Below, piece by piece: positions 1 through 64,000 of a stretch of DNA of 64,000 bases (its first letter is position 1; each line of letters opens with the position of its first letter). The notes beneath the pieces are model-generated. The model did no database searches. It was not told where the DNA came from and was given only the letters and a program-made list of their open reading frames with translations. Made by a program: the position numbers and the translations under genes. The DNA lies in assembly GCA_020696385.1 (NCBI GenBank), contig JAEHCQ010000001.1, forward strand, positions 352,001 to 416,000. The letters are read 5' to 3'. Source of the stretch: Methanobacteriota archaeon (GTDB lineage Archaea; Thermoplasmatota; Thermoplasmata; SG8-5; JAGLSY01).

Positions 1-1
1 G

Positions 2-148
2 CAAGCACAAGATCACTTACATGATTACAAAAAGGTCCTGGAAAAGAGTTATAAATCAGGCCATTACAGCAAATCCAAATGTAGAGAAAAAGTGAAGGAA
101 AAGGAGATCGAACTCGGACTATGCTCTCCAGATGCCTATGACAATTGA
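2..148 (+). CDS. 3' end of a truncated hypothetical protein
   Basis: Frame 2 is open from the window edge to TGA at 146-148 (QAQDHLHDYKKVLEKSY...ELGLCSPDAYDN). Confidence 0.5.
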   Translation, partial: QAQDHLHDYKKVLEKSYKSGHYSKSKCREKVKEKEIELGLCSPDAYDN

Positions 149-195
149 TATTTTACAAACATATTGTTAGAGACAGCTTTAGCTTTGAGGAATCC

Positions 196-960
196 TCATA
201 TGATATATCTGGCTCCGATCTCAGCCCAGGTGGCCTCACCGACCCTTTCGAATCCCACACTCTCTGCCAATGAGACACTGGCCTCATTTGATTTGAACAT
301 GTGCGCTACAGCTTTTCCACCACGCCCATTAATTCTCTTAACCAATGCTTTCGTCGACATGGCCAGGTAGCCCTTTCTTCTGTGATCGTCAAGAGTGTGA
401 GCGAAACCAAGCTCAGCCATGCCCTTTATCTCATAATGAAGGCCCACCCAGGAAACAAGTTCACCATCCACCCTGACACAGGCACTGTCGAATTTTCTTA
501 TTTTTTCCTTTATAATATCCTCGGGGTCATCTATAAGGTCCCAATGTTCGGCGATCAATGCCGCATCCCCTTCTTCAAGTCCTCCCAGATCGTCCCATGG
601 TCCATCCCCGATATCACCAGATGAGACATATTTCCAGCACGGTCCCTCATAATCTATTTTGAACTCATTTTTGAGCTGTGTCAAGGCACTTGTTGGGCAT
701 CCGTGAGTGAAGAAGCCAGCCTGCGGCAACTTATCGAAAGGGATCGTGGTATCTGTCCAATTTCCTGAAAAAACGACAAGAGCCTCATTCAGATCTATGG
801 CCATTGCCGCTCTTGTTTCATTATCATAATAGATATCATATTCATGACCAATTTCAAAGACCCTGAATAGGAAAATAGCGTTTTGAAAAATATCATCATT
901 CAGAGCCAACTTCATTTTTTTAATATCTGATATTGTGGTCAACAGCCTAGCATTTTTCAT
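196..960 (-). CDS. GNAT family N-acetyltransferase (FR47-like C-terminal domain)
   Basis: AcCoA-binding-type motif HTLDDHRRKGY and C-terminal NEASVSLAESVGF; ATG at 960. Confidence 0.8.
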   Translation of the reverse strand: MKNARLLTTISDIKKMKLALNDDIFQNAIFLFRVFEIGHEYDIYYDNETRAAMAIDLNEALVVFSGNWTDTTIPFDKLPQAGFFTHGCPTSALTQLKNEFKIDYEGPCWKYVSSGDIGDGPWDDLGGLEEGDAALIAEHWDLIDDPEDIIKEKIRKFDSACVRVDGELVSWVGLHYEIKGMAELGFAHTLDDHRRKGYLAMSTKALVKRINGRGGKAVAHMFKSNEASVSLAESVGFERVGEATWAEIGARYII

Positions 961-1043
961 CAACGTAGTTAATGTTCCGATGAGATATAAAGTTGCTGGC
1001 AGGCTACATTTAATGAGGCAATAACAGGCGTATAATTATTATA

Positions 1044-1057
1044 TTAGATTAACTTAA
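1044..1057. promoter_or_regulatory. Putative DtxR/SirR/MntR-family metal-repressor operator next to a TATA box
   Basis: TTAGATTAACTTAA is a 12/14 match to the palindrome TTAGGTTAACCTAA and directly follows TTATTATA (1036-1043). Confidence 0.55.
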
Positions 1058-1080
1058 CAATAGTTAATGTTGGAGTGATC

Positions 1081-2256
1081 ATGCGCTTTCGAATATTATC
1101 AAAATCTATATCCAGAAGAAGATCCAGGGTAGCAATTGCTATCATCGCAGTGATAATGGGAGCCTCCGTATTCGGTGCACTTGTCATGACTTCCATGGAG
1201 GTGCGGGATAATGTGGGTCTTGAGTTCAGGCAGTATGGTGCAAATATTTTGATGATTCCTAAGACTGATTCGATCTCTGTTTCAATTGGTGAGATAGAAT
1301 ATGGAAGCGTCACTGAACAGAGATACATTGAAGAATCAGACCTGCCAAAGATCATGGAGATATACTGGGCACCCAATATACTAGGAATAGCTCCCTATCT
1401 ATATGGAATGGCCGAAGTTGAGGATCATGCGGTCATTCTGTCTGGAGTTAACTTTTCAGCGCTTAAGATTGTAAATCCCTGGTGGAATATTGAAGGTGAC
1501 TGGGTGGATGATGATAATGATTCTCATGGTGCATTGGTAGGCATAACGGTATCTGAAGCATTGAACCTGGGCATTGGGGACAATTTCACGGCAAAATATA
1601 ATAATACTCAAAATGAAACCATCCAATCCTTTACCGTGAAGGGAATTGTTGATACTGGTGGCTCAGAGGATTATCAGATATTCACCAAATTATTAGATGC
1701 TCAATTATTATACGACAAGGAAAACAAGGTGTCGATAGTCCAAGTAAGTGCCCTATGTACTGCATGCCCAATTGATGTTATAGCGGAACAGATAGAGGAA
1801 AAGATAGTCTATGTCGAGGCAAAATCTGTAAAACAAATGGTGAATGCGGAGATGCAGATACTCGGCAAAGTTGAGAGTTTGATGTTCATAGTAACAGCCA
1901 TCGCATTACTGGCCTCCGCAATGGGGGTGATGACCACAATGACAACATCTGTCATAGAGAGGCAGAAAGAAATTGGAATTATGAAGGCCATCGGAGCAGA
2001 GAATCGAACTATAGCCAGCCTCTTTTATTCAGAGGCTGTGATCATCGGCGTCTTGGGCGGTGTGATCGGTTATTTCGTGGCGATTGTTCTGGCACAATTC
2101 ATAGGAGATAGTGTATTCAATTCACCTATTTCTCCAAACCCGGTAGTGCTCCTATATGTTCTGTGTGTATCTATCGGCGTCGCTCTTCTGGCAAGTGTAT
2201 ACCCTGTCAGAAGGGCAATCTTTATTGAACCAGCCAAAGTTTTGAGGGGGGATTGA
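1081..2256 (+). CDS. MacB/FtsX-family ABC transporter permease
   Basis: N-terminal TM, extracytoplasmic domain with CTACP, ERQKEIGIMKAIGA FtsX motif, 3 C-terminal TMs. Confidence 0.9.
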   Translation: MRFRILSKSISRRRSRVAIAIIAVIMGASVFGALVMTSMEVRDNVGLEFRQYGANILMIPKTDSISVSIGEIEYGSVTEQRYIEESDLPKIMEIYWAPNILGIAPYLYGMAEVEDHAVILSGVNFSALKIVNPWWNIEGDWVDDDNDSHGALVGITVSEALNLGIGDNFTAKYNNTQNETIQSFTVKGIVDTGGSEDYQIFTKLLDAQLLYDKENKVSIVQVSALCTACPIDVIAEQIEEKIVYVEAKSVKQMVNAEMQILGKVESLMFIVTAIALLASAMGVMTTMTTSVIERQKEIGIMKAIGAENRTIASLFYSEAVIIGVLGGVIGYFVAIVLAQFIGDSVFNSPISPNPVVLLYVLCVSIGVALLASVYPVRRAIFIEPAKVLRGD

Positions 2257-2287
2257 AATCTCGAGATCAATACTAAAAACACATGAA

Positions 2288-2977
2288 TTGACCATGGATT
2301 ATAATGAGAATACTCGTGCTCTGGATAATGTCAATATCGAGGTCATGAAAGGGGAATGGGTCTCTATAATGGGAGCATCAGGATCTGGAAAGACCACGCT
2401 TCTCAATATAATAGGATGTCTGGACACTCCGACATCTGGTAGTGTGTTCACGAAGGGTATTAAAATCACTGACCTCGATCCCAAGGAACTGACCAGATTC
2501 AGGCGGGAAAATATGGGGTTCATTTTCCAACAATTTCATCTTGTACCCTATCTGACAGCCCTGGAAAATGTGATGCTGGCTAAATATTTTCTACATGGCA
2601 AGGGGGATCATGAAGAAGATGCTAGACTTGCATTGGAGCGGGTCGACATGGGACATCGCCTGGAACATATTCCTGCCCACCTTTCTGGTGGTGAACAGCA
2701 GAGAGTGGCCGTGGCCAGAGCTCTGGCAAATGAGCCTGAGATAATACTGGCAGACGAACCAACTGGAAATCTAGATCAGAAAAATAGTTGGAAGATCCTA
2801 GAACTGCTGAAGAGCCTGCATGATGAGGGGCACACAATTCTATTGATCACCCATGAACCAGATATTGGCAAGATGGGCAATAGAACTATAAGGCTGGTGG
2901 ATGGACAGGTTTCATCACCTGAGCCATTGTCATCAAGTATTATTAATGAAAATAGAGGAGAAAGTAATTATGAATAA
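2288..2977 (+). CDS. ABC transporter ATP-binding protein (LolD/MacB type)
   Basis: Walker [16 protein letters not shown] signature, [11 protein letters not shown]; true start may be further upstream. Confidence 0.95.
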
Positions 2978-3509
2978 TAACAAGAAAAAAGAGGGCGGGA
3001 AGAAAGCTGATATCAGAAGAATGGAGGAAGCTAGGAAAAAAAAGATGATGATAGGCATGAGCGTTTTAGCCGTAGCTATAATCTGCTTAGGGATGATTTT
3101 TTCCATCATGGATTTTTCTGATAGACAGTCTGCATATAGTGATCCTTCACAGACAACCGAAAATGAGATCATTATTCCGGTATCGGAGATAACCACATCG
3201 GCCAAATATTACAAGAATACAATAGATGGTGTTACGGTCAAGTACTTCGTGATTGAGGGAAGTGATGGTCAAATCCACACGGCCTTCGATGCCTGTGATG
3301 TGTGCTACCATGAGAAAAGAGGATATTCTCAGGATGAGCTAAATATGGTGTGCAACAATTGTGGGAATCAATATCCGACCAATGGCATAGGATCTGAGAA
3401 TAGTGCAGGTGGAGCGTGTTGGCCAGGATATCTCAGGACCTCGATAGAGGATGGTAACTTGATTATTGAAAGATCGGAATTGGTAAATGGTAAATATTAT
3501 TTCGAATGA
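2970..3509 (+). CDS. DUF2318 family membrane-anchored Cys-rich (Fe-S/metal-binding) protein
   Basis: Single TM then FDACDVC...MVCNNCG...GACWP pattern; ATG at 2970 overlaps the ATPase stop. Confidence 0.85.
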   Translation: MNNNKKKEGGKKADIRRMEEARKKKMMIGMSVLAVAIICLGMIFSIMDFSDRQSAYSDPSQTTENEIIIPVSEITTSAKYYKNTIDGVTVKYFVIEGSDGQIHTAFDACDVCYHEKRGYSQDELNMVCNNCGNQYPTNGIGSENSAGGACWPGYLRTSIEDGNLIIERSELVNGKYYFE

Positions 3510-3575
3510 TCTGCCATAATTGAGTAGTCTAACTAAGTGAAAAATTACAAATATGCCTATTCGATATGATCACCA

Positions 3576-4133
3576 ATGGACAATCTATCAATAATGCTGA
3601 TCTCCATAGGACTGGCAATGGACTGCCTGGCGGTGTCCATATCTAGTGCTGTGACCATCAAGGAAGTTAAATTATCTGATGGTCTAAGAGTGGGATTGTT
3701 CTTCGGCGGTTTCCAGGGAGGGTTGGCACTGCTTGGTTGGCTGGGGGCAAGCAGTTTTGCCACCCTTGTTGAAAGTGTGGATCACTGGATAGCCTTCATA
3801 CTTCTGGCAATAATAGGTATCAAGATGATCAAGGAAGGAATGGAAGAAGAGGAATCCTCGGGTATGAACCACAGGAACCTGAGAGTGCTCTTGATATTGT
3901 CGATCGCTACAAGTATTGATTCTCTGGCAATAGGGATCTCATTCTCCTTCCTGGGTATCTCGATAATACTGCCAGTGATAATGATCGCAATAGTGTCATT
4001 CATATTCGCCTTCGCAGGAACTTTCATCGGCCAGAAAGCTGGTGAGAAATTGGAGGGCAAGATGGAGATCATCGGTGGCCTAATTCTGATAGGGCTGGGA
4101 TTGAAGATACTGCTGGAGCATACTGTTTTGTAA
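3576..4133 (+). CDS. mntP: Manganese efflux pump MntP
   Basis: GLAMDCLAVS, DHWIAF and ATSIDSLAIG motifs, about 6 TMs. Confidence 0.92.
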   Translation: MDNLSIMLISIGLAMDCLAVSISSAVTIKEVKLSDGLRVGLFFGGFQGGLALLGWLGASSFATLVESVDHWIAFILLAIIGIKMIKEGMEEEESSGMNHRNLRVLLILSIATSIDSLAIGISFSFLGISIILPVIMIAIVSFIFAFAGTFIGQKAGEKLEGKMEIIGGLILIGLGLKILLEHTVL

Positions 4134-4182
4134 CTAGTGAATGAATTTCATATCATTGAATTCAATGAGAGCTCTCTATTCA

Positions 4183-4230
4183 AGAAAAAATGAAGAAAAA
4201 GGAAAGGGTGGGAGAGCGTGTCTCCCATTC
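4183..4230 (-). terminator. Hairpin plus pyrimidine-tract terminator of the surface-protein gene
   Basis: TGGGAGA (4209-4215)/TCTCCCA (4221-4227) stem followed on the minus strand by a long U/C tract. Confidence 0.6.
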
Positions 4231-4259
4231 TCCGTAGTTGAACTATTGGATTATTAGGT

Positions 4260-6446
4260 CTAATAATAACCAATAGTTACCGTGATTATGGCCTCATACA
4301 GACCTTCTTGCGTACCAGCGGGCACATCGATGAACCAGGCTACCTGGGTCGCCTGAAGTAGACCGCTTCCATACATATTGAAGTCAGATCCCATTGGTCC
4401 ATTTGCGGTAGTACCATTGCTTGGTGCAGGTAACATAGTTGTGGCAGAGTTATTACCCCATACACCGACCTCGACATCAATACCAGGTATTGCGGTTATG
4501 TTAAAGATCTCCGTATTGGTGTCATTTGCCTGGCCTGTGATGTTCACATGCTGCAAACTGACATTGGTACATGGTATGGAATTCACACCATCCGAGAGGT
4601 CTGGAATTGATATGTTGACGTAGTACGGTGTATTTGCCGAATATGTTATGTTGCTGTATGGGAACAAAGCGATACCATTGGTACCTGGTGGCGCATTTGC
4701 GCTTGGATCATCAGCCACTGTAATGTTAGTGTACATGAACACTCCGAACTCGCCGTATGTGTAGTTTGTGGCTGTTGGGAATCCGGCATCATAGACCTCT
4801 AACCTGAAGTTCCAGCTATTTGCATCATCCAACATTATGTTTGGATCATACTCATCACCAGTTACAGGTGTGTTCCATGCTCCATCTCCAGCTGCTGCCA
4901 TTGTCTGCTTGTTCATGGTCACATTCATCCAAACATAGTATTTCTCATCGGCCACAGATACATTTGACCAGAAGCTGTCCAATGTGAATTCACCGGGTCC
5001 AGCTGCAGGGTATGTCAAAGCTGCGGACTCTGGAATTCCACCACCGTCTCCTTCTTCCCACAGAGCGGTGAACATCGTTGTCCTGTTGTCAACTGTGGCT
5101 CCTCTTGGGTCATTATCGCCATCATCCAACCAGCCATTGAGTTCCACTCTCACATTGTCGATACCATCGAAGAACTGATTGTCCGTACCTATAGAGTAGT
5201 TGAACTCGCCCCTGAAGGTGTATGTCTCCTCGACATTGACCTGCTTGTCCAGTGTGCTTGTCCTTGTGACATCGGTCATATCCCACATTCCTATTGTGTA
5301 ACCATGTGGCACATCTGTATTGACCTTTATCTTCGTGTCTGAATTGGCTGCTGAAACATAAGCACCCAGACCTCCACTGACACCAGCCACAATAGCTGAG
5401 CTTGGACTGTTGTATCCCTTGACTGAAACACCATTGAATACTGGTGATGCTTCTGGAAGCTTGTAGGTCATATCCTTCAGTATTCCAGTTGTGGAGTAGT
5501 AATTGTAATAAGCACCATTGCCACTGCTGGATCCAACTGCGGCTCCCCATGTTCCATCAGGGGACCAATCGAAGTCCAGTATATTGTATCCTGTGTGGTT
5601 ATCCAACATATCTGGTATACCACCATCGAACATGAAGAGGTTACCATTTGCATTGTACATTCCACCTATCATTGCGAAAGTACCGGATGGTTGCCAGTCG
5701 ATGGTTTTCAATGCGCCAGTTGCAGGCCATGCAAGGGGAGTCTCGAATTGATCTCCAGAAATTGACCAGCTGTAACTAATACTATTACCAGCATTTTCAC
5801 CAACTGCATAGTATGTGGCTCCAGGTGTTACTTGATCCCATGTAGCATCATAGAGTATGTCACCAGCTAAAAATGCATTAAGGTCTGCAAATTCCCACCA
5901 ACCGCCGATATTATACCAGGCTGCTAGTCCTTTTGCAACTCCTGTTGTATTAACTCCCACGGCGAAGAATTTGTACTGTGAGTTACCCCATTCATGAGCA
6001 ACGCATGCACCATTGAAAGTTCCCATAACGGAACCATCTGGGGCACCTAATGGGCTCAGTCCACCAAAATAGTCATATTCGTATGCTATTGGTTGTCCAC
6101 CAGCATCATTTCCTACAATGTAGAATACATCCGAATAATTGTCGTAGATGACATCATTCAGAATATCTCCTGCTACAGATGAGAAGAAATTTGGGGTCCA
6201 TTCCATTGAATTTGCATCATACAGATGAACGTTTTCTGATGCACCATCAACAGCCAATGCAAAAGCACCACTTGTCGTGTTCCATGCAATCTTTGTCAGG
6301 CCACCACCTGGGTAGTTGGTGTTTCGCTCCTCAAACAACCTTGCGGAGTCCTCAGCAACGGCATTTAGCCCTAAGATCGAAAATCCTGCTCCTATCATCG
6401 CGAATGTTATTGCGAATGCTATAATTTTTTTACTAATCATATTCAT
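4260..6446 (-). CDS. Secreted cell-surface glycoprotein (propeller-like N-terminal region, beta-sandwich C-terminal domain)
   Basis: Signal peptide MISKKIIAFAITFAMIG...AVA; repeated IAWN/ATWD/IDWQ/FDWS blade-like motifs; many N-x-S/T sequons; acidic, Lys-poor. Confidence 0.75.
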   Translation of the reverse strand: MNMISKKIIAFAITFAMIGAGFSILGLNAVAEDSARLFEERNTNYPGGGLTKIAWNTTSGAFALAVDGASENVHLYDANSMEWTPNFFSSVAGDILNDVIYDNYSDVFYIVGNDAGGQPIAYEYDYFGGLSPLGAPDGSVMGTFNGACVAHEWGNSQYKFFAVGVNTTGVAKGLAAWYNIGGWWEFADLNAFLAGDILYDATWDQVTPGATYYAVGENAGNSISYSWSISGDQFETPLAWPATGALKTIDWQPSGTFAMIGGMYNANGNLFMFDGGIPDMLDNHTGYNILDFDWSPDGTWGAAVGSSSGNGAYYNYYSTTGILKDMTYKLPEASPVFNGVSVKGYNSPSSAIVAGVSGGLGAYVSAANSDTKIKVNTDVPHGYTIGMWDMTDVTRTSTLDKQVNVEETYTFRGEFNYSIGTDNQFFDGIDNVRVELNGWLDDGDNDPRGATVDNRTTMFTALWEEGDGGGIPESAALTYPAAGPGEFTLDSFWSNVSVADEKYYVWMNVTMNKQTMAAAGDGAWNTPVTGDEYDPNIMLDDANSWNFRLEVYDAGFPTATNYTYGEFGVFMYTNITVADDPSANAPPGTNGIALFPYSNITYSANTPYYVNISIPDLSDGVNSIPCTNVSLQHVNITGQANDTNTEIFNITAIPGIDVEVGVWGNNSATTMLPAPSNGTTANGPMGSDFNMYGSGLLQATQVAWFIDVPAGTQEGLYEAIITVTIGYY

Positions 6447-6626
6447 GTCTCCCTCACAGATTTATTTGTGTCTGATTTTTCACAATTATGAAAGCTATGT
6501 ATTAATTAATATTAATAACTTTGCTGTATGATAGTTTATAATACCATGTGTATGCGACATGAATGTATGACGAATTCATGTTAATTTAACATTCGACCAT
6601 TTCATTATCCGAGTCGTTCGGGGAGA

Positions 6627-7280
6627 TCACTTTTTTGCCTTCGGTACTTTCTCCCAATCCGCCAGAAACTTCTCGATCCCATTATCGGTGAGGGGGTGGC
6701 TGGCCATTAGTTTCAATACCTTCAATGGCAAAGTGACAATATGTGCACCGGCCTTTGCGGAGTCTATGACGTGGATCGGATGTCTAACACTGGCAACTAT
6801 GACCTCCGTGTCAAAACCATAGTTCATGAATATCTGAACTATGTCACGTATGATCTGCATACCTTCCTGGCCATTATCATCCAGCCTGCCCACAAAAGGG
6901 CTGACGAAGGTGGCACCGGCCTTTGCAGCTAGCAAGGCCTGATTGGCAGAGAATATGAGAGTGACATTTGTTTTGATACCTCTTAGAGAGAGTTCTTTTG
7001 TTGCTTTGAGCCCTTCAGCACACATTGGAATTTTAATTGTTATATTGTCATGGATCTTGACCAGTTCCCTGGCTTCCTTCACCATGCCTTTTGCATCCAT
7101 GCTGACGACCTCGGCACTTATTGGCCCATCGACGATGGAACATATCTCTTTAACGACCTCTTTGAAATCCTTCCCTTCTCTTGCTATCAGGGATGGGTTT
7201 GTCGTAACTCCATCGATTATGCCCCAGCTATTCGCCTCTTTGATCTCGTCAATGTTCGCCGTGTCCAGAAATATTTTCAT
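6627..7280 (-). CDS. tal: Transaldolase (short FSA/TalC type)
   Basis: [21 protein letters not shown] Schiff-base Lys, [10 protein letters not shown]. Confidence 0.95.
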
Positions 7281-7281
7281 G

Positions 7282-8238
7282 TCATCTACCTCTTCTCTTC
7301 ATTACATCATGAGCCGCGTCCACTATATGATCGACCGTCAATCCGTATTTCTCCATGAGCTCATCAGATGTACCGGATTCTCCGAATGAGTCGCGGATAC
7401 CAACCCTCTTCATTGGTACATGGAAGTTCTCTACCAGTGTCATGGCAACTGCTGAACCCATACCGACCATCACATTGTGCTCCTCGGCCGTGACCATTCC
7501 ACCAGTTTCTCTCGCGGCCTTGATCAAGGTCTTCTCATCCATTGGCTTGATGGTGGACATGTTTATCACCTTGGCATCGATCTTATGCTTCTTCAGATCT
7601 TCCGCGGCCTCAAGACACTTGGCAACCATAATTCCAGTGCCGACAAGTGTGATATCTGCCCCTTCTCGCATGATGCTGGCCTTTCCTATCTCGAAGTCCT
7701 GACATTCAGGAATATCTGTACATACGGGGATATTTGCTCTTCCCAATCGGATATAGACTGGCCCCTTGAACTCAGCAGCGGCCATCACCGCTCTCTTGGT
7801 CTCGGGAGCATCTGCTGGAACTATGACTGTCATATTCGGTAGAACTCTCATGAGAGCCAGGTCTTCGATCATCTGATGTGTTGCTCCATCTCCTCCCACG
7901 GTTATACCTGCGTGGGTGGCGACTATCTTCACATCCAGTTTGGGATAGGCCACACTCTGTCTTATCTGATCGTATACACGTCCTGTAACGAATATCGCGA
8001 AGGTACTGGCGAAAGCGGTCTTGCCTGCTGCGGCAAAGCCCGCACATGCGCTGATCATATTCTGTTCAGCGATACCGAAGTTGAAATGTCTCTCTGGAAA
8101 ATGCTCGGCGAAAACACCGGTCTTGACAGAGCATGAAAGGTCCGCACTGGCAACAACGATATCACTTCTCTGTTCTCCAAGCTCGACCAGAGCCTCTCCG
8201 AATGCATCTCTCTGATTCTTCAATTCCCATTTTTTCAT
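7282..8238 (-). CDS. tktB: Transketolase, C-terminal subunit
   Basis: GIAEQNM, DGATHQ, TAEEH; ATG at 8238 with SD GGAGG. Confidence 0.95.
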
Positions 8239-8345
8239 GCTGAATCCCTCCATTTCATTTCGGGCTTTTGAATGCGCGAATTCATTCGTGCATTCAAAAC
8301 TTCGAACTCTTTGAAGTTCTGAATGCAATCACTTTGCTCTCGCAT

Positions 8346-9182
8346 TCAATCCCCTCCCAGTTCTTTCATGGCCTTCTCATACTCGTCCTTGCTGGGTGAT
8401 TTACCATGGAAGCCAACTGCTCCTTCCATGAAACTGACTCCCTTGCCTTTGATGGTATTGGCTATTATCACACTCGGATGGCCCTTTGTTTCCTTGGCCT
8501 TCTTGAAAGCAGCCAATATCTCTCTGAAATTATGACCTTCTATCTCGATGACATTCCATCCAAAGGCTTTCCATTTATCGCCCAGTGGTTCAAGGGACAT
8601 GATCTTCTCAGTGGGGCCATCCAACTGGAGTTTGTTCCTGTCAATTATGGCTACCAGATTATCGATCTTGAACTGGGATGCGGACATTGCGGCTTCCCAT
8701 ATCTGGCCACAATTGTTCTCCCCATCCCCCAGCATGACATAGGTCCTGTACTTCTTCCTGTCCAGCTTGGCTGCCAATGCCATACCGATACCCATGCTCA
8801 GACCCTGACCTTCACTACCTGTAGAAGCTTCCACACCAGGTGTCTTCCTCATATCAGGGTGCCCCTGGAGCCTGGAACCGATCTTCCGGATGGTCTTCAG
8901 CTCATCTACCGGGAAATACCCAGATTCTGCAAGACAGGCGTACAGCGTGGGAGCCGCATGTCCCTTACTGAGAACGAATCTGTCTCTATCTTCCCATTTT
9001 GGATCATCTGCCTTATGGTTCATTTCCATGAAATAAAGCGCGACCAGCACATCTGTCGCGGATAATGATCCGCCTGGATGTCCCGAACCTGCTCCGTAGA
9101 TCATTTCAATTATATGGCGTCTGACCTTGCCGGCCATCTCTTCAAGCATTTTGATGTCTTCATCTGGATAACTGTTTACCAC
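8346..9182 (-). CDS. tktA: Transketolase, N-terminal subunit
   Basis: GHPGGSLS, DRFVLSKGH, TPP motif GDGE...N; probable GTG start at 9182. Confidence 0.95.
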   Translation of the reverse strand: MVNSYPDEDIKMLEEMAGKVRRHIIEMIYGAGSGHPGGSLSATDVLVALYFMEMNHKADDPKWEDRDRFVLSKGHAAPTLYACLAESGYFPVDELKTIRKIGSRLQGHPDMRKTPGVEASTGSEGQGLSMGIGMALAAKLDRKKYRTYVMLGDGENNCGQIWEAAMSASQFKIDNLVAIIDRNKLQLDGPTEKIMSLEPLGDKWKAFGWNVIEIEGHNFREILAAFKKAKETKGHPSVIIANTIKGKGVSFMEGAVGFHGKSPSKDEYEKAMKELGGD

Positions 9183-9300
9183 GATACCTGCCCCTATATG
9201 GAGAGGGGAATACACTCGCACTTCATATTCTTTACTAATTAAAGAAGGGAAAATTTTCATAGATTATATTATACATCATGCTTATGAGGGATACGATAAA

Positions 9301-9825
9301 ATGACTAAAGAAAAGATAGAAGACAATAGACTGGGAATAAGGAACATGCCCGCCTTTCCAGTTGGCCTCATCACCGTTGGGAAGGGAAAAGAAGCGAATA
9401 TCATAACAGCGGCTCTCATACATGTTTTTTCCTTTGATCCGCCACTCATCGGCATTGGCATATCACCCAAAAGGCACTCGCACGGCCTTTTGACAAAGGA
9501 AGATGAGTTCGTTGTCAACATACCTGGCAAGGATATTTTGAAGGAAACTCTGGGGTGTGGTACAGTATCTGGCTCGAAGGTTGACAAATTCGAGCTTCAT
9601 GAACTGAAAAAGCTAGATTCCCGGGTTGTCGAGACCCCATCGATCGAACAGTGCAAGGTCAGCCTCGAATGTAAAAAAACAGATATGTTCACTACTGGCG
9701 ATCATGATTGGTTCATTGGCGAGGTCGTTATGACCGTGGCCGACAAGGGCTATAAAAGAGGAGATGGATTACTTTATTGGGGCGGTGATTTCAGACTGCC
9801 TGGCAAGGTCATAAAGGAAAGATAG
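9301..9825 (+). CDS. Flavin reductase (flavoredoxin/DIM6-NTAB) family protein
   Basis: EFVVNIP, CGTVSGSKVDKF, GDHDWFIGEV. Confidence 0.9.
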   Translation: MTKEKIEDNRLGIRNMPAFPVGLITVGKGKEANIITAALIHVFSFDPPLIGIGISPKRHSHGLLTKEDEFVVNIPGKDILKETLGCGTVSGSKVDKFELHELKKLDSRVVETPSIEQCKVSLECKKTDMFTTGDHDWFIGEVVMTVADKGYKRGDGLLYWGGDFRLPGKVIKER

Positions 9826-9899
9826 TCCAACAAAGACCTCGCACATCATGTATGATACAAAATATTTTATCATCAATCAGCTATCCCAATCACGATAAT

Positions 9900-10070
9900 A
9901 TGAAACATGACATGATGGAAATCCTATGCTGCCCTGTATGCAAATCCGATCTCGAGCTCAAGGCCATGAAAGAGCAGGACGGCGATGTGATCGAAGGAAT
10001 ACTAGCATGCAAGAAATGCTCTCACGATTATAAGATAGAGAATTCCATTCCGAATCTTTTGCCTCCATGA
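9900..10070 (+). CDS. trm112: Trm112 methyltransferase activator
   Basis: ILCCPVCK...CKKCSHDYKIENSIPNLLPP. Confidence 0.9.
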   Translation: MKHDMMEILCCPVCKSDLELKAMKEQDGDVIEGILACKKCSHDYKIENSIPNLLPP

Positions 10071-10087
10071 AACAGTAACAAATCATT

Positions 10088-10633
10088 TTAGATAAACAGT
10101 GCCTGGGCTTCAATAATTTCTTTCGAATTATTTGCTTTCTCATACTCTTCCAGTGGCTCTCGATTCAGAGCCAGAAAAGTATCGCCAAATCTGAACTTGG
10201 CCAGTATCCTCTCTCCCTGTTCCCTGTGACCGAGTATTATGAGCGAAGCGGCAAAAGCCTCCACACTGGAAAGCATGAAAGGCTTTCCATAATTGACAGG
10301 ATTGGCGGCCAGCATATATGGAAGTGATCTTCCCTTGCTTTTTCTGCCCACCCTTGGAAAATCTTCTCCCGTGGCCTTCCAGGAAAGATCCAATACAGCT
10401 AACCCTGATCTTTCAGCCACTTCATGATCCTCTCTGGACAAGACCTTTTCAGCCGTGGGAACCAGGACAAGAGCAGACGATGGTACTTGAGATAATTTCT
10501 TAATATCAATGGCTAGATCAAACTTAGCCAGCTTCCTCCCAGTACATTTCTTTGGATCGCACTGCTTCCCATCGTAGAAAAATAATTTAACTTCATTAGC
10601 TGACGTGGTATCACTTCTTCCCAGGAGACTCAT
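10088..10633 (-). CDS. tsr3: SSU rRNA aminocarboxypropyltransferase Tsr3 (DUF367)
   Basis: QCDPKKCTGRKL, LDLSW, RSLPYMLAANPVNYGKP, LSSVEA; start uncertain. Confidence 0.92.
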   Translation of the reverse strand: MSLLGRSDTTSANEVKLFFYDGKQCDPKKCTGRKLAKFDLAIDIKKLSQVPSSALVLVPTAEKVLSREDHEVAERSGLAVLDLSWKATGEDFPRVGRKSKGRSLPYMLAANPVNYGKPFMLSSVEAFAASLIILGHREQGERILAKFRFGDTFLALNREPLEEYEKANNSKEIIEAQALFI

Positions 10634-10916
10634 TCTCCTTGAAGTTAGGGTGGAACATTTCAGTCTCGACATAGGTGTTCTGACTCTTGACCCTTGTAAG
10701 GATGGACAGTACATGGCCAGTGAGATTGATAGTACCGATAACCAACAAATACAGGCCGATCACCAGCTTCAACTGTTCCCATTCAATAGGATAAGAAATG
10801 ATAAAAATACCGAAGGCCAGTGTCATGATGGATGATGCTACACCTGTAATCCCTATCTTTTTGAAAACTTTGCTGAATGGTTCTTCGACGATCTTATCTT
10901 CTTTCACATTATCCAT
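10611..10916 (-). CDS. Small 2-TM membrane protein
   Basis: Two hydrophobic segments; ATG at 10916 after GGTGA. Confidence 0.65.
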   Translation of the reverse strand: MDNVKEDKIVEEPFSKVFKKIGITGVASSIMTLAFGIFIISYPIEWEQLKLVIGLYLLVIGTINLTGHVLSILTRVKSQNTYVETEMFHPNFKENESPGKK

Positions 10917-10986
10917 GTCTTTCACCAAACACCACAATAAAAATCAACCATAAAAACCCTTTTGTGCTGGTATCATTATGGGCACC

Positions 10987-11048
10987 TGCCTCGATGATGA
11001 TAAAAAACCATTCTGATATGTGATGAATGATGGGCGAACTGAGCGGCA
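10987..11048 (+). ncRNA. Archaeal box C/D 2'-O-methylation guide sRNA
   Basis: C box ATGATGA 10994-11000, 12-nt guide, D' CTGA 11013-11016, C' GTGATGA 11020-11026, 12-nt guide, D CTGA 11039-11042, terminal stem TGCC/GGCA; intergenic. Confidence 0.9.
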
Positions 11049-11203
11049 ATCAACTAATATCTCCATTAAGATTTATCCGAGATAGAAGTTGATTATCAAG
11101 GCCATATGCACAAATGCTCGAAACCCAGTACAGTGGTTTCGAGACTCTAAAATGAGAGAATAATGTGCATACGGCAGCCGACTATCAATTAAATGGTGAA
11201 AAT

Positions 11204-11992
11204 ATGAAAATGGTATCTTGGAATGTGAATGGGATCCGAGCAGTTTCCAAAAAAGAGATATTTGGCAGCACGGGGTTCAAGGACTGGCTGACCAATGATG
11301 GCCCAGATGTACTTTGCTTGCAGGAAACAAAGGCCTGGCCTGAGCAATTGAAAGATGATTTGTTGGAACCTACAGGTTATACATCTTACTGGAATCAGGC
11401 CGAGAAGAAAGGATACAGCGGCACGGTCATTTACACAAAAAAGAAACCTATTAACCACTATACTGGCATGTTCTCAGAGGACTATGATAAAGAAGGTCGA
11501 ATAGTAGCAACAGAATTCGATAATATCATATTGCTGAACATCTACTTTCCCAATGGCATGCAGAGCCCCGAGCGCCTGAAGTACAAGCTGGAATTCTATG
11601 ACACTTTCCTCGAGCACATAGATAATATCCGAAAAAAAGGGAAGAGCGTGATCTTCTGCGGAGACCTGAACACCGCCCACAATCCAATAGATCTGGCTCG
11701 CCCCAAGGAGAATGTGAATAATTCTGGTTTTCTACCCATCGAAAGAGAATGGATGGACAAGGTGGTGGAGCATGGTTACACGGATACATTCAGGCATCTT
11801 AGCGATGAGCCAGACATGTACTCATGGTGGGATTATAAGACCAGAGCAAGAGAGCGAAATGTGGGCTGGAGACTGGATTATTTCTGGGTATCCAATGACC
11901 TGTTACCCTTCCTGAAGAATGCTTTCATAATGACCGAGATAGTGGGAAGCGACCACTGTCCAGTGGGTATTGATATCGATATCGAACTCTGA
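11204..11992 (+). CDS. xth: Exodeoxyribonuclease III / AP endonuclease
   Basis: SWNVNG, LQETK, GDLNTAH, GWRLDY, SDHCP. Confidence 0.96.
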   Translation: MKMVSWNVNGIRAVSKKEIFGSTGFKDWLTNDGPDVLCLQETKAWPEQLKDDLLEPTGYTSYWNQAEKKGYSGTVIYTKKKPINHYTGMFSEDYDKEGRIVATEFDNIILLNIYFPNGMQSPERLKYKLEFYDTFLEHIDNIRKKGKSVIFCGDLNTAHNPIDLARPKENVNNSGFLPIEREWMDKVVEHGYTDTFRHLSDEPDMYSWWDYKTRARERNVGWRLDYFWVSNDLLPFLKNAFIMTEIVGSDHCPVGIDIDIEL

Positions 11993-12023
11993 TAGTATCT
12001 CTATTTAATAAAGATAGAAAATG

Positions 12024-12227
12024 CTATTCATTCGGCCAGTCAACAATTCGACTCCTGCATCTGTGACAAAGAGCCTGCTCCGCGTCATCTGTTTTGGGAT
12101 TCATTCTGCCACCGCATTTCGAGCACCATTCCTTCTCATCCCGCATTATGGCCACCTGATCACAAGCGTGCTCGAATTCCTGCATCTGCATGAATCGTCC
12201 GCAAAAGGGGCAGTAATTGTTCACCAT
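12024..12227 (-). CDS. Small Cys-rich zinc-finger protein
   Basis: CPFC, HAC, CSKC and CHRC in 67 aa; follows the DUF2156 gene. Confidence 0.65.
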   Translation of the reverse strand: MVNNYCPFCGRFMQMQEFEHACDQVAIMRDEKEWCSKCGGRMNPKTDDAEQALCHRCRSRIVDWPNE

Positions 12228-12244
12228 TGGATCGTCCTCGAGCT

Positions 12245-13147
12245 TTAATCTCCCACTCTAAGAATGAATTTCTCAACATGATGGTCTGGCTCGTACCTGT
12301 TCATGGCCCTACGAAGGCCAGTATCGCCAAGGTCCTGCTCCATATTGATCCATTCCACCTCGTCAGGTAATCTGGATATGAACTCCATATTCAGATACTG
12401 GTGCAATCCCGGGTATTTGTGATTGGCCTTTTCAGAGTGAACGACCGCCATATTGTCGCTCATTCTTTCGCCTATGGTGAATCCAGCCAGCTCATCGTCC
12501 ATATATACAACCCCGCCCATAAGTCCAAGATCTGAGAAATATTTCAAGGATTCCACAATAGCATAGGGTTCTTCAAGTAACTTTAGTTTGCCCAGGCACC
12601 ATCCTGGCTCACGCCAGTCTCTCAGACCAAGACAAGTATTAGCCAGATCCTTGTCCATATCAACGTATCTGCACCTTCCCTCGAATTTTTCCATGAATTT
12701 TCTGATGAGAAGGTTCCTGCTCTCATGCTTGGAGCTATTGGGATCTCCCAGGTTCGATGCTTTGTAAACATAGTCCCAATTCTTTCTATCTGGCTCGACA
12801 TTGTAACCTTCTTCCCTTAGTTGGCCAGCAAGAGGTTCGGTTATGGAATCTATCGCGAATTTTTCATTATTGTTCTCTGCTTTTTCTATCAGAGAAATGG
12901 TACTGGCCAGTACGTCCTTATGAGTGACGGGGGGATAATAGCTCAATTCACCCAATGGGCTCATTTCACTTATGACCAATGCGCCTTCCAGGTCGGAAAG
13001 TCCAAGGGCTCTGGTTCTCCTCCAGATGAACATATTGGCAAATGTGAGCTCTGATGCATGTGGCTGAGCATCTTTGAGGTATTCATTGACCATTTCCTTA
13101 TGATGCATACGCAGATATGTGAATTCAGGGAACTTCTTTATAGGCAT
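12245..13147 (-). CDS. DUF2156 / LPG-synthase C-terminal-like (GNAT-fold) protein
   Basis: SELTFANMFIW, WDYVY, VVHSEKAN, INMEQDLGDTGLR. Confidence 0.85.
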   Translation of the reverse strand: MPIKKFPEFTYLRMHHKEMVNEYLKDAQPHASELTFANMFIWRRTRALGLSDLEGALVISEMSPLGELSYYPPVTHKDVLASTISLIEKAENNNEKFAIDSITEPLAGQLREEGYNVEPDRKNWDYVYKASNLGDPNSSKHESRNLLIRKFMEKFEGRCRYVDMDKDLANTCLGLRDWREPGWCLGKLKLLEEPYAIVESLKYFSDLGLMGGVVYMDDELAGFTIGERMSDNMAVVHSEKANHKYPGLHQYLNMEFISRLPDEVEWINMEQDLGDTGLRRAMNRYEPDHHVEKFILRVGD

Positions 13148-13286
13148 ATTGATTCTTAATACAATTTTGTTATAAAAATGTGTCTTTTTATCAATTTTAA
13201 AAACAAAAGAAGCAATACCATTTTATCCACCATGTACATTGCCGATAGACTCGATATTTGAAGGTATATCGAAGGAGGAAATATGT

Positions 13287-14486
13287 ATGGTATCATCTGA
13301 AGAATGCATGAAAATGGAATCGACCTATGGAGCGCACAATTATCACCCTATCCCAGTGGTTATCTCAAGGGCCGAAGGCCTGTATGTTTGGGATCCAGAG
13401 GGAAAAAGGTACATGGACATGCTATCCTGCTATTCCGCACTCAATCAAGGCCACCGCAACCCGAAGATAATCAAGGCCGCCATCGACCAGATGGAAAAGT
13501 TAACATTAACAAGCCGAGCATTCTACAATGACCAGCTCGGACCATTCCTCAAGAAGATTACCGAAATATCCGACATGGAGATGGCTCTCCCCATGAACAC
13601 CGGGGCAGAGGCTGTTGAAACTGGCATAAAACTCGCCCGCAGATGGGCATACAGGAAGAAAGGTGTGCCAGCGGATAAGGCAGAGATAATCGTCTGCGAG
13701 GATAATTTCCATGGAAGGACAACCACGATAGCTGGCTTCTCTTCAGATCCAGATACATATGATGATTTCGGACCATTCACACCGGGCTTCAAGGCAGTGC
13801 CTTACGGTGACGCTGAGGCACTGGAGGCCGCCATCACGCCAAACACAGCCGCCTTCATTGTGGAGCCGATCCAGGGCGAAGCTGGTGTGGTCGTACCACC
13901 AGCTGGCTATCTGAAAGAGGTCAGGGAAATATGCACACGCCACAATGTCCTCATGATAGCTGATGAGATCCAGACTGGACTATGCAGAACTGGGAAAATG
14001 TTCTGCTTCCAGCACGATGATATCAAGCCAGATGTCGTATTCCTGGCAAAAGCACTGGGTGGGGGCATAATGCCAATATCCGTTGTTCTAAGTTCGAAAG
14101 AAATTATGTCGGTCTTCACACCCGGAAGCCATGGTTCCACCTTTGGCGGAAACCCACTGGCATGCGCGGTCGCAATGGCTTCTCTGGATGTTCTTATCGA
14201 TGAAAAACTGGATGTCCGAGCGCAGGAAATGGGCGGCTACTTCATGCAGGAGCTGGAGAACCTTAACAGCCCGTTGATAAAACTGGTAAGGGGAAAGGGC
14301 CTGCTCATCGCCATCGAGCTAACACCAGAAGCTGGACCAGCAAGGAAATACACAGAAGGCTTGATGAAGAACGGCCTGCTGGCCAAGGAAACACATTCAA
14401 CGATAATCAGGTTCGCGCCAAGTCTGCTCATAACCAAAGAGCAGGTGGATGATGCTATTGTGATAATCAAGGGTGTTTTTGTTTAG
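13287..14486 (+). CDS. rocD: Ornithine aminotransferase
   Basis: GAHNYHP, YSALNQGH, DEIQTG, HGSTFGGNPL. Confidence 0.95.
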   Translation: MVSSEECMKMESTYGAHNYHPIPVVISRAEGLYVWDPEGKRYMDMLSCYSALNQGHRNPKIIKAAIDQMEKLTLTSRAFYNDQLGPFLKKITEISDMEMALPMNTGAEAVETGIKLARRWAYRKKGVPADKAEIIVCEDNFHGRTTTIAGFSSDPDTYDDFGPFTPGFKAVPYGDAEALEAAITPNTAAFIVEPIQGEAGVVVPPAGYLKEVREICTRHNVLMIADEIQTGLCRTGKMFCFQHDDIKPDVVFLAKALGGGIMPISVVLSSKEIMSVFTPGSHGSTFGGNPLACAVAMASLDVLIDEKLDVRAQEMGGYFMQELENLNSPLIKLVRGKGLLIAIELTPEAGPARKYTEGLMKNGLLAKETHSTIIRFAPSLLITKEQVDDAIVIIKGVFV

Positions 14487-14525
14487 TGATATATGATCAT
14501 TTAAACAAAAGTAAAGCGAGCCAGA

Positions 14526-17093
14526 TCACTCTTCATCATCTGGCTCTATCTCTTCTTCCAGCCCGCTGAGTTCCGCATCACTTATCACGTGCTGCGGTTT
14601 CTTCTCCGCGTGCTCGGCCTCTTCAATGGCTTCTTCCACTTCTTCAGGAGCCACAAGCCTCGTCACACTGCATACTTTATCATCTTTCTTCTTCAGGCGC
14701 ATGATCTTCACTCCCTGGGTCGCCCTGCTGATGATCCTAATATCTTTAACTGGTGTGCGTATGACCATGCCGCTTTCTGAAGTTACGATAAGCTCGTGCT
14801 CATCCGTAACTTCCCTGACGGTGACAACCTCTCCGTTCCTTTCGGAAGTTCGGATGTTTATCACACCTTTGGCACCGCGCTTGGTCTTCCTGTAATCCGA
14901 GACATTGGATCGCTTTCCGTATCCGTTCTCCGTAACTGTCAAGAGAACGCTCTCTTCATCCACGACGGCCATTGAAACGACCTCGTCGTCGCCCACCAGC
15001 GTCATTCCCTTTACACCGATGGAATGCCTGGATACTGTTCTGACGAGAGATTCTTCAAACCTCACAGCCTGGCCTTTTCTGGAGGCCAGGATAATTTCTT
15101 TGGAACCATCGGTCATAGCCACTCGAACCAACTCATCATCCTCTCTTAGCTTGACAGCCCAGATACCAGTTACTCTAGGTCTCTTGTAAGCTGAAAGCTT
15201 CGTCTTCTTGATGATACCTTTCTTGGTGGAGAATATCAGGAAATGATCCTCATCGAAATCCTTGACCGGGATGGCTGTCTGGACATACTCATCGTCTTCC
15301 AACCGTGGAAGAATATTGACTATGGCCTTGCCCTTCGCATGACGACCTCCTATCGGTATTCTATAACCCTTGAGCCAGTGCACTCTTCCTTTATTTGTGA
15401 AGAAGAGCATGAAATTGTGAGTTGTCGTGACATACATATCTGTTATGATGTCCTCTTCCTTGGTCTCCATACCTATGAGGCCGACACCTCCACGGCGCTG
15501 TTGCTTGTATGTGTCTAATGTAAGTCTCTTAATATAACCGGTCTGGGTCATGGAGATGACGATATCCTCTTCTGGGATCAGATCCTCAATATCCATGTCA
15601 TCCGCATGCACGATAATATCTGTCTTACGCTCATCACCGTATCTTTCTTTTAACTCGGCCAGCTCTTCCTTGATGATCCTCATGACGCGCTCTGGTGTCT
15701 CAAGGATATTTGTAAGGTCGGCAATGACATTCAACAGAGCGGAGTATTCGTCCTTCACGCCTTGTCTCTCCATGTTGGTAAGTTTCTGAAGCCTCATGTC
15801 AAGGATGGCTTTCACTTGTTCAAGTGAAAGCATGAAATTGCCCATGAGCCCTTCTCTGGCTTCTTCCGCGGTCTTGGATTTTCTGATAATACTGATGACA
15901 GCATCGATATTATCAAGAGCGACTATCAGTCCCTCAAGTATGTGAGCTCTGGCCTTTGCCTTGCTCAGGTCATATTCGGTCCTGCGAACTACAATTATTT
16001 TTCTGTGATTCACCCAGTGTTCCAGCATGACCTTGAGGTTCATGACCTTTGGCTCATTGTCCACAAGAGCCAAGTTGATGATACCGAAGGTCGTCTGCAT
16101 CTGCGTGTGCTTGTAAAGGATATTGAGAACAACTTCCTCCATCGTGCCTCTCTTGAGCTCGATGACGATCCTCATTCCCTTCCTGTCACTCTCATCCCTG
16201 AGGTCGACGATTCCCTCGACCTTCTTGTTCTTCACAAGATCCGCGATATTCTCGATGAGCCTGGATTTATTAACTTGATATGGAATTTCTGTGACGATGA
16301 TCCGGCTCTTGCCATTGTCCATTTCCTCAATGTGACTTTTAGCCCTTATCCTTACACGCCCTCGGCCAGTGTTGTAAGCTTCGATTATGCCCATCATCCC
16401 GTATATGGTCCCGCCAGTTGGGAAATCCGGGGCCTGGATGAATTCCATCAGATCCGCAATTTCGGCATCTGGATTGTCTATAAGGAAAATAAGGCCATCC
16501 ACCACTTCTGATAGATTATGTGGTGGGATATTGGTCGCCATTCCGACCGCTATTCCTGATGATCCATTGATTATGAGATTTGGAAGTCTGGAAGGCAAAA
16601 CTGTTGGTTCCTGAAGACTGCCGTCGAAATTGTCCACGAATTCCACGGTTTCTTTATCAATATCGGCCAGCATTTCCTCCGCTGTCCGTCTCATACGACA
16701 TTCTGTATAACGCATGGCCGCCGCGCTGTCGCCGTCCACGCTACCGAAATTACCCTGGCCATCTACCAGCATGTACCTTAGTGAAAAGGGCTGGGCCATT
16801 CTGACCAATGTGCCGTAAAGTGCCTGGTCACCATGAGGATGATACTTACCAAGAACGTCACCGACAACACGGACAGACTTCTTGAAGGGGCGGTTATGTC
16901 CGAGTCCAAGTTCATTCATACCGTGCAGTAATCTACGGTGTGCTGGCTTCAATCCATCCCTAACATCCGGAAGAGCTCGTCCGACTATGACACTCATCGC
17001 ATAGTCGATATAACATTTCTTCATCTCGTCCTCTATGGGCTTCGGGATCTCACGCCTTCCCAGGGTTTCCTCATTTATTTCCATATCTACCAT
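14526..17093 (-). CDS. gyrA: DNA gyrase subunit A
   Basis: [15 protein letters not shown] catalytic Tyr, GyrA-box QRRGGVG, acidic tail. Confidence 0.98.
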
Positions 17094-17111
17094 CTACAAT
17101 CACCCCTTGAT

Positions 17112-19211
<2,100 letters not shown>

Positions 19212-19337
19212 TTATTACACCATCTAGAATTCTAACATTATCCTAACTTACGCTGCCTATTCTGTCAAAACCTTTATGAAGGATATTACCTTTTACCACT
19301 ATGGATTAAATCAAATTGGGATCGGCGAGGATTGATA

Positions 19338-19697
19338 ATGGCAAATATTTCACAGATAGAAGATGCACTTCATTCGATAAAGAAAAGTGAAGGAGTTATG
19401 GATGCTGTAATGGTATCCCGTAGTGGTATGCATATTGCAGGTGATGTTCCATCTGGAGTACACACAGAAACATTCGTCGCCATGTCTGCTATTTTACTAG
19501 GAGCGGCTGAAACCTCGACTTCCGAGCTCAGAGATAAACTGAAGCTGGTGACCATAAATCTTGAACATTCTACAATATTCATCAATACCATCAGCAACAG
19601 GGGGATATTGGTTCTGAGATCCAAAACAGAAGTTACCAGAGATCAGATCGTGGATATAATCAATACCCATGCCAGTAAGATCGAATCAAATCTTTGA
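19338..19697 (+). CDS. Roadblock/LC7 (MglB-like) domain protein
   Basis: GVMDAVMVSRSG...FVAMSAILLGAAE pattern, about 119 aa. Confidence 0.88.
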   Translation: MANISQIEDALHSIKKSEGVMDAVMVSRSGMHIAGDVPSGVHTETFVAMSAILLGAAETSTSELRDKLKLVTINLEHSTIFINTISNRGILVLRSKTEVTRDQIVDIINTHASKIESNL

Positions 19698-19776
19698 TCT
19701 TTCTTTCATGCTCTTTATAGGTATTCTACCTTATTAGTGATAATGCACAGGAAATGAATGAATATAGATCAAATAT

Positions 19777-21960
19777 TCACTTTACCTTCGAGCCTGGTTC
19801 CATATCCTTATCTGGAACTATGCCAGAGGTTTCTGTTCTCAGGAGAAGCTCGGAGCCATCACTGATTATGACTGCTTTATTATCCTCTCCTATTCTAAGG
19901 ATGAACTTCTGAAACTCTGGGAAGCTTATCATCTTCTCGCCATTGGCTCCCAATATCCTGTCACCAGGTTTTGCATCACCATCCGGCATCAATATGGATA
20001 CCTTTTCCTCATCACTTGCGGCCAGGAGCATGCACTGTGATTCAATTCCTCTCAGCTTTGCTGGCTTCAGATTACAGACAACCGTGATGACCTTCCCCTC
20101 CAGCTCTTCCTTGGAGTAGTGTTCTTTGAGGCCAGCCACCAATTGTCTTTCTTCATCTCCAAGGTCGATTATCATGACAATGAGCTTGTCCGCATCCGGG
20201 TGGTCATGGACCTCGGCGATCCTTCCAATTCTCAGATCCAGCTTCTTCAATTCATCTGCTGGATTCACGGTCTCTGGTTCTGGCTCTGCCGGTGTCTCAA
20301 TATCATTGGTCATATCAATTTCCTCCAGTTTTTTGAACAGTGGCTCTGGCTTTTCAAGCTCCACTCCCGATATCGGGGGCTCCATGGTCTGTTCCCACTT
20401 TGCCTCAAGGACCTCTCCTTCCTCACCAAGGGATTCCCACAGTCTCTGGGATGAGAAGGGCATGAAGGGTGCCATGATGACAGCCAGTGCTTTTGATATT
20501 CTTAGTGAAGTGTGAAGTGTTATGGCACATTTGTCCCTATCCTGTTTCAACTCCGCCCATGGTGCTTTCGTGTCAATGTACTGGTTGCCATAACGTGCCA
20601 GTTCCATCGCTCGCTTGATAGCTCTCTTGAACTCGCATTTGTCCAGGTGCTCGGCAACATCATGGGCCACTTTTTTGATCTCCTCGATCGCTTCATTGTC
20701 AGGGATACCCAATAAACCAGGCCTTTCAGGTATTTGGCCAAAGTTCTTCTGCGTGAAGCTCAGGGTCCTGTGAACGAAGTTCCCATAGGTCGCCACAAGT
20801 TCGTTATTGTTCCTCGTCCTGAAATCATCCCATGTGAAATCAGTGTCTCGGTTCTCAGGCATGATGGAGGTCATGTAATACCTCATGGCATCCGGGTCAT
20901 ATTGATCCAAGATGTCCTTTATCGAGAATGACACCCCGCGGGATTTGGAGAATTGCTGGCCCTCGAACCTCAAGAGAGCATTGCCTGGAACATCATAGGG
21001 TAGATTGAGCTCTCGATCAAAGGAGCGGAGAACTGCTGGCCAAAATATTGTGTGAAATGGGATATTGTCCTTTCCGAGGAAGTAATAATGACGGCATTCC
21101 GGGTTCTTCCAGAAGCTGTCAAGCTTTTGTTGATCGACCTGGCCATTCTCATCCATCGCCCATTTGACAGCCATCGTGTAATAGCCCATAAAAGCCTCAA
21201 ACCAGACATAGATGCGCTTATCATCGTGCCCGTCAAAAGGAATTTTGATACCATAGGTGGTGTCGCGGGTGACTGGCCTGTCTTTTAATCCGCCTTCTAT
21301 GAACATTCTGGAGAAATTGAGAACATGAGGTCGCCAGTAGTCCTTATCTGACATCCATTCCTTCAGTTCTTGCTCAAGGGCACTCAGCTTGAAGAAGAAA
21401 TGACTGCGTGTCACGAACTTCGGCTCCGAGCCACAGGTCGTGCATCTGAGAGATATCAGCATATCAGGATCCATCAGCTTTCCGCATTCCTCGCACTGAT
21501 CTCCCCTAGCATTCTCAAAATGGCAAAAGGGGCATTCGCCCTCCACATATCTATCTGGCAGGGTCCGGTCGCATTCGCCGCAATAGGGAAGTTCCATCTC
21601 TTTCTCATATAGATAGCCATTCTCGTGAATGGTCTTGAACAAATGGCTGACAGTTTCAATATGAACTGGATCCTCGGTACTGTGGAATTCGTCGAACTCT
21701 ATCCCGAAGTCCTTGAGAGCCTTGTCATTCATGGTGTGGTATTTCTGGGCTAGTTCCTCTGGCTTGATGCCCTCCTTCTCGGCTCCGACCGTGACTGGGG
21801 TACCGTGCATGTCCGAGCCAGACACCATCAGGACCTCATTACCTCTCATGATGTGGAACTTGCGGAATATGTCTGGGGGAAGATTGCATCCTGCCATGTG
21901 GCCAACATGAATAGGCCCATTTGCATAGGGCCAGGCCACTCCAATGAATATCTTGTCCAT
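19777..21960 (-). CDS. metG: Methionine--tRNA ligase with C-terminal tRNA-binding OB domain
   Basis: PYANGPIHVGH, Zn knuckles, GKDNIPFH, QFSKSRG, DLRIG...HPDADKL. Confidence 0.98.
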   Translation of the reverse strand: MDKIFIGVAWPYANGPIHVGHMAGCNLPPDIFRKFHIMRGNEVLMVSGSDMHGTPVTVGAEKEGIKPEELAQKYHTMNDKALKDFGIEFDEFHSTEDPVHIETVSHLFKTIHENGYLYEKEMELPYCGECDRTLPDRYVEGECPFCHFENARGDQCEECGKLMDPDMLISLRCTTCGSEPKFVTRSHFFFKLSALEQELKEWMSDKDYWRPHVLNFSRMFIEGGLKDRPVTRDTTYGIKIPFDGHDDKRIYVWFEAFMGYYTMAVKWAMDENGQVDQQKLDSFWKNPECRHYYFLGKDNIPFHTIFWPAVLRSFDRELNLPYDVPGNALLRFEGQQFSKSRGVSFSIKDILDQYDPDAMRYYMTSIMPENRDTDFTWDDFRTRNNNELVATYGNFVHRTLSFTQKNFGQIPERPGLLGIPDNEAIEEIKKVAHDVAEHLDKCEFKRAIKRAMELARYGNQYIDTKAPWAELKQDRDKCAITLHTSLRISKALAVIMAPFMPFSSQRLWESLGEEGEVLEAKWEQTMEPPISGVELEKPEPLFKKLEEIDMTNDIETPAEPEPETVNPADELKKLDLRIGRIAEVHDHPDADKLIVMIIDLGDEERQLVAGLKEHYSKEELEGKVITVVCNLKPAKLRGIESQCMLLAASDEEKVSILMPDGDAKPGDRILGANGEKMISFPEFQKFILRIGEDNKAVIISDGSELLLRTETSGIVPDKDMEPGSKVK

Positions 21961-22037
21961 TCTAAGCACCTCTGATTATACAGGCTGATACAGATATAGG
22001 ATTTATAATTTTATGAGTATAGAAAGTCTTTGATTTG

Positions 22038-22061
22038 AATAAAATAGTATGAGGGCCGGGA
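22038..22061 (-). repeat. Duplicate of the tRNA-His 3' end and trailer (23/24 identical to 22204-22227)
   Basis: AATAAAATAGTATGAGGGCCGGGA vs AATAAAATGGTATGAGGGCCGGGA, offset 166 nt. Confidence 0.85.
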
Positions 22062-22219
22062 TGGGAAAAATGAGGTCTATTCGACGTATATTCTCATTTT
22101 TCACGCCAGCCCAATTCTGAATTAATTAAAGTACTGGCTAAGAATTGGGCGTATATATTCGATGTCTCATATTGTTTTATGAGTATGATAACTAATTGAC
22201 GAAAATAAAATGGTATGAG

Positions 22220-22292
22220 GGCCGGGACCGAGAATTGAACCCGGGACGGGGGCTCCACAGGCCCCTAGGATAACCACTACCCCACCCCGGCC
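22220..22292 (-). tRNA. tRNA-His(GUG); G-1 encoded, CCA not encoded
   Basis: Cloverleaf: GCCGGGG/TCCCGGC acceptor, GGGGC-CTGTGGA-GCCCC anticodon arm, TTCAATT T-loop, C73. Confidence 0.96.
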
Positions 22293-22452
22293 ATACTGTG
22301 CGATTGATTACTTATTGTGGGAACGTGGAAGACCTACAAACATGACATTATATAAAAATTTAGCAGGATACATATCCAAAATGAGTATTTATTGGATTCA
22401 ATTTAATATTAGGGAGCTATCATTTATATCGGTAAAGTGCATTTCCTCCAGT

Positions 22453-23478
22453 ATGGTAGAAGGGGAAGGGCCAATTCCCATAATATCAGCCAGTGATCTG
22501 GAAAAATATGGATACTGTCCATTGAGCTGGTGGTTGAGCATTGGCCTGTCGAATGATAACGAGGAAGATAAAAAAAGAGTTCTGGCAACAGGCACAGAGA
22601 AGCACAAGAGCCTGAGCAAGGACCTCAATAGTATCCTGGAGGGCGAGAGCATGGCGAAGGAATCCGAGACAACGGTCCTATGGTTCGCCATAGCGGCCAC
22701 TCTGATATGCCTGGTGGGACTTTCTCTGGTATTCAAGGCAGACCTTAATATTGGACTTATAATGGGCGTGATCGCCCTTATATGGATCCTGGCGGCATGC
22801 TATTTCCTTTATCTCGCAGAGACCATATCACAGAAAAAGACCAAGATGATCTATCAGAGGATCATTCTCATCTTCGCCATTGTGGGGGCCATAATAGGCG
22901 TGAATTCCCTCACAGTTCTGGAGCGATATTTCAGCCCGGAAGGAGCTGAGATCTTACTTGCACTTTCTCTTGTCTGGCTAATTGCCGCTTCTTATTTCCT
23001 GTACAGATCGCTAAAACATGTGCACGGAGCCATGAAAAAGAGACATCTGAGGAAGGTGAAGGAACAGATAGCGTATGTGGATACTGATGATAAAAAACCG
23101 AAATTATTCATATCCAAGAAACTTGGGTTGAGTGGCAGGCCAGACTATGTACTTCTGATCGATGATGGGCATATACCTGTCGAGGTCAAGACCGGTCGCA
23201 CACCACGCGGTCCGCTTTTCTCCCACATAATGCAAACAGCGGCCTACTGTATCCTGATAGATGAGGAATATGGCGAGGCTCCTCCTTATGGTATCCTGAG
23301 ATATGAAACAGCCGAGCACGAGATAGAGTATGATGATTCTCTCAAGGATCTGGTCATAACAAAACTTGAAGAGATGAGGAATATATTTATATCAAAGGAA
23401 GTGCACAGGAATCACAATAAGCCAGGCAAATGCAGGAATTGTTCAAGAAGAGCAATATGCCAGGAAAGGTTGGATTAG
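22453..23478 (+). CDS. Stand-alone Cas4-like PD-(D/E)xK nuclease with four inserted TM helices
   Basis: ISASDLEKYGYCP, LSGRPDY, PVEVKTG, QTAAY, KCRNCSRRAIC; four hydrophobic helices between YCP and the catalytic core. Confidence 0.88.
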   Translation: MVEGEGPIPIISASDLEKYGYCPLSWWLSIGLSNDNEEDKKRVLATGTEKHKSLSKDLNSILEGESMAKESETTVLWFAIAATLICLVGLSLVFKADLNIGLIMGVIALIWILAACYFLYLAETISQKKTKMIYQRIILIFAIVGAIIGVNSLTVLERYFSPEGAEILLALSLVWLIAASYFLYRSLKHVHGAMKKRHLRKVKEQIAYVDTDDKKPKLFISKKLGLSGRPDYVLLIDDGHIPVEVKTGRTPRGPLFSHIMQTAAYCILIDEEYGEAPPYGILRYETAEHEIEYDDSLKDLVITKLEEMRNIFISKEVHRNHNKPGKCRNCSRRAICQERLD

Positions 23479-23583
23479 TCTAATTGTGACTAATCCAATA
23501 GAAATACACATTGTTTTAAACGTCAAGGATCACAATAGACCCTTGGCCCTTGCTCTTGTATATAATCCAGGAGGGTTTGATAT

Positions 23584-23925
23584 CTATTTGATGTCCTGTT
23601 CATAATTGAGACCGCTGAGAAGAGCGATTTCCGCCTTTTGGATCTCCCTTCCAAGGTAGGCCGCATGCTCCATTCTTGAGACCAGATTCTCTCTGACTAT
23701 GGTATGACAAAGAGCTTCAGCATTCCTTCCACATACCGTGGCCATGAGCTTTCCAGTATCGGTCTTCTTGGAATCCTTACCCTTGGAGACATTCTCATAG
23801 AACTCGACAACTATCTCCTTTCTTGATTTATCTATGAATATTACAAAGAATCCTTTTGGATCCAGTGTCAGGCGCACATCCTTCTCTGCTTCTATTGGCT
23901 CTATGTCCATATTGAGGTCCTCCAT
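23584..23925 (-). CDS. DUF4346 domain protein
   Basis: LDPKGFFVI...HAAYLGREIQKAEIAL...YEQD. Confidence 0.88.
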   Translation of the reverse strand: MEDLNMDIEPIEAEKDVRLTLDPKGFFVIFIDKSRKEIVVEFYENVSKGKDSKKTDTGKLMATVCGRNAEALCHTIVRENLVSRMEHAAYLGREIQKAEIALLSGLNYEQDIK

Positions 23926-24896
23926 TATTCCAGCTCCTTTTCCACTTGATCTCTGGCCTCGACCATGTTTTTCAGTTTCTGGCAGGCGACCTTTTGATCA
24001 AGGTTCCTCAATCCGCAATCAGGATCGAGTAAGAGCTTGTCCTCACTAAATAGGTCGAGCCCCTTTAAAATCCTTTCTTTGATTTTATTGACAGGCTCTG
24101 CTTCGTTCACATCGGATCGAACACATCCAAATCCCAGCTTCTGAGGGAAATCAAATCCAGCCACAAAATTATCCAATCCAGTATGCGCCGCGAACTCATG
24201 ATCAAGAATATCAACCTTGATCTCAATGAGGTCTTCGAACAGGGGCTGGATGTCACCACATACATGAAGGGCTTTGTACACATTCGTGTTCTTCAGAATT
24301 ATCTCGACCAGGTCCTTGCCGTATTCAGGCCGATCTATCGAGAAGAAGGGCTCGTCCACCTGTATGACATCGACGATGTCCGAGATGGCTTCCACTTCTT
24401 TTGAAAAAGCCTCCGCGATATCAAAGGCCAGGTTTTCCACATTCCCATAATGCTCATCCACGCAGGAGCGTGCCATCGTATACGCTCCAGTTATGATGCC
24501 CTTGATCTTCACATTGTCTCCAATAAGACCTCTCGCATACAGGAGATCGTCTTTGGTTATCGGGGAATTGAATGATATATCGCCAATGACCACTGGCCGA
24601 GTCTTCATCCTTATTCCATTCAGCTTCGAGGCGAAGAGAGTGACCATGTCATTCCGGGTCTGTCCATCCGATATGATGTCTATGCCAGCATCCAGCTGGG
24701 CCTGTACAGATCGTTCTAAACTTATTTTGAATGGATCTGGATCAATAGATGTATCCAGATCATTGGGTGATCCTTTCATAGATGTGATACGCCCCACATC
24801 AATGTTGTATGACCTTTCGAAATCCCGACCCAGAGGTCTGGCCGGGAAGCTTCCGACGACCGTGGTCGTCAATCTACGTCCGCTCACTTCACTCAC
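23925..24896 (-). CDS. Core (single-domain MetE-like, MesA-type) methionine synthase
   Basis: TTVVGSFP, ISDGQTR, IQVDEP, Zn ligands HVC/E/PDCG; no N-terminal folate-binding half; GTGA overlap with mtrH. Confidence 0.9.
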   Translation of the reverse strand: MSEVSGRRLTTTVVGSFPARPLGRDFERSYNIDVGRITSMKGSPNDLDTSIDPDPFKISLERSVQAQLDAGIDIISDGQTRNDMVTLFASKLNGIRMKTRPVVIGDISFNSPITKDDLLYARGLIGDNVKIKGIITGAYTMARSCVDEHYGNVENLAFDIAEAFSKEVEAISDIVDVIQVDEPFFSIDRPEYGKDLVEIILKNTNVYKALHVCGDIQPLFEDLIEIKVDILDHEFAAHTGLDNFVAGFDFPQKLGFGCVRSDVNEAEPVNKIKERILKGLDLFSEDKLLLDPDCGLRNLDQKVACQKLKNMVEARDQVEKELE

Positions 24897-25822
24897 TTCA
24901 ATCTCCTCTTTGGATGGTTCTCGGGGATCTCGATGCCGAAATAATCCTCTCCGCCTTCCGCGATGAACTTGTCCACCATAGCGATGAAGGGGAATATCTG
25001 GCCAGCATTCCTCATCGGGCCATATACACAATAGTCAGCCCCCATCATAACGGGGAGAGCATTCGCTCCGACATCGCAAGTCAAGTATGCCTCGCGATGT
25101 GTCTTTCTGTAATCTTTCATCCAGAGCCATGATTCCACGGTGTTATGGATCGCGCATCCTGCTGGCAATCCCCACTTGTTCTTCATCACGGGGATCGACC
25201 TGATGGTCTCCGCAGTATTATGGTCAAAAGGAGTTGCTCCAGTATCGATTATCATGTTTGGGATATTGGCTTCCTTCGCAATATCCAGAAGGCCTTGATC
25301 CAAAAGGCCAGCACCATTTTCCAGTATCTCCATCCTGCCATCGGTGCTCATGTTCTTCGGATTGTAGCCCAGCACGATGGCACAACCTGGTGGGTTCGCT
25401 GCCAGTGCTTCTTTCTCCATCTCTTCCAATCCCAGATTCAGTGAATTGTAGATAAGCCTCTTTGAGACTCCGATCTCTCCAGCATGGTCCAGTACCTTCG
25501 CCCGTAGTTCGCTTTCAGGAACATCCACGCATATCGGTCTGTTCTCCGGAACCCGGTCAAGAACAAAGCTCAATCGGGTCTCTATCTGCTCCTCCGACCC
25601 GATGAATATATCGCATATTCCTGGATTGCCAGTCATTTGACTTAGCTCTTCCTGGGTGGCGATAAAGCCATCTATTTCCTCCATGGCTTCCGGTGAATGA
25701 TCTATGTATTTCTTTCCGTAAAATACGGTCCCGAACAGTACGGTGGGCGATTCCCCAGGTTGTCCGCCCATGCTCATATCGCCTATTTTTATCTTAATTT
25801 GCTCTTTTGAAAAGTTCAACAT
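24893..25822 (-). CDS. mtrH: MtrH/MtxH-family methyl-pterin:corrinoid methyltransferase
   Basis: FSKEQ...GGQPGESPTVLFGTVFY, IYNS, GLPAGCAIHN, GADYCVYGP. Confidence 0.93.
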   Translation of the reverse strand: MLNFSKEQIKIKIGDMSMGGQPGESPTVLFGTVFYGKKYIDHSPEAMEEIDGFIATQEELSQMTGNPGICDIFIGSEEQIETRLSFVLDRVPENRPICVDVPESELRAKVLDHAGEIGVSKRLIYNSLNLGLEEMEKEALAANPPGCAIVLGYNPKNMSTDGRMEILENGAGLLDQGLLDIAKEANIPNMIIDTGATPFDHNTAETIRSIPVMKNKWGLPAGCAIHNTVESWLWMKDYRKTHREAYLTCDVGANALPVMMGADYCVYGPMRNAGQIFPFIAMVDKFIAEGGEDYFGIEIPENHPKRRLK

Positions 25823-25823
25823 A

Positions 25824-26411
25824 TTAACTCTCCTCCACAGGCATTTGCTCAAGCTCGAGGAAGGGATCCAGTATCAGGTCCTTGTGGAATCCTATCTTGC
25901 CAGTTAATCGCTTTACAGACGGTCTGTCGCCATTCTTATTGTCCACAAGCTCCACGATATAAGGCTCACCAAATGGCTCATGATCGATCGCCAGTTGTTC
26001 CTCCACGACCTTCATGATCTCGACCTTATCGGTTATGTCGATCATATTGACGATCTCTATCTGCTGGCGAAAGCGTTCGATCGCCTCTTCATCAATGTTC
26101 TCGATGAAGGGAACCGCGCCCTTCGCGCCAGATATCCTTCCATTGTCATCAATACCCTTGCTGTGAAGTGATAGAAGGCTGTGGCCAGACCTATGGCCGC
26201 GTACTTCTTCACCACAGAGTATTAGAATTCGAATATTCGGATTGGAGATGACATTCGCCACAACCTTCTCAATACCCAGGTTCTCGGTCTTCATGTGACC
26301 CCATATCGCGACTTTCTCTTCGGGAAAGTCAATGATACTGGCCAGTGTGACTATCGAAACTGAACTATTGGGATTTCCAATTGTGTATTCTCCTCTCCAT
26401 GGGTACATCAT
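25824..26411 (-). CDS. mtrA: Soluble MtrA/MtxA-family corrinoid protein
   Basis: KTENLGIEKVVANVISNPNIR, EVRGHRSG cobalt-ligand His, GAVPFIEN; no C-terminal TM anchor. Confidence 0.93.
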   Translation of the reverse strand: MMYPWRGEYTIGNPNSSVSIVTLASIIDFPEEKVAIWGHMKTENLGIEKVVANVISNPNIRILILCGEEVRGHRSGHSLLSLHSKGIDDNGRISGAKGAVPFIENIDEEAIERFRQQIEIVNMIDITDKVEIMKVVEEQLAIDHEPFGEPYIVELVDNKNGDRPSVKRLTGKIGFHKDLILDPFLELEQMPVEES

Positions 26412-26594
26412 GTTCTCACCGATCGATGATCGTACGGATCATCCCGGGATTATGAGTTTCTACACTTAAAGATATTTGCTGAGATTTAATCAGATCATGG
26501 TAAGGATGACTCGGTAATTATCAGCAGGAATTTAGTAAATATCAAAGGAGAATTTAAGGAAAATTATTTATTCAATAATAGATTGACCAGGCCT

Positions 26595-26662
26595 GTGTGA
26601 AGGGGCAAAATTATACCCTTCGGGGTACTATTTTAACTCTTCTTCCCACACCCCCTTCACAC
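26595..26662 (+). other. Intergenic stem-loop with cUUCGg tetraloop
   Basis: GTGTGAAGGGG/CCCCTTCACAC 11-bp outer stem; inner TACCC-TTCG-GGGTA. Confidence 0.6.
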
Positions 26663-26893
26663 TCCTTAATATGAGTTAGTTTTTTACATTGTAAAAATAT
26701 ATTACTAAAAAGTAGGTTAATTTGATTAAATTCCTTCAAAATTGAACGTTCAAGGCGAAACACTTAAGCCTTGAATGAATAATATAATTGTTGGCAAGAC
26801 TGGAAGAAAGTGTTATTATCCTTCCACTTCTCTCGACTCTTTCTCCATTCTAGTCTTGCCAACCCATTTCTCAAAATTGGTAATCCATGATAG

Positions 26894-29800
26894 TTAGCTT
26901 TGTTTATAAACTTTTTTAATGTTCTTGGCCAGTCTTTCACTGATGCCCTTGACCTCGAGCAATTCAGCTTCAGATGCCTTTTCCAGATCCTTGAAAGATG
27001 TGAATCCAGCATCGTATATGGCCTCTGATTTGGAGAAGCCAACACCGGGTACGCCAACCAGAGCGTTGATGATCTCCTTCTTCTTTTCCTCCGGAGTCTT
27101 GGCCTTTGGCTTTCCTTTCTTATCGTGCTTGATGTCCGTGATGTCCTTGACATCCGTGGTGTCCTTGACATCCAGTATGTCTTCCAATTCCTCTATCACG
27201 GCATCTTCCTTCTCTTCTTCGGTGAACTTGGTTCCGCATTTGTCACAGAACTTGTCATCGATATTACCGATAGCGTCGCACGATGGACATCGGAATTGCT
27301 CACCGGCTATCATATCATCTTCGATATCCTCCGCAAGCTCAATTTCTGTTCTGTCCATCTCTGGCTCGTGAGTTTTTGCTTCCTCTTCCTTCTCACCCTG
27401 TGCTCCAAGTTTTCTTACAGCGGCATCCCGATTCTTGATCGCATCTCTGAAGCCAGGTTCTATTCCAAGTGCCCTTTCGAAGCATTCCAGAGCGAAGGAA
27501 TGCTCCTCCATCCTTGATAGTGCTATTCCTTTATTGTTCCAAGCTTCCGGATGTTCCGGATCGAGCTTAATAGCCTTATCCAGAACTTTTATCGCCTTGT
27601 CCAGCCTATCATCACTTATCAGAACGAAGCCTTTATTGGACAATAACAATGCAGTTTCATTTATGTTCAATGCCATGTCAAGGCATGATACGGATTCCCT
27701 GAACCTGTCCATCTCGTACAGAGCGGCGGCCTTATTGGCCCACGCATCACCATTGGCCTGATCTATGTCAATGGCCCTATCAAAATATTTTATGGAATCT
27801 TCTGGCTTGCCAGAGGCCAGAATGGCATTACCCTTATTGCACCAGGCTTCTGAGAAATCCGGGTCGATCTGTATAGCGCGGTCGAAGCAGAGGATGGAGT
27901 CGTCATGCTTTCCGATACTGAGTAAAGCAGCACCTTCCGCATTCCATACCTCGGATGCTCCGGGCTCAAGCTCGATAGCCCTATCAAAGCTCTCGATAGC
28001 CCCCTGGGTGTCTCCAAGGTTCATGTAGATATTTCCCCTTTCTATCCAAAGTACTGGCTCTTCTTCCTCCAGCCCTATGAGCACATCATTGGCCTTCAGG
28101 GCATCTTCGAATTCCCCGATCTCGATCAATGATGTTGATCGATTCATGAGGGCGGAAATATTATCGGGCTCCTTCTTGAGGACCAGGTCGAAATATTCAA
28201 TGGCATCATCAAATCTTCCCATCAAGTACAGTAAATTGGCTTTTTCCAGGTATGTGGATGAGCGTTCTTCCAATTCGATGGATTGATTCAGACAATCCAG
28301 TGCTTCATCATACTTCATCAGTCTTATGAGCATTTTAGACTTCTCAAAGAGAACAGCCTCTTCTCTCATCTCGTCTTCCAGAGCCAGTTTTTCCTCCACC
28401 TGTTCAAGTTCAGGTGGATCACCTACTGGCAATTCGGATTCAGGTAATGGAACCTTATCCTCCACTCCCAAACCACATTTGGAGCAGAAGGCTGCTTCTG
28501 CCGCAAGAGGTTCGGCACAGGCGGAACAAGCGGAGCCTGTTCCGACACCCATAAGATCGGCGAAGTCATCGGTAAGTGATGCCTCGCTGACAGTTGGCTT
28601 CTTACTTTCAATAGCAGCAAGCCTGGCCTTTTCCTCTTCTTTTTCCCGGGAATCCTTTTCCTCATCCGCGAGCCTCTTTTCTTCTTCTTCCAGCTTCAGT
28701 TCTTCTTCGGCCTTTTGTTTCTCTGCTTCTTCCCTCGCCCTTTTTTCTTCCTCTTCTATCAGGCGTAATCTCTCTTCTTCAGCCTCTCTTTCCCTTCTCT
28801 CTTCTTCTTCAATGAGACGGGTCTCATCGATTTCCTTCAGGGCTTCTTCAGCCTTTTTCTTTTCCTCAATGGCCAGGTCCCAATAGGGCTTTAGAAGTAG
28901 GGAATTATCAAAGGCATCGATGGCCCTTCTTGGGTCGCCATTTGCCATCTGTGCAATTCCCTTTTGATAGTAAACCTCGGGGCTTTTCTCAATGCCCAGT
29001 ACTTTGTCATAAGATATGATGCTCTGCTCATACTGCTCCATATCATGCAGTAATAGTCCTCGATTCAGCCAGGCTTCCTTGTAATCTGCCTTTTTGGCTA
29101 TGGCTCTATCGAAGGAATCCAGGGCATTACCATGATCCTTCATATATTTGAGTGCCACACCCTTATTGTTGAGAACATTGATATTGTCTGGCTCAAGGTA
29201 CAATACCTTATTGTAACATAGCACGGCTTCCTCATGTTTTCCCTGCTCGTGCAATGTCGCACCTTTATTATTCCAGGCCTTGGTGAAGTTCTTGTTTATC
29301 TTCAATGCCTGGTCATAGCACTGGATCTCATCATCATACCTTTGAAGATCGTAATAAATCGCTCCAAGATTATACCATGATTCCTCACTATCTGGATTCA
29401 CTTCCAGAGCTTTTTTGAAGCATTCGGCAGCTTCATCCAGTCGCTTCATGGCCTTCAGAACATTGCCTTTCATTATCCAGGCAAGGTCGTAGTTCGGCTT
29501 CATCTTCAAAGCATTATCATAATATTCGATGGCTTTCTTGAAATTACCCGAATTGAAGAAATCATTACCCCAGCCCATTTGGTTCTCCAGTTCGTCAATA
29601 CTTGGAAGGAATCTTTCTCCATCCAGCTCAAGTACCTTTTTCGAGTCCTGTTTCTTGAGGTCATCATCAAGTTCCAGTTCCTTGATAAGTAGCCCGAACT
29701 TGTCACCATCTGCAATGTTAACTCCAAGCAGATCGGCATACTTCCTCGCGTCCTTGGAGAGCTTGGTCGTGGATATGAAGATGGCCTTTACATCCATGCC

Positions 29801-30055
29801 ATCTCTCTTTCGCCCGACCAGTTTCTGAATATCCTCCGGGCCAGCATCTGAATGGCCACGCTTTAATTTTATCACGAAGGGCTCGGAATTACCTTCCACC
29901 TCCCTTAGTGCTTCTATCTCCACATCATCAGCCCGCATGCGGGAGCTGGTTACCTTGAAATCCATCTTCTCCAGCAATCTATTGGATAGTATGCGGAACT
30001 CCTCAGGATCAAGGTCATTCACTATGTTCATGAGATATTCCTGGCTCATACTCAT
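26894..30055 (-). CDS. Large TPR protein with N-terminal Mrr-like domain, coiled coil, two Zn ribbons and C-terminal HhH
   Basis: LDPEEF...LLEKMDF...AIFISTT...IADGDKF Mrr-like pattern; many WxNKG TPRs; CSAC/CSKC and CPSC/CDKC; VPGVGFSK and VKGISE HhH. Confidence 0.88.
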   Translation of the reverse strand: MSMSQEYLMNIVNDLDPEEFRILSNRLLEKMDFKVTSSRMRADDVEIEALREVEGNSEPFVIKLKRGHSDAGPEDIQKLVGRKRDGMDVKAIFISTTKLSKDARKYADLLGVNIADGDKFGLLIKELELDDDLKKQDSKKVLELDGERFLPSIDELENQMGWGNDFFNSGNFKKAIEYYDNALKMKPNYDLAWIMKGNVLKAMKRLDEAAECFKKALEVNPDSEESWYNLGAIYYDLQRYDDEIQCYDQALKINKNFTKAWNNKGATLHEQGKHEEAVLCYNKVLYLEPDNINVLNNKGVALKYMKDHGNALDSFDRAIAKKADYKEAWLNRGLLLHDMEQYEQSIISYDKVLGIEKSPEVYYQKGIAQMANGDPRRAIDAFDNSLLLKPYWDLAIEEKKKAEEALKEIDETRLIEEEERREREAEEERLRLIEEEEKRAREEAEKQKAEEELKLEEEEKRLADEEKDSREKEEEKARLAAIESKKPTVSEASLTDDFADLMGVGTGSACSACAEPLAAEAAFCSKCGLGVEDKVPLPESELPVGDPPELEQVEEKLALEDEMREEAVLFEKSKMLIRLMKYDEALDCLNQSIELEERSSTYLEKANLLYLMGRFDDAIEYFDLVLKKEPDNISALMNRSTSLIEIGEFEDALKANDVLIGLEEEEPVLWIERGNIYMNLGDTQGAIESFDRAIELEPGASEVWNAEGAALLSIGKHDDSILCFDRAIQIDPDFSEAWCNKGNAILASGKPEDSIKYFDRAIDIDQANGDAWANKAAALYEMDRFRESVSCLDMALNINETALLLSNKGFVLISDDRLDKAIKVLDKAIKLDPEHPEAWNNKGIALSRMEEHSFALECFERALGIEPGFRDAIKNRDAAVRKLGAQGEKEEEAKTHEPEMDRTEIELAEDIEDDMIAGEQFRCPSCDAIGNIDDKFCDKCGTKFTEEEKEDAVIEELEDILDVKDTTDVKDITDIKHDKKGKPKAKTPEEKKKEIINALVGVPGVGFSKSEAIYDAGFTSFKDLEKASEAELLEVKGISERLAKNIKKVYKQS
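27135..27173. repeat. 18-bp tandem repeat in coding sequence
   Basis: TCCGTG(A/G)TGTCCTTGACA x2 encoding DVKD(T/I)T. Confidence 0.7.
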
Positions 30056-33000
30056 CTTCCCCCCTGCATTCTTTTTGTGCTCCTGCTCTTCCAGGAACGT
30101 GCCTCTTCGAAATCAGGATCCAATTCCAGAACCTTATCAAAGCTCTTGATGGCCTCTTTATATTTCTCGGCCTCATGCTGAGTTATTCCCCGGGCCAGCC
30201 AATTTTTAGGATTCTCAGCGCCCATCTTAACAGAATAATCCATGGACCTCATGGCATCGTCATATTTTCCGATGTCCTTCTGGGCAACACCCAACAATCT
30301 CCATACATAATCATTTTCGGGGTCCAGCTTCAAAGCTTCCCTGTAAAGTTTAATGGCCTCATTGTACCCGCCATTCTTGTACATCAAACGTCCTTTTCCT
30401 ATCAAGGCATCGACATTCTCCTCATCCAGCTCCAGTGCGTGGTCATACGCTTCCCTGGATTCCTCTATCTTCCCCTGGCTTCGATGAACATCTCCCTTCA
30501 AAGTGAGAGCCCGGACATCATCTGGATATATCCGCAATGCGCTTTCCAGTGCCTGGATCGCGCCACCCCACTTCCCTTTCTTGAGCATGATATCCGCCTT
30601 GCCGATCAATGCATCCGCATTTGTTGGGGCGAATTCAAGCAATCCTCTGTATATCTTTTCAGCGTCATCATCCTTGCCCTTCTCCATCAACATGTCCGCC
30701 TTCTTTATCCAGGCATATTCATATTCATCATCCAGGCTTATTGCTCGATCATAGAATTGTAAGGCCCCACCCCATCTTCCTTTCTGATGGAGTACATCTG
30801 CCTTTTTGGCCCAAGCTTCTGGCTCATCTGGGTCGATATCAGATGCTTTCTCATAGCATTTGTAGGCCTCGTCATATCTCTCAAGTCCTGCAAAGCCATC
30901 CCCGATACCCAGCCATGCATCTTTATTGTCCACATCTGCCTCGATAACACCATTGAAGCACACGATGGCATCCTCATACAATTCGGCCTCGAGATCCATG
31001 GATCCAAGTAAAAGCCGGGCTTCGACGTGTTCCTTGTCCAGCTCCGTGGCCATCTTCAATGCGATAGAAGCATCATCATATTCTTCAATATCATAATGCC
31101 CTCTTCCTTTCATATAATAGGCCTCGGCATTGTTCTCATCAGATTCAAGGACCCTGTTCAGCATCTTGATCCCTTGTTTCTCCCGGCCCATCTCGATCAA
31201 TAATCCAGCCTTGTTTACCTGGAATTGATAATTATCCGGGTTCATATTGATGCCTGTGTCATAGCATAACAAGGCTCCCTCTTCATCGCCTTCTTCTACG
31301 AGCTCCTCCGCCCTTTCAAGAAGTGCGATCTCGTCATTGGACATCTCTGTATCATCGGAGATGTCTTCATCTTCTTCATCATCTTCATCTTCGATCTCAG
31401 CATCTGCTGGCTCGATTATTTCTGGCTCATCAAGTACGAGCATTTCGTCGATATCGGCCTCTGCCTGCAATTCATCGACATCTATCCCCTCTTCGATGTC
31501 GAGGTTATCCTCGATATCCATTTCTTCTTCAATATCGGGAATATCGGCTATTTCCTTGCTCGGAGCCTCGGCATCGGGCTTCCCACTGCCCATTTTGCCG
31601 AAGATATCATCCACATCCTGGAACTCAGCTTCGACATCGATGGTTCCTAACTCAGCCTCGACATCGTCTTCATCTTCTGTATCAAATGCATCTGTGAGAT
31701 CGGCGATATCTGGCTTTTCTATCTCATCCACGGTATCTTCAATTTCATCTTCCTCATCATCTTCCTCATCATCTTCCTCATCATCTTCCTCATCATCTTC
31801 AACATCATCTTCAACAGTGTCTTCCTCAAAGGCCTCTTCGATATCGGAGAGTATATCTTCTTCAGGTGAAGTATCAACTGGCTCATCAATATCTGCAATA
31901 TCTGCCAGTTCATCCACTTCTTCCTCAATAGTGGATGTTGGCTCGATGGCTTCATCAATACCCGCCATTAGCTCGTCCTCCAGAGAAAGTGGCGCATCAT
32001 CTTCGATGGCTTCCTCTTCGATCTCGGCCATGGGTTCTTCAATTATTGGCTCTGGTTCGGGCTCAGGTATGATATCTGGTTCTGGAGCGACCACTACCTT
32101 TTTCTCCTCTTCCACAGGCAGTGGTTCTGGCTTTGGTTCTTCCATTGATTCCGCACTCTGCGGAATATCTGATATTGACGACTTTGCCAACCTTCTTATG
32201 AATTTAGGTCTGGATGTGATGGACTTGGCCAGATCATAGCATTCAACGGCCTCGTCTATATTGCCAAGCTTGGTGAGCGCATCACCCTTTCCGATCAAGG
32301 TCTCCGGGTGATTCTCATCCAGTCTGAGCGAGAAATCATAACACATTATGGCCTCTTTGTATTTGCCAATCGACATCAAAGAATCGCCCTTGTGCTTCCA
32401 TATACCAGCTTCCTTCGGAGATAGTAATAACGCCCTGTCAAAGCTCCTCAGGGCGTCCTCCTCCTCACCAATATTGAGGTGAGATGTTCCCTTGACATTC
32501 CAGATCATTCCATCTTCTGGATCCATTTCAAGGTATTCCTTGCTGGCCTCGATGGTCTCATTAAATCTTTCAATTGAATAAAGGACCACGATAGAATTTC
32601 GCCTTGCTGGCATGTATCCATCATCTTCCTCAAGGGCCCTTTCATATTGCTTCAAGGCCAGGTCCGCACATCGACCCCTTATCATCTTCGCATCCTTGTC
32701 ATCAAAAGCAATATTGTCCTTCATTGCATTGACATTGAGCCAGGATATGTTCCCAAGCATGGTCTCCGCCCTGGCGTCGAAGCCAAGATCCGTATATCGC
32801 TCATGAAGTTCATGGGATATGTCCTTCAATCTATTTCCTATATCGACCGCTTCCTTCGTGATCAGAATATCCTCATCTGGCTGTATCTGCACCGGTATGC
32901 CAAGATGTAGCAGGAAGCGTCTGATCTTGGACACCTGCTTCTCGATATCCCCCTCTGACTCGATATTATCATCGATCTTATTTACATCATCTTCCAGAGA

Positions 33001-33234
33001 TGTCAAGTCTTCAAAAGAGATCGAGTTGGTGGATGAAGGACCTATAACGATGGACACAGAGCCTTTCTTTCGGACCCTGGACAGTGGGCTTTCGCCAATT
33101 AGTGAATAGCCAGTGATAAGAGCCGGCGAATTTTCTAGACCTTGTTTCGTACATGTGCCGCATATTAGGCCATCACGGATCAGCTCTCCACAACCTATAC
33201 AGTCCAACAATTCACCACATAGTAAATATACCAT
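30052..33234 (-). CDS. Large TPR protein with N-terminal Zn finger and long acidic disordered linker
   Basis: CIGC...CGTC; TPR arrays flanking a roughly 290-aa D/E/P-rich segment; ATGA overlap with the next gene. Confidence 0.88.
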   Translation of the reverse strand: MVYLLCGELLDCIGCGELIRDGLICGTCTKQGLENSPALITGYSLIGESPLSRVRKKGSVSIVIGPSSTNSISFEDLTSLEDDVNKIDDNIESEGDIEKQVSKIRRFLLHLGIPVQIQPDEDILITKEAVDIGNRLKDISHELHERYTDLGFDARAETMLGNISWLNVNAMKDNIAFDDKDAKMIRGRCADLALKQYERALEEDDGYMPARRNSIVVLYSIERFNETIEASKEYLEMDPEDGMIWNVKGTSHLNIGEEEDALRSFDRALLLSPKEAGIWKHKGDSLMSIGKYKEAIMCYDFSLRLDENHPETLIGKGDALTKLGNIDEAVECYDLAKSITSRPKFIRRLAKSSISDIPQSAESMEEPKPEPLPVEEEKKVVVAPEPDIIPEPEPEPIIEEPMAEIEEEAIEDDAPLSLEDELMAGIDEAIEPTSTIEEEVDELADIADIDEPVDTSPEEDILSDIEEAFEEDTVEDDVEDDEEDDEEDDEEDDEEDEIEDTVDEIEKPDIADLTDAFDTEDEDDVEAELGTIDVEAEFQDVDDIFGKMGSGKPDAEAPSKEIADIPDIEEEMDIEDNLDIEEGIDVDELQAEADIDEMLVLDEPEIIEPADAEIEDEDDEEDEDISDDTEMSNDEIALLERAEELVEEGDEEGALLCYDTGINMNPDNYQFQVNKAGLLIEMGREKQGIKMLNRVLESDENNAEAYYMKGRGHYDIEEYDDASIALKMATELDKEHVEARLLLGSMDLEAELYEDAIVCFNGVIEADVDNKDAWLGIGDGFAGLERYDEAYKCYEKASDIDPDEPEAWAKKADVLHQKGRWGGALQFYDRAISLDDEYEYAWIKKADMLMEKGKDDDAEKIYRGLLEFAPTNADALIGKADIMLKKGKWGGAIQALESALRIYPDDVRALTLKGDVHRSQGKIEESREAYDHALELDEENVDALIGKGRLMYKNGGYNEAIKLYREALKLDPENDYVWRLLGVAQKDIGKYDDAMRSMDYSVKMGAENPKNWLARGITQHEAEKYKEAIKSFDKVLELDPDFEEARSWKSRSTKRMQGGR
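31745..31816. repeat. 12-bp tandem repeat encoding acidic DDEE/DDVE units
   Basis: TCATCTTCCTCA x4 plus TCATCTTCAACA x2. Confidence 0.9.
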
Positions 33235-33359
33235 TTAGGATAAAAAGCTTATTAATATAATATATATAATAATATCTAAAGAAATATTCAAAAATCAAAA
33301 AGCATCGAAAAGAGCATCGAAAAGCGATATTTTGGATGGTAAAAGACGCATGAAGATCA

Positions 33360-34283
33360 TCAAAGACCGATGATCGCGGTAACTCTGATCTCCTTCATGG
33401 CCACACTATCATCAATAAAGGCAATGGTGGGAATATCATGCCCATGATCACACAAAGATGCGAACCTCTCCGTGAACTCGGTCGCCCAGGCCTCGTTTAT
33501 ACCGAACCCTTTGGCAAGGAATATGGCGCATTTTGGATCCAGGACATTCAAGGATAGCCAGTCGGACTTTTGAAGCTCTTCATTTATGACAAATATAGGA
33601 TCATCACCCCGCCATTCGGCAATATCCATTCTGAAGATGTGGCTGATCTTAAATGTCTTCTTCAATTCCTTCAAACAACCTCTGTCCAGATCTGTGAATT
33701 CCCTAATGGGTGTGGCGACCACCTTGTTCATCACCTTGAAGGCCTCCATGAGAGGAAGATTGGGTACTTCCTTCAGGATTTGATCATTCTTGAAGACCAC
33801 CGCACTGCCCCACTTTCTCAAAGCCTCCAATTGGTGTGTGGAAGTGTGGCGTTTTTGAATCCCCTCGGCATTCAGCGGGGTGGTTATCAGAGCGAGCGGC
33901 GTCGCTTTGGATATTCTGGCAGATCTACAGACCAGGGATGCTAACCATCCTCCATTATTTCCACCAAGGCCAGCTATGGGAAATACAAGGTCATAACCTT
34001 TCAGAAGATAGCTGAGTTGGGACTCGGCATCATTGTCAGCATAATGTGAATCTTTGGCCAGCGCCGACGACTGTGCGTCCTTGGAGCTGATGATCATCTC
34101 CTCCTTAGCACCTGTATTGGATATTTTTCGCCTATCGGAGGCGATGGCTATCTTCTTCACATTGGGGGGAAGATCAATACTGCGGAGGGCATTGCAACCC
34201 ATACCACCACACCCCACGACAGCTATCTTGAGAGGGTTCTGGCTCGCGCTTTTTCTGAAAATCATGGTCCCATCCACAGTCAT
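33360..34283 (-). CDS. Highly divergent FtsZ/tubulin-family protein
   Basis: KIAVVGCGGMGCNAL T1 loop, AGLGGNNGG degenerate signature, TTPLNAEG, FKVMN, IRVTAIIG. Confidence 0.85.
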   Translation of the reverse strand: MTVDGTMIFRKSASQNPLKIAVVGCGGMGCNALRSIDLPPNVKKIAIASDRRKISNTGAKEEMIISSKDAQSSALAKDSHYADNDAESQLSYLLKGYDLVFPIAGLGGNNGGWLASLVCRSARISKATPLALITTPLNAEGIQKRHTSTHQLEALRKWGSAVVFKNDQILKEVPNLPLMEAFKVMNKVVATPIREFTDLDRGCLKELKKTFKISHIFRMDIAEWRGDDPIFVINEELQKSDWLSLNVLDPKCAIFLAKGFGINEAWATEFTERFASLCDHGHDIPTIAFIDDSVAMKEIRVTAIIGL

Positions 34284-34383
34284 CCGCTCAGAATTGGGTT
34301 CAACCCCTAAAAACTTTTGGCAGATTATTATTGCGAAAAGTGGATATGTCATAGTAAATTACCCACCTTAGAAGTTGAACATT

Positions 34384-35319
34384 ATGGACATGTACCTTGT
34401 AGGAGCTTCAGCCGCGGTATTCACATCCGCACTATGGACCATAAATGCAATTCTATTCACATCCGCTGGCAAGCGAATCGGAGCCATCAGTGTCAATGCC
34501 TGGCGCATACTATTCGCAGTTATTCTTCTATGGGCGACCCAGATACTTGTTTTCGGCAAGCTGTTTCCCGATGCCACTAGCGAGCAATGGTTCTGGATCG
34601 GACTGAGCGGGATTATCGGGCTGGGTGTGGGTGATTTCGGGCTTTTCGCTTCTTTTGTCATCATCGGCACACGAAGATCAGTTCTTATGATGTCCCTATC
34701 AGCCATATTCGCATCAATTGCCGCCTTCTTCCTCTTTGACGAGACATTACAGATGGTGGCCGTCGTTGGTATCGCAGTTACATTAACTGGCGTCATCATG
34801 GTGATTATCGAGGATGAGACCAAATCAGATGAGAGAAAATTGTCCAAGAAGGAAAAGACCTGGGGGATTTTCCTTGCTCTTGTCGGAGCTATTGGACAAG
34901 GGCTTGGATTGGCCTTTCTGAAGAAGGGAATGCTCCTCTATCCTGCCGCTGATGGCTTGAACGAGGCCATGTCACTGGCCGTCACATCCACCTTGATCAG
35001 GATGATGCTGGGTGCGGTCTTCGTGTGGGTGGTCGTCACCATTTGGGGTAAACTGCCGGAGATCAAGGAAGCCCTGAAGGACAAGAAAGGTATGAAATAT
35101 GTCACTGCTGGATCCTTCATCGGGCCCTTCATTGGCGTCACTCTCTCAACTCTCGCTGCCTACCTGGTGGAAGTGGGTGTTGCCCAAACCCTCCTTTCTC
35201 TGATGCCGGTTTTCATAATCCCGGTCGTCTGGCTTCTTTTCAAACAGAGGACCAGCTGGCGGGGTGTGGTGGGAGCTTTCATCGCGGTGGCTGGCGTGGC
35301 CATATTGTTCTTATTGTAA
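34384..35319 (+). CDS. DMT/EamA family transporter
   Basis: About 10 TMs in two EamA-like repeats. Confidence 0.88.
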   Translation: MDMYLVGASAAVFTSALWTINAILFTSAGKRIGAISVNAWRILFAVILLWATQILVFGKLFPDATSEQWFWIGLSGIIGLGVGDFGLFASFVIIGTRRSVLMMSLSAIFASIAAFFLFDETLQMVAVVGIAVTLTGVIMVIIEDETKSDERKLSKKEKTWGIFLALVGAIGQGLGLAFLKKGMLLYPAADGLNEAMSLAVTSTLIRMMLGAVFVWVVVTIWGKLPEIKEALKDKKGMKYVTAGSFIGPFIGVTLSTLAAYLVEVGVAQTLLSLMPVFIIPVVWLLFKQRTSWRGVVGAFIAVAGVAILFLL

Positions 35320-35433
35320 GCTATGGGTGTCCCCGTTCGATTCATTCTCACACCCAAGTTCGTCAATTGCCTTCATACCTTTAATTAACATAATATACCA
35401 TTAGGAAATTCTAGGTTGACATAAGGTGATTAC

Positions 35434-36372
35434 ATGGCAACTGGCAGTGGATTTGGAAAGGCAATATTGTTCGGCGAGCATTTCGTCGTGTATGGAAAGG
35501 CATCGATAGCTTCAGGAATATCAAAGAAAACAACAGCGACACTTGTCGAGGGAAAAGAGCCTGGCTTCAAGATAATCGACAAGAGACCGGCGGCCGATGG
35601 CTATATCGAGAAATACGCGGAAGCTCAGCGAGAATCTGTCGAGCTCATGAATGCCGCGGTCTGGCATCTGGATTTCGATGCCAGTCCGGTCGAGGTCACC
35701 ATCGAAGGCGATCTTTACTGCGCCTCCGGTGTGGGGGCTTCAGCGGCCAGTTGCGTCGCAATGGCCAGGGCTGTTTCCGAGCATTTCTCTCTTGATCTCA
35801 GCGAAGAGCAGATCAACTTCTGCGGCCTGGAAGGCGATAAGGCTTATGCCGGAACGCCCAGTGGCATCGACAATACTTGTTCCACCTATGGCGGTCTCAT
35901 CTTTTTCAGAAAGAACCTGGATGGCGGCCCAAATCAAATGGATCAAATAACTCTCGGCAAACCATTGGACATCCTTTTGGTATCTACTGGTGTGACGACC
36001 AAGACAAAGCTCGCGGTCGATGGCGTGCGGGAAAGAAAGGAGAAGGATCCAGAATATTACGAACCTATCTTTGACCAGGCTGAGGAAGTGGCGATCAAGG
36101 CCAAGGATGCTCTTGCACAAGGTAATTTGATAAAAGTGGGCCAGCTCATGGACGAGAATCATGAGCTTTTGCAGGAAATTCGAGTATCCCATCCAAAACT
36201 TGACCATCTGGTCGATCTCACAAGGGAGAATGGAGCATTGGGCGCGAAGATGACTGGCGGTGGCATGGGCGGATACATGATCGCGCTCTTCTCGGATGAG
36301 GAGACGCAGGAAATGGCTGCCAGGGTCTGCGAGTCTGAAGGGTTCAAGGTCATCAGGGCGCGGATTGGGTAA
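35434..36372 (+). CDS. mvk: Mevalonate kinase
   Basis: GKAILFGEHFVVYG, GVGASAA, PSGID, GAKMTGGGMGG. Confidence 0.92.
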   Translation: MATGSGFGKAILFGEHFVVYGKASIASGISKKTTATLVEGKEPGFKIIDKRPAADGYIEKYAEAQRESVELMNAAVWHLDFDASPVEVTIEGDLYCASGVGASAASCVAMARAVSEHFSLDLSEEQINFCGLEGDKAYAGTPSGIDNTCSTYGGLIFFRKNLDGGPNQMDQITLGKPLDILLVSTGVTTKTKLAVDGVRERKEKDPEYYEPIFDQAEEVAIKAKDALAQGNLIKVGQLMDENHELLQEIRVSHPKLDHLVDLTRENGALGAKMTGGGMGGYMIALFSDEETQEMAARVCESEGFKVIRARIG

Positions 36373-36497
36373 TACAGAATATTGCAGGCCACCTGCCATC
36401 TCCCTATCTATTCGGTTCATGATCGTATATAGTTAAGAGCGTACGCAAATATAAAATAGATTTCTCTCAATATCCATTGCATAATGGGAGTGTGTGA

Positions 36498-37811
36498 ATG
36501 GACCTACGCAAATTCTTGGACAAGTTGGAAGCTAGTGGCAAATTGATAAGGGTGACGAAAGAAGTAAGCACGGAATACGAGATAGCCAATGTCATAAATT
36601 CTTTTGGAGAACAACCCATTATCTTTGAAAATGTAAAGGACAGTGATTTTCCAGTATTTGCCGGGATCACGTCTTCCAGAGATATTATCGCGGATGGCCT
36701 GGGGACTGTGAAAGAGGATCTCCTTCTCAAGATGGTCCGAGCACTTCGCGAGCCAGTAGAGCCAGATATAGTTGATGGGGCTGACGCACCTTGTCAACAA
36801 TTGGTCGTCCACGACCCAGACCTTTCCAGGGTTCCATTTCTCATGCATCTGGAAGGCGATGGCGGTAGATACGCCACCGCCACATGCGCAGTTATCAAGG
36901 ATCCTGAAACTGGTCGAAATATGTCATATCACAGATTGATGTATCGTGGTGGAAACAAATTCACTGCCAGGCTTATTCCCAAGCGGCAAACTCGAACTAC
37001 TTATGACAAGATCGAAGACGAAATGGAGATCGCGGTCTGTATCGGAAATTCAGTTCCCGTGATGATAGCGGCTTCTCTGGGTCCAGCTTCCGGAACAGAT
37101 GAGCTGGCCATTGCCAATGCACTCGGCAAGACCGACCTCGTAAAATGTGTGACCAAGGACCTTGAGGTTCCAGCAAATAGTGAGATCGTTCTTGAAGGCA
37201 GGCTTATCAAGCAGACGGATATCGAAGGGCCATTTGTCGATCTTACTGAAACTCGTGATTTCGAAAGGCAGGAGCCAGTCTTTATCGTGGATTGCATCAC
37301 GCACAGGAAGGGCGCGATGTACCAGGCTCTTCTCGCTGGAAGGAACGAGCACAAATTACTGATGGGTATGCCGAAAGAACCCACCATATACGATGAAGTT
37401 AGTAAAGTATGCAAATGCACGAACGCGGTCATCACACTGGGTGGTGGTTCGTGGTTGCATGGCATTGTTCAAATTCAGAAGGAAAATGAGGATGATGGAA
37501 GGAAAGCGATCGAAGCAGCTTTCCTCGGCCACAAGAGCATGAAGCACGTGATCGTGGTCGAAGATGATGTGGATATCTTCGATCCCATAGCGATCGAATG
37601 GGCACTGGCAACCAGATTCCAGGCTCACAAGGATGCGATCATAATGCCGGGTCAACCCGGCTCTTCACTGGATCCATCCGGCGATCACAGTGGCAAGAAA
37701 ACCATCATCACAAAGGTTGGTCTGGATGCCACGAAACCGGCTGGGGTCGACCCTGCCAAGTACGTGAAAGTAAGCTACAAGGATGTGAATACTGATGAAT
37801 ACCGTGGGTGA
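36498..37811 (+). CDS. UbiD-family decarboxylase, probable anhydromevalonate phosphate decarboxylase
   Basis: NMSYHR, EIVLEG, EGPF, VEDDVDI, WALATR, SSLDPS; mevalonate gene context. Confidence 0.88.
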   Translation: MDLRKFLDKLEASGKLIRVTKEVSTEYEIANVINSFGEQPIIFENVKDSDFPVFAGITSSRDIIADGLGTVKEDLLLKMVRALREPVEPDIVDGADAPCQQLVVHDPDLSRVPFLMHLEGDGGRYATATCAVIKDPETGRNMSYHRLMYRGGNKFTARLIPKRQTRTTYDKIEDEMEIAVCIGNSVPVMIAASLGPASGTDELAIANALGKTDLVKCVTKDLEVPANSEIVLEGRLIKQTDIEGPFVDLTETRDFERQEPVFIVDCITHRKGAMYQALLAGRNEHKLLMGMPKEPTIYDEVSKVCKCTNAVITLGGGSWLHGIVQIQKENEDDGRKAIEAAFLGHKSMKHVIVVEDDVDIFDPIAIEWALATRFQAHKDAIIMPGQPGSSLDPSGDHSGKKTIITKVGLDATKPAGVDPAKYVKVSYKDVNTDEYRG

Positions 37812-38112
37812 AGGAAAGTTCAGGGTCTGGCTCCAATGCGAGGGAATAGGTAATGACCTGGTCTACATGCTTGGTGGCGGTGAGAGATCGCATATAGGAA
37901 GCATAGTCCTCAAGATACCTCAGAAAGAAGTGGAAATATTGAACCTGGAAGGACATTACGATCACAGAGTTTTAGTTCCTATTGCGGAGGCAGCAGCCCA
38001 GAAGTACCACAAGAAAGTGGTGGCACTGGGTGGAGTTCACATTGATAATGCAAGCAAGGACGATATTGAACAATTGGTCGCGAATTGCATGGAGTTGATA
38101 AAGTGCATCTGA
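37795..38112 (+). CDS. LpdD-like (prenylated-flavin chaperone) small protein
   Basis: IGNDL...GGERSHIG...GHYD...GGVHIDNASKDDI. Confidence 0.75.
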   Translation: MNTVGEGKFRVWLQCEGIGNDLVYMLGGGERSHIGSIVLKIPQKEVEILNLEGHYDHRVLVPIAEAAAQKYHKKVVALGGVHIDNASKDDIEQLVANCMELIKCI

Positions 38113-39293
38113 CGAAAGAGCAGGAAGGCATGCTGGCTGGAGAACAGGGAGAAGTTGTGGAGCGATTGTTCCGTCTGCTTGTACGATTGGGAGATATCTA
38201 TGGCGCGGAGGAAATGATACCCGTAGGTAGCGTGCAGGTTGCGGGCGTGTCATACAAGTCAATTGGTGATCCAGGTCTGGATTTCCTTGAGGATTTCGCA
38301 GCCAAAGGAGCGAAGGTGAAAACCTTAACATATCTCAACCCCGCTGGCATGGACATGGAGAACTGGAAAGAAGTAGGATTTCCAGAGGACTTCGCCAAGC
38401 CCCAGATAAGGATAATGGAAGCATTCAGGAAGATGGGCATAGTGGTCACGGCCACCTGCACCCCTTACCTCGCAGGTAATCTGCCAAGGTACAGGGAACA
38501 TATCGCATGGTCCGAGTCTTCCGCAGTATCATTCTCCAATTCCGTGATCGGAGCCAGGACCAATCGAGAAGGCGGGCCATCAGCACTGGCAGCCGCGATA
38601 TGTGGCGTAACACCAAACTATGGTCTTCACCTGGACGAGAACCGCAAGCCAGACATCATTGTGAAAGTGGATAAAGAATTGGAATTCAGCTCGGATTATG
38701 GAGCATTGGGGTATCATGTTGGAAAGCAGGTGAAGAATAAAATACCTTATTTCACCGGAATACCCAGCTCGGCAAACACTGACCAATTGAAAGCACTCGG
38801 GGCAGCCATGGCCGCATCCGGCGCGGTTGCACTTTACCATGCTGAGAGGCTGACGCCGGAAGCTCAGTTGATGGATGTATCCGGACTGGAAACCATCAAT
38901 GTCGGAAAGGATGAGATGGCCAGTACATACGAGAAGCTGAATACAGGCTCGATACCGGACATCGCGATACTTGGATGTCCGCATGCGTCATTACGTGAGA
39001 TAGGGAGTTTGGCTGGTAAACTGGAGGGTTTGAAGATCAAAAGACCCATCTGGATATGCACCTCCAGGGTGATGAAAGAGGCAGCTGAGCGTATGGGCTT
39101 TGTGGAGATCATTGAAAAGGCCGGTGGTAGAGTGGTCGCCGATACCTGCATGGTGGTCTCACCCATTGAAGAAATGGGTTTCAATATAACTGGTGTCAAT
39201 TCAGGAAAGGCCGCGAACTACCTGCCTGGCTTCTGCCAGCAACAGGTCGTGTTCCATGACGTGGACGAATTGATCAGGAGGTTGTCAGCATGA
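38103..39293 (+). CDS. Aconitase X large subunit (phosphomevalonate dehydratase large subunit)
   Basis: GVSYKSIGDPG, TCTPY, WSESSA, GCPH, DTCMVV, NSGKAA; GTG at 38103. Confidence 0.9.
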   Translation: MHLTKEQEGMLAGEQGEVVERLFRLLVRLGDIYGAEEMIPVGSVQVAGVSYKSIGDPGLDFLEDFAAKGAKVKTLTYLNPAGMDMENWKEVGFPEDFAKPQIRIMEAFRKMGIVVTATCTPYLAGNLPRYREHIAWSESSAVSFSNSVIGARTNREGGPSALAAAICGVTPNYGLHLDENRKPDIIVKVDKELEFSSDYGALGYHVGKQVKNKIPYFTGIPSSANTDQLKALGAAMAASGAVALYHAERLTPEAQLMDVSGLETINVGKDEMASTYEKLNTGSIPDIAILGCPHASLREIGSLAGKLEGLKIKRPIWICTSRVMKEAAERMGFVEIIEKAGGRVVADTCMVVSPIEEMGFNITGVNSGKAANYLPGFCQQQVVFHDVDELIRRLSA

Positions 39294-39673
39294 AGGGACG
39301 AATGATCAACCCCGGTAAAGTCGAGGCCGAGGCCATCGTGTCCAGCGAGCCCATCGGATTCTATGGTGGCATCGATGCAAAGACCGGCATCGTGATCGAG
39401 AAAGGTCACCAGCTTGAAGGACAGTCTGTCACAGGCAAGGTCCTTGTCTTCCCACAGGGAAAAGGCTCCACTGTCGGATCTTATGTCATTTACGGATTGC
39501 ACATGAATGGTGTTGGCCCAGCAGCTATAATCAATAAGGAAACAGAGACGATAGTGGCTACAGGCGTGATACTGGCTGATATTCCATGTGTCGATGGCAT
39601 AGACATCGATCAGATAAAGACTGGCGACAAACTGAAGATAGATGCTGACGAAGGCCTTGTCAATATACTGTAG
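39290..39673 (+). CDS. Aconitase X swivel subunit, DUF126 (phosphomevalonate dehydratase small subunit)
   Basis: GKVLVFPQGKGSTVGSY, PAAII. Confidence 0.92.
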   Translation: MKGRMINPGKVEAEAIVSSEPIGFYGGIDAKTGIVIEKGHQLEGQSVTGKVLVFPQGKGSTVGSYVIYGLHMNGVGPAAIINKETETIVATGVILADIPCVDGIDIDQIKTGDKLKIDADEGLVNIL

Positions 39674-39684
39674 GCAGGCTACTG

Positions 39685-40458
39685 ATGCTATCCATGATCA
39701 ATGCCCTGATAATAGGATTCTTATGGGGCATACGTAGAGGTTCTAGCTCATGCCTGGCTCTGTGCATTCCATCCATTGTCCCAACTCTTGTAGAAGAGCG
39801 TGGGAACTGGAAGAGCGGTCTCAAGATCGCCCTCTGGTTCAATGCGCCCAGGATATTGTTGCTCTCACTTCTCGGAGCTGTTATTGGCGCTGGTGGTTAT
39901 ATCATCAGAGAAGGTGTAGAGGAATTCTCAGTTGGCTCTTCCATCTGGGCCATTGGCTATGGTGTTGTCGGATGCATAATGATCGTTTACGGAACCTTCA
40001 TATTCGCCACCATATCGGATAAGCTGGATGAGGGGGATTTTGAGGATGAGAAGGATGCAAGCACGGATCAGAATTCCTGTGTAGAGACCCCACATCCATT
40101 GATCTCCAAGTTCAACTTGATAACTCCAAAGAGCAGAACAGGCCTCTTTTTGTGGGGAGGCCTGGTAAGCATCGCCTGCATTGGAGAAACTGTACTGGCA
40201 ATCGAGACCATCTTCGCCGGTATCTTCATCACCGAGGGGGCGATCAGTCCAATTACCGGAGCGATGATCGGTGCTCTGGCCTTCTTCATATTCGCACTCG
40301 GCACAGCGACCCCTTCCATGTTGATAGCTTCTTTCAGTACCTCACTGGCAGACCGTGAAAAAAGGAAAAAGACACTTCTCCAGATAGAGAGATATTCCGG
40401 TATATTGATGATCGGCTTTGGGATGATACTGGTCGTCACAGCCTTGTTCGTTATCTGA
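39685..40458 (+). CDS. Polytopic membrane protein, DsbD_2/TauE-SafE-like
   Basis: CLALC in TM1, a second Cys in a later TM, FALGTA motif, about 6 TMs. Confidence 0.65.
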   Translation: MLSMINALIIGFLWGIRRGSSSCLALCIPSIVPTLVEERGNWKSGLKIALWFNAPRILLLSLLGAVIGAGGYIIREGVEEFSVGSSIWAIGYGVVGCIMIVYGTFIFATISDKLDEGDFEDEKDASTDQNSCVETPHPLISKFNLITPKSRTGLFLWGGLVSIACIGETVLAIETIFAGIFITEGAISPITGAMIGALAFFIFALGTATPSMLIASFSTSLADREKRKKTLLQIERYSGILMIGFGMILVVTALFVI

Positions 40459-40585
40459 TTCGATTCATTATGTGATATATGTTTGATATTCACTAACTAT
40501 TATTAGAGATTCAAATAGGTTGTTCAATAGATGAGGGAAAACCAATATCAATAATGATGCCTTGTGGGCTGTAAGGTGAGGTTAA

Positions 40586-42280
40586 ATGGACATTTACAAA
40601 GAGTATCCTAGACAATTTATCGATAAAGATGATTACATGGGCGATGTTGAAAAGATCAAGTCCGCATACAAGCTACTTGATGAAATGAAGGCAGAATCCA
40701 AAGATGAAGCATGGACATGGATGGAAGCATGGTCAGAAATTACATCGGCCATCGCTGAAGTTCAAGACAAGGCTTACTTCAACATGACGAGGGATGTGAA
40801 CGATGAAAAGATAGAGGCGGAATTCACCCGCCTTGTGCAGGAAGTTATTCCTGTCGCGGAGGAACTGGACGAGAAGGCGAAGCAGAAGTTCCTTTCCTTC
40901 CCAGAAGATTGGGTTCCCGGTGATTTCAATATCGCCCGTATGAACTCAAAATGGGATGTTGAATTATTCAAAGAAGAGAACTTGCCACTCATCAGCCAGG
41001 ACATGCTGATGAGAAAGGAATATCAGAAAATATCCGGGTCATGGGAGACCGAGTTCAATGGAGAGAAGAAGACACCGGCTCAATTGAGGCCATACCTAGA
41101 ATCTCCAGACCGCGAGCTCAGGGAAAAGGCTTGGAAAGCCGCTGTGGAAATGCATCAGGCAGATTATGATAAACTGAACGACCTCTTTGACAAGATGCTG
41201 CCCAACCGAAATGTCATCGCTAAGAATGCTGGAATGGCAGATTTCGTTGAATACAAATTCAAGGATTACCGAAGGCTGAGCTACAACAAGGATGATGTCA
41301 AGGCTTTCAGGGATGCTATTAAAAAATATGTGGTCCCTGCTGTTGACAAGATACTGGAAAGGAGGAAGCAGAAATTGGGATTGGATTCTTTCAGACCCTG
41401 GGATTCCCAGGCTGATCCAGATATGGCAGAGCCTCCAAAGATCTATGATGATATTGATGATCTGAAAGACAAGGTGGCGAAGGTCATGGGCTCAATAGAC
41501 CCGCAGTTCTCCGATGCCTTCAAGCTCATGGACAAGAAAGGATATCTAGATCTCGAGAACAGGCAAGGTAAAGCACCAGGTGCTTACATGATGACCTTCG
41601 AGGAAGAGAGGATATCCATTATATTCAGCAACTTCGTGGGTACCAGCCGGGACTTTGACACGCTCATCCATGAAGGTGGGCATGCGATGCATGGCTTCTT
41701 ATCCAGACACCTTCTGAAGCAGGCGAGGGATGTGCCATTGGAATTCGCAGAGGTGGCTTCCATGTCATTGGAACTTCTGGCCAGACCCTATATGGACATC
41801 ATCTACAATGAGGAGGACAGGGAAAGGATAGCTATCAAGCAATTGGAGAATATCCTGATCTTCCTGCCATTCATGGCCAGCCTGGACGAGTTCCAGACCT
41901 GGGTTTACAGTGATCCAGATGGAGCCAATGCTGAGAAAAGAGGAGCGAAATGGAGAGAACTTACAGCCAAATACAGACCTTCCATCGACTATTCAGGGCT
42001 GGAGGAACAAGACCAGTTGGGCTGGCAGTACCTGCATGTTTATGAAGTTCCACTGTACTACATCGAATACGGCATAGCGCAGATGGGAGCTCTTCAAGTA
42101 TATCTCCGATCACTGGATGATTTCGACGGAGCTGTCAAGGATTACAAACACGCGCTCAGCCTTGGAAGTACCGTAAGTCTGCCAGAACTGTTCGAGGCGG
42201 CAGGTGTGAAGTTCATCCTGAAGCATCCTGAGGTTCTTGAGGACATGACGAACAAGATCATGAAACAGATCGGGTTGTAA
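40586..42280 (+). CDS. M3 family oligoendopeptidase
   Basis: HEGGH, EFAEVASMSLE, PLYYIEY. Confidence 0.93.
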   Translation: MDIYKEYPRQFIDKDDYMGDVEKIKSAYKLLDEMKAESKDEAWTWMEAWSEITSAIAEVQDKAYFNMTRDVNDEKIEAEFTRLVQEVIPVAEELDEKAKQKFLSFPEDWVPGDFNIARMNSKWDVELFKEENLPLISQDMLMRKEYQKISGSWETEFNGEKKTPAQLRPYLESPDRELREKAWKAAVEMHQADYDKLNDLFDKMLPNRNVIAKNAGMADFVEYKFKDYRRLSYNKDDVKAFRDAIKKYVVPAVDKILERRKQKLGLDSFRPWDSQADPDMAEPPKIYDDIDDLKDKVAKVMGSIDPQFSDAFKLMDKKGYLDLENRQGKAPGAYMMTFEEERISIIFSNFVGTSRDFDTLIHEGGHAMHGFLSRHLLKQARDVPLEFAEVASMSLELLARPYMDIIYNEEDRERIAIKQLENILIFLPFMASLDEFQTWVYSDPDGANAEKRGAKWRELTAKYRPSIDYSGLEEQDQLGWQYLHVYEVPLYYIEYGIAQMGALQVYLRSLDDFDGAVKDYKHALSLGSTVSLPELFEAAGVKFILKHPEVLEDMTNKIMKQIGL

Positions 42281-42298
42281 TAATAGATAGAAATAATC

Positions 42299-42329
42299 GG
42301 CCGGCCAGTATATGTGGTCGGCCTTTTTT
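42299..42329 (+). terminator. Hairpin plus oligo-U terminator
   Basis: GGCCGGCCA/TGGTCGGCC stem followed by T6. Confidence 0.7.
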
Positions 42330-42356
42330 ATTGTTGATTTAACAGGCGATACCTTT

Positions 42357-42403
42357 ATATCGAATACCGATATGTCGAACATCGATATGTCGAAATCCGA
42401 TAT
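42357..42403. promoter_or_regulatory. Three tandem palindromic operators with 15-bp period over the padR promoter and start
   Basis: AT(A/G)TCG-N5-CGATAT at 42357, 42372 and 42387; TATA CTTTATAT at 42353-42360. Confidence 0.75.
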
Positions 42404-42719
42404 ACTTACCAAAGAGATTGCCAGGGACTTCCGCAAAGGTCTTCTAAAGTTCTTCATATTGAAGATGCTTGACAGAGAGGACATGCATGGATATGCGATG
42501 ATGAGTAGAATAGAAGAGCTAAGCGGTTGGAGACCCAGCTCTGGTTCATTGCATCCGGCACTTGTGAAGCTAAAAGCAGCGGGTATGATAAGTGTTAAGA
42601 CCTGTGGTATGAAAAAGGTCTTTTCCATTACAAAAAAAGGAAAGGATAATATCAAACAACTGGATGAGAATTTCGACGACGGATTGAATGCTATTCGAGA
42701 TATATTCAAGAACCTTTGA
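42387..42719 (+). CDS. PadR family transcriptional regulator
   Basis: RKGLLKFFIL...MHGY...PSSGSLHPAL...FSITKKG; probable leaderless ATG at 42387. Confidence 0.9.
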   Translation: MSKSDILTKEIARDFRKGLLKFFILKMLDREDMHGYAMMSRIEELSGWRPSSGSLHPALVKLKAAGMISVKTCGMKKVFSITKKGKDNIKQLDENFDDGLNAIRDIFKNL

Positions 42720-42729
42720 GGTGAAGTAA

Positions 42730-43509
42730 ATGAGTGAAAATAATATAATGGTGCAGGCGAAGAACATACACAAGACCTACAAGACTGGTAGTGTCGAGGT
42801 CAAGGCCCTACGGGGTGTGGATTTCACGGTCAAGAAAGGAGACATGATCGCAATAATGGGGCCATCGGGATGTGGGAAGACCACGATGCTGAATTGCCTT
42901 TCAGGTCTGGATGATGTCAGCAATGGAGTGGTGGAGATCGAAGGTACAGATCTTGCATCCATGACCGATAATAACAAGACCGAACACAGAGCTGAGAGAA
43001 TGGGATTCATTTTCCAGTTCTACAACCTCCTTCCAGTTCTGTCAGCAGTGGAAAATGTGGAGATGCCGCTTTTGGTATCTGGCACACCTGCCAAAGAGGC
43101 TAGAGAAGCAGCCATCGAGATAATGAAGACCGTGGGATTGGAAAAGGTCATGAACAGCCGCCCTGGAGCATTGAGTGGTGGAGAGAGACAGAGGACCACC
43201 ATCGCCCGTGCCCTTATCGCCAAACCGGCCATCATATGGGGTGATGAATTGACCGGTGATCTGGATGACGAGACCGCAAACGGTATCATGGATCTTGTAG
43301 CCAAACTCAGGGATGAGACACAGGCCACTTTCGTCATAGTCACTCACAATCTTGAAATAGGCCGCAGGGCGGATAAGATCCTTTACATGAGAAGCGGAAA
43401 ATTCGTTGCAACCGAGATACCTGGCCAGGGCAAGATTCCCATTGAACATAAGGAAGCGGAAAAAGCCCTTGCTGAGGTAGGTGTAGAGGTAGAGGAAATA
43501 AAAGAATGA
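42730..43509 (+). CDS. ABC transporter ATP-binding protein (LolD type)
   Basis: GPSGCGKT, LSGGERQ, GDELTGDLD. Confidence 0.95.
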   Translation: MSENNIMVQAKNIHKTYKTGSVEVKALRGVDFTVKKGDMIAIMGPSGCGKTTMLNCLSGLDDVSNGVVEIEGTDLASMTDNNKTEHRAERMGFIFQFYNLLPVLSAVENVEMPLLVSGTPAKEAREAAIEIMKTVGLEKVMNSRPGALSGGERQRTTIARALIAKPAIIWGDELTGDLDDETANGIMDLVAKLRDETQATFVIVTHNLEIGRRADKILYMRSGKFVATEIPGQGKIPIEHKEAEKALAEVGVEVEEIKE

Positions 43510-43522
43510 AAAAGGTGAGAAT

Positions 43523-46500
43523 ATGGAAACCTCAGAATTATATTTACCTGCCATTGTCCTGGGCCTCATCATTCTGATGCTGGCCATGGGAATCCACAGG
43601 CGGGTGATTGCGAAACTGGGTCTCAGGAACTTCCTGAGGCACAAAGGGCATACGGCCATATCAGTGGCTGGATTGCTCATAGGAACCTCGATCATCTGTG
43701 CATCGATGGTGGTAGGGGATTCGATCGAATATTTCATAGTTGAAGAAACATACGAACAATTACAGTTCGTGGATATTAGCATAGAAGCAGATAATGGTGG
43801 AGCCTTCGATGAGGCGATCTTCACCGAGCTGAACACAGACACCGCACTGGGTGATCTTACTGATGGTATGGCGCCCATGATGGTGCAAAGTGTGAGTGTT
43901 CGTCAACAAGGCAGTGGGTTGTTCGAACCTTCAGCCAATCTAATCGGATTTGATGCCATTCAGGATGAAGAATTCGGACTGTTCACTCTTTCCAATGGGG
44001 ATGAGTCAAATGGCGCGGTATCTGGTAACAATACGATGATCAACCGTGCATTGGCCGAGAGCCTGGACGCGAATATTGGAGATACCATCGATCTGACCTA
44101 TACGATTGGTAGTAGTTACACAGGTCTTGGAAATATTGAAAGCCGGACATTGACCATCACCTACATCGCTGAGGATGAGGGGAAGGCAAAATTGAATCCA
44201 GGCCCAGGTATGGGTATGGACACATACAATGTCTATGTAGATATGGACACGGCCCAGGAGATGTTCCAATCCCCTGGAATGATCACTCATATCAAGGTCT
44301 CCAATATTGGAGGCGTACAGAGTGGAGTGGATGGTAGTGACGAGGTCATTGAGGCCATCGAACCTCTGCTGGAAGACCTTACTTTCTCAGTACAGGGCGA
44401 GATGATATTCCCGATTCCGATGAACGGGATGAACTTCTCCATGCTGTCGAGCACAGATATTGTATCAGATTCTCTTGTTCTGATGTCCAATGGCACTGTC
44501 ATTCCTTCCCAGACCTACATGCTGGATGATGAATCAGGAACCATAACCTACCTGATGCCTCCACCAATGATGCCTATCTTTGCAGAATACGAATTCAATT
44601 ATATTCTGGAAGCAGAAGCCGTGAAGCAGGATAGTCTGCAAATGGCACAGGACATCAATGAATTACTCTCCACATTCCTAACGATATTCGGTTCCTTCGC
44701 CATACTGGCTGGTGTCATTCTCATCATTAACATATTCACCATGTTGGCCGAAGAGAGAAAGTCAGAATTGGGAATGGCCAGAGCCGTGGGTATGAAAAGG
44801 AGACATCTCATGCAATCCTTCCTCTTTGAGGGATTGGCATATGGTTCAGTGGCCAGCGCCATGGGTACTATTGTAGGTGTGGTGATCGGATGGTTCCTCA
44901 TTTACATGATCAATAATATAGCCAATATCATGGCCGGGGTGGTAATTCCATTCCACTTCGAGAACTTCAGTCTGATACAGGCCTTCTCTACAGGGTTCAT
45001 CATAACCTTTGGAACCATTCTACTGACTTCCTGGAAGATAAGTAAATTGAACATCATAAGAGCCATAAGGGGAATTGAAGAGCCAGTCAATGACAGAAAG
45101 GACTGGAAGATCCCGCTCATAGGCATATTGATGGTCATCATATCCGCAGTCATGATGCTCCAGCTATGGGAAGACGAGTTCATGGTCAAGATGCTTGCGC
45201 CTTCAGGTCTAATAGTTGGTATGGCACTCCTACTTTGGAGATGGATCGGAGATAGGATCACAGTAACATCTGCAAGTCTGGGCGTGTTCCTTTACACGTA
45301 TTTTTCCATCAAAACCTATTTCGGAGACGTCAATGAAAATATGGAAATGCCCTTTATTCTCTCAGGTGTGCTGATAGTGCTGAGCCTTGTACTTCTCATC
45401 ATGTACAATTCCAAGCCAGTCATCATGCTCATAGTGAATAGTATTGGACGAGCGAAGAAGTTCAGACCGACCGTCATGACAGCTGTTTCCTACCCTCTGA
45501 GCAAGAAGTTCAGAACAGGAATGAGCGTGGCCATGTTCGCCCTCGTGGTTTACATGATCGTCATGCTTTCAGTGTTCTCCAATATCTTCGTGATGGATCT
45601 AGATGAAGAGACTTTGAAGGAAGGTGGTGGCTATCAAATAATAGCCAATGTCCAGAATCCTGTGATAGACATTTACAATGCAACGGATCCAATCGACAAT
45701 TCCATGATCACCTCCAATATCTTCAATAAAGCCACGATCGCGCAGATTTCTCAAGCCTATGCGGCTGAGATCAATGTAACGGATGCTGTGGAGCAAGAGC
45801 AAGGAGGGATGGCCTTTGGATTCGGTATGTTCAGTGGAGCCATTATCTACGGTATTGATGACGTGTTCTATGAAGGACGATCCTTCGAGTTCACCCAGAC
45901 CATGCCGGGATACGAGGATTATGACACTCTCTGGAATGCGATCACCGAGCCAGGCTCCAAATTCGTCGTCTACAATAGCATGATGGCCATGATGAACCAG
46001 GTCTCTGTGGGCAATCACCTGACCTTCACCACCTTCACCGGCGAAGTGACCGAGGAATACCAGGTAATTGGGATCATGGACCAGAGCACGATGAACGGTG
46101 CCTTCATGTCCCGTGAGAACGTCATAGCCGAATTCGGCTTCATGGGTATGGCCAATTCCATGTTCCTTGTAGATGTTGATGATGGTGAGGATATTCAGGC
46201 TACGGCTGATGCCCTTGAGAAGGATTTCGCCGCCCTGGGAATGAACTCCATCATTGTAGAGGACATGGTCGAATCATCCCTGGAGATGATGAACTCCATG
46301 TTCGTTCTCTTCGAGCTTTACCTGTACATGGGTATGGTCGTGGGGGTTGCCGGCCTTGGTATAATCACCATAAGATCAGTGGTCGAACGAACTGCCGAGA
46401 TAGGTATCCTGAGGTCCATTGGCTTCAAGAAAAGCAATGTGAGGAATGCCTTCCTCATCGAGATATTGTTCATTGCCACAATGGGGGTTCTGATAGGAAC

Positions 46501-46702
46501 TCTAGCTGGCATAATGATCTCTTACGAGATATTCAATGTCATGATGAGCGATATGGGTGGAGACATTGAGTATGTCATACCGTGGGCCAAGATAGCATTG
46601 GTGACAGTTATCGCATACATTGCCACCATACTGTGCACGATAATACCTGCGAGCAATGCCTCTAAAACATCGCCTTCAGAGGCGCTCAGATATGTTGGTT
46701 GA
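43523..46702 (+). CDS. Large duplicated FtsX-family ABC permease
   Basis: Two FtsX motifs (ERKSELGMARAVG; ERTAEIGILRSIG) and two large extracytoplasmic domains. Confidence 0.92.
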   Translation: METSELYLPAIVLGLIILMLAMGIHRRVIAKLGLRNFLRHKGHTAISVAGLLIGTSIICASMVVGDSIEYFIVEETYEQLQFVDISIEADNGGAFDEAIFTELNTDTALGDLTDGMAPMMVQSVSVRQQGSGLFEPSANLIGFDAIQDEEFGLFTLSNGDESNGAVSGNNTMINRALAESLDANIGDTIDLTYTIGSSYTGLGNIESRTLTITYIAEDEGKAKLNPGPGMGMDTYNVYVDMDTAQEMFQSPGMITHIKVSNIGGVQSGVDGSDEVIEAIEPLLEDLTFSVQGEMIFPIPMNGMNFSMLSSTDIVSDSLVLMSNGTVIPSQTYMLDDESGTITYLMPPPMMPIFAEYEFNYILEAEAVKQDSLQMAQDINELLSTFLTIFGSFAILAGVILIINIFTMLAEERKSELGMARAVGMKRRHLMQSFLFEGLAYGSVASAMGTIVGVVIGWFLIYMINNIANIMAGVVIPFHFENFSLIQAFSTGFIITFGTILLTSWKISKLNIIRAIRGIEEPVNDRKDWKIPLIGILMVIISAVMMLQLWEDEFMVKMLAPSGLIVGMALLLWRWIGDRITVTSASLGVFLYTYFSIKTYFGDVNENMEMPFILSGVLIVLSLVLLIMYNSKPVIMLIVNSIGRAKKFRPTVMTAVSYPLSKKFRTGMSVAMFALVVYMIVMLSVFSNIFVMDLDEETLKEGGGYQIIANVQNPVIDIYNATDPIDNSMITSNIFNKATIAQISQAYAAEINVTDAVEQEQGGMAFGFGMFSGAIIYGIDDVFYEGRSFEFTQTMPGYEDYDTLWNAITEPGSKFVVYNSMMAMMNQVSVGNHLTFTTFTGEVTEEYQVIGIMDQSTMNGAFMSRENVIAEFGFMGMANSMFLVDVDDGEDIQATADALEKDFAALGMNSIIVEDMVESSLEMMNSMFVLFELYLYMGMVVGVAGLGIITIRSVVERTAEIGILRSIGFKKSNVRNAFLIEILFIATMGVLIGTLAGIMISYEIFNVMMSDMGGDIEYVIPWAKIALVTVIAYIATILCTIIPASNASKTSPSEALRYVG

Positions 46703-46728
46703 TCTACATATCTGACCCGTCTCTAAAA

Positions 46729-46774
46729 TAAGGACTCCTGTTTCAAAATGGGAGTCCTTAACTTTTAACTTTTT
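46729..46774 (+). terminator. Hairpin plus U-rich terminator
   Basis: TAAGGACTCC/GGAGTCCTTA 10-bp stem followed by T runs. Confidence 0.7.
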
Positions 46775-46829
46775 TCATTCAATAAATTCAATAGAATTAA
46801 ATATTCAGAAAATCATTTAGTTAATTGAT

Positions 46830-47219
46830 ATGATGGAAGAGAATATTGTAAAGGATATCGATGAAAATGCATTCAATGACCTGATCCAGAGCAATAGAAA
46901 ACTCCTGGTGGTAGAGTTCTACACCAGGACATGCCCGGTATGCAAAAGCATGGAGCCCATATTTCAGAATGTGGCCAGAGAGATGAAGGATGAAGCGACA
47001 TTCATCAAAATAGATGCCTCTAAGAATCAATCACTGGCTGCTTTTTATGGTATCATGGGAGTTCCTACCTTCAAATTTTTCTGTGGCAAGGAGATCATGA
47101 GGGAATTCCAGGGTGAGATGAACCACACGATCTTGAAGAACACGATAAAGGATCTAATAAAGCACATGAGCCAATGCAAGACCAGGTCAAAGGTGTTTGA
47201 AATTGATGGCTATGGCTGA
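46830..47219 (+). CDS. Thioredoxin family protein
   Basis: VVEFYTRTCPVC, GVPTF. Confidence 0.9.
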   Translation: MMEENIVKDIDENAFNDLIQSNRKLLVVEFYTRTCPVCKSMEPIFQNVAREMKDEATFIKIDASKNQSLAAFYGIMGVPTFKFFCGKEIMREFQGEMNHTILKNTIKDLIKHMSQCKTRSKVFEIDGYG

Positions 47220-47297
47220 TTGCCCAATGCATAATGGAATAATAAGTAAGATTATATATCCAAAGTGCAATTATGGACACAGTAAGGATGATGAGAA

Positions 47298-48557
47298 ATG
47301 CCCAGTGAATTAACTACAAAAATAAATGACATCATGCAGCGAGAAATGCATGATATGGGGCCCTTTATTGTGAAGAAGCAATGCCTCATAATCGGCACAG
47401 ATCCAGATAATATAGAGGCCAGGGATCTACCGAGTCTAGCCAGCAAGCTTTCTGAGGTTATGAGAACCTTTGGAGGTTATGAGAAGGCGAGGAAGATCTA
47501 CAAGGAGATCAAGGCTCTTGGGGATATGGAGCAGATTGTTGAGGATGAGGCTAGTGAAGAGAACAAGATCCGTATGAGAGAGGATCTTGGAAAGGCCAGC
47601 CTTTTTGCTGGTGAGTGGGATAAGGCCTTCCAATATTTTGATGAGCTTTTGAAGGACGCACAGGGAAGGAAAGACAAGAACGAGACAGCCAGATACCTCA
47701 GATTACTAGGCTTCATCCATCAGGAAAGAGCGGAATTCGAGCAGGCATTGGAGTTCTATGCTCAATCCCTTGAGTTCGTTAAGGAGACCAATGACAAAGC
47801 TGAGATGGCAAATTGTCACAATGCCATAGGCACTGCTCAATGGAATATGGGTCTCTACACCAAGGCTATCAAATCCTACGAGGAAGGAGCATACCTTGCC
47901 AGAGTGTCAGATAATCATGATGGTCAGGGAATTGCCAATATCGGACTCGGTAATGTACACTCCGATATGGGCGAACTCCAGGATGCACTGGATCATTATG
48001 CCGAGGCTCTGGATAATCTAAAGGACACTGAGAATTATCAACAAATATCTAGAGCATACAATAATCTTGGTGACACCTATCTTCTGAAAAAGGATTGGGA
48101 TAAAGCTCTTATCAACTTAGAAAAGAGCGTGGAATTCGCTAATAAGGGCGGATGGTTCAATATGAAAGCATGGGCCGAGGCGAACATGGCCATTGCTTTG
48201 GTCAATAAGCTTGACTTTGATAAAGCGGAGAAAATGCTGGGATCCAGTCTGTCATTCCTGGAAGAGATCGGGGACAGGGCTGGCATAGGAGGAGCCTATC
48301 AGGCCTACGGCATGTTGTATTCCAAGAAAGATAATTGGGACATGGCCGCTCTCAGCTATCAGAAAGCTGTTGACATTTACACAGAGATCAATACACCTTC
48401 TTACCTCGCCCAGTGCAGGTATGAAATGGGAATGTCCTATAAGAAAAAAGGCAATCTGAGCAAAGCGAATGAAGAGTTTAGACGAGCCGCCAATCTCTAT
48501 ACCCATCTGAAAATGGATGAGTTTGTGAAGAAGGCACTGGGCGAGATATCTGACTAA
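47298..48557 (+). CDS. TPR repeat protein with an N-terminal helical domain
   Basis: About 8 long TPR units (AYNNLG-type) after a roughly 75-aa domain. Confidence 0.85.
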   Translation: MPSELTTKINDIMQREMHDMGPFIVKKQCLIIGTDPDNIEARDLPSLASKLSEVMRTFGGYEKARKIYKEIKALGDMEQIVEDEASEENKIRMREDLGKASLFAGEWDKAFQYFDELLKDAQGRKDKNETARYLRLLGFIHQERAEFEQALEFYAQSLEFVKETNDKAEMANCHNAIGTAQWNMGLYTKAIKSYEEGAYLARVSDNHDGQGIANIGLGNVHSDMGELQDALDHYAEALDNLKDTENYQQISRAYNNLGDTYLLKKDWDKALINLEKSVEFANKGGWFNMKAWAEANMAIALVNKLDFDKAEKMLGSSLSFLEEIGDRAGIGGAYQAYGMLYSKKDNWDMAALSYQKAVDIYTEINTPSYLAQCRYEMGMSYKKKGNLSKANEEFRRAANLYTHLKMDEFVKKALGEISD

Positions 48558-48661
48558 TGATGATCTATCAGATCCTCTGATTTATAATAATAGATAAGGA
48601 TTTCAATATCTAAGAAGTCCTCATTCATCAATTAGCATTGGCAGAGATTGACATTACCAAA

Positions 48662-49606
48662 TCAATCTCTGACACCTTTTACATCTATCGTGACAACTGC
48701 TTCGCCCTCTGGGAGATTCGGAGAATCTATGAGCCTGGCTATACGTTTTCCACCCTTGCTCTTTCTAAGATATAACCTGAAGGTCGCCGTGTGCCCGACT
48801 ATGTGTCCGCCAATAGGCCTTGTTGGATCCCCAAAGAAAGCATCAGGTTTGGAAGAGACCTGATTGGTGACTATGATGGCAGCGTTGTTAAGGTCTCCAA
48901 ACCTTAACAAATCATGCATGTGCTTGTTCAGCTTTTGCTGTCTATCTGCCAAAGCTCCTCTGCCAATATACTCGGCTCTGAAATGTGATGTTAGAGAATC
49001 AACTATCAAAAGGCGGACATTGAGATCCTCGGCAGTTTCTTTTGCCTTATCTGCCAATAGCATCTGGTGATGGGAATTGAAGGCCCTTGCTACATGGATG
49101 CGCTTCAATACTTTTGTCGGATCCAGGTCCAGTGCCTCAGCCATCTGGGTTATCCTCTCTGGTCTGAAAGTGTTCTCCGTGTCTATGATGATCACGTCAC
49201 CATCCAGCCCCCCTTCTTCCACAGGCAATTGCACCGTGACCGCACATTGATGCGCTATCTGAGTCTTACCCGAACCAAACTCCCCGAACATTTCCGTGAT
49301 GGCCTGGGTCTCGATACCTCCGCCCATCAAGCTGTCGAAAGCTTTTGACATGGTCGTAAGCTTTCCAATGTTCTGCCTTCTTTCCATGACCACGTCCCCG
49401 GTCTCGAAATTACCAAGATCCGCGGCTTTCTTTGCTGCGGCGATGACCTTGACGGCAACGGCATCCCCGATATCTGCTAGATCGGAAAGATTCTTGGGAG
49501 ATTCAACTGCTATGGCCAATAATGTTGTGTATCCAGCTTCTCTTAGTTTCTCGGCAGTTGCGGGCCCCACTCCGGGCAGGTCTTCTATCTGTATCTCGTC
49601 AGTCAT
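48662..49606 (-). CDS. radA: DNA repair and recombination protein RadA
   Basis: N-terminal HhH, FETG polymerisation motif, [15 protein letters not shown]. Confidence 0.98.
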
Positions 49607-49686
49607 GGTCTATCACCATAGGTACATTCCCTGGTTCATTTATAAGGCTTAGGTGGGGTAGGGCGAAAGTATTAATTTTCATAAGA

Positions 49687-50475
49687 TTAATCCATAATTT
49701 CCTTGGGAGCTCCACCCAACTTGACCAATGCTTCAGCTTCCATAAAATGCATCTTTCCAGGCACGACAATAGAATGCATGGGACCGCCAAAGTCCTCGCC
49801 CCGCAGTTCAGCCAGTGTGCCCGCCCTCACAAGGACATCCTTGCTTCCAGCCCTCGCGACAACACATACGATACGGTCGGGTGTGAATATCTCTTTATTG
49901 CTATCTTTCTCCACCTCTATGAGCATCTCGAAAGCATGAGTGGCCGTCATGTACCTTGGCACGTCAGCCTGTATGTCCAGAAGAATAAGTGAATGCAGTC
50001 CCATCTCTAGATTATCAGCCACCGCGTCATAGAAGCTGGCTGGCTTGTAGTTCTCTTCCCAGAAAGGGATGGTTGTGATCTTGCCGAATTTGTAATTCTG
50101 AAGCCCGAGGAATCCAGGTACGGCATTGAGAGCCGAAACTCCGGGTATGATGGATGTCTCGATGCCTATATCCCTGGCACGCAGGGTGATGTCCACGTGG
50201 GTGGTGGCGGACATCGCATCCCCGGGAACAAGAAAGGCCACTCTGGACTTTCTGGCGGCTTCCAGGATGATGCCGCCATCCTCGACCGCCTTTCGATCCA
50301 GAAAGTTGATCTCCTTGCCATATAGCTCTTCAAGCTTCTCATGGCCAGTGCCTGTGAGTACCGCGGTGTACTCCTCCATAAAAAGCTGATCACAGCTTTC
50401 AATGGCCTCCAAACCTGCCAGTGTGACTCCCTTCTCGTCATGAAGTCCCAAACCGATAAATATCAAATGACTCAT
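49687..50475 (-). CDS. dph5: Diphthine synthase
   Basis: FIGLGL, GDAMSATTH, GLQNYKFG, HSLILLDI. Confidence 0.95.
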   Translation of the reverse strand: MSHLIFIGLGLHDEKGVTLAGLEAIESCDQLFMEEYTAVLTGTGHEKLEELYGKEINFLDRKAVEDGGIILEAARKSRVAFLVPGDAMSATTHVDITLRARDIGIETSIIPGVSALNAVPGFLGLQNYKFGKITTIPFWEENYKPASFYDAVADNLEMGLHSLILLDIQADVPRYMTATHAFEMLIEVEKDSNKEIFTPDRIVCVVARAGSKDVLVRAGTLAELRGEDFGGPMHSIVVPGKMHFMEAEALVKLGGAPKEIMD

Positions 50476-50486
50476 GTCAAACACCA

Positions 50487-51503
50487 ATGATCTCCAAATG
50501 CGTGGTCGTACCCAGGAGTAAAGGGGAGACCATACGTAAAAAGCTTTCAGACGAAGATCTGCTTAGAAAGGATCTTCGTATCATGTCATCCGAGACAGAT
50601 ATCTTCATCCCGATATCTGTAGATCCTGATAATGAGCCAGAGCTTTGTTTCCCGATCACTGAAATGGATTTTGAAGAGGTGGAGCTGGCGAAGGGATACA
50701 GGGAATTGGCCGATGTTCCTGACCAATTTAAGGATCTTTTACCATCTTCATTCGACATAATAGGAGACATCTGCATAATCAAGCTGGCAGATGAGCTACA
50801 GCCCTATTCCAGAAATATCGGGGAGGCCATCCTGAAGGCTAACAGCAACCTGAAGGTCGTGACACTGGACGGTGGTGTGAAGGGGGAGTTTCGAACTCGC
50901 GATATAAGTATCATCGCGGGAGAAAGACGAACAACGACAATTCACAAAGAATTCGGGTTGCGGCTGGAAATGGACATAGCCAGTGTTTATTTCTCACCCA
51001 GACTGTCTGGAGAGAGAAGGCGAGTGGCAGACCTGGTCGAGAATGACGAGATAATTCTCGACATGTTCGCGGGTGTGGGCCCTTTCTCCATAATGATAGC
51101 CAGGGATAAGAAAGCGAAAGAAATTCATGATATCGATATAAATCCGGATGCCATTGTTTACCTTGAAAAGAATATCATGCTGAACAAAGTGGAGAACGTA
51201 TCCCATTATCTGGGAGATGCCAGATCAGTGATATGCGGTCTTCCGAATGCCGACCGCATCATTATGAACTTACCACACAGTTCCCTTGATTTTCTGGGAA
51301 CTGGCCTCGACATGCTGCAACCAGGAGGAATCATCCATCTTTACCTCATCACGGAGAATGAGGAACTGGAGGACATTTCCGTGAAAATAACGGAAATGGC
51401 TGAGAGCTTTGGTCATCCAGTAAAGATAGGGGCGAAGAAAATGGTGCATACCTATTCTCCAACATCTGGCTTGTATGTATTTGATCTGATTTCGACATTG
51501 TGA
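50487..51503 (+). CDS. trm5: Trm5/Taw2-family tRNA methyltransferase
   Basis: SFDIIGDI, YFSPRL, DMFAGVGPF, RIIMNLP. Confidence 0.88.
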   Translation: MISKCVVVPRSKGETIRKKLSDEDLLRKDLRIMSSETDIFIPISVDPDNEPELCFPITEMDFEEVELAKGYRELADVPDQFKDLLPSSFDIIGDICIIKLADELQPYSRNIGEAILKANSNLKVVTLDGGVKGEFRTRDISIIAGERRTTTIHKEFGLRLEMDIASVYFSPRLSGERRRVADLVENDEIILDMFAGVGPFSIMIARDKKAKEIHDIDINPDAIVYLEKNIMLNKVENVSHYLGDARSVICGLPNADRIIMNLPHSSLDFLGTGLDMLQPGGIIHLYLITENEELEDISVKITEMAESFGHPVKIGAKKMVHTYSPTSGLYVFDLISTL

Positions 51504-51589
51504 TGTTTGGTGGGGATGCCCAAAATACATTTAAATATCGATATAGTGTATTTGTTCATATCTAAGATAGATTAAATGGTGGAAGAGAT

Positions 51590-51781
51590 ATGAGAAGCGC
51601 GAAAATGTACTACCTTGGAATAATATCGATGTTCATCGGGACTATTCTCACATCAATGGGGGTGTATTATGGAAGTTCAACCAAATTCCACAGTACCCTG
51701 GCAGAGCAGGCCGAGACGATAATGATGGGTATTGGCTTTCTTGTAGCTGGGATACTTTTGTGGTTGCTATTTGAGGAATAA
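51590..51781 (+). CDS. Small 2-TM membrane protein
   Basis: Two hydrophobic helices and own TATA-like element. Confidence 0.6.
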   Translation: MRSAKMYYLGIISMFIGTILTSMGVYYGSSTKFHSTLAEQAETIMMGIGFLVAGILLWLLFEE

Positions 51782-51865
51782 AACACCACGAGCAGGGGAG
51801 CGGGGGGAAGGGCGCGACCTAGCGCAGTGGTGTGGGTGGGGGGTTTACCACATATTGGGGTGGGC

Positions 51866-52555
51866 CTAAACCAATTCCAATATATCCTTCAAGTCCCGAA
51901 CAAATACAGTATCGGGCTCCGGCAGCTCTCCCTTTGGCAAGTAGAGGACCGGATTCATTCCAACCTTTTTCGAGCCCTGATAATCATTTCTGTATGAGTC
52001 GCCAACGAACATTATTTCCTCTGGCTGGAGCTCCAGCATCTTCAAGGCGAACTCAAAGGGTCGAGGATTGGGCTTGGCAAATCCAGTTGTATTGCACCCG
52101 ACCACGATGTCGAAGTCAGATGGCTGTATTGGTAATTCCTCAAAAATGGTTTCTACCTCATCACGGAAACCATTGGTGACAATTCCGACCTTGATCCCCT
52201 TTTTCTTAAGCTGGATTATTGTACTTTCAGCATTTTTTAATAAATAGATATGAAGGACGATGAACCATCTATCGTAAATGTATTTTCCAAGATCTGGCTC
52301 AGCATCCATAAGGTCGATATGATCAAGGATGGCATTATTGTAATTGATATAGAAGTCCTCTGAAGAGATTCCGGAACGGTCGCCAACCTCCTGGTCAGGA
52401 GCTGGCTCATCAGAATATTTTACCAGTGCCTCCTTTATGATATCTGGAGGCACGTCATATCCCTTTTCCCTGAGTATTCTGGAAAAGGTTCCCTCTGTTG
52501 TTCGACTGTCTATCAGCGTATTGCCCATGTCGAAAAGAACTGCTTTAATTCCCAA
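51866..52555 (-). CDS. HAD family hydrolase
   Basis: LFDMGNTL, VTN, KPNP, FVGDSYRND; TTG start at 52555. Confidence 0.9.
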   Translation of the reverse strand: MGIKAVLFDMGNTLIDSRTTEGTFSRILREKGYDVPPDIIKEALVKYSDEPAPDQEVGDRSGISSEDFYINYNNAILDHIDLMDAEPDLGKYIYDRWFIVLHIYLLKNAESTIIQLKKKGIKVGIVTNGFRDEVETIFEELPIQPSDFDIVVGCNTTGFAKPNPRPFEFALKMLELQPEEIMFVGDSYRNDYQGSKKVGMNPVLYLPKGELPEPDTVFVRDLKDILELV

Positions 52556-53024
52556 GGTTGACCCCTCTCTGTCCCTGGTAGTTTCCGGAGCGCTCGGCAT
52601 ATTGCTTGTCCGCTGTAGAGTCCAGCCATTCGAACACGATCTGGCAGAAGCGGTCGCCAATAGGAATGATAATATCCTTATCGGATGAGTTGAAGGCCGA
52701 TAAGGTAAGTGTTCCTTCGAAGCCAGCATCCACCTTGCCGAATGATGATAATACACCACGGCGTGCCCAGGATGTTCTGATCCAAAGCTGCGAGGTGATA
52801 GCTGGTCCGAACCGGACGTATTCTTTCGTACTGACTGCGAACCAGGTCATCGGAGGTATTCGGACATCGCCTTCTGTTATCAACTGGCCGTCCTGACCCA
52901 CCTTGATCTCGGATATAACTAAGTCATATCCGTTGGGAGTTAGGTTCTTCTCAACAAAATCGTCAATACCAAGCTGACCATCTTCCATCGCCTTGAGTAT
53001 TCCATTATCGGATAATATCGCCAT
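52545..53024 (-). CDS. dcd: dCTP deaminase
   Basis: ILSD, PNGYDL, RTSWARRG, VDAGFEG, YQGQRGV. Confidence 0.92.
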   Translation of the reverse strand: MAILSDNGILKAMEDGQLGIDDFVEKNLTPNGYDLVISEIKVGQDGQLITEGDVRIPPMTWFAVSTKEYVRFGPAITSQLWIRTSWARRGVLSSFGKVDAGFEGTLTLSAFNSSDKDIIIPIGDRFCQIVFEWLDSTADKQYAERSGNYQGQRGVNLGN

Positions 53025-53174
53025 GGACACCGGAATGCGGTATTGATTAAAAACTTTACAATCCATTATACGCACGATTCGCCAGAAATATTATTCATAA
53101 TTCGTGGGTGGGTTGTATTGTTTTCTCAGTGAGGCGGGGGCGGTAGCCAGGTGGGGGCAGTGAAGATAATATAC

Positions 53175-54173
53175 TTATTCCCATATATCCAAAAGCTTGC
53201 TGACATCCCCGGTCGTGCCCATCATTTCCTGGAAGTCCAGTGTGTCCAGCCATTCCGCCTTGCAAGTGCAGGAGAATTCCAGCTGGCTTGGATCCTGTGT
53301 CACGTAAAAGCGATCTATAGCCTCGAGGAACTGCTTATTGCATTTTTTACAATTATGCACACCCCTTCTGCTGCCCCCACCAGATGGGGAGGACACTATC
53401 CTTGAATCTGTTGCCTCGACCGACCTTTTCAGAACCTCGGCCAGACTCCATAACCATGGGGGTCTATACAGTCCTTTTTTCCACATACCTTCGACCATCG
53501 TCCACCTTTGAACATTTATCGGATTGAATGAAATTGTATCTGATAGCGCGTCAGCCTTGATGGCCGATTCAACCGCATCCTCTATAGCCTGCCTTTCTGT
53601 AAGGTATGGTGGCTTCAGGAGGATGTACGTTCTTACCTTGACACCCTTTTCTTTCAGAATTGTAGCCGCACGCTCGAAATTCGCGAATGTAAATCCTTTA
53701 TTAACACATTTTTTTCTGATATCATCATTCGCAGTTTCCAGGCCGATAGCGACCTCCAGACTGCTTACATGCTCCAGTGCCCTGTCGATGATATTCGCTG
53801 TGATGAACTCAGGTCTGGATTCCACCAGCACATGGTTCTTGCCACCATCTCCGGCCATCACCAGGATCTTCTCCCTGGTGTCATCCGTCATTTCCCTATT
53901 ATCGAAAAAGCTTCCAGAGGTGTAGATCTTGACGTATCCTTCTCCTTTGTATTTTTCCATGGCGGATGTGAATTGAGCCTGCAGATCATCTTCCGTGATA
54001 CCAGATGTCGTGTCATTGGAATAACCGCACATCAAACAACCGGATTTGGATGACCAGTAACAGCCTCTGCCTCTGAGGATGACGACCAGTGCATCCAACT
54101 GATCTGTATTGAGAAACTCCTTCTCACTCCACACGGCAATGGGTTTGTCGGTCTTCGGGGTTTTATCACGCAT
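53175..54173 (-). CDS. Archaeosine biosynthesis radical SAM protein RaSEA
   Basis: RGRGCYW...GCLMCGY, KIYTSGSF, VESRPE, YRPPWLWS, HNC. Confidence 0.9.
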   Translation of the reverse strand: MRDKTPKTDKPIAVWSEKEFLNTDQLDALVVILRGRGCYWSSKSGCLMCGYSNDTTSGITEDDLQAQFTSAMEKYKGEGYVKIYTSGSFFDNREMTDDTREKILVMAGDGGKNHVLVESRPEFITANIIDRALEHVSSLEVAIGLETANDDIRKKCVNKGFTFANFERAATILKEKGVKVRTYILLKPPYLTERQAIEDAVESAIKADALSDTISFNPINVQRWTMVEGMWKKGLYRPPWLWSLAEVLKRSVEATDSRIVSSPSGGGSRRGVHNCKKCNKQFLEAIDRFYVTQDPSQLEFSCTCKAEWLDTLDFQEMMGTTGDVSKLLDIWE

Positions 54174-54296
54174 TGCGGGCTCATGGATATCTTTCTATAT
54201 ATTGATTATTGAATGATAGTCGCATTTTACATTTCACATTATTCGATCGAATATAATAGAATATAATAAAATCAATTACCGTATTGTGTCGTGGGT

Positions 54297-55259
54297 ATGG
54301 AGATCGATATCCCGAAAAGATCGGACATTGAAGAAGCACATCGGCGCATCCAGCCTCACATCAGGCGGACACCCGTCAAGTCATCGGATGTCATAGATGC
54401 GGAACTTGAAGCAAATCTATTCTTCAAGTGCGAGAACCTCCAGGTATGCGGGGTGTTCAAGCCTCGCGGAGCGTCCAATGCAGTTTTTTCACTGAGTGCG
54501 GAGGAAGCGGAGAATGGAGTTGCGACCCATTCTTCAGGCAATCACGCCCAGGCACTTGCTTACGCGGCCAAGAAGAGAGGAATATCGGCCCATATCGTCA
54601 TGCCCCGAACAGCTCCCGAGATCAAGGTGGAAGCTGTCAGATCCCATGGCGGCCAGATCACTTTCTGCGAGCCAAATCAGAAGGCTCGCGAAGACACCCT
54701 GGAAAAGATCGTGCAGGAAATAAGCGCACGATTCATCCATCCTTATGACGATCCAGTCATAGTCGCGGGGCAGGCGACATCCGCCCGCGAGCTTATCCAA
54801 GACCATCCCGACCTCGACATAATAATCGGGCCAGTGGGAGGTGGTGGGTTCATGTCCGGCACCTGTCTGGCAGCCAGATATTGGTCACCAAATACAATAT
54901 TGATAGGAGCGGAACCGAAAGGCGCGGATGATGCCTTTCGTTCACTGAAAGCCGGCCACATCATACCATCGATAGACCCGGACACGATAGCGGACGGTCT
55001 GCTGACATCACTGGGAATCATCAACTTCGAAATTCTCAGCCAGGACCTTGAGAGAATTATCACAGTTAGTGAGGATAATATCGTCAGGGCGATGAGGCTA
55101 ATTTACGACCATCTGGATATGATGGTCGAACCCTCGGGAGCCGCGAGCCTGGCCGCCCTATTAGAAAGTGAGATAGATATCAGTGGAAAGAAGGTGGGGG
55201 TCATGGTGTCTGGCGGGAATATCGACCTAGATATGTTTAGGGAATTAATCAATAAATAA
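54297..55259 (+). CDS. PLP-dependent serine/threonine dehydratase or serine racemase
   Basis: KCENLQ...FKPRGA, SSGNHAQA, PVGGGG, EPSGA, SGGN; no ACT domain. Confidence 0.9.
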   Translation: MEIDIPKRSDIEEAHRRIQPHIRRTPVKSSDVIDAELEANLFFKCENLQVCGVFKPRGASNAVFSLSAEEAENGVATHSSGNHAQALAYAAKKRGISAHIVMPRTAPEIKVEAVRSHGGQITFCEPNQKAREDTLEKIVQEISARFIHPYDDPVIVAGQATSARELIQDHPDLDIIIGPVGGGGFMSGTCLAARYWSPNTILIGAEPKGADDAFRSLKAGHIIPSIDPDTIADGLLTSLGIINFEILSQDLERIITVSEDNIVRAMRLIYDHLDMMVEPSGAASLAALLESEIDISGKKVGVMVSGGNIDLDMFRELINK

Positions 55260-55323
55260 TGATTTTTAACATCTAGATCGATTGAATCGCATTCACTCTC
55301 AATCCAGAACAAGTGGGGTCATG

Positions 55324-55459
55324 CCCCGTCTAAATTACAGTATTTTCTCAGTTGGCGGGCGGGGTCCTATATTCAATGATCCAGTAAGTGACAATCACCA
55401 ATTTATATTTCGTAAAACCCCGTCTGGATAACAGTATTTCATCAACTGGAAGGCGGGGT
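55324..55459. repeat. Two copies of a 42-bp imperfect palindromic element
   Basis: 55324-55365 and 55418-55459, 33/42 identical, CCCCGTCT...GGCGGGGT ends. Confidence 0.75.
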
Positions 55460-55461
55460 TA

Positions 55462-55513
55462 TTTTTTTAATATTCAGAGCGAGCGCGCTCTGAATTAAAA
55501 AAATAAAAAAAAG
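55462..55513. terminator. Hairpin flanked by T and A tracts
   Basis: ATTCAGAGCG/CGCTCTGAAT stem between convergent genes. Confidence 0.6.
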
Positions 55514-55686
55514 GGGGGAGGTAATCGTGATTTGTGATTTGGTTTGGTAACCCTTTTCTGACTACCTTTGGTCTATTTTGGGTCCCATCCCGGGTGAAAC
55601 AAGTTCACCGTTTGATTTCGTCGTTGTCGGGGAGTATTCCCCAGGTGCATCCATACTTACACTTCTGTAAGTCACCCTCAATTTCC

Positions 55687-55977
55687 CTATAGTTTCAGAA
55701 GCTTTTCTTCCAGGGCCACAGCGTTCTCCACGGCCTGTTCAGCCGCCTGGATCTTCTGTATCTTGTCTGGAACAAGCTCTATTCGCTCATAGATCATGTC
55801 CCTGACCGCTGCCCTTATAGCTTCAGAACGCGATGGGAAATCGTCTGCTCTGACAAGATAATCAATAGCCTTCAGATACCGCTTTGGTATCCGGATAGTG
55901 ATCTTCTCATTGTCGCCTTCCATTTTTATCCACTCCGGCGTTGTTTGTACCTCTTTCGCCTTACGCTTGTCGGACAA
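55687..55977 (-). CDS. Ribbon-helix-helix regulator, CdrS-like
   Basis: EKITIRIP...FPSRSEAIRAAVRDMI resembles the archaeal cell-division regulator CdrS. Confidence 0.8.
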   Translation of the reverse strand: MSDKRKAKEVQTTPEWIKMEGDNEKITIRIPKRYLKAIDYLVRADDFPSRSEAIRAAVRDMIYERIELVPDKIQKIQAAEQAVENAVALEEKLLKL

Positions 55978-56148
55978 TCCTATATCCCCTCACTTATATT
56001 TAAAGGTTTAGGTTTTAATAAGATATATAGAAATAACTGTATAATTTATAGCCAGTAGATGTGCAAATATTAGAATGTGACTGATACATAGTGATTATAC
56101 ACCATTTTCATCAAGCTTAAATAACCGTGTTGAATTAGCCGTCATAAC

Positions 56149-56793
56149 ATGGCTAATGATGTATTCAGATTAACATACGAACCACCCAATAAACGCAAGA
56201 TAATGGGTTTCAGCCAGGCGGAGTTCAAGGATCTGGGCATCGCGATGTTGGTATTATCCATTGCCTTTTCCATAGTTTTCAGCGGAGGCATCCAGAATAT
56301 AGATTGGGTCGCATTCCCATTGTTCTTCCTTGTAGCTGCTATTGCAGTTCTGACAGCCTTTGTATTTCATGAGCTCGCACACAAGTTCGTGGCCCAGAAA
56401 TATGGGTGCTGGGCGGAGTTCAGATCATGGCAAGCGGGACTGATGATGGCATTGGTATTCTCCATGATGGGATTTCTCTTCGCGGCTCCGGGAGCCGTCA
56501 TGGTCATGGGAAATGTGACCAAAAGTCAGAATGGTAAGATAAGCGCCGCGGGGCCAGCGACCAATATCACCATCGCGACAATCGCCTACACGATTTCCTT
56601 CCTGATGGGTGATTCGGATATTGGTTTCATAATCTTCTTCATTGGAACCGTCAATGCCTTCATAGGGGCATTCAATATGATCCCCTTCATGCCTTTTGAT
56701 GGGGCCAAGATCGTGAAGTGGAGCATTCCCGTATATGTGGTAATGCTGGCCGCTGTCCTGGTCCTGGTCGCGATCGGCTATGGCATCATCTGA
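56149..56793 (+). CDS. Site-2 protease (M50) family
   Basis: HELAH, AAGP, FNMIP..FDG. Confidence 0.92.
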   Translation: MANDVFRLTYEPPNKRKIMGFSQAEFKDLGIAMLVLSIAFSIVFSGGIQNIDWVAFPLFFLVAAIAVLTAFVFHELAHKFVAQKYGCWAEFRSWQAGLMMALVFSMMGFLFAAPGAVMVMGNVTKSQNGKISAAGPATNITIATIAYTISFLMGDSDIGFIIFFIGTVNAFIGAFNMIPFMPFDGAKIVKWSIPVYVVMLAAVLVLVAIGYGII

Positions 56794-56860
56794 TTATCTG
56801 ATTATAATCATGATAATCAGATAGCAGGTTTTTTAAGCATGTCCAGCAATTATCAATTGT

Positions 56861-57505
56861 ATGCGACACACTGTTCCGACAATGATATTATTATCCATTG
56901 TCGTTGTACTTGGCCTGGTATCAATCCAGACAGTAGCTCAGACACTTCCAGATCAAACAAGATTGGGGTATGGATATCATGACATCGATGTCACATTGGA
57001 CATCGATGAGATCTCGGTGTATAAGATCCACCTTAAAATGGGAGATAAATTCATTGTGAACTTGGAGGTCAACATGGGCGGGCCAGTGGATTTCATCCTG
57101 ATGGACAATTACACATTGTATCTCATGGCGGAAGATGGCGATCTTCTGAATGATGAAGGTGAATTGGTATTCTTGCAGAAGGGCACTAGCACGGATTCCT
57201 ACGAAATATCTTATGACCATTCAGCAAAGTTCGATGACACCCTTTACCTGATATTGGACAATAGTGATTTCACAGAGACTGGTGCTTCACCCATAGGAGA
57301 GGTAAGGATCACTGGCTCCATAGATGTGAGGGAAAGTGTCTGGACCATTCAGAATATAATCATCACAATAGTGATCGTCATCGTCATAATCGCGATCTTT
57401 GTCGGAATAAGATTGCCACCCGGGAAAAAGAATGTGGATAGTAGAAATGTCCATCAAAAAAACAATGTGAAGAAGAAAAATACAAAAAGAGACGCACGCC
57501 GATAG
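56861..57505 (+). CDS. Secreted, C-terminally membrane-anchored hypothetical protein
   Basis: Signal peptide, beta-rich domain, single TM, basic tail. Confidence 0.75.
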   Translation: MRHTVPTMILLSIVVVLGLVSIQTVAQTLPDQTRLGYGYHDIDVTLDIDEISVYKIHLKMGDKFIVNLEVNMGGPVDFILMDNYTLYLMAEDGDLLNDEGELVFLQKGTSTDSYEISYDHSAKFDDTLYLILDNSDFTETGASPIGEVRITGSIDVRESVWTIQNIIITIVIVIVIIAIFVGIRLPPGKKNVDSRNVHQKNNVKKKNTKRDARR

Positions 57506-57536
57506 AGATTTATGGATTCCCGTTGATAAGGAGCGG

Positions 57537-58133
57537 ATGTATTCTGATGAGGATGGGGAATTAGCCGTTAGATATGCCAGGGCTTTGATCGAATATTATG
57601 TCAAGAATGATGGTAAGCCGGATGTCCAGCTTCCCGAACATTTCAATGAGATGTCCGGGGCCTTTGTCACTCTGAACACTTATCCAGAAGGGGATCTCAG
57701 GGGGTGTATAGGCTACCCGGTTCCGTACTTCCCACTCAAAGAAACATTGGAGAAGGCCGCCGAGGGAGCTATCCAGGATCCAAGATTTCCGAGATTGAGA
57801 AAAAGAGAGCTCGACCTGGTGGTTGTGGAAGTCAGTATACTCAGCCCCCCGGAACTTATCAATGTCGAAAAACCATTGGATTATCTGAAAGAGATCGTCG
57901 TTGGACGTGATGGTTTGATCGTGGAAATGGGCGATTACAAAGGCCTGCTCCTGCCCCAGGTGCCAGTCGAATGGAAATGGGATGTCAAGACTTATCTTTC
58001 TCAGACCTGTTTGAAAGCAGGTCTGAGACCGGATGCTTGGCTCGAACCGGATATCCAGATATTCAAATTCAGCGGCCAGGTATTCTCAGAGAAAAAGCCA
58101 AAGGGCGATATCACAAGGAAGGACCTTGCATGA
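57537..58133 (+). CDS. AMMECR1-domain protein
   Basis: GAFVTL, LRGCIG, DPRF, GLLLPQV. Confidence 0.93.
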   Translation: MYSDEDGELAVRYARALIEYYVKNDGKPDVQLPEHFNEMSGAFVTLNTYPEGDLRGCIGYPVPYFPLKETLEKAAEGAIQDPRFPRLRKRELDLVVVEVSILSPPELINVEKPLDYLKEIVVGRDGLIVEMGDYKGLLLPQVPVEWKWDVKTYLSQTCLKAGLRPDAWLEPDIQIFKFSGQVFSEKKPKGDITRKDLA

Positions 58134-59380
58134 CCGAGCTGGATCTAGTAATCAAAGGAAGAGTCCTGATAGGCAATGAGATGCAGACCATCTGCATCGG
58201 GATCGAAGATGGGAAGATAACTGTTCTGGGAAAGGATCTGGATGGTGATAAATTCCTTGATTATTCCAAATATCTCATAATGCCAGGCGGCATCGATATC
58301 CACACTCATATGCGAGATCCAGGATTTACAGATAAAGAGGATTTTCACACCGGGACAATGGCAGCTGCCTTTGGAGGAACGACAACCATAATGGATATGC
58401 CAAACACCCGGCCGATGGTGACAAATGTGAGTCAGCTGAAGGACAAGCTTGACATCATAGGAAAAAAGGCCAATGTGGATTATGGCCTTTATGCCTCACT
58501 AACACCAGATTCAGATATCAAAGTATTGAAAGAATTGGCCGTGGGCTTCAAGCTCTTCATGGCCGAGACAACATCCGCAGTTCCAATTTCAGAGGAGGAT
58601 ATCAGGAATAAACTGGCAGACCCTGAATTGGAGGGGCAGGTAGTTAGTGTTCATGCTGAATCTCCAGAGAGGTTTAGGGATATCGAGGTCACAAGCCTCG
58701 ATACCCATGATGATTCAAGACCAGCTTCGGCCGAGATCATCGCTGTTGAAAATATCACCCAGATGAAAACATCCGCCATCATGCATTTCGCTCATTTGAC
58801 AGATCTCATGTCCTTTGAAAAGGCCTTCGGATACAGTAATGAGATCACACCACATCATATGTTCCTCAGCACATCCAGTGACCTTGGTGCGAGGGGCAGG
58901 GTCAATCCCCCTTTGAGAAACATCAGGGAACAGGCCTCGCTCTTCACAGCCTTCGTGAAAGCACAGGTGGGGATCATAGCCAGTGATCATGCTCCGCATA
59001 CCATGGATGAGAAAAAAATGCCTTTCGGAGAAGCTCCCAGTGGACTGCCGGGTGTTGAGACCAGGCTTCCGATGATGCTGGCGCTTGTTCAATCAGAACA
59101 AGTCAGCCTCAGATTGGTGCAGGCAACTTGCTGTCACAATCCTGCCAGATTATTCTCATTGTCCAAGGGACAGATCGATGTTGGATTCGATGCAGATCTA
59201 TCCATATTTGATATGACCAAAAACACCAAGATCAAGGGAGAGCGATTGCATTCCAAATGTGGCTGGACGCCCTTTGAGGATTATAATGCGATATTCCCAG
59301 ACCATGTTTTCTTGAGGGGAAGAAAGATAATCTCAGATGGGAAACTGATAGAATCTGGAACTGGCAGAAATATTGTTTAA
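58130..59380 (+). CDS. pyrC: Dihydroorotase family amidohydrolase
   Basis: DIHTHMRDPG, DMPNT, NPPLR, ASDHAPH. Confidence 0.88.
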   Translation: MTELDLVIKGRVLIGNEMQTICIGIEDGKITVLGKDLDGDKFLDYSKYLIMPGGIDIHTHMRDPGFTDKEDFHTGTMAAAFGGTTTIMDMPNTRPMVTNVSQLKDKLDIIGKKANVDYGLYASLTPDSDIKVLKELAVGFKLFMAETTSAVPISEEDIRNKLADPELEGQVVSVHAESPERFRDIEVTSLDTHDDSRPASAEIIAVENITQMKTSAIMHFAHLTDLMSFEKAFGYSNEITPHHMFLSTSSDLGARGRVNPPLRNIREQASLFTAFVKAQVGIIASDHAPHTMDEKKMPFGEAPSGLPGVETRLPMMLALVQSEQVSLRLVQATCCHNPARLFSLSKGQIDVGFDADLSIFDMTKNTKIKGERLHSKCGWTPFEDYNAIFPDHVFLRGRKIISDGKLIESGTGRNIV

Positions 59381-59479
59381 TAGATATCCATAACCATCCG
59401 GCATCTAGAATTATAACTATATAGATAAATTATAGATGTAGATCATAAAGATATAAGATCATTAAAAATTATTATATTG

Positions 59480-59518
59480 AAAAGGGAAAAGGGCGACCCG
59501 GAAATTGTAACCGGGTCG
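59480..59518 (-). terminator. Terminator of the ribosomal protein operon
   Basis: CGACCCGG/CCGGGTCG stem plus pyrimidine tract on the minus strand. Confidence 0.65.
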
Positions 59519-59627
59519 ATTTTGCCTGAACTGGAATGATACGCATAGCTAGGTTAAGCCTACGGCCATGTGGGCGACAATCATCAAGATGATTGCTTTC
59601 AGTTGACATGACCGTGATATGGCCTAT

Positions 59628-59933
59628 CTAACCGAACAATGCACCGAGACCGGCTGCTGCGTCTTCCTCTGTTGCTGCTTCTTCTTCGGGCTCTTCTTCC
59701 TTCTTAGCCTCTGCTGGTGCTGCTGCTCCTGCTGCTGCAGGTGCTGCTGCTGGTGCGGCCACCGCGGTTTTCATTGCTTCCTCGATGTCCACGCCGTCAA
59801 GAGATGCGGCCAATGCCTTTATTCTGGAAGTGTCGGCTTCGACACCTGCAGCCTTCAAGATATTTGCTATCGCGGTCTCATTGATTTCCTTCCCAGCTGA
59901 GTGAAGGATCATTGCGCTGTATATATATTCCAT
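59628..59933 (-). CDS. rpl12: Ribosomal stalk protein P1/L12
   Basis: [11 protein letters not shown]...[10 protein letters not shown]. Confidence 0.97.
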
Positions 59934-59972
59934 TTCTTATTCCTCCTATATGATCTATTGATTCTTATCTAC

Positions 59973-60980
59973 TTATCCGAATAGGGCACCAAGTCCTGCT
60001 GCTGCATCCTCTTCGGTAGCCTCTTCTTCCTCGTCATCGTTTGGCTTCTTGTCATCCTCTGTAGTTGCTTCTGTAGCTGCGGGTGCGGCTACAGGGGTGG
60101 CAGATATCCTTGCTTTCAGATCGTCATCCAGTGCATCTGGCACTTGGGATGCCACTGCCATCATCTTGCCTGTTGCGATCGCAAGAAGCATCTCGATGGT
60201 ATCCTTATTAGCGACACCTGCATTGAGCGCGAGGCTCATTGCATCCATCTGGGCCTTGCTTATCAATGGCCTGATGGTAAGTGGTGTTGTGTAGGATATG
60301 AATGTTGCCAGATTGAAAGAGCTGGATATGACATAGTTCAGGTTGCCCATGAAGGCCTCTTCATCGATGTTCAATACATCTTTCCTGAAGATCGTGCCAT
60401 TCTCATAGACCGCGCCCATGTCCATTCCCACGGTCAATGGGAATATCTCCAACTTCGTGAGCATGGATGCCACGCTTGCTGGGATGGGTTCTCCCTCTTT
60501 GACAAGAACTTTCGTCTTCTTTATAACGACTTTCCCGCCCTCAATGGCTGCTGGTATTCCAGCTTTCTGGAAATCTCCGACTATTGGACCTGGTTTGAAT
60601 GGAGTATCTCCTGCTTTGAGCTCTATCTCATCTGGAGCTATCTCGCCGCCCTTTGCAGGGGCAGCTGTCTTTGTTGCTTCCAGACTTTTGTATAACTTGA
60701 ATGGGTTCATGTCAGTTGCTATTATCGCACACTGGCCATTGACCTCGTCTACCAGGCCTTCCAGGCCCTTCTTGTCCTTGGACATCTCCTTCAATGCCCT
60801 CTCGATAAGATTGTTCTTTGCAACGATAAGCTGTGCTTTCCCCTTGAGGTTCCTTCTCATCTTCTGGATCTGAGGACCAGGGATACCGTTCACCCTGACG
60901 ATACCTATCACTTCACTATCTTTAATAATTGAAGTCAGGTCATCGACATAGGCTTTCTTCCATTTCGCTGCTTGAGTCAT
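59973..60980 (-). CDS. rplP0: Ribosomal protein uL10/P0
   Basis: KWKK, KNNLI, AGDTPFKPGP, GLGALFG tail. Confidence 0.97.
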   Translation of the reverse strand: MTQAAKWKKAYVDDLTSIIKDSEVIGIVRVNGIPGPQIQKMRRNLKGKAQLIVAKNNLIERALKEMSKDKKGLEGLVDEVNGQCAIIATDMNPFKLYKSLEATKTAAPAKGGEIAPDEIELKAGDTPFKPGPIVGDFQKAGIPAAIEGGKVVIKKTKVLVKEGEPIPASVASMLTKLEIFPLTVGMDMGAVYENGTIFRKDVLNIDEEAFMGNLNYVISSSFNLATFISYTTPLTIRPLISKAQMDAMSLALNAGVANKDTIEMLLAIATGKMMAVASQVPDALDDDLKARISATPVAAPAATEATTEDDKKPNDDEEEEATEEDAAAGLGALFG

Positions 60981-61615
60981 TACATCAACCTCACTGATGG
61001 ACCCATAGTGGTCTTGACGTAGACGGATGATATGTTCTGATCACCGCGCTCTAACTTGGATTTCAATCTTGTGATGACAGCGTCTATGTTCTCGGCGATA
61101 TCTTCCGGGCTCATGTCCTTGGTTCCGACCATCGTATGGAAGGTCTTGCTCTCTTTTGATCTTATTTTGACGGTCTTCCTCAGACCAGTTATTAGCACTG
61201 TTGGATCCATGCCCGGTGGTACTGGCTTAGGCATCTTTCCACGAGGACCCAGGAAAATACCCAATCTCTTACCAATTGTGGGCATAAGTGGAGCCTCTGC
61301 AATGAAGAACGCATGCTTGTTAGCCAATTTCCTGGCCTTCCTCTTCTCATCAGCATACTCTTCGATCTCTTCGGGTGTGATGACCATATCGGCAACTCCC
61401 TTTGCCTTTACTGCAAGTTCACCACTAGCGAAAACCGCAATTTTCATGTCCTTGCCCCTTCCTTTTGGAAGTTGGATCTCTTCTTCAATCCTGTTCTTAG
61501 GTACCTTCAGGTCGATATCTTTCAAATTAATAGCCAGCTCTACTGACTCTATGAATTTACGCTCCTGAGCATCTTCGATCGCCTTCTTCAAGGCTGCCAT
61601 CATGTTTGGGTCCAT
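60980..61615 (-). CDS. rpl1: Ribosomal protein uL1
   Basis: RKFIESVEL, LGPRGKMP, VKTTMGP. Confidence 0.97.
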   Translation of the reverse strand: MDPNMMAALKKAIEDAQERKFIESVELAINLKDIDLKVPKNRIEEEIQLPKGRGKDMKIAVFASGELAVKAKGVADMVITPEEIEEYADEKRKARKLANKHAFFIAEAPLMPTIGKRLGIFLGPRGKMPKPVPPGMDPTVLITGLRKTVKIRSKESKTFHTMVGTKDMSPEDIAENIDAVITRLKSKLERGDQNISSVYVKTTMGPSVRLM

Positions 61616-61627
61616 TGGATATTCCTC

Positions 61628-61660
61628 CTGTAGTTAGTCGGGGGATTAGCCCCTCCTACA
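61628..61660 (-). promoter_or_regulatory. L1-binding autoregulatory mRNA leader
   Basis: CUGUAG-GAG-GGG-loop-CCC-C-GACUAA-CUACAG matches the L1-binding rRNA-mimic layout and overlaps the SD AGGAGG. Confidence 0.75.
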
Positions 61661-61800
61661 GTATCACATAACTTAACTGTGGAGACCGAGTAAACAAAGA
61701 GGTGTTTATAAGCGTTTTGGTAAATATGGTGGTAAAGAAGACATACATAACTCTTATCAACTAAACAACTAAAGATTGTGATCAAAAGATCGGGCTCTCA

Positions 61801-62076
61801 TTAAGGTTCCAGCCACTTACCAAGCTCGCCGTATTCCTGAATGACCCTTACTATTCCCAGGACTTCCAATAATATGAAAAGTATCAGCATCAGAACAGGA
61901 TAAAGTGAATAATCTCCCTTTATAATAATAAATGATATCAATATACCAAAGAATATGAGAGAAGCCACACTGGCCGCTCTTCCCTTCTTATTGGGTATTA
62001 TTTTTGGAGCATCTGAAGGAGCATTTTCCGATGTCTCTATTGATATTTCTGGATCATTGGCTTCAATTGCTTCCAT
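61801..62076 (-). CDS. Small 2-TM membrane protein
   Basis: Two hydrophobic helices; 1-nt gap to the upstream gene. Confidence 0.6.
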   Translation of the reverse strand: MEAIEANDPEISIETSENAPSDAPKIIPNKKGRAASVASLIFFGILISFIIIKGDYSLYPVLMLILFILLEVLGIVRVIQEYGELGKWLEP

Positions 62077-62077
62077 T

Positions 62078-62812
62078 CTATTTCTCCTTCTCGATTATCG
62101 CTATGTATTGATGTTCATTGTCCAGATACTGGCTCACTTTCCACCCCGTGCCTTCGAGGATCATCTCCATCTCACCCTTGGACACTATAAGATAATCAAA
62201 CCACGGGGTCTTGTATTTTTTGTATCTGGCTCTTATTCTGACCTGGCCTCCCAAGCGGCCAAGTTTTTTATTTCTTTTGTGATACCATAGATGTTCGGGC
62301 TTCTCAGTGGAATAAACATCCATGGATTCTGTGATGATCCTGGCATCTGCCGAGGTCATTGAATGAAAACGCTTGAGCAACCATCTGGCTCGCTTCATAC
62401 TGCTGAATAATCCAAAATTATTGCCCAGCATGAGGATGGTGTCGAACTTGCCCAATTTGGAAGATATCTGGGTGATATCCATGAGCTTTGTCTTCTTCAA
62501 TCCTCTTTCCTTGCAGGCCTTCAATGCCAGAGCTGAATTATCCACCCCGAGAACATCCAGGCCTTTATTTTGCAGATAGATCGAATGGCGGCCGGCACCA
62601 CAACCTATGTCCATGATGCGACCCTTGGCAAGCTTCATGGCCTTCTTTTCATGCGAAGGCCAGTCCTTGTATTCTGTCAGATAACTGTGAGCTCCCAGCA
62701 TCACATCCACATACCCATCATCCCTTTCGATGACATGGTCAGTCTCCAGACCTTTGTGATTATCGTAGATCACATGCCCGAATGCGTCATCATTATCCTT
62801 CCAGCCAGTCAT
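62078..62812 (-). CDS. Class I SAM-dependent methyltransferase
   Basis: MDIGCGAGRH, FDTILMLGNNFG. Confidence 0.88.
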   Translation of the reverse strand: MTGWKDNDDAFGHVIYDNHKGLETDHVIERDDGYVDVMLGAHSYLTEYKDWPSHEKKAMKLAKGRIMDIGCGAGRHSIYLQNKGLDVLGVDNSALALKACKERGLKKTKLMDITQISSKLGKFDTILMLGNNFGLFSSMKRARWLLKRFHSMTSADARIITESMDVYSTEKPEHLWYHKRNKKLGRLGGQVRIRARYKKYKTPWFDYLIVSKGEMEMILEGTGWKVSQYLDNEHQYIAIIEKEK

Positions 62813-62818
62813 ATTCCA

Positions 62819-64000
62819 TCACTCCAGTTTCTTCAATTGTAAATTGTAAAGGGACACCATTTCCTCGGTAGTGGTCGCATCCTCCGGCCCCTTGTCCTCG
62901 CGAAGGCCGATGAACCTGGGAAATCTTATGGCCAGCCCATTTCCCTTTCTTATCTCGTCAAGGCCGCAGGTGTGGATCGGTGAAAGGGTTATTTCAGCTC
63001 CTTTCACTTCCATCACGACCACTGGCTCGAACCAATAATCGGGTATCATCTTGGATTTAACGCGTATTGGCATCTTCTTCACTTTGTGCTCATCCAGCAT
63101 ACTGGAGAAGGAGGCCAGCATCTCGTCATTGAAGCCGCTTCCCAGCTTGGTCACGGACTCGAATGTGTCGGTCTCATGGTTGTAGGTGGCCATCAAAAGC
63201 GCGCCGTATGTGCCGGCGCGGCGACCCTTGCCAGCAAATCCACCAATGATAGCCAGGTCCACGGTATCATTCAATTCCGATTTGTAATCGCGCTTGAATT
63301 TCACCCACTGCCAGCCGCGGGAGCCAGCACGATAGAATGATTCCTCGCCGATCGACTTGGCAATTATCCCTTCACAACCATCGTCAAGAGATCTCTGGAA
63401 AAATGATTCTGCCTCGTCTGGATCGTCGGTGATCAGGGAATTGGAAATTAATACATTGTCCGAGGTCTTGATACAGCTGGCCAGCCTCTCCCTACGATTG
63501 GGATAGGGTATGTTCACAAGCTCTCTTCCATCGAGAAAAAGGCAATCGAAAAAGAACACGGCCACTGGATAATCCTTGATGGCGGAATCCAGTTCGGTCT
63601 TGCGACCTCGACGGTGGCTGACTTCCTGAAAGGGCAGCATCTCGCCAGTATTGATGTCCACTGGCACACATTCTCCATCCAGAATACACTCCTTCCCCGC
63701 GAATGCTCCCCGCATGGATTCGACCACATCCGGAAATTGGGCTGTGACATTCTCCAGCTGTCTGGTATACAGCTGGATATTCTGACCTTCATCCGCCTGC
63801 CAGATATGCGCCTGCACCCTCAATCCATCATACTTGTATTCAAAGGAACATTTGCCCAATTTTTCTATTATTTCAGGTATGCCAGGCAGTCTTTCACAAA
63901 GCATAGCTCTGAGTGGGGTTCCGGCCTCCAACTCTATGAGGTCCAGTCCATCGATTCCGTCCGCAGCCAGTGTATTGGCCACCTTTCCAAGATCGGAGCA
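62819..64000 (-). CDS. lig: ATP-dependent DNA ligase (5' end outside the window)
   Basis: EYKYDG adenylation motif, LDGE, EGIIAK, WVKFKRDY, IRFPRF. Confidence 0.96.
   Translation of the reverse strand, partial: CSDLGKVANTLAADGIDGLDLIELEAGTPLRAMLCERLPGIPEIIEKLGKCSFEYKYDGLRVQAHIWQADEGQNIQLYTRQLENVTAQFPDVVESMRGAFAGKECILDGECVPVDINTGEMLPFQEVSHRRGRKTELDSAIKDYPVAVFFFDCLFLDGRELVNIPYPNRRERLASCIKTSDNVLISNSLITDDPDEAESFFQRSLDDGCEGIIAKSIGEESFYRAGSRGWQWVKFKRDYKSELNDTVDLAIIGGFAGKGRRAGTYGALLMATYNHETDTFESVTKLGSGFNDEMLASFSSMLDEHKVKKMPIRVKSKMIPDYWFEPVVVMEVKGAEITLSPIHTCGLDEIRKGNGLAIRFPRFIGLREDKGPEDATTTEEMVSLYNLQLKKLE

Follow-up and report, generated by a model that had tools for sequence, protein, structure and literature searches.

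Cas4 proteins of CRISPR systems (TIGR00372/PF01930), such as the type I-C enzymes (8D3L/8D3Q) and SSO0001 (4IC1), are typically single, uninterrupted, soluble domains of about 160–220 residues that have in common their fold, the D/ExK and QxxxY motifs and a one-plus-three arrangement of cysteines. The same superfamily contains AddB, RecB, Dna2, Exo5 and MGME1, “iron-staple” and related PD-(D/E)XK end-nucleases that serve as housekeeping enzymes of DNA ends and none of which, to our knowledge, is membrane-integral. Outside CRISPR loci, the Solo-Cas4 of Methanosarcina mazei is described as an iron-sulfur, metal-dependent DNA nuclease with four conserved cysteines, which was purified tag-free as a complex of ~318 kDa on size-exclusion chromatography and which we take from that description to be soluble (PMC12501428). 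A nuclease positioned at a membrane is known from Escherichia coli, where SNIPE (PD-lambda-1) cuts phage DNA during injection; it is described as a membrane-bound protein with GIY-YIG and DUF4041 domains and usually one N-terminal transmembrane (TM) helix, whose sequestration at the membrane prevents self-cleavage (PMC13190303). The protein described here resembles M. mazei Solo-Cas4 as a Cas4-family protein with four conserved cysteines outside CRISPR loci, and it resembles SNIPE as a nuclease that is predicted to be held by TM helices at the inner membrane face. In contrast to the former, it is predicted to be membrane-integral; unlike the latter, it combines a Cas4 fold with an insert of hairpin repeats within the catalytic domain, a near-universal presence and conserved TM residues. 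An initial sequence-only reading of the locus had left room for a family of already established function, but the literature searched, judged mostly by titles and the beginnings of abstracts, held no description of such a function or of a transmembrane Cas4. The words “transmembrane” and “Thermoplasma” are absent from the main text of Hudaiberdiev et al. 2017 (PMC5704561), although its supplements and the arCOG or other database annotations may mention the family.

The gene was found in a stretch of 64,000 nucleotides, referred to as the window, where its neighbours are the genes for MetRS, tRNA-His and gyrase. The longest open frame at the locus starts with a TTG at position 22315 and has 387 codons, whereas the ATG at 22453 gives a protein of 341 residues (Table 1). 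The ATG is the supported start, because homologue alignments to the 341-residue protein begin at residues 1–11, the open frame of the same-genus homologue has just 350 codons for a 341-residue match, and a TATA-like element precedes the ATG by 27 nt. Together with general knowledge of archaeal promoters, the position of this element suggests that the mRNA is leaderless. The protein had 1060 database relatives at E≤0.001. Elsewhere in the window, near 34 kb, the GC skew changes sign where the coding strand of the genes also switches, and no Orc1/Cdc6 gene that might mark a replication origin was found among the ORFs scanned there.

Table 1. Positions in the window of the membrane Cas4 gene and of its predicted parts.
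Feature	Position	Strand	Details
Predicted membrane-embedded Cas4-family nuclease, CDS	22453..23478	+	341 aa plus stop; from translation, TIGR00372 and Pfam
TATA-like element TTTATAT	22423..22429	+	Centred 27 nt before ATG 22453; read from the sequence
N-terminal Cas4 segment, residues 10-55	22480..22617	+	C22 at 22516-22518; G47...H51 motif, H51 at 22603-22605
Predicted TM hairpin repeat 1, residues 71-121	22663..22815	+	TM1 ~73-93, TM2 ~100-121; hydropathy peaks 2.55, 2.51
Predicted TM hairpin repeat 2, residues 134-184	22852..23004	+	TM3 ~136-155, TM4 ~166-184; hydropathy peaks 2.52, 2.04
Basic linker after TM4, residues 185-215	23005..23097	+	Predicted cytoplasmic; K+R excess
Cas4 nuclease core, residues 216-341	23098..23475	+	G228-R-P-D231, E244-V-K246, Q261...Y265, H318-R-N-H321, Cys triad
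Cysteine triad C327/C330/C336 of the core	23431-23460	+	Invariant columns in the 49-sequence alignment

The nuclease motifs and the four iron-sulfur cysteines that the sequence-only reading had called intact are all present in the translation: Y21-C22-P23, P230-D231, E244-V245-K246, Q261...Y265 and C327-R-N-C330...C336. An alignment of 49 family members shows no substitution at the four cysteines or at E244, K246, Q261 and Y265, and at least 90% of the sequences retain D231; E17, K18, Y21, P23, W26, W27, G47 and H51 are also invariant in the N-terminal segment with C22. One N-terminal cysteine followed by a C-terminal CX2CX5C array is the arrangement by which a Cas4 iron-sulfur site is recognized in sequence, and cluster binding is predicted on this basis. 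The NCBIfam model TIGR00372 matched with 84.1 bits (cut-off 65), residues 195–337 aligning to model positions 38–179 only, and the Pfam models PDDEXK_1 (PF12705; 3.3e-13, 50.6 bits, cut-off 22) and Cas_Cas4 (PF01930; 8.7e-9, 36.1 bits, cut-off 22.7, residues 216–337) were likewise matched. In PADLOC and Pfam scans, only Cas4, PD-(D/E)XK and DruK models were hit, with no GIY-YIG or DUF4041 match; Exo5 (PF09810; cut-off 25) reached just 12.3 bits (E 0.12), over the N-terminal residues 11–87 only, and no helicase or other accessory domain was seen. A Pfam DUF1673 match to residues 49–175 (E 0.011, 16.1 bits, cut-off 30.4) was rejected as noise or weak compositional similarity.

To compare the fold, an AlphaFold2 (AF2) model of the 341-residue protein was made, which reached a pLDDT of 77.2 overall, 92 for residues 11–20 and 88–97 over residues 221–310, the membrane part being only moderately confident with block values of 52–73. 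When the model was searched against the PDB with Foldseek, the top eight matches (E≤0.001) were chains of Cas4 or Cas4-family proteins (8d3q, 8d3l, 7mi5, 7mi4, 9iab, 4ic1), and Dna2 and MGME1 were among the structural matches. The TM-score normalized to the query was only ~0.3 because the insert does not align. The N-terminus aligned weakly (5.6 bits) with that of the type I-C Cas4 8d3l, with the cysteine and the G...H motif in register, so that the N-terminal Cys-helix and G...H motif are common to this protein and the CRISPR enzymes. By its sequence, the protein is a member of the Cas4 (RecB-like PD-(D/E)XK, iron-sulfur) nuclease family with a split catalytic domain, and both nuclease activity and iron-sulfur binding are predicted. 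In contrast to CRISPR Cas4, the chain is 341 residues long, and an insert of ~130 residues with four hydrophobic helices separates the N-terminal segment carrying Cys22 and His51 from the nuclease core.

The four helices had been placed between the first cysteine and the catalytic core; hydropathy analysis and the AF2 model agree with this, and the alignments refine it, in that the insert also follows the conserved G47...H51 motif. The hydrophobic segments, at about residues 73–93, 100–121, 136–155 and 166–184, are each helical in the model, where the helices span residues 37–93 and 98–124 in repeat 1 and 128–153 and 162–200 in repeat 2, the last of them extending from the membrane into the basic linker. 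The proposed duplication of TM1-2 as TM3-4 was also upheld. The local alignment of the two repeats scored 65, a value reached by none of 2000 plain shuffles (26±5) and by none of 5000 shuffles performed within each helix and loop (29±5), and hhalign of the two halves of the insert across the family returned a probability of 99.2% (E 1.8e-19). By sequence comparison, the two hairpins are thus true duplicates, well above chance. A search of the ESM Atlas with residues 40–200 gave best scores of 0.81, 0.78 and 0.77; as none of them attains the 0.9 level, these matches are leads only.

The orientation of the insert was predicted from the charges of its loops in the 49-sequence alignment. The mean total of Lys and Arg was ~11.8 in the three predicted inner segments and ~1.0 in the two outer loops, with ~2.6 in the 15 residues before TM1, ~3.6 around the loop between TM2 and TM3, 5.6 after TM4 and 0.5 in each of the other two loops; residues 185–204 carry on average 5.6 Lys and Arg and 2.0 Asp and Glu. 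This distribution predicts that both ends of the insert and the nuclease lie in the cytoplasm, in agreement with the proposed position at the cytoplasmic membrane face, and an iron-sulfur domain without an export signal would also fit a cytoplasmic location. The TM helices contain invariant residues in both repeats (L109, I110, W111, L113 and Y120 in the first; F141, W175, L176 and A179 in the second), and their mean pairwise identity is 0.57 compared with 0.66 for the core, although the limited range of amino acids in the helices raises their value artificially. Because this conservation nearly equals that of the nuclease core, the alignment suggests that the membrane helices do more than anchor the protein.

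The TIGR00372 score above the curated cut-off, and the name “CRISPR-associated protein Cas4” that public records give to relatives, would suit a CRISPR adaptation enzyme that is encoded away from its cas operon and trims prespacers for Cas1-Cas2 in trans, but the genomic evidence makes this extremely improbable. Neither Cas1 nor Cas2 was found in the whole 94.5%-complete genome, in which the membrane Cas4 gene is the sole TIGR00372 match, and this extends to the genome the earlier observation that no cas1, cas2 or array lies in the window. A crude k-mer repeat scan found no CRISPR-like array but only perfect tandem repeats, none of them on the contig of the window, which is weak evidence given that arrays are often missing from MAG assemblies. 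Moreover, Cas1 is rare in the families in which the membrane Cas4 is universal or nearly so: 24 of 25 genomes against 1 of 25 with Cas1 in family f7, 20/20 against 1/20 in f23, and 9/9 against 0/9 in f21. Family f11, the only one of the class-level tallies that rests partly on unpublished genomes (three in number), had weak matches in 54 of 54 genomes and Cas1 in 12. In all five of the Cas1-bearing genomes that were checked, an ordinary Cas4 adjoins or is fused with Cas1 and the membrane form is encoded elsewhere; these operon proteins score just 15–21 bits against the HMM of the family core. The assignment as a solo, non-CRISPR Cas4 is therefore supported; public records carry the CRISPR-associated name even in genomes without a CRISPR system.

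We examined the distribution of the gene among related archaea. Within the order, one match was found in each of 13 genomes, and protein identity falls from 89% in the genus to 71% in the family and 45–62% in the order. A search with just the N-terminal and TM part gave matches in 130 of the 301 genomes that were sampled from the phylum, and 396 relatives were found in GTDB species genomes, the best 80 of which all come from archaeal MAGs labelled Thermoplasmata, Thermoplasmatota, Methanomassiliicoccales, Methanobacteriota, Euryarchaeota, Saliniplasma or simply “archaeon”. No copies were found on IMG/VR viral contigs. The gene is thus chromosomal, single-copy and CRISPR-independent, and it is conserved across the Thermoplasmatota, the phylum of the Thermoplasmata, with an identity that drops with taxonomic distance; its phylum-wide reach is judged from the phylum sample together with the names attached to MAGs, Thermoplasmata and Methanomassiliicoccales among them. 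The membrane Cas4 is dispensable in some lineages, because any match at all was found in only 4 of 48 genomes of one family of the class, and the N-terminal and TM query found 1 of 42 and 6 of 24 genomes in the largely negative families f41 and f35 of the phylum.

Against an HMM of the family core, 31 multi-TM forms scored 118–253 bits, five single-TM forms 85–94 bits and three CRISPR Cas4 proteins 15–21 bits, a gap of about 100 bits or more between the multi-TM forms and the CRISPR enzymes; another five Cas4-like candidates fell short of E 1e-3. In a phylogenetic tree, 36 membrane forms were separated from the three CRISPR Cas4 proteins with a support of 100/99, with three sequences as the only outgroup and a bootstrap that had not converged. 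The core HMM and the tree together indicate that the membrane forms are one clade, apart from the operon Cas4 with which they co-exist. This would amount to a whole clade of solo Cas4 proteins that are predicted to be built into the membrane, spread across a major archaeal phylum.

The genomic neighbourhood was compared in 41 loci. The gene is flanked by housekeeping genes, which differ from lineage to lineage and include those for GlmS, a GlmU-like protein, TIM, FBPase, AcnX and an eIF-2B family protein; no defence island or uptake operon surrounds the gene in any of these loci, and no conserved partner gene or phyletic partner naming a pathway was found. The sequence-only reading had suggested looking for co-occurrence with DNA-uptake or defence genes, and in the 41 loci no such setting was seen. 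A secreted protein with a signal peptide, a Lamin-tail domain and a double PLD domain (LTD-PLD) is encoded directly upstream on the same strand in 5 of 38 loci, with gaps of −38 to +24 bp (the three loci in which the ORF caller missed the Cas4 gene are excluded from this count), and which is also present in four further loci. With such a protein, the membrane Cas4 could form the inner-membrane part of a system for the uptake or scavenging of environmental DNA. We consider this highly improbable, given that LTD-PLD proteins, which are widespread, are encoded in 178 of 301 genomes and in all 48 genomes of a family mostly lacking the membrane Cas4, whereas the LTD-PLD family was not found in families f9 and f19, which do carry the membrane Cas4, and in the window's own genome lies ~47 kb away (contig C11, 422164-424575). 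The TM helices also have no conserved charged or polar residues that might line a channel in the 49-sequence alignment, and the substrates of PLD domains may be lipids instead of DNA. For the same reasons of wide occurrence and presence where the membrane Cas4 is absent, LTD-PLD was rejected as a general functional partner. NurA (PF09376), considered as a complementary end-nuclease, has a patchy distribution (87 of 301 genomes) and showed no complementary pattern among the 301 genomes; the window's own genome has both genes.

A near-universal, single-copy pattern with conserved TM helices is unusual for mobile defence genes, and it bears on the parallel with SNIPE. A dedicated innate antiviral gatekeeper, which would cut injected viral or plasmid DNA while the membrane protects the host chromosome, is an unlikely but credible account of the protein. 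SNIPE has exactly this layout of a nuclease tethered to the membrane and facing the cytoplasm, Cas4 relatives are parts of immune systems, PADLOC matched only its Cas4 and DruK nuclease models, and some lineages encode the membrane form separately alongside CRISPR systems; however, the protein has neither GIY-YIG nor DUF4041, its context in the 41 loci is housekeeping, and no copy was found on viral contigs. When SNIPE lacks its TM domain, it turns on the DNA of the host, but its homologues are sporadic, in up to 10% of the genomes in a clade, with a poorly conserved N-terminal membrane region (PMC13190303), whereas the membrane Cas4 is present in all genomes sampled of the order and in most families, with invariant TM residues.

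Overall, the protein is most likely a core nuclease that faces the cytoplasm and acts on the ends of nucleic acids at the membrane. Of the two segments on either side of the insert, the first supplies the first cluster cysteine, C22, and the G...H motif with H51, and the second supplies the D/ExK and QxxxY motifs and the other three cysteines. In the model, the long helices 37–93 and 162–200 leave the bilayer, and the assembled active site is therefore predicted to hang below the membrane, at a distance of a few nanometres. Such a nuclease would be constitutive and would act on free nucleic-acid ends at the inner membrane face, with the ends of incoming DNA, or chromosomal DNA that is broken or associated with the membrane, as candidate substrates, while the tether would keep it off the bulk of the chromosome. 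By functional analogy, it may be closer to a housekeeping end-nuclease of the AddAB/RecBCD kind, perhaps also restricting foreign linear DNA, than to a mobile defence gene. The sequence-only reading had proposed a role on incoming DNA, in uptake or antiviral defence, or on the membrane-attached chromosome. The absence of a defence island or uptake operon from the 41 loci and the near-universal single copy argue in part against these roles.

The choice between DNA and RNA was weighed in the light of one variant. In a single family (f59; four sampled genomes, frames of 652–727 residues), the membrane Cas4 is fused with two C-terminal TRAM domains (PF01938, 57 bits, in the one protein examined). 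The fusion fits a cytoplasmic nucleic-acid substrate and is counted in favour of the core end-nuclease. Since TRAM is a domain known mainly from enzymes that modify RNA, and also from small archaeal RNA-binding proteins, the substrate might not be DNA. We nevertheless assign only a slim chance to a membrane-associated enzyme for the processing of RNA or single-stranded nucleic acid, as the fusion is seen in f59 only and, according to PDB titles and the Solo-Cas4 abstract, all characterized Cas4-family enzymes, namely SSO0001, type I-C and I-G Cas4 and M. mazei Solo-Cas4, cut DNA (PMC12501428).

Going beyond the core end-nuclease reading, the hairpin array could itself be a sensor, in which a change in membrane state moves the two pieces of the active site together or apart and so switches the nuclease on or off; we regard this as a speculative and rather improbable extension. 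It would draw on the position of C22 and H51 on the helix that becomes TM1, and on that of the D/ExK motif and the cysteine triad after the helix that continues from TM4. Candidate triggers would be virus entry or budding, fusion, curvature at the division site or loss of membrane potential. If gating were true, the phylum as a whole would have a constitutive nuclease gated by the membrane, which would be either an ancient equivalent in archaea of SNIPE-type immunity or a device that clears DNA from a closing division site. In two families, a close relative of this form has one N-terminal TM helix instead of the hairpins; these single-TM forms have no N-terminal Cys/His segment, and therefore a coupling between membrane and active site cannot be general. 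The clade offers a well-conserved protein for studying the role of a nuclease at the membrane of archaea. The number of hairpin units, which in the gating reading would tune the response, is one, two or four according to lineage, and the TM hairpin thus appears as a module that has been duplicated to different extents.

P0001, the 341-residue product of the membrane Cas4 gene, belongs to the Cas4 family by profile, motifs and fold. Residues 195-337 match TIGR00372 (cas4, NCBIfam) at 84.1 bits (cut-off 65), Pfam returned PDDEXK_1 (3.3e-13) and Cas_Cas4 (8.7e-9), and PADLOC returned its Cas4 models, weakly DruK and nothing else. When P0001 was aligned with 48 relatives from a list of 120 (47-88% identity; n = 49), the catalytic residues E244, K246, Q261 and Y265 and the cysteines C22, C327, C330 and C336 are invariant, as are G228-R229-P230 and H318-R-N-H321, and D231 is retained in at least 90% of the sequences. 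This bears out the sequence-only reading, which had described the nuclease motifs and four cysteines as intact. The AlphaFold2 model built from this alignment has a mean pLDDT of 77.2 and a pTM of 0.66, with pLDDT values of 88-97 over the nuclease core and 92 at residues 11-20. Eight PDB matches to the model were obtained at E<=0.001, namely Cas4 chains from the type I-C and type I-G adaptation complexes, ACE1 (a Cas4-family protein associated with Argonaute) and SSO0001; MGME1 and Dna2 rank after these eight. The N-terminus of the family profile aligns with type I-C Cas4 weakly (5.6 bits) yet in register, pairing C22 with its first cysteine and G47...H51 with its G...H motif. A passage on SSO0001 in PMC13621843 describes a histidine in the corresponding Cas4 region as a metal ligand, and H51 is probably its equivalent.

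Hydropathy analysis of P0001 gave four hydrophobic segments, at about residues 73-93, 100-121, 136-155 and 166-184. AlphaFold2 turns all four into helices, with moderate confidence in the membrane part (pLDDT 52-73); the outer two merge with long helices (37-93 and 162-200) that are predicted to extend into the cytoplasm. The insert sits between the segment containing Cys22 and His51 and the D/ExK core, and the catalytic domain is therefore split by it, a departure from the usual soluble, single-domain architecture of Cas4. In the 49 sequences, lysines and arginines together average 2.6 over the 15 residues that precede TM1, about 3.6 near loop 2-3 and 5.6 past TM4, versus 0.5 in each of the two other loops. 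Because of this distribution, the positive-inside rule predicts that both termini and the nuclease are cytoplasmic, which would also suit an Fe-S domain without an export signal. The local alignment of TM1-2 with TM3-4 scored 65. Shuffled sequences scored 26 +/- 5 (0 of 2000 reached 65), shuffling within each helix or loop gave 29 +/- 5 (0 of 5000), and hhalign, run between the two hairpins at family level, gave a probability of 99.2% (E = 1.8e-19); the duplication is real. Four helices between the first cysteine and the catalytic core, a duplicated hairpin and a nuclease at the cytoplasmic membrane face had all been proposed earlier, and these results agree with each of them, the last as a prediction from loop charge averages. 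The membrane helices appear to be conserved nearly to the level of the enzyme (mean pairwise identity 0.57 versus 0.66 for the nuclease core), and in the 49-sequence alignment L109, I110, W111, L113, Y120, F141, W175, L176 and A179 do not vary. The interior of the TM helices holds no conserved charged residue.

The absence of cas1, cas2 and an array near the gene, noted earlier for the window, extends to the genome that carries it (2.28 Mb in 50 contigs, 94.5% complete), where Cas1 and Cas2 had no match, no CRISPR-like array emerged from a crude scan, and the membrane Cas4 gene is the sole match to TIGR00372. The scan also returned perfect tandem repeats at C22:179355, C33:151406 and C46:40505 (contig:position; periods of 74, 81 and 62 bp, 3-4 copies), which are not arrays. 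Cas1 is present in 105 of the 301 sampled genomes of the class, and it is scarce in families in which membrane Cas4 is near-universal: membrane Cas4 versus Cas1 was found in 24/25 versus 1/25 genomes of family f7, 20/20 versus 1/20 of f23, 9/9 versus 0/9 of f21 and 25/25 versus 10/25 of f16. In all five genomes examined, ordinary Cas4 adjoins or is fused to Cas1, the membrane form being encoded at another chromosomal site. Membrane Cas4 is thus set apart from CRISPR Cas4 by its lack of CRISPR association, and is not a CRISPR component.

The family varies modularly. Complete representatives fall into classes by length, with two TM segments (one hairpin) at about 264-280 aa, four (two hairpins) at about 320-367 aa, and seven or eight, with up to four hairpin-profile matches, at about 495-645 aa; forms with 2, 3-4 and 8 TM segments were confirmed in other classes of the phylum. 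In family f59, the protein (frames of 652-727 aa) carries two C-terminal TRAM domains (PF01938, 57 bits), nucleic-acid-binding modules that are predicted to lie at its cytoplasmic end and hint that the substrate is RNA or a single-stranded nucleic acid. Families f18 and f11 (the tallies of the latter include three unpublished genomes, G187, G086 and G248) have no hairpin insert and instead encode a short relative whose single N-terminal TM helix immediately precedes the core; it lacks the N-terminal Cys/His segment and has only the three C-terminal cysteines. With the family core profile, multi-TM forms scored 118-253 bits and single-TM forms 85-94, versus 15-21 bits for three operon Cas4s of the same genomes; another five Cas4-like candidates stayed above E = 1e-3. 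By these scores, the single-TM forms are much nearer to their multi-TM counterparts than to operon Cas4. In a maximum-likelihood phylogeny built on 39 core domains, all 36 membrane forms split from the three operon Cas4s (support 100/99), the branching order within the membrane clade being unresolved and the bootstrap not having settled. Because single-TM and multi-TM forms group together, the shared character of the clade is membrane attachment and not the exact insert.

Within the order, all 13 genomes contain one match each, one of them cut by a contig end, and identity declines with distance, from 89% in the genus to 71% in the family and 45-62% in the order. Of the 301 genomes in the class sample, 228 carry a match, in most families single and full-length at E<1e-57, and residues 1-200, the N-terminus and membrane part, match 130 of 301 sampled phylum genomes at E<=1e-5; the samples comprise related organisms, and these genomes are not independent. 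The same residues gave only 102 matches (E<=0.001) among 1.84 billion representative proteins, so the module is rare overall. A pattern scan across GTDB species genomes yielded 396 relatives; the best-scoring 80 are without exception archaeal MAGs, with the labels Thermoplasmata, Thermoplasmatota, Methanomassiliicoccales, Methanobacteriota, Euryarchaeota, Saliniplasma or 'archaeon'; none was found on IMG/VR viral contigs. Membrane Cas4 thus behaves as a core gene, conserved vertically across the phylum. We examined 41 loci (40 different genomes and the window) and recognised membrane Cas4 in 38, with no universal neighbour. Recurrent neighbours are housekeeping genes that track lineage: GlmS downstream and convergent (13 loci), a TPD-family protein directly upstream on the same strand (9/38, gaps of -7 to +69 bp), an unnamed convergent protein of about 110 aa (7 loci), an eIF-2B-family protein upstream (3 loci), and TIM, FBPase, AcnX and GlmU-like genes nearby. 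A role in DNA uptake with the secreted LTD-PLD protein would draw on the loci in which its gene lies directly upstream, but these number only 5 of 38; moreover, this family occurs in 178 of 301 class genomes, including 48/48 of a family mostly without membrane Cas4, and in the window genome the two genes are about 47 kb apart. This evidence argues against such a role.

The protein is predicted to be membrane-inserted with its nuclease inside the cell, and probably acts as a constitutive end-nuclease stationed beneath the membrane. Its substrates would be nucleic-acid ends formed at this site, belonging to DNA that enters the cell or to chromosomal DNA that is broken or membrane-associated, and the tether would hold the nuclease off the bulk chromosome. 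This reading has two precedents: M. mazei has a solo Cas4 that is an Fe-S DNA nuclease dependent on Mn/Mg (PMC12501428), and SNIPE shows that a membrane anchor can both place a nuclease at the DNA entry site and block self-cleavage (PMC13190303). SNIPE is sporadic, with a poorly conserved membrane region, whereas near-universal presence and invariant TM residues characterise membrane Cas4, which argues against a SNIPE-like dedicated defence role. Any likeness of the putative end-nuclease to SNIPE or to AddAB/RecBCD-type end-nucleases would be at most an analogy in working. Titles and abstract openings of the literature searched contained no description of a transmembrane Cas4, and the words 'transmembrane' and 'Thermoplasma' are absent from the main text of a Cas4 phylogenomics paper (PMC5704561). 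The protein is relevant to Cas4 evolution, archaeal DNA metabolism and membrane-based immunity.

Features at and around the membrane Cas4 gene and in related loci (plain numbers, window positions; G000:C11, contig of the window genome; L, loci in sampled genomes)
Feature	Location	Strand	Remarks
gyrA and gyrB	14526-19697 (with Roadblock/LC7)	-	bacterial-type DNA gyrase
Roadblock/LC7 protein		+	small; after the gyrase genes, just upstream of MetRS
MetRS		opposite	upstream of membrane Cas4
tRNA-His	22219-22291	-	upstream of membrane Cas4
TATA-like TTTATAT	22423-22429	+	centred 27 nt 5' of ATG 22453
Membrane Cas4 gene	22453-23478	+	ATG 22453, 341 residues, stop 23476-23478
PterinBD-DUF4346 gene		convergent	downstream of membrane Cas4
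Corrinoid/pterin methyltransferase module	23584-26411	-	PterinBD-DUF4346, MetE-like Meth_synt_2, MtrH, MtrA
TPR protein	26894-30055	-	~1050 aa; N-terminal Mrr_cat restriction-endonuclease domain, C-terminal zinc ribbon and helix-hairpin-helix
TPR protein	30052-33234	-	~1050 aa, adjoining the preceding
Tubulin/FtsZ-family match	33360-34352	-	330 aa; weak, 34 bits vs cut-off 33
LTD-PLD	G000:C11:422164-424575	-	~6 kb past window end; widespread secreted protein, 600-900 aa, signal peptide, Lamin-tail domain, two PLD-like domains
LTD-PLD	L028:8009-10615	-	
LTD-PLD	L031:4347-6986	+	others also
TPD-family neighbour	L021:8015-8827	-	~260 aa, uncharacterised family PF14811, 146 bits; 8 other loci
f59 membrane Cas4 with TRAM	L156:467-2401	-	PF01938 in two stretches after cysteine triad
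Single-TM form	L058:1498-2013	-	~172 aa in f18
Single-TM form	L056:1024-1863	+	also L149, L150, L057, L055

The longest open frame at the locus begins at TTG 22315. ATG 22453 was taken as the start because homologue alignments begin at residues 1-11 of P0001, the same-genus homologue has an open frame of only 350 codons around its match to the 341 residues, and the TTTATAT element is centred 27 nt ahead of it; given the usual layout of archaeal promoters, this element suggests a leaderless mRNA. The gene is solitary, with upstream genes on the opposite strand and a convergent downstream gene, and the window as a whole is core genome, with genes for gyrase A and B, for MetRS and for the mevalonate pathway. 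Further downstream, the longest MetE-like and MtrH frames share about 140 nt, so one start probably lies further downstream. The two adjoining large proteins consist mainly of TPR repeats, and the first has an unusual nuclease-TPR-HhH mix. Orc1/Cdc6 was not seen among the ORFs scanned near 34 kb of the window, where the sign of the GC skew switches and gene orientation flips.

Follow-up and report, generated by a model that had tools for sequence, protein, structure and literature searches.

What do mtrA and mtrH do in an archaeon that does not appear to be a methanogen? In the consulted parts of earlier studies, the function of such 'orphan' mtrAH genes was either left unknown or sought in coenzyme M or Wood-Ljungdahl metabolism (PMC4632066, 10.1101/2020.03.09.984617, PMC9635834). 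The question is of wider interest, as mtrAH is frequently taken for a remnant of methane metabolism or a marker for it. The window analysed here, an archaeal DNA stretch of 64,000 nucleotides, contains such a pair within a group of four tightly coupled genes on the minus strand (26411..23584), which specify a soluble MtrA, MtrH, a single-domain enzyme of the MetE/MesA type and a DUF4346 protein (Table 1). The preliminary description of this DNA had read the group as a self-contained methionine synthase operon, with methyl groups passing from a methyl-pterin through MtrH and MtrA to homocysteine.

Organization of the operon

The coordinates and strand of the four genes, and the three junctions between them, proved to be as first described. 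Only 1 nt separates mtrA from mtrH (TAA-t-ATG, read from the sequence), the GTG start of mesA overlaps the TGA stop of mtrH (GTGA), and mesA and the DUF4346 gene share a TAATG overlap. A second, in-frame GTG located 9 nt downstream is possibly the true start of mesA; it lies 5 nt past the mtrH stop, in which case the two genes would not overlap. In profile searches the curated cutoffs were exceeded by MtrH (PF02007 and TIGR01114), by the MesA-like protein (NF002119) and by the DUF4346 protein (PF14251). None of the genes mtrB-G was found beside the four genes in the window, as had been noted before, and MtrE was also unmatched in the host genome.

Table 1. Position, strand and profile matches of the four genes (window coordinates)
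Gene	Coordinates	Strand	Length (aa)	Profile matches	Remarks
mtrA-like	25824..26411	-	195	PF04208, E 1.4e-54	anchorless; proposed methyl carrier
mtrH	24893..25822	-	309	PF02007, E 1.4e-77, 261.3 bits; TIGR01114, 279.5 bits (cutoff 271.4)	
mesA-like core MetE	23925..24896	-	323 (from GTG)	PF01717 alone, E 5.3e-41; NF002119, 273.9 bits (cutoff 258)	
DUF4346 gene	23584..23925	-	113	PF14251, E 3e-27, 95.7 bits (cutoff 29.6)	small, soluble

Conservation of the gene order

The preliminary description had named a lack of conservation of the four-gene linkage as a refuting result, but the linkage proved to be conserved. In a phylum sample of 301 genomes, 47 contained genes of the operon. A survey anchored on MtrA gave 62 loci, eight of which were cut by contig ends; of the 54 informative loci left, 45 showed mtrA-mtrH-mesA-DUF4346 in the same order and on the same strand. 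The nine deviating loci had mtrA/mtrH without mesA (four), mtrA alone (two) or no DUF4346 gene (three). When 80 metagenome loci were collected using MesA as the anchor, 23 of the 24 closest ones (39-54% identity) carried mtrH, mtrA and DUF4346, and none of the 56 more distant ones showed this linkage. The gene order was kept across proteins down to ∼40% identity, a pattern that, together with the translational coupling, is difficult to account for unless the genes share a function. Carriers outside Thermoplasmatota include MAGs labelled Aenigmarchaeota and Undinarchaeota.

A gene for methylenetetrahydrofolate reductase, metF, was found immediately before mtrA, and on its strand, at 35 of the 54 informative genome loci and at 9 of 15 informative metagenome loci; all nine of the upstream metF genes tested scored above the Pfam MTHFR cutoff. 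That metF heads the operon in most relatives is new here. Six of the 45 complete loci have genes inserted between mtrH and mesA, which were considered as possible partners and discarded: their translations, judged by eye, correspond to unrelated membrane proteins, response regulators, a TyrRS-like gene and a PIN/AbrB-like pair.

The genes appeared not to be co-located in 6 of 46 genomes (G090, G193, G232, G223, G010 and G021). Contig breaks fall inside the operon in G193 and G232, G223 was judged from coordinates alone to be cut by contig ends, and G010 and G021 are assemblies of 460 and 520 contigs. G090 is a case of true separation, into an mtrAH pair and a mesA-DUF4346 pair. The MtrA-only genome G083 has a split mesA.

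MtrA and MtrH

On the TIGR01111 model, which has 238 positions, MtrA covers 15-177 only. It ends in an acidic C-terminus, has a maximum 19-residue hydropathy of 1.18 and contains no hydrophobic segment, so that the traits of the membrane-complex MtrA, a C-terminal transmembrane helix and co-occurring mtrB-G, are absent from the window protein. In the alignment with PDB chain 5laa_A (overall match E 1.4e-45), its His73 and Glu43 correspond to residues 84 and 54, the His84/Glu54 pair being that described for the MtrA structure (PMC4915002); His73 and Glu43 are both invariant among 32 orthologues. This agrees with the earlier view of an anchorless MtrA that retains its cobalt-binding histidine.

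The operon carries the sole MtrA and the sole MtrH of the host genome. MtrH scored 146.2 bits on the model of the tetrahydrofolate (H4F)-dependent MtgA, versus 279.5 bits on TIGR01114, which represents the H4MPT-type MtrH. MtrH being nearer to the H4MPT type, the case for folate as methyl donor is one of context: the host has MetF, FolD and SHMT, Mch was unmatched, and metF belongs to the operon in relatives. On these grounds the pterin used by the system is probably folate, delivered in methylated form by MetF.

The MesA-like protein

PF01717 was the only Pfam match of the third protein, and the folate-binding N-half of MetE was found neither fused to it nor as a separate gene, as expected of a core MetE. 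The residues H211, C213, E234 and C294 are invariant among 35 MesA orthologues and align to HMC, E and PDCGL of Thermotoga maritima MetE, that is, to the His-x-Cys...Glu...Cys motif described as the MetE zinc site (PMC7005905). A single-domain, zinc-binding MetE core, as originally suggested, is thus what the profile match and the invariant motif indicate. The motifs around the homocysteine/zinc site that are common to MetE (TTVVGS, DEP, HxC, DPDCG) are invariant. The gene is the sole Meth_synt_2 gene of the host.

The operon-linked proteins differ from the unlinked type. On NF002119 the window protein scored 273.9 bits and three other linked proteins 265-268, while the unlinked type scored 316-401; most linked proteins fell below the cutoff, which was passed in 6 of the 301 genomes. 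Linked proteins share 35-40% identity with the unlinked, top-scoring NF002119 proteins; taken as a proxy for identity to the characterised Methanothermobacter MesA, this lies at or below the threshold of ∼40%. In a quick IQ-TREE phylogeny, a single branch (SH-aLRT 97) split linked (67 rows) from unlinked (30 rows) sequences, so that in this tree the linked proteins are one clade.

Methyl-transfer genes in the host and its relatives

The preliminary description had proposed checking the genome for metH, a full-length metE, mcr and mtrCDE. In profile searches of the host genome, which is 94.5% complete, McrA and MtrE were unmatched, as were Mch and CdhD, PF02574 (the MetH homocysteine domain) and PF08267 (the MetE N-half). 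With McrA, MtrE and Mch unmatched, the host is, as judged from its gene content, not a methanogen. Among the 47 operon-bearing genomes, none had a MetH-sized PF02574 ORF (the two matches were to ORFs of 410 and 308 aa), and none had a separate Meth_synt_1 gene (five sub-cutoff matches lay inside mesA itself). MTHFR was present in 43 of the 47. Elsewhere in the phylum, genome G020 has a split MetE; the NF002119 scores of its tandem halves, 239 and 177 bits, overlap with those of the operon-linked MesA proteins.

The host has MetF, encoded on a contig other than that of the operon, as well as FolD, two SHMT and SAH hydrolase. It also has three other B12-binding-domain proteins. A 214-aa protein with this domain was considered as an alternative methyl donor, but its gene is flanked by ABC-transporter genes and not by methyltransferase genes, so no link was seen. 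CobS was unmatched in all four genomes of the genus, and a cobamide would therefore have to be imported complete. The host yielded no match for a reductive activator of the RamA/RACo type, and no MetH activation module or SAM-dependent activation domain was found; in the absence of RamA/RACo, a separate reductive reactivation route would be needed. PF01837, the archaeal family for de novo homocysteine synthesis, was likewise unmatched in the host, and the pathway may serve methyl-cycle recycling rather than de novo synthesis. Protein degradation has been described for relatives of this lineage (PMC9123169), which could therefore be methionine auxotrophs.

Proposed route to methionine

Taken together, the four genes are likely to specify a cobamide-dependent, multi-subunit methionine synthase that would do the job of MetH with unrelated parts. 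The scheme, from each transfer step and the choice of pterin to the direction in which methyl groups flow and any part played by DUF4346, is drawn from genomic context. A MetF-type methylenetetrahydrofolate reductase would generate 5-methyl-tetrahydrofolate. MtrH, a pterin-binding TIM-barrel methyltransferase, would move the methyl group from the pterin to the cobamide of the soluble MtrA, in its Co(I) state, in line with the methylation of the MtrA corrinoid by MtrH described previously (PMC4632066, PMC7005905). The MesA-type core MetE, having activated homocysteine at its zinc site, would then accept the methyl group from methyl-Co(III)-MtrA, giving methionine and Co(I). Archaeal and bacterial core MetE enzymes have been described as using methylcobalamin in vitro with a high Km, for which reason a corrinoid protein is expected to be the donor (PMC7005905, PMC7857596).

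As an analogue of MetH, the route from methyl-pterin through MtrH, MtrA and MesA to homocysteine is strongly supported by comparative genomics, through the conserved linkage, the lack of a match for any alternative synthase and the joining of metF to the operon. To call the operon self-contained, as the initial reading did, is too strong, since the host system would also need metF from another contig, imported cobamide and a route for reductive reactivation.

Could the same proteins work in the opposite direction? In a catabolic demethylase, which we consider improbable, the MesA-like protein would demethylate a sulfur compound, such as a methionine derivative or an osmolyte of the sulfonium or thioether kind, and load the methyl group onto the cobamide of MtrA, MtrH would pass it to tetrahydrofolate as MtgA does, and MetF and FolD would oxidise it for energy or C1 supply. 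A substrate methyltransferase, a corrinoid protein and a pterin methyltransferase do make up the architecture of a three-component demethylase, and MtgA, a member of the MtrH family that the window MtrH matches at the score given above, is named methyl-Co:tetrahydrofolate methyltransferase by NCBIfam. The RamA-type activator usual in such systems was nevertheless not found in the host, while a distant mtrAH pair, of other families, does adjoin a RamA-like gene. A distant relationship links MetE-type barrels to methylcobalamin:CoM methyltransferase (4ay7, E 2.3e-5), which would suit a demethylase; against this, the window protein exceeds the NF002119 'methionine synthase' equivalog cutoff, and the motifs that it shares with MetE at the homocysteine/zinc site are invariant. 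Judging by record title, many carriers of the genes are MAGs from hypersaline or soda-lake habitats, which are rich in methylated osmolytes. Demethylation of a thioether such as methionine is, however, chemically unfavourable, and the operon-bearing genomes showed no other methionine synthase, yet the host has SAH hydrolase. The presence of metF in the operon is compatible with either direction.

Less probable still is that MesA works without cobalamin in the manner of a split MetE, or draws on another donor, with MtrA and MtrH engaged in an unrelated methyl transfer (e.g. methyl-H4F:CoM, Wood-Ljungdahl) and an adjacency that is regulatory or historical. An identity of ∼38% between MesA and the catalytic half of split MetE has been reported (Price et al., PMC7857596), split MetE does exist in the phylum (G020), the host has another small B12-binding-domain protein, and methyl-H4F:CoM transfer or Wood-Ljungdahl funnelling is what has been put forward for orphan mtrAH (10.1101/2020.03.09.984617, PMC9635834); however, the MetE N-half was found neither in the host nor, as a separate gene, in any of the 47 operon-bearing genomes, CdhD, McrA and MtrE were unmatched in the host, and the additional B12-binding protein sits among genes for ABC transporters.

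Relation to known systems

The proposed methionine synthase would share its overall chemistry and modular logic with MetH, in which a pterin-binding barrel, a cobamide carrier and a zinc/homocysteine barrel likewise act in turn. None of the MetH domains (PF02574, PF00809, PF02310 and the activation domain) was matched by the four operon proteins, which places the system outside the MetH family. Its modules are separate polypeptides, the pterin module being MtrH and the homocysteine module a MetE-type barrel, and the MtrA fold has been described as binding cobalamin in a mode unlike that of MetH (PMC4915002).

MesA of Methanothermobacter (Price et al. 2021, PMC7857596) is alike in being a single Meth_synt_2 barrel of ∼300 aa that has the same zinc motif and lacks the folate-binding N-half. 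MtrA was predicted to be its corrinoid donor in methanogens (PMC7857596), so the idea behind the operon is not wholly new, and adjacency of MesA and MtrA has been mentioned 'in a few genomes' (Price & Arkin 2024, PMC11378808). MesA was, however, described as occurring only in methanogens (PMC7857596), whereas here the host is, by its gene content, a non-methanogen and the operon-linked proteins form a clade separate from the unlinked type. The donor predicted for methanogens belongs to the membrane Mtr complex, whereas the operon would provide a soluble MtrA for this purpose, accompanied by an MtrH of its own, DUF4346 and, in many cases, MetF. With respect to the MtrA-H complex itself, MtrA and MtrH are clear homologues and the proposed first half-reaction is the same in kind; the differences are the missing MtrA anchor, the lack of adjacent mtrB-G and the proposed acceptor, homocysteine (via MesA) instead of coenzyme M.

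The orphan 'group IV' mtrA and subgroup III mtrH (Wang et al. 2015, PMC4632066) and the mtrAH of SG8-5 and environmental Methanomassiliicoccales (Zinke et al. 2020, preprint), as presented in the parts of those sources consulted, are the same genes; SG8-5 and MAGs labelled Methanomassiliicoccales are among the relatives recovered in the present surveys. In the parts consulted, the studies of orphan mtrAH make no mention of mesA, DUF4346 or metF as neighbours; Table S3 of PMC4632066 may list some. The present proposal would give the 'orphan' mtrAH of non-methanogenic Thermoplasmatota a concrete, testable function, and would explain how methyl-folate is used by an organism that has MetF and lacks MetH, MetE and the Wood-Ljungdahl pathway. 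Reconstitution should also be far simpler with a soluble set of five proteins than with the membrane Mtr complex.

DUF4346

Judged by gene order, DUF4346 is conserved as the fourth component of the operon: of the 48 loci with mtrA-mtrH-mesA and enough sequence beyond mesA to accommodate it, 45 have it there. The copy in the operon is the only one in the host genome. The domain, which no item in the literature searched mentioned, thereby gains a genomic context. We propose that it is an accessory subunit, whose most likely task would be to dock on the corrinoid protein and a barrel partner, or to tether them. The linkage and the fusions of the domain are what the data show, and the corrinoid cap or reactivation adaptor of the preliminary description is a candidate role. 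An AF2 model (pLDDT 86.3) has three strands and two helices. Searches with this fold gave no PDB match at E <= 0.001 with Foldseek (best E 0.18, ribosomal proteins) and a best Z of 6.3 with VIA-align (ribosomal and EVH1/PH-like folds), under the noise guide of 7-8. The best ESM Atlas score, 0.77, was uninformative, and a sequence profile search of the PDB returned no matches at E <= 1. No clear similarity to a known fold emerged. Complex prediction for MtrA and MtrH with DUF4346 as the partner, run with no controls, gave scores of 0.25 and 0.11, the mark being 0.32, and counts neither for nor against a contact.

A more far-reaching proposal, which we hold to be unlikely as a whole, is that metF-mtrA-mtrH-mesA-DUF4346 would be a complete, free-standing alternative to MetH, with DUF4346 as an essential docking or capping subunit that keeps the cobamide carrier bound to its barrel partners and perhaps protects or reactivates Co(I) without a RamA or SAM activator; the widespread DHPS-like proteins of methanogens that bear DUF4346 would then be pterin:corrinoid methyltransferases, and the MesA of methanogens would be fed by MtrA. 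If the module were such an alternative and methanogen MesA were fed likewise, there would be an answer to the question, open since 1999, of which donor is used physiologically.

The DHPS-like/Pterin_bind proteins of methanogens (TIGR00284), for which no description of function was found in the literature searched, contain the same domain with a near-identical helix motif, EHAAYLG.ELQKAE. In them DUF4346 is the C-terminal domain of a pterin-binding-barrel protein of 490-570 aa, whereas in the operon it is a free-standing protein of 113 aa. When the N-terminal domain of one such fusion (P0149) was compared, as a single sequence, with MtrA and MtrH in hhalign, the probability was an uninformative 0.2%. 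Fusions of DUF4346 with MtrA or with Pterin_bind barrels are found elsewhere, and the domain is also present in cyanobacteria, Sulfolobus and methanogens.

Genes and proteins of the operon

Four genes lie in a row on the minus strand of the window (see the table), joined by the junctions TAA-t-ATG, GTGA and TAATG; mesA, whose product scored 273.9 bits with the NF002119 'methionine synthase' model (cutoff 258), could alternatively start at another GTG 9 nt downstream. The C-terminal third of the canonical MtrA model has no counterpart in the MtrA of the window, and none of the four proteins contains a hydrophobic segment. His73 and Glu43 of MtrA, invariant among 32 orthologues, correspond in the alignment to residue 84, the cobalt ligand, and residue 54, which is hydrogen-bonded to it, in the solved chain 5laa_A; these roles are described by Wagner et al. 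(PMC4915002). The MetE zinc-motif residues H211, C213, E234 and C294 of MesA are invariant among 35 orthologues and align to the matching positions of Thermotoga maritima MetE. Family matches, junctions and aligned residues thus bear out the preliminary description of four coupled genes specifying an anchorless MtrA with its cobalt His, MtrH, a core MetE and DUF4346.

Features of the window and of the related loci
Feature	Location	Strand and position	Details
Operon	window 26411-23584	minus	four genes
mtrA-like		minus, 1st gene	195 aa; PF04208, E 1.4e-54
mtrH		minus, 2nd gene	309 aa; PF02007, E 1.4e-77; TIGR01114 279.5 bits (cutoff 271.4)
mesA, single-domain MetE catalytic barrel		minus, 3rd gene	323 aa from GTG; PF01717 only
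DUF4346		minus, 4th gene	113 aa; PF14251, E 3e-27
MtrA tail, residues ~170-195	window 25827-25905		conserved C-terminal H-K-D-L-x-L-D-P-F/Y
DUF4346, first strand region	window ~23850-23870		L-D-P-K-G-F-F
Methionyl-tRNA synthetase	window 19777-21969	minus	C-terminal tRNA-binding domain (Pfam)
Nuclease-domain protein	window 22315-23478	plus	387 aa; C-terminal PD-(D/E)XK / Cas4-like domain (PF12705 5.4e-13, PF01930 1.3e-08)
Highly acidic protein	window 26894-30055	minus, directly upstream of operon	1053 aa
Response-regulator/GAF-like protein	L023 1543-4452	between mtrA and mtrH	969 aa
Response-regulator/GAF-like protein	L029 6620-10030	between mtrA and mtrH	1136 aa
Distant mtrAH pairs	L148 6543-10715 (G113:C2); L149-L154, L163, L164
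Methionine cluster of G020	G020:C17:6662-10411		MTHFR match, PF02574 homocysteine-methyltransferase match, two tandem MetE-half genes

The methionyl-tRNA synthetase gene shares the strand of the operon and is found 1.6 kb downstream, beyond a single plus-strand gene. By eye, the nuclease-domain protein has several hydrophobic stretches mid-protein, unusual for a Cas4-like nuclease, and the acidic protein shows many TPR-like repeats, a Glu/Lys-rich centre and Cys-x2-Cys pairs.

Conservation of the gene order

When one genome per species was scanned with the MtrA alignment, 62 loci were obtained, their proteins being down to ~40% identical to those of the window. The order mtrA-mtrH-mesA-DUF4346, on one strand, was found in 45, six of them with unrelated genes between mtrH and mesA. 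Eight others end at a contig edge after a consistent prefix, and nine deviate despite having room (three lack only DUF4346, four have mtrA and mtrH without mesA, two mtrA alone). A MesA-alignment scan of metagenomes left 80 loci. Among the top 24 by similarity (identity 39-54%), 23 have mtrH, mtrA and/or DUF4346 as neighbours, to the extent that the contig covers them, the sole exception being a contig of 1,236 nt; none of the three was present in the fetched flanks of the other 56 (35-40% identity). An unbiased comparison is given by the 24 against 56 metagenome loci, since the genome-locus MesA sequences were retrieved by way of MtrA. The linkage first described from the window alone was upheld in both scans, on the MesA side among the most similar loci.

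A search with the host's own MTHFR revealed a same-strand MTHFR-like gene ending 15-132 nt before mtrA in 35 of 54 informative MtrA-anchored loci (eight with too little upstream sequence being set aside) and in 9 of 15 informative metagenome loci; all nine such genes tested exceeded the Pfam MTHFR cutoff (71.8-106.2 bits versus 24). A large subclade thus has a five-gene operon, metF-mtrA-mtrH-mesA-DUF4346. The operon of the window has no adjacent metF, the gene upstream of mtrA being that of the large TPR-like protein. At loci L023 and L029, which encode a very large protein between mtrA and mtrH, metF keeps its upstream position and mesA is absent from the fetched sequence.

The phylum sample comprised 301 genomes with a completeness of 80% or more; of these, 55 had MtrA and 49 a MesA-like gene (NF002119, E ≤ 1e-40). 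Both occurred together in 46, or 47 counting G083, where mesA is split. Of the 46, 40 have them on the same contig, no more than 4 kb apart; the remaining six have contig breaks where examined, except G090, which bears two separate groups, metF-mtrA-mtrH and mesA-DUF4346. MTHFR is present in 43 of these 47 genomes, in which PF02574 matched only ORFs of 410 and 308 aa, none MetH-sized, and PF08267 gave only five sub-cutoff matches, all inside mesA.

In eight genomes with MtrA but no MesA-like gene, the mtrAH pair is more distant (identity 30-45%; MtrA ORFs 258-289 aa long). This pair, found without mesA or DUF4346 in families f8, f10 and f2 of the same class, appears to be a distinct corrinoid methyltransferase system. 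At the single such locus with ORFs listed (L148), two genes on the other strand come after mtrAH: one is metallo-beta-lactamase-like, and the other encodes a 549-aa protein which, by eye, resembles the corrinoid activator RamA (ASKHA-like N-terminus, C-terminal Cys clusters). The cluster in genome G020, located by its coordinates alone, appears to be a methionine cluster of another kind, the split-MetE type.

In a quick maximum-likelihood tree of 97 distinct MesA sequences (partial or split hits and eight duplicates dropped), one branch (SH-aLRT 97) parted all 67 linked from all 30 unlinked sequences. With NF002119, five unlinked MesA proteins scored 316-401 bits and three linked ones 265-268, close to the 273.9 of the window protein. 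By the tree split and this score gap, the operon-linked enzymes are a sister subfamily of methanogen-type MesA.

Host metabolism and proposed function

The host genome (2.28 Mb, 50 contigs, 94.5% complete) gave no match to McrA, MtrE, Mch, CdhD, RamA/RACo, a MetH-type homocysteine domain or the MetE N-terminal half, a result that covers metH, full metE, mcr and, through MtrE, the mtrCDE genes singled out for checking in the preliminary description. MtrA, MtrH, Meth_synt_2 and DUF4346 occur exactly once each, all within the operon. A MetF-type MTHFR is encoded on another contig, and FolD, two SHMT genes, SAH hydrolase and three other B12-binding-domain proteins are also present. The host is thus a non-methanogen with a folate-type C1 cycle, lacking the Wood-Ljungdahl corrinoid protein and, the operon's MesA aside, any recognisable methionine synthase. 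The archaeal HcyBio family had no match in any of four genomes of the genus. Judged from the proteins and from record titles, the nearest relatives belong to uncultured Thermoplasmata/Thermoplasmatota: SG8-5 'Proteinoplasmatales', Saliniplasma, Natronoplasma, Halarchaeoplasma and MAGs that bear the label Methanomassiliicoccales.

The operon probably encodes a split, cobamide-dependent methionine synthase, each step of which we infer: MetF would produce methyl-H4F, MtrH would methylate Co(I)-MtrA, and MesA would pass the methyl group to zinc-activated homocysteine. Methylation of MtrA is described as the job of MtrH in methanogens (PMC4632066, PMC7005905), and homocysteine methylation with methylcobalamin as an in vitro activity of core MetE enzymes (PMC7005905, PMC7857596). 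By context the pterin would be folate; the MtrH of the window scores nearer H4MPT enzymes than MtgA. The core of the earlier proposal of a self-contained synthase is supported by the conserved linkage and the lack of another synthase, but 'self-contained' was an overstatement, since the system would need the metF of another contig, an imported cobamide (no CobS match in any of the four genus genomes) and some further route of reductive reactivation (no RamA match, no MetH-type activation module in the host).

Architecture and habitat would also allow a catabolic demethylase working in the direction of H4F. Against this reading, which is disfavoured, MesA retains the MetE-type homocysteine/zinc motifs, no other methionine synthase was found although SAH hydrolase is present, and no RamA-type activator was matched. 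That MesA is a split-MetE or otherwise MtrAH-independent enzyme is disfavoured because no N-half gene was found and the translationally coupled gene order is conserved.

A corrinoid protein as methyl donor had already been suggested by Schröder and Thauer, as cited in PMC7005905, and three sources call mtrAH function in the relevant lineages unknown or unclear (10.1101/2020.03.09.984617, PMC9635834, PMC4632066). Neither a description of the four-gene or metF-containing operon nor a paper mentioning DUF4346, TIGR00284 or MJ0107 was found in the full texts searched, supplements and subscription journals being outside their scope. What is new is a probable MetH analogue, soluble and operon-encoded: unlike methanogen-type MesA, the linked form occurs in a non-methanogen, with soluble MtrA, MtrH, DUF4346 and often MetF.

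DUF4346

DUF4346 follows mesA in 45 of the 48 loci having mtrA-mtrH-mesA and room, and stays with mesA in G090, where the operon is in two groups. MtrA-DUF4346 fusions make up the four closest of 89 longer homologues (50-53% identity, 277-282 aa), while 78, many from methanogens, join Pterin_bind (PF00809) to DUF4346 (327-568 aa); both types keep the helix motif EHAAYLG.ELQKAE almost unaltered. The AF2 model, a confident one (pLDDT 86.3), has three strands and two helices, and no convincing likeness was found among the solved structures compared. Since DUF4346 is fused both to a corrinoid protein and to pterin barrels, a putative docking or tethering role is favoured; the Pfam name 'PterinBD-DUF4346' may reflect mere co-occurrence with pterin-binding domains. 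One of the four natural MtrA fusions (proteins P0121-P0124) comes from a MAG labelled Aenigmarchaeota; P0121 and P0123 keep the Gly-His cobalt-ligand motif and have DUF4346 in place of the acidic C-terminal tail of free-standing MtrA. In the window, this tail resembles the first strand region of DUF4346, a likeness that may be due to chance or may point to pairing of strands from the two.
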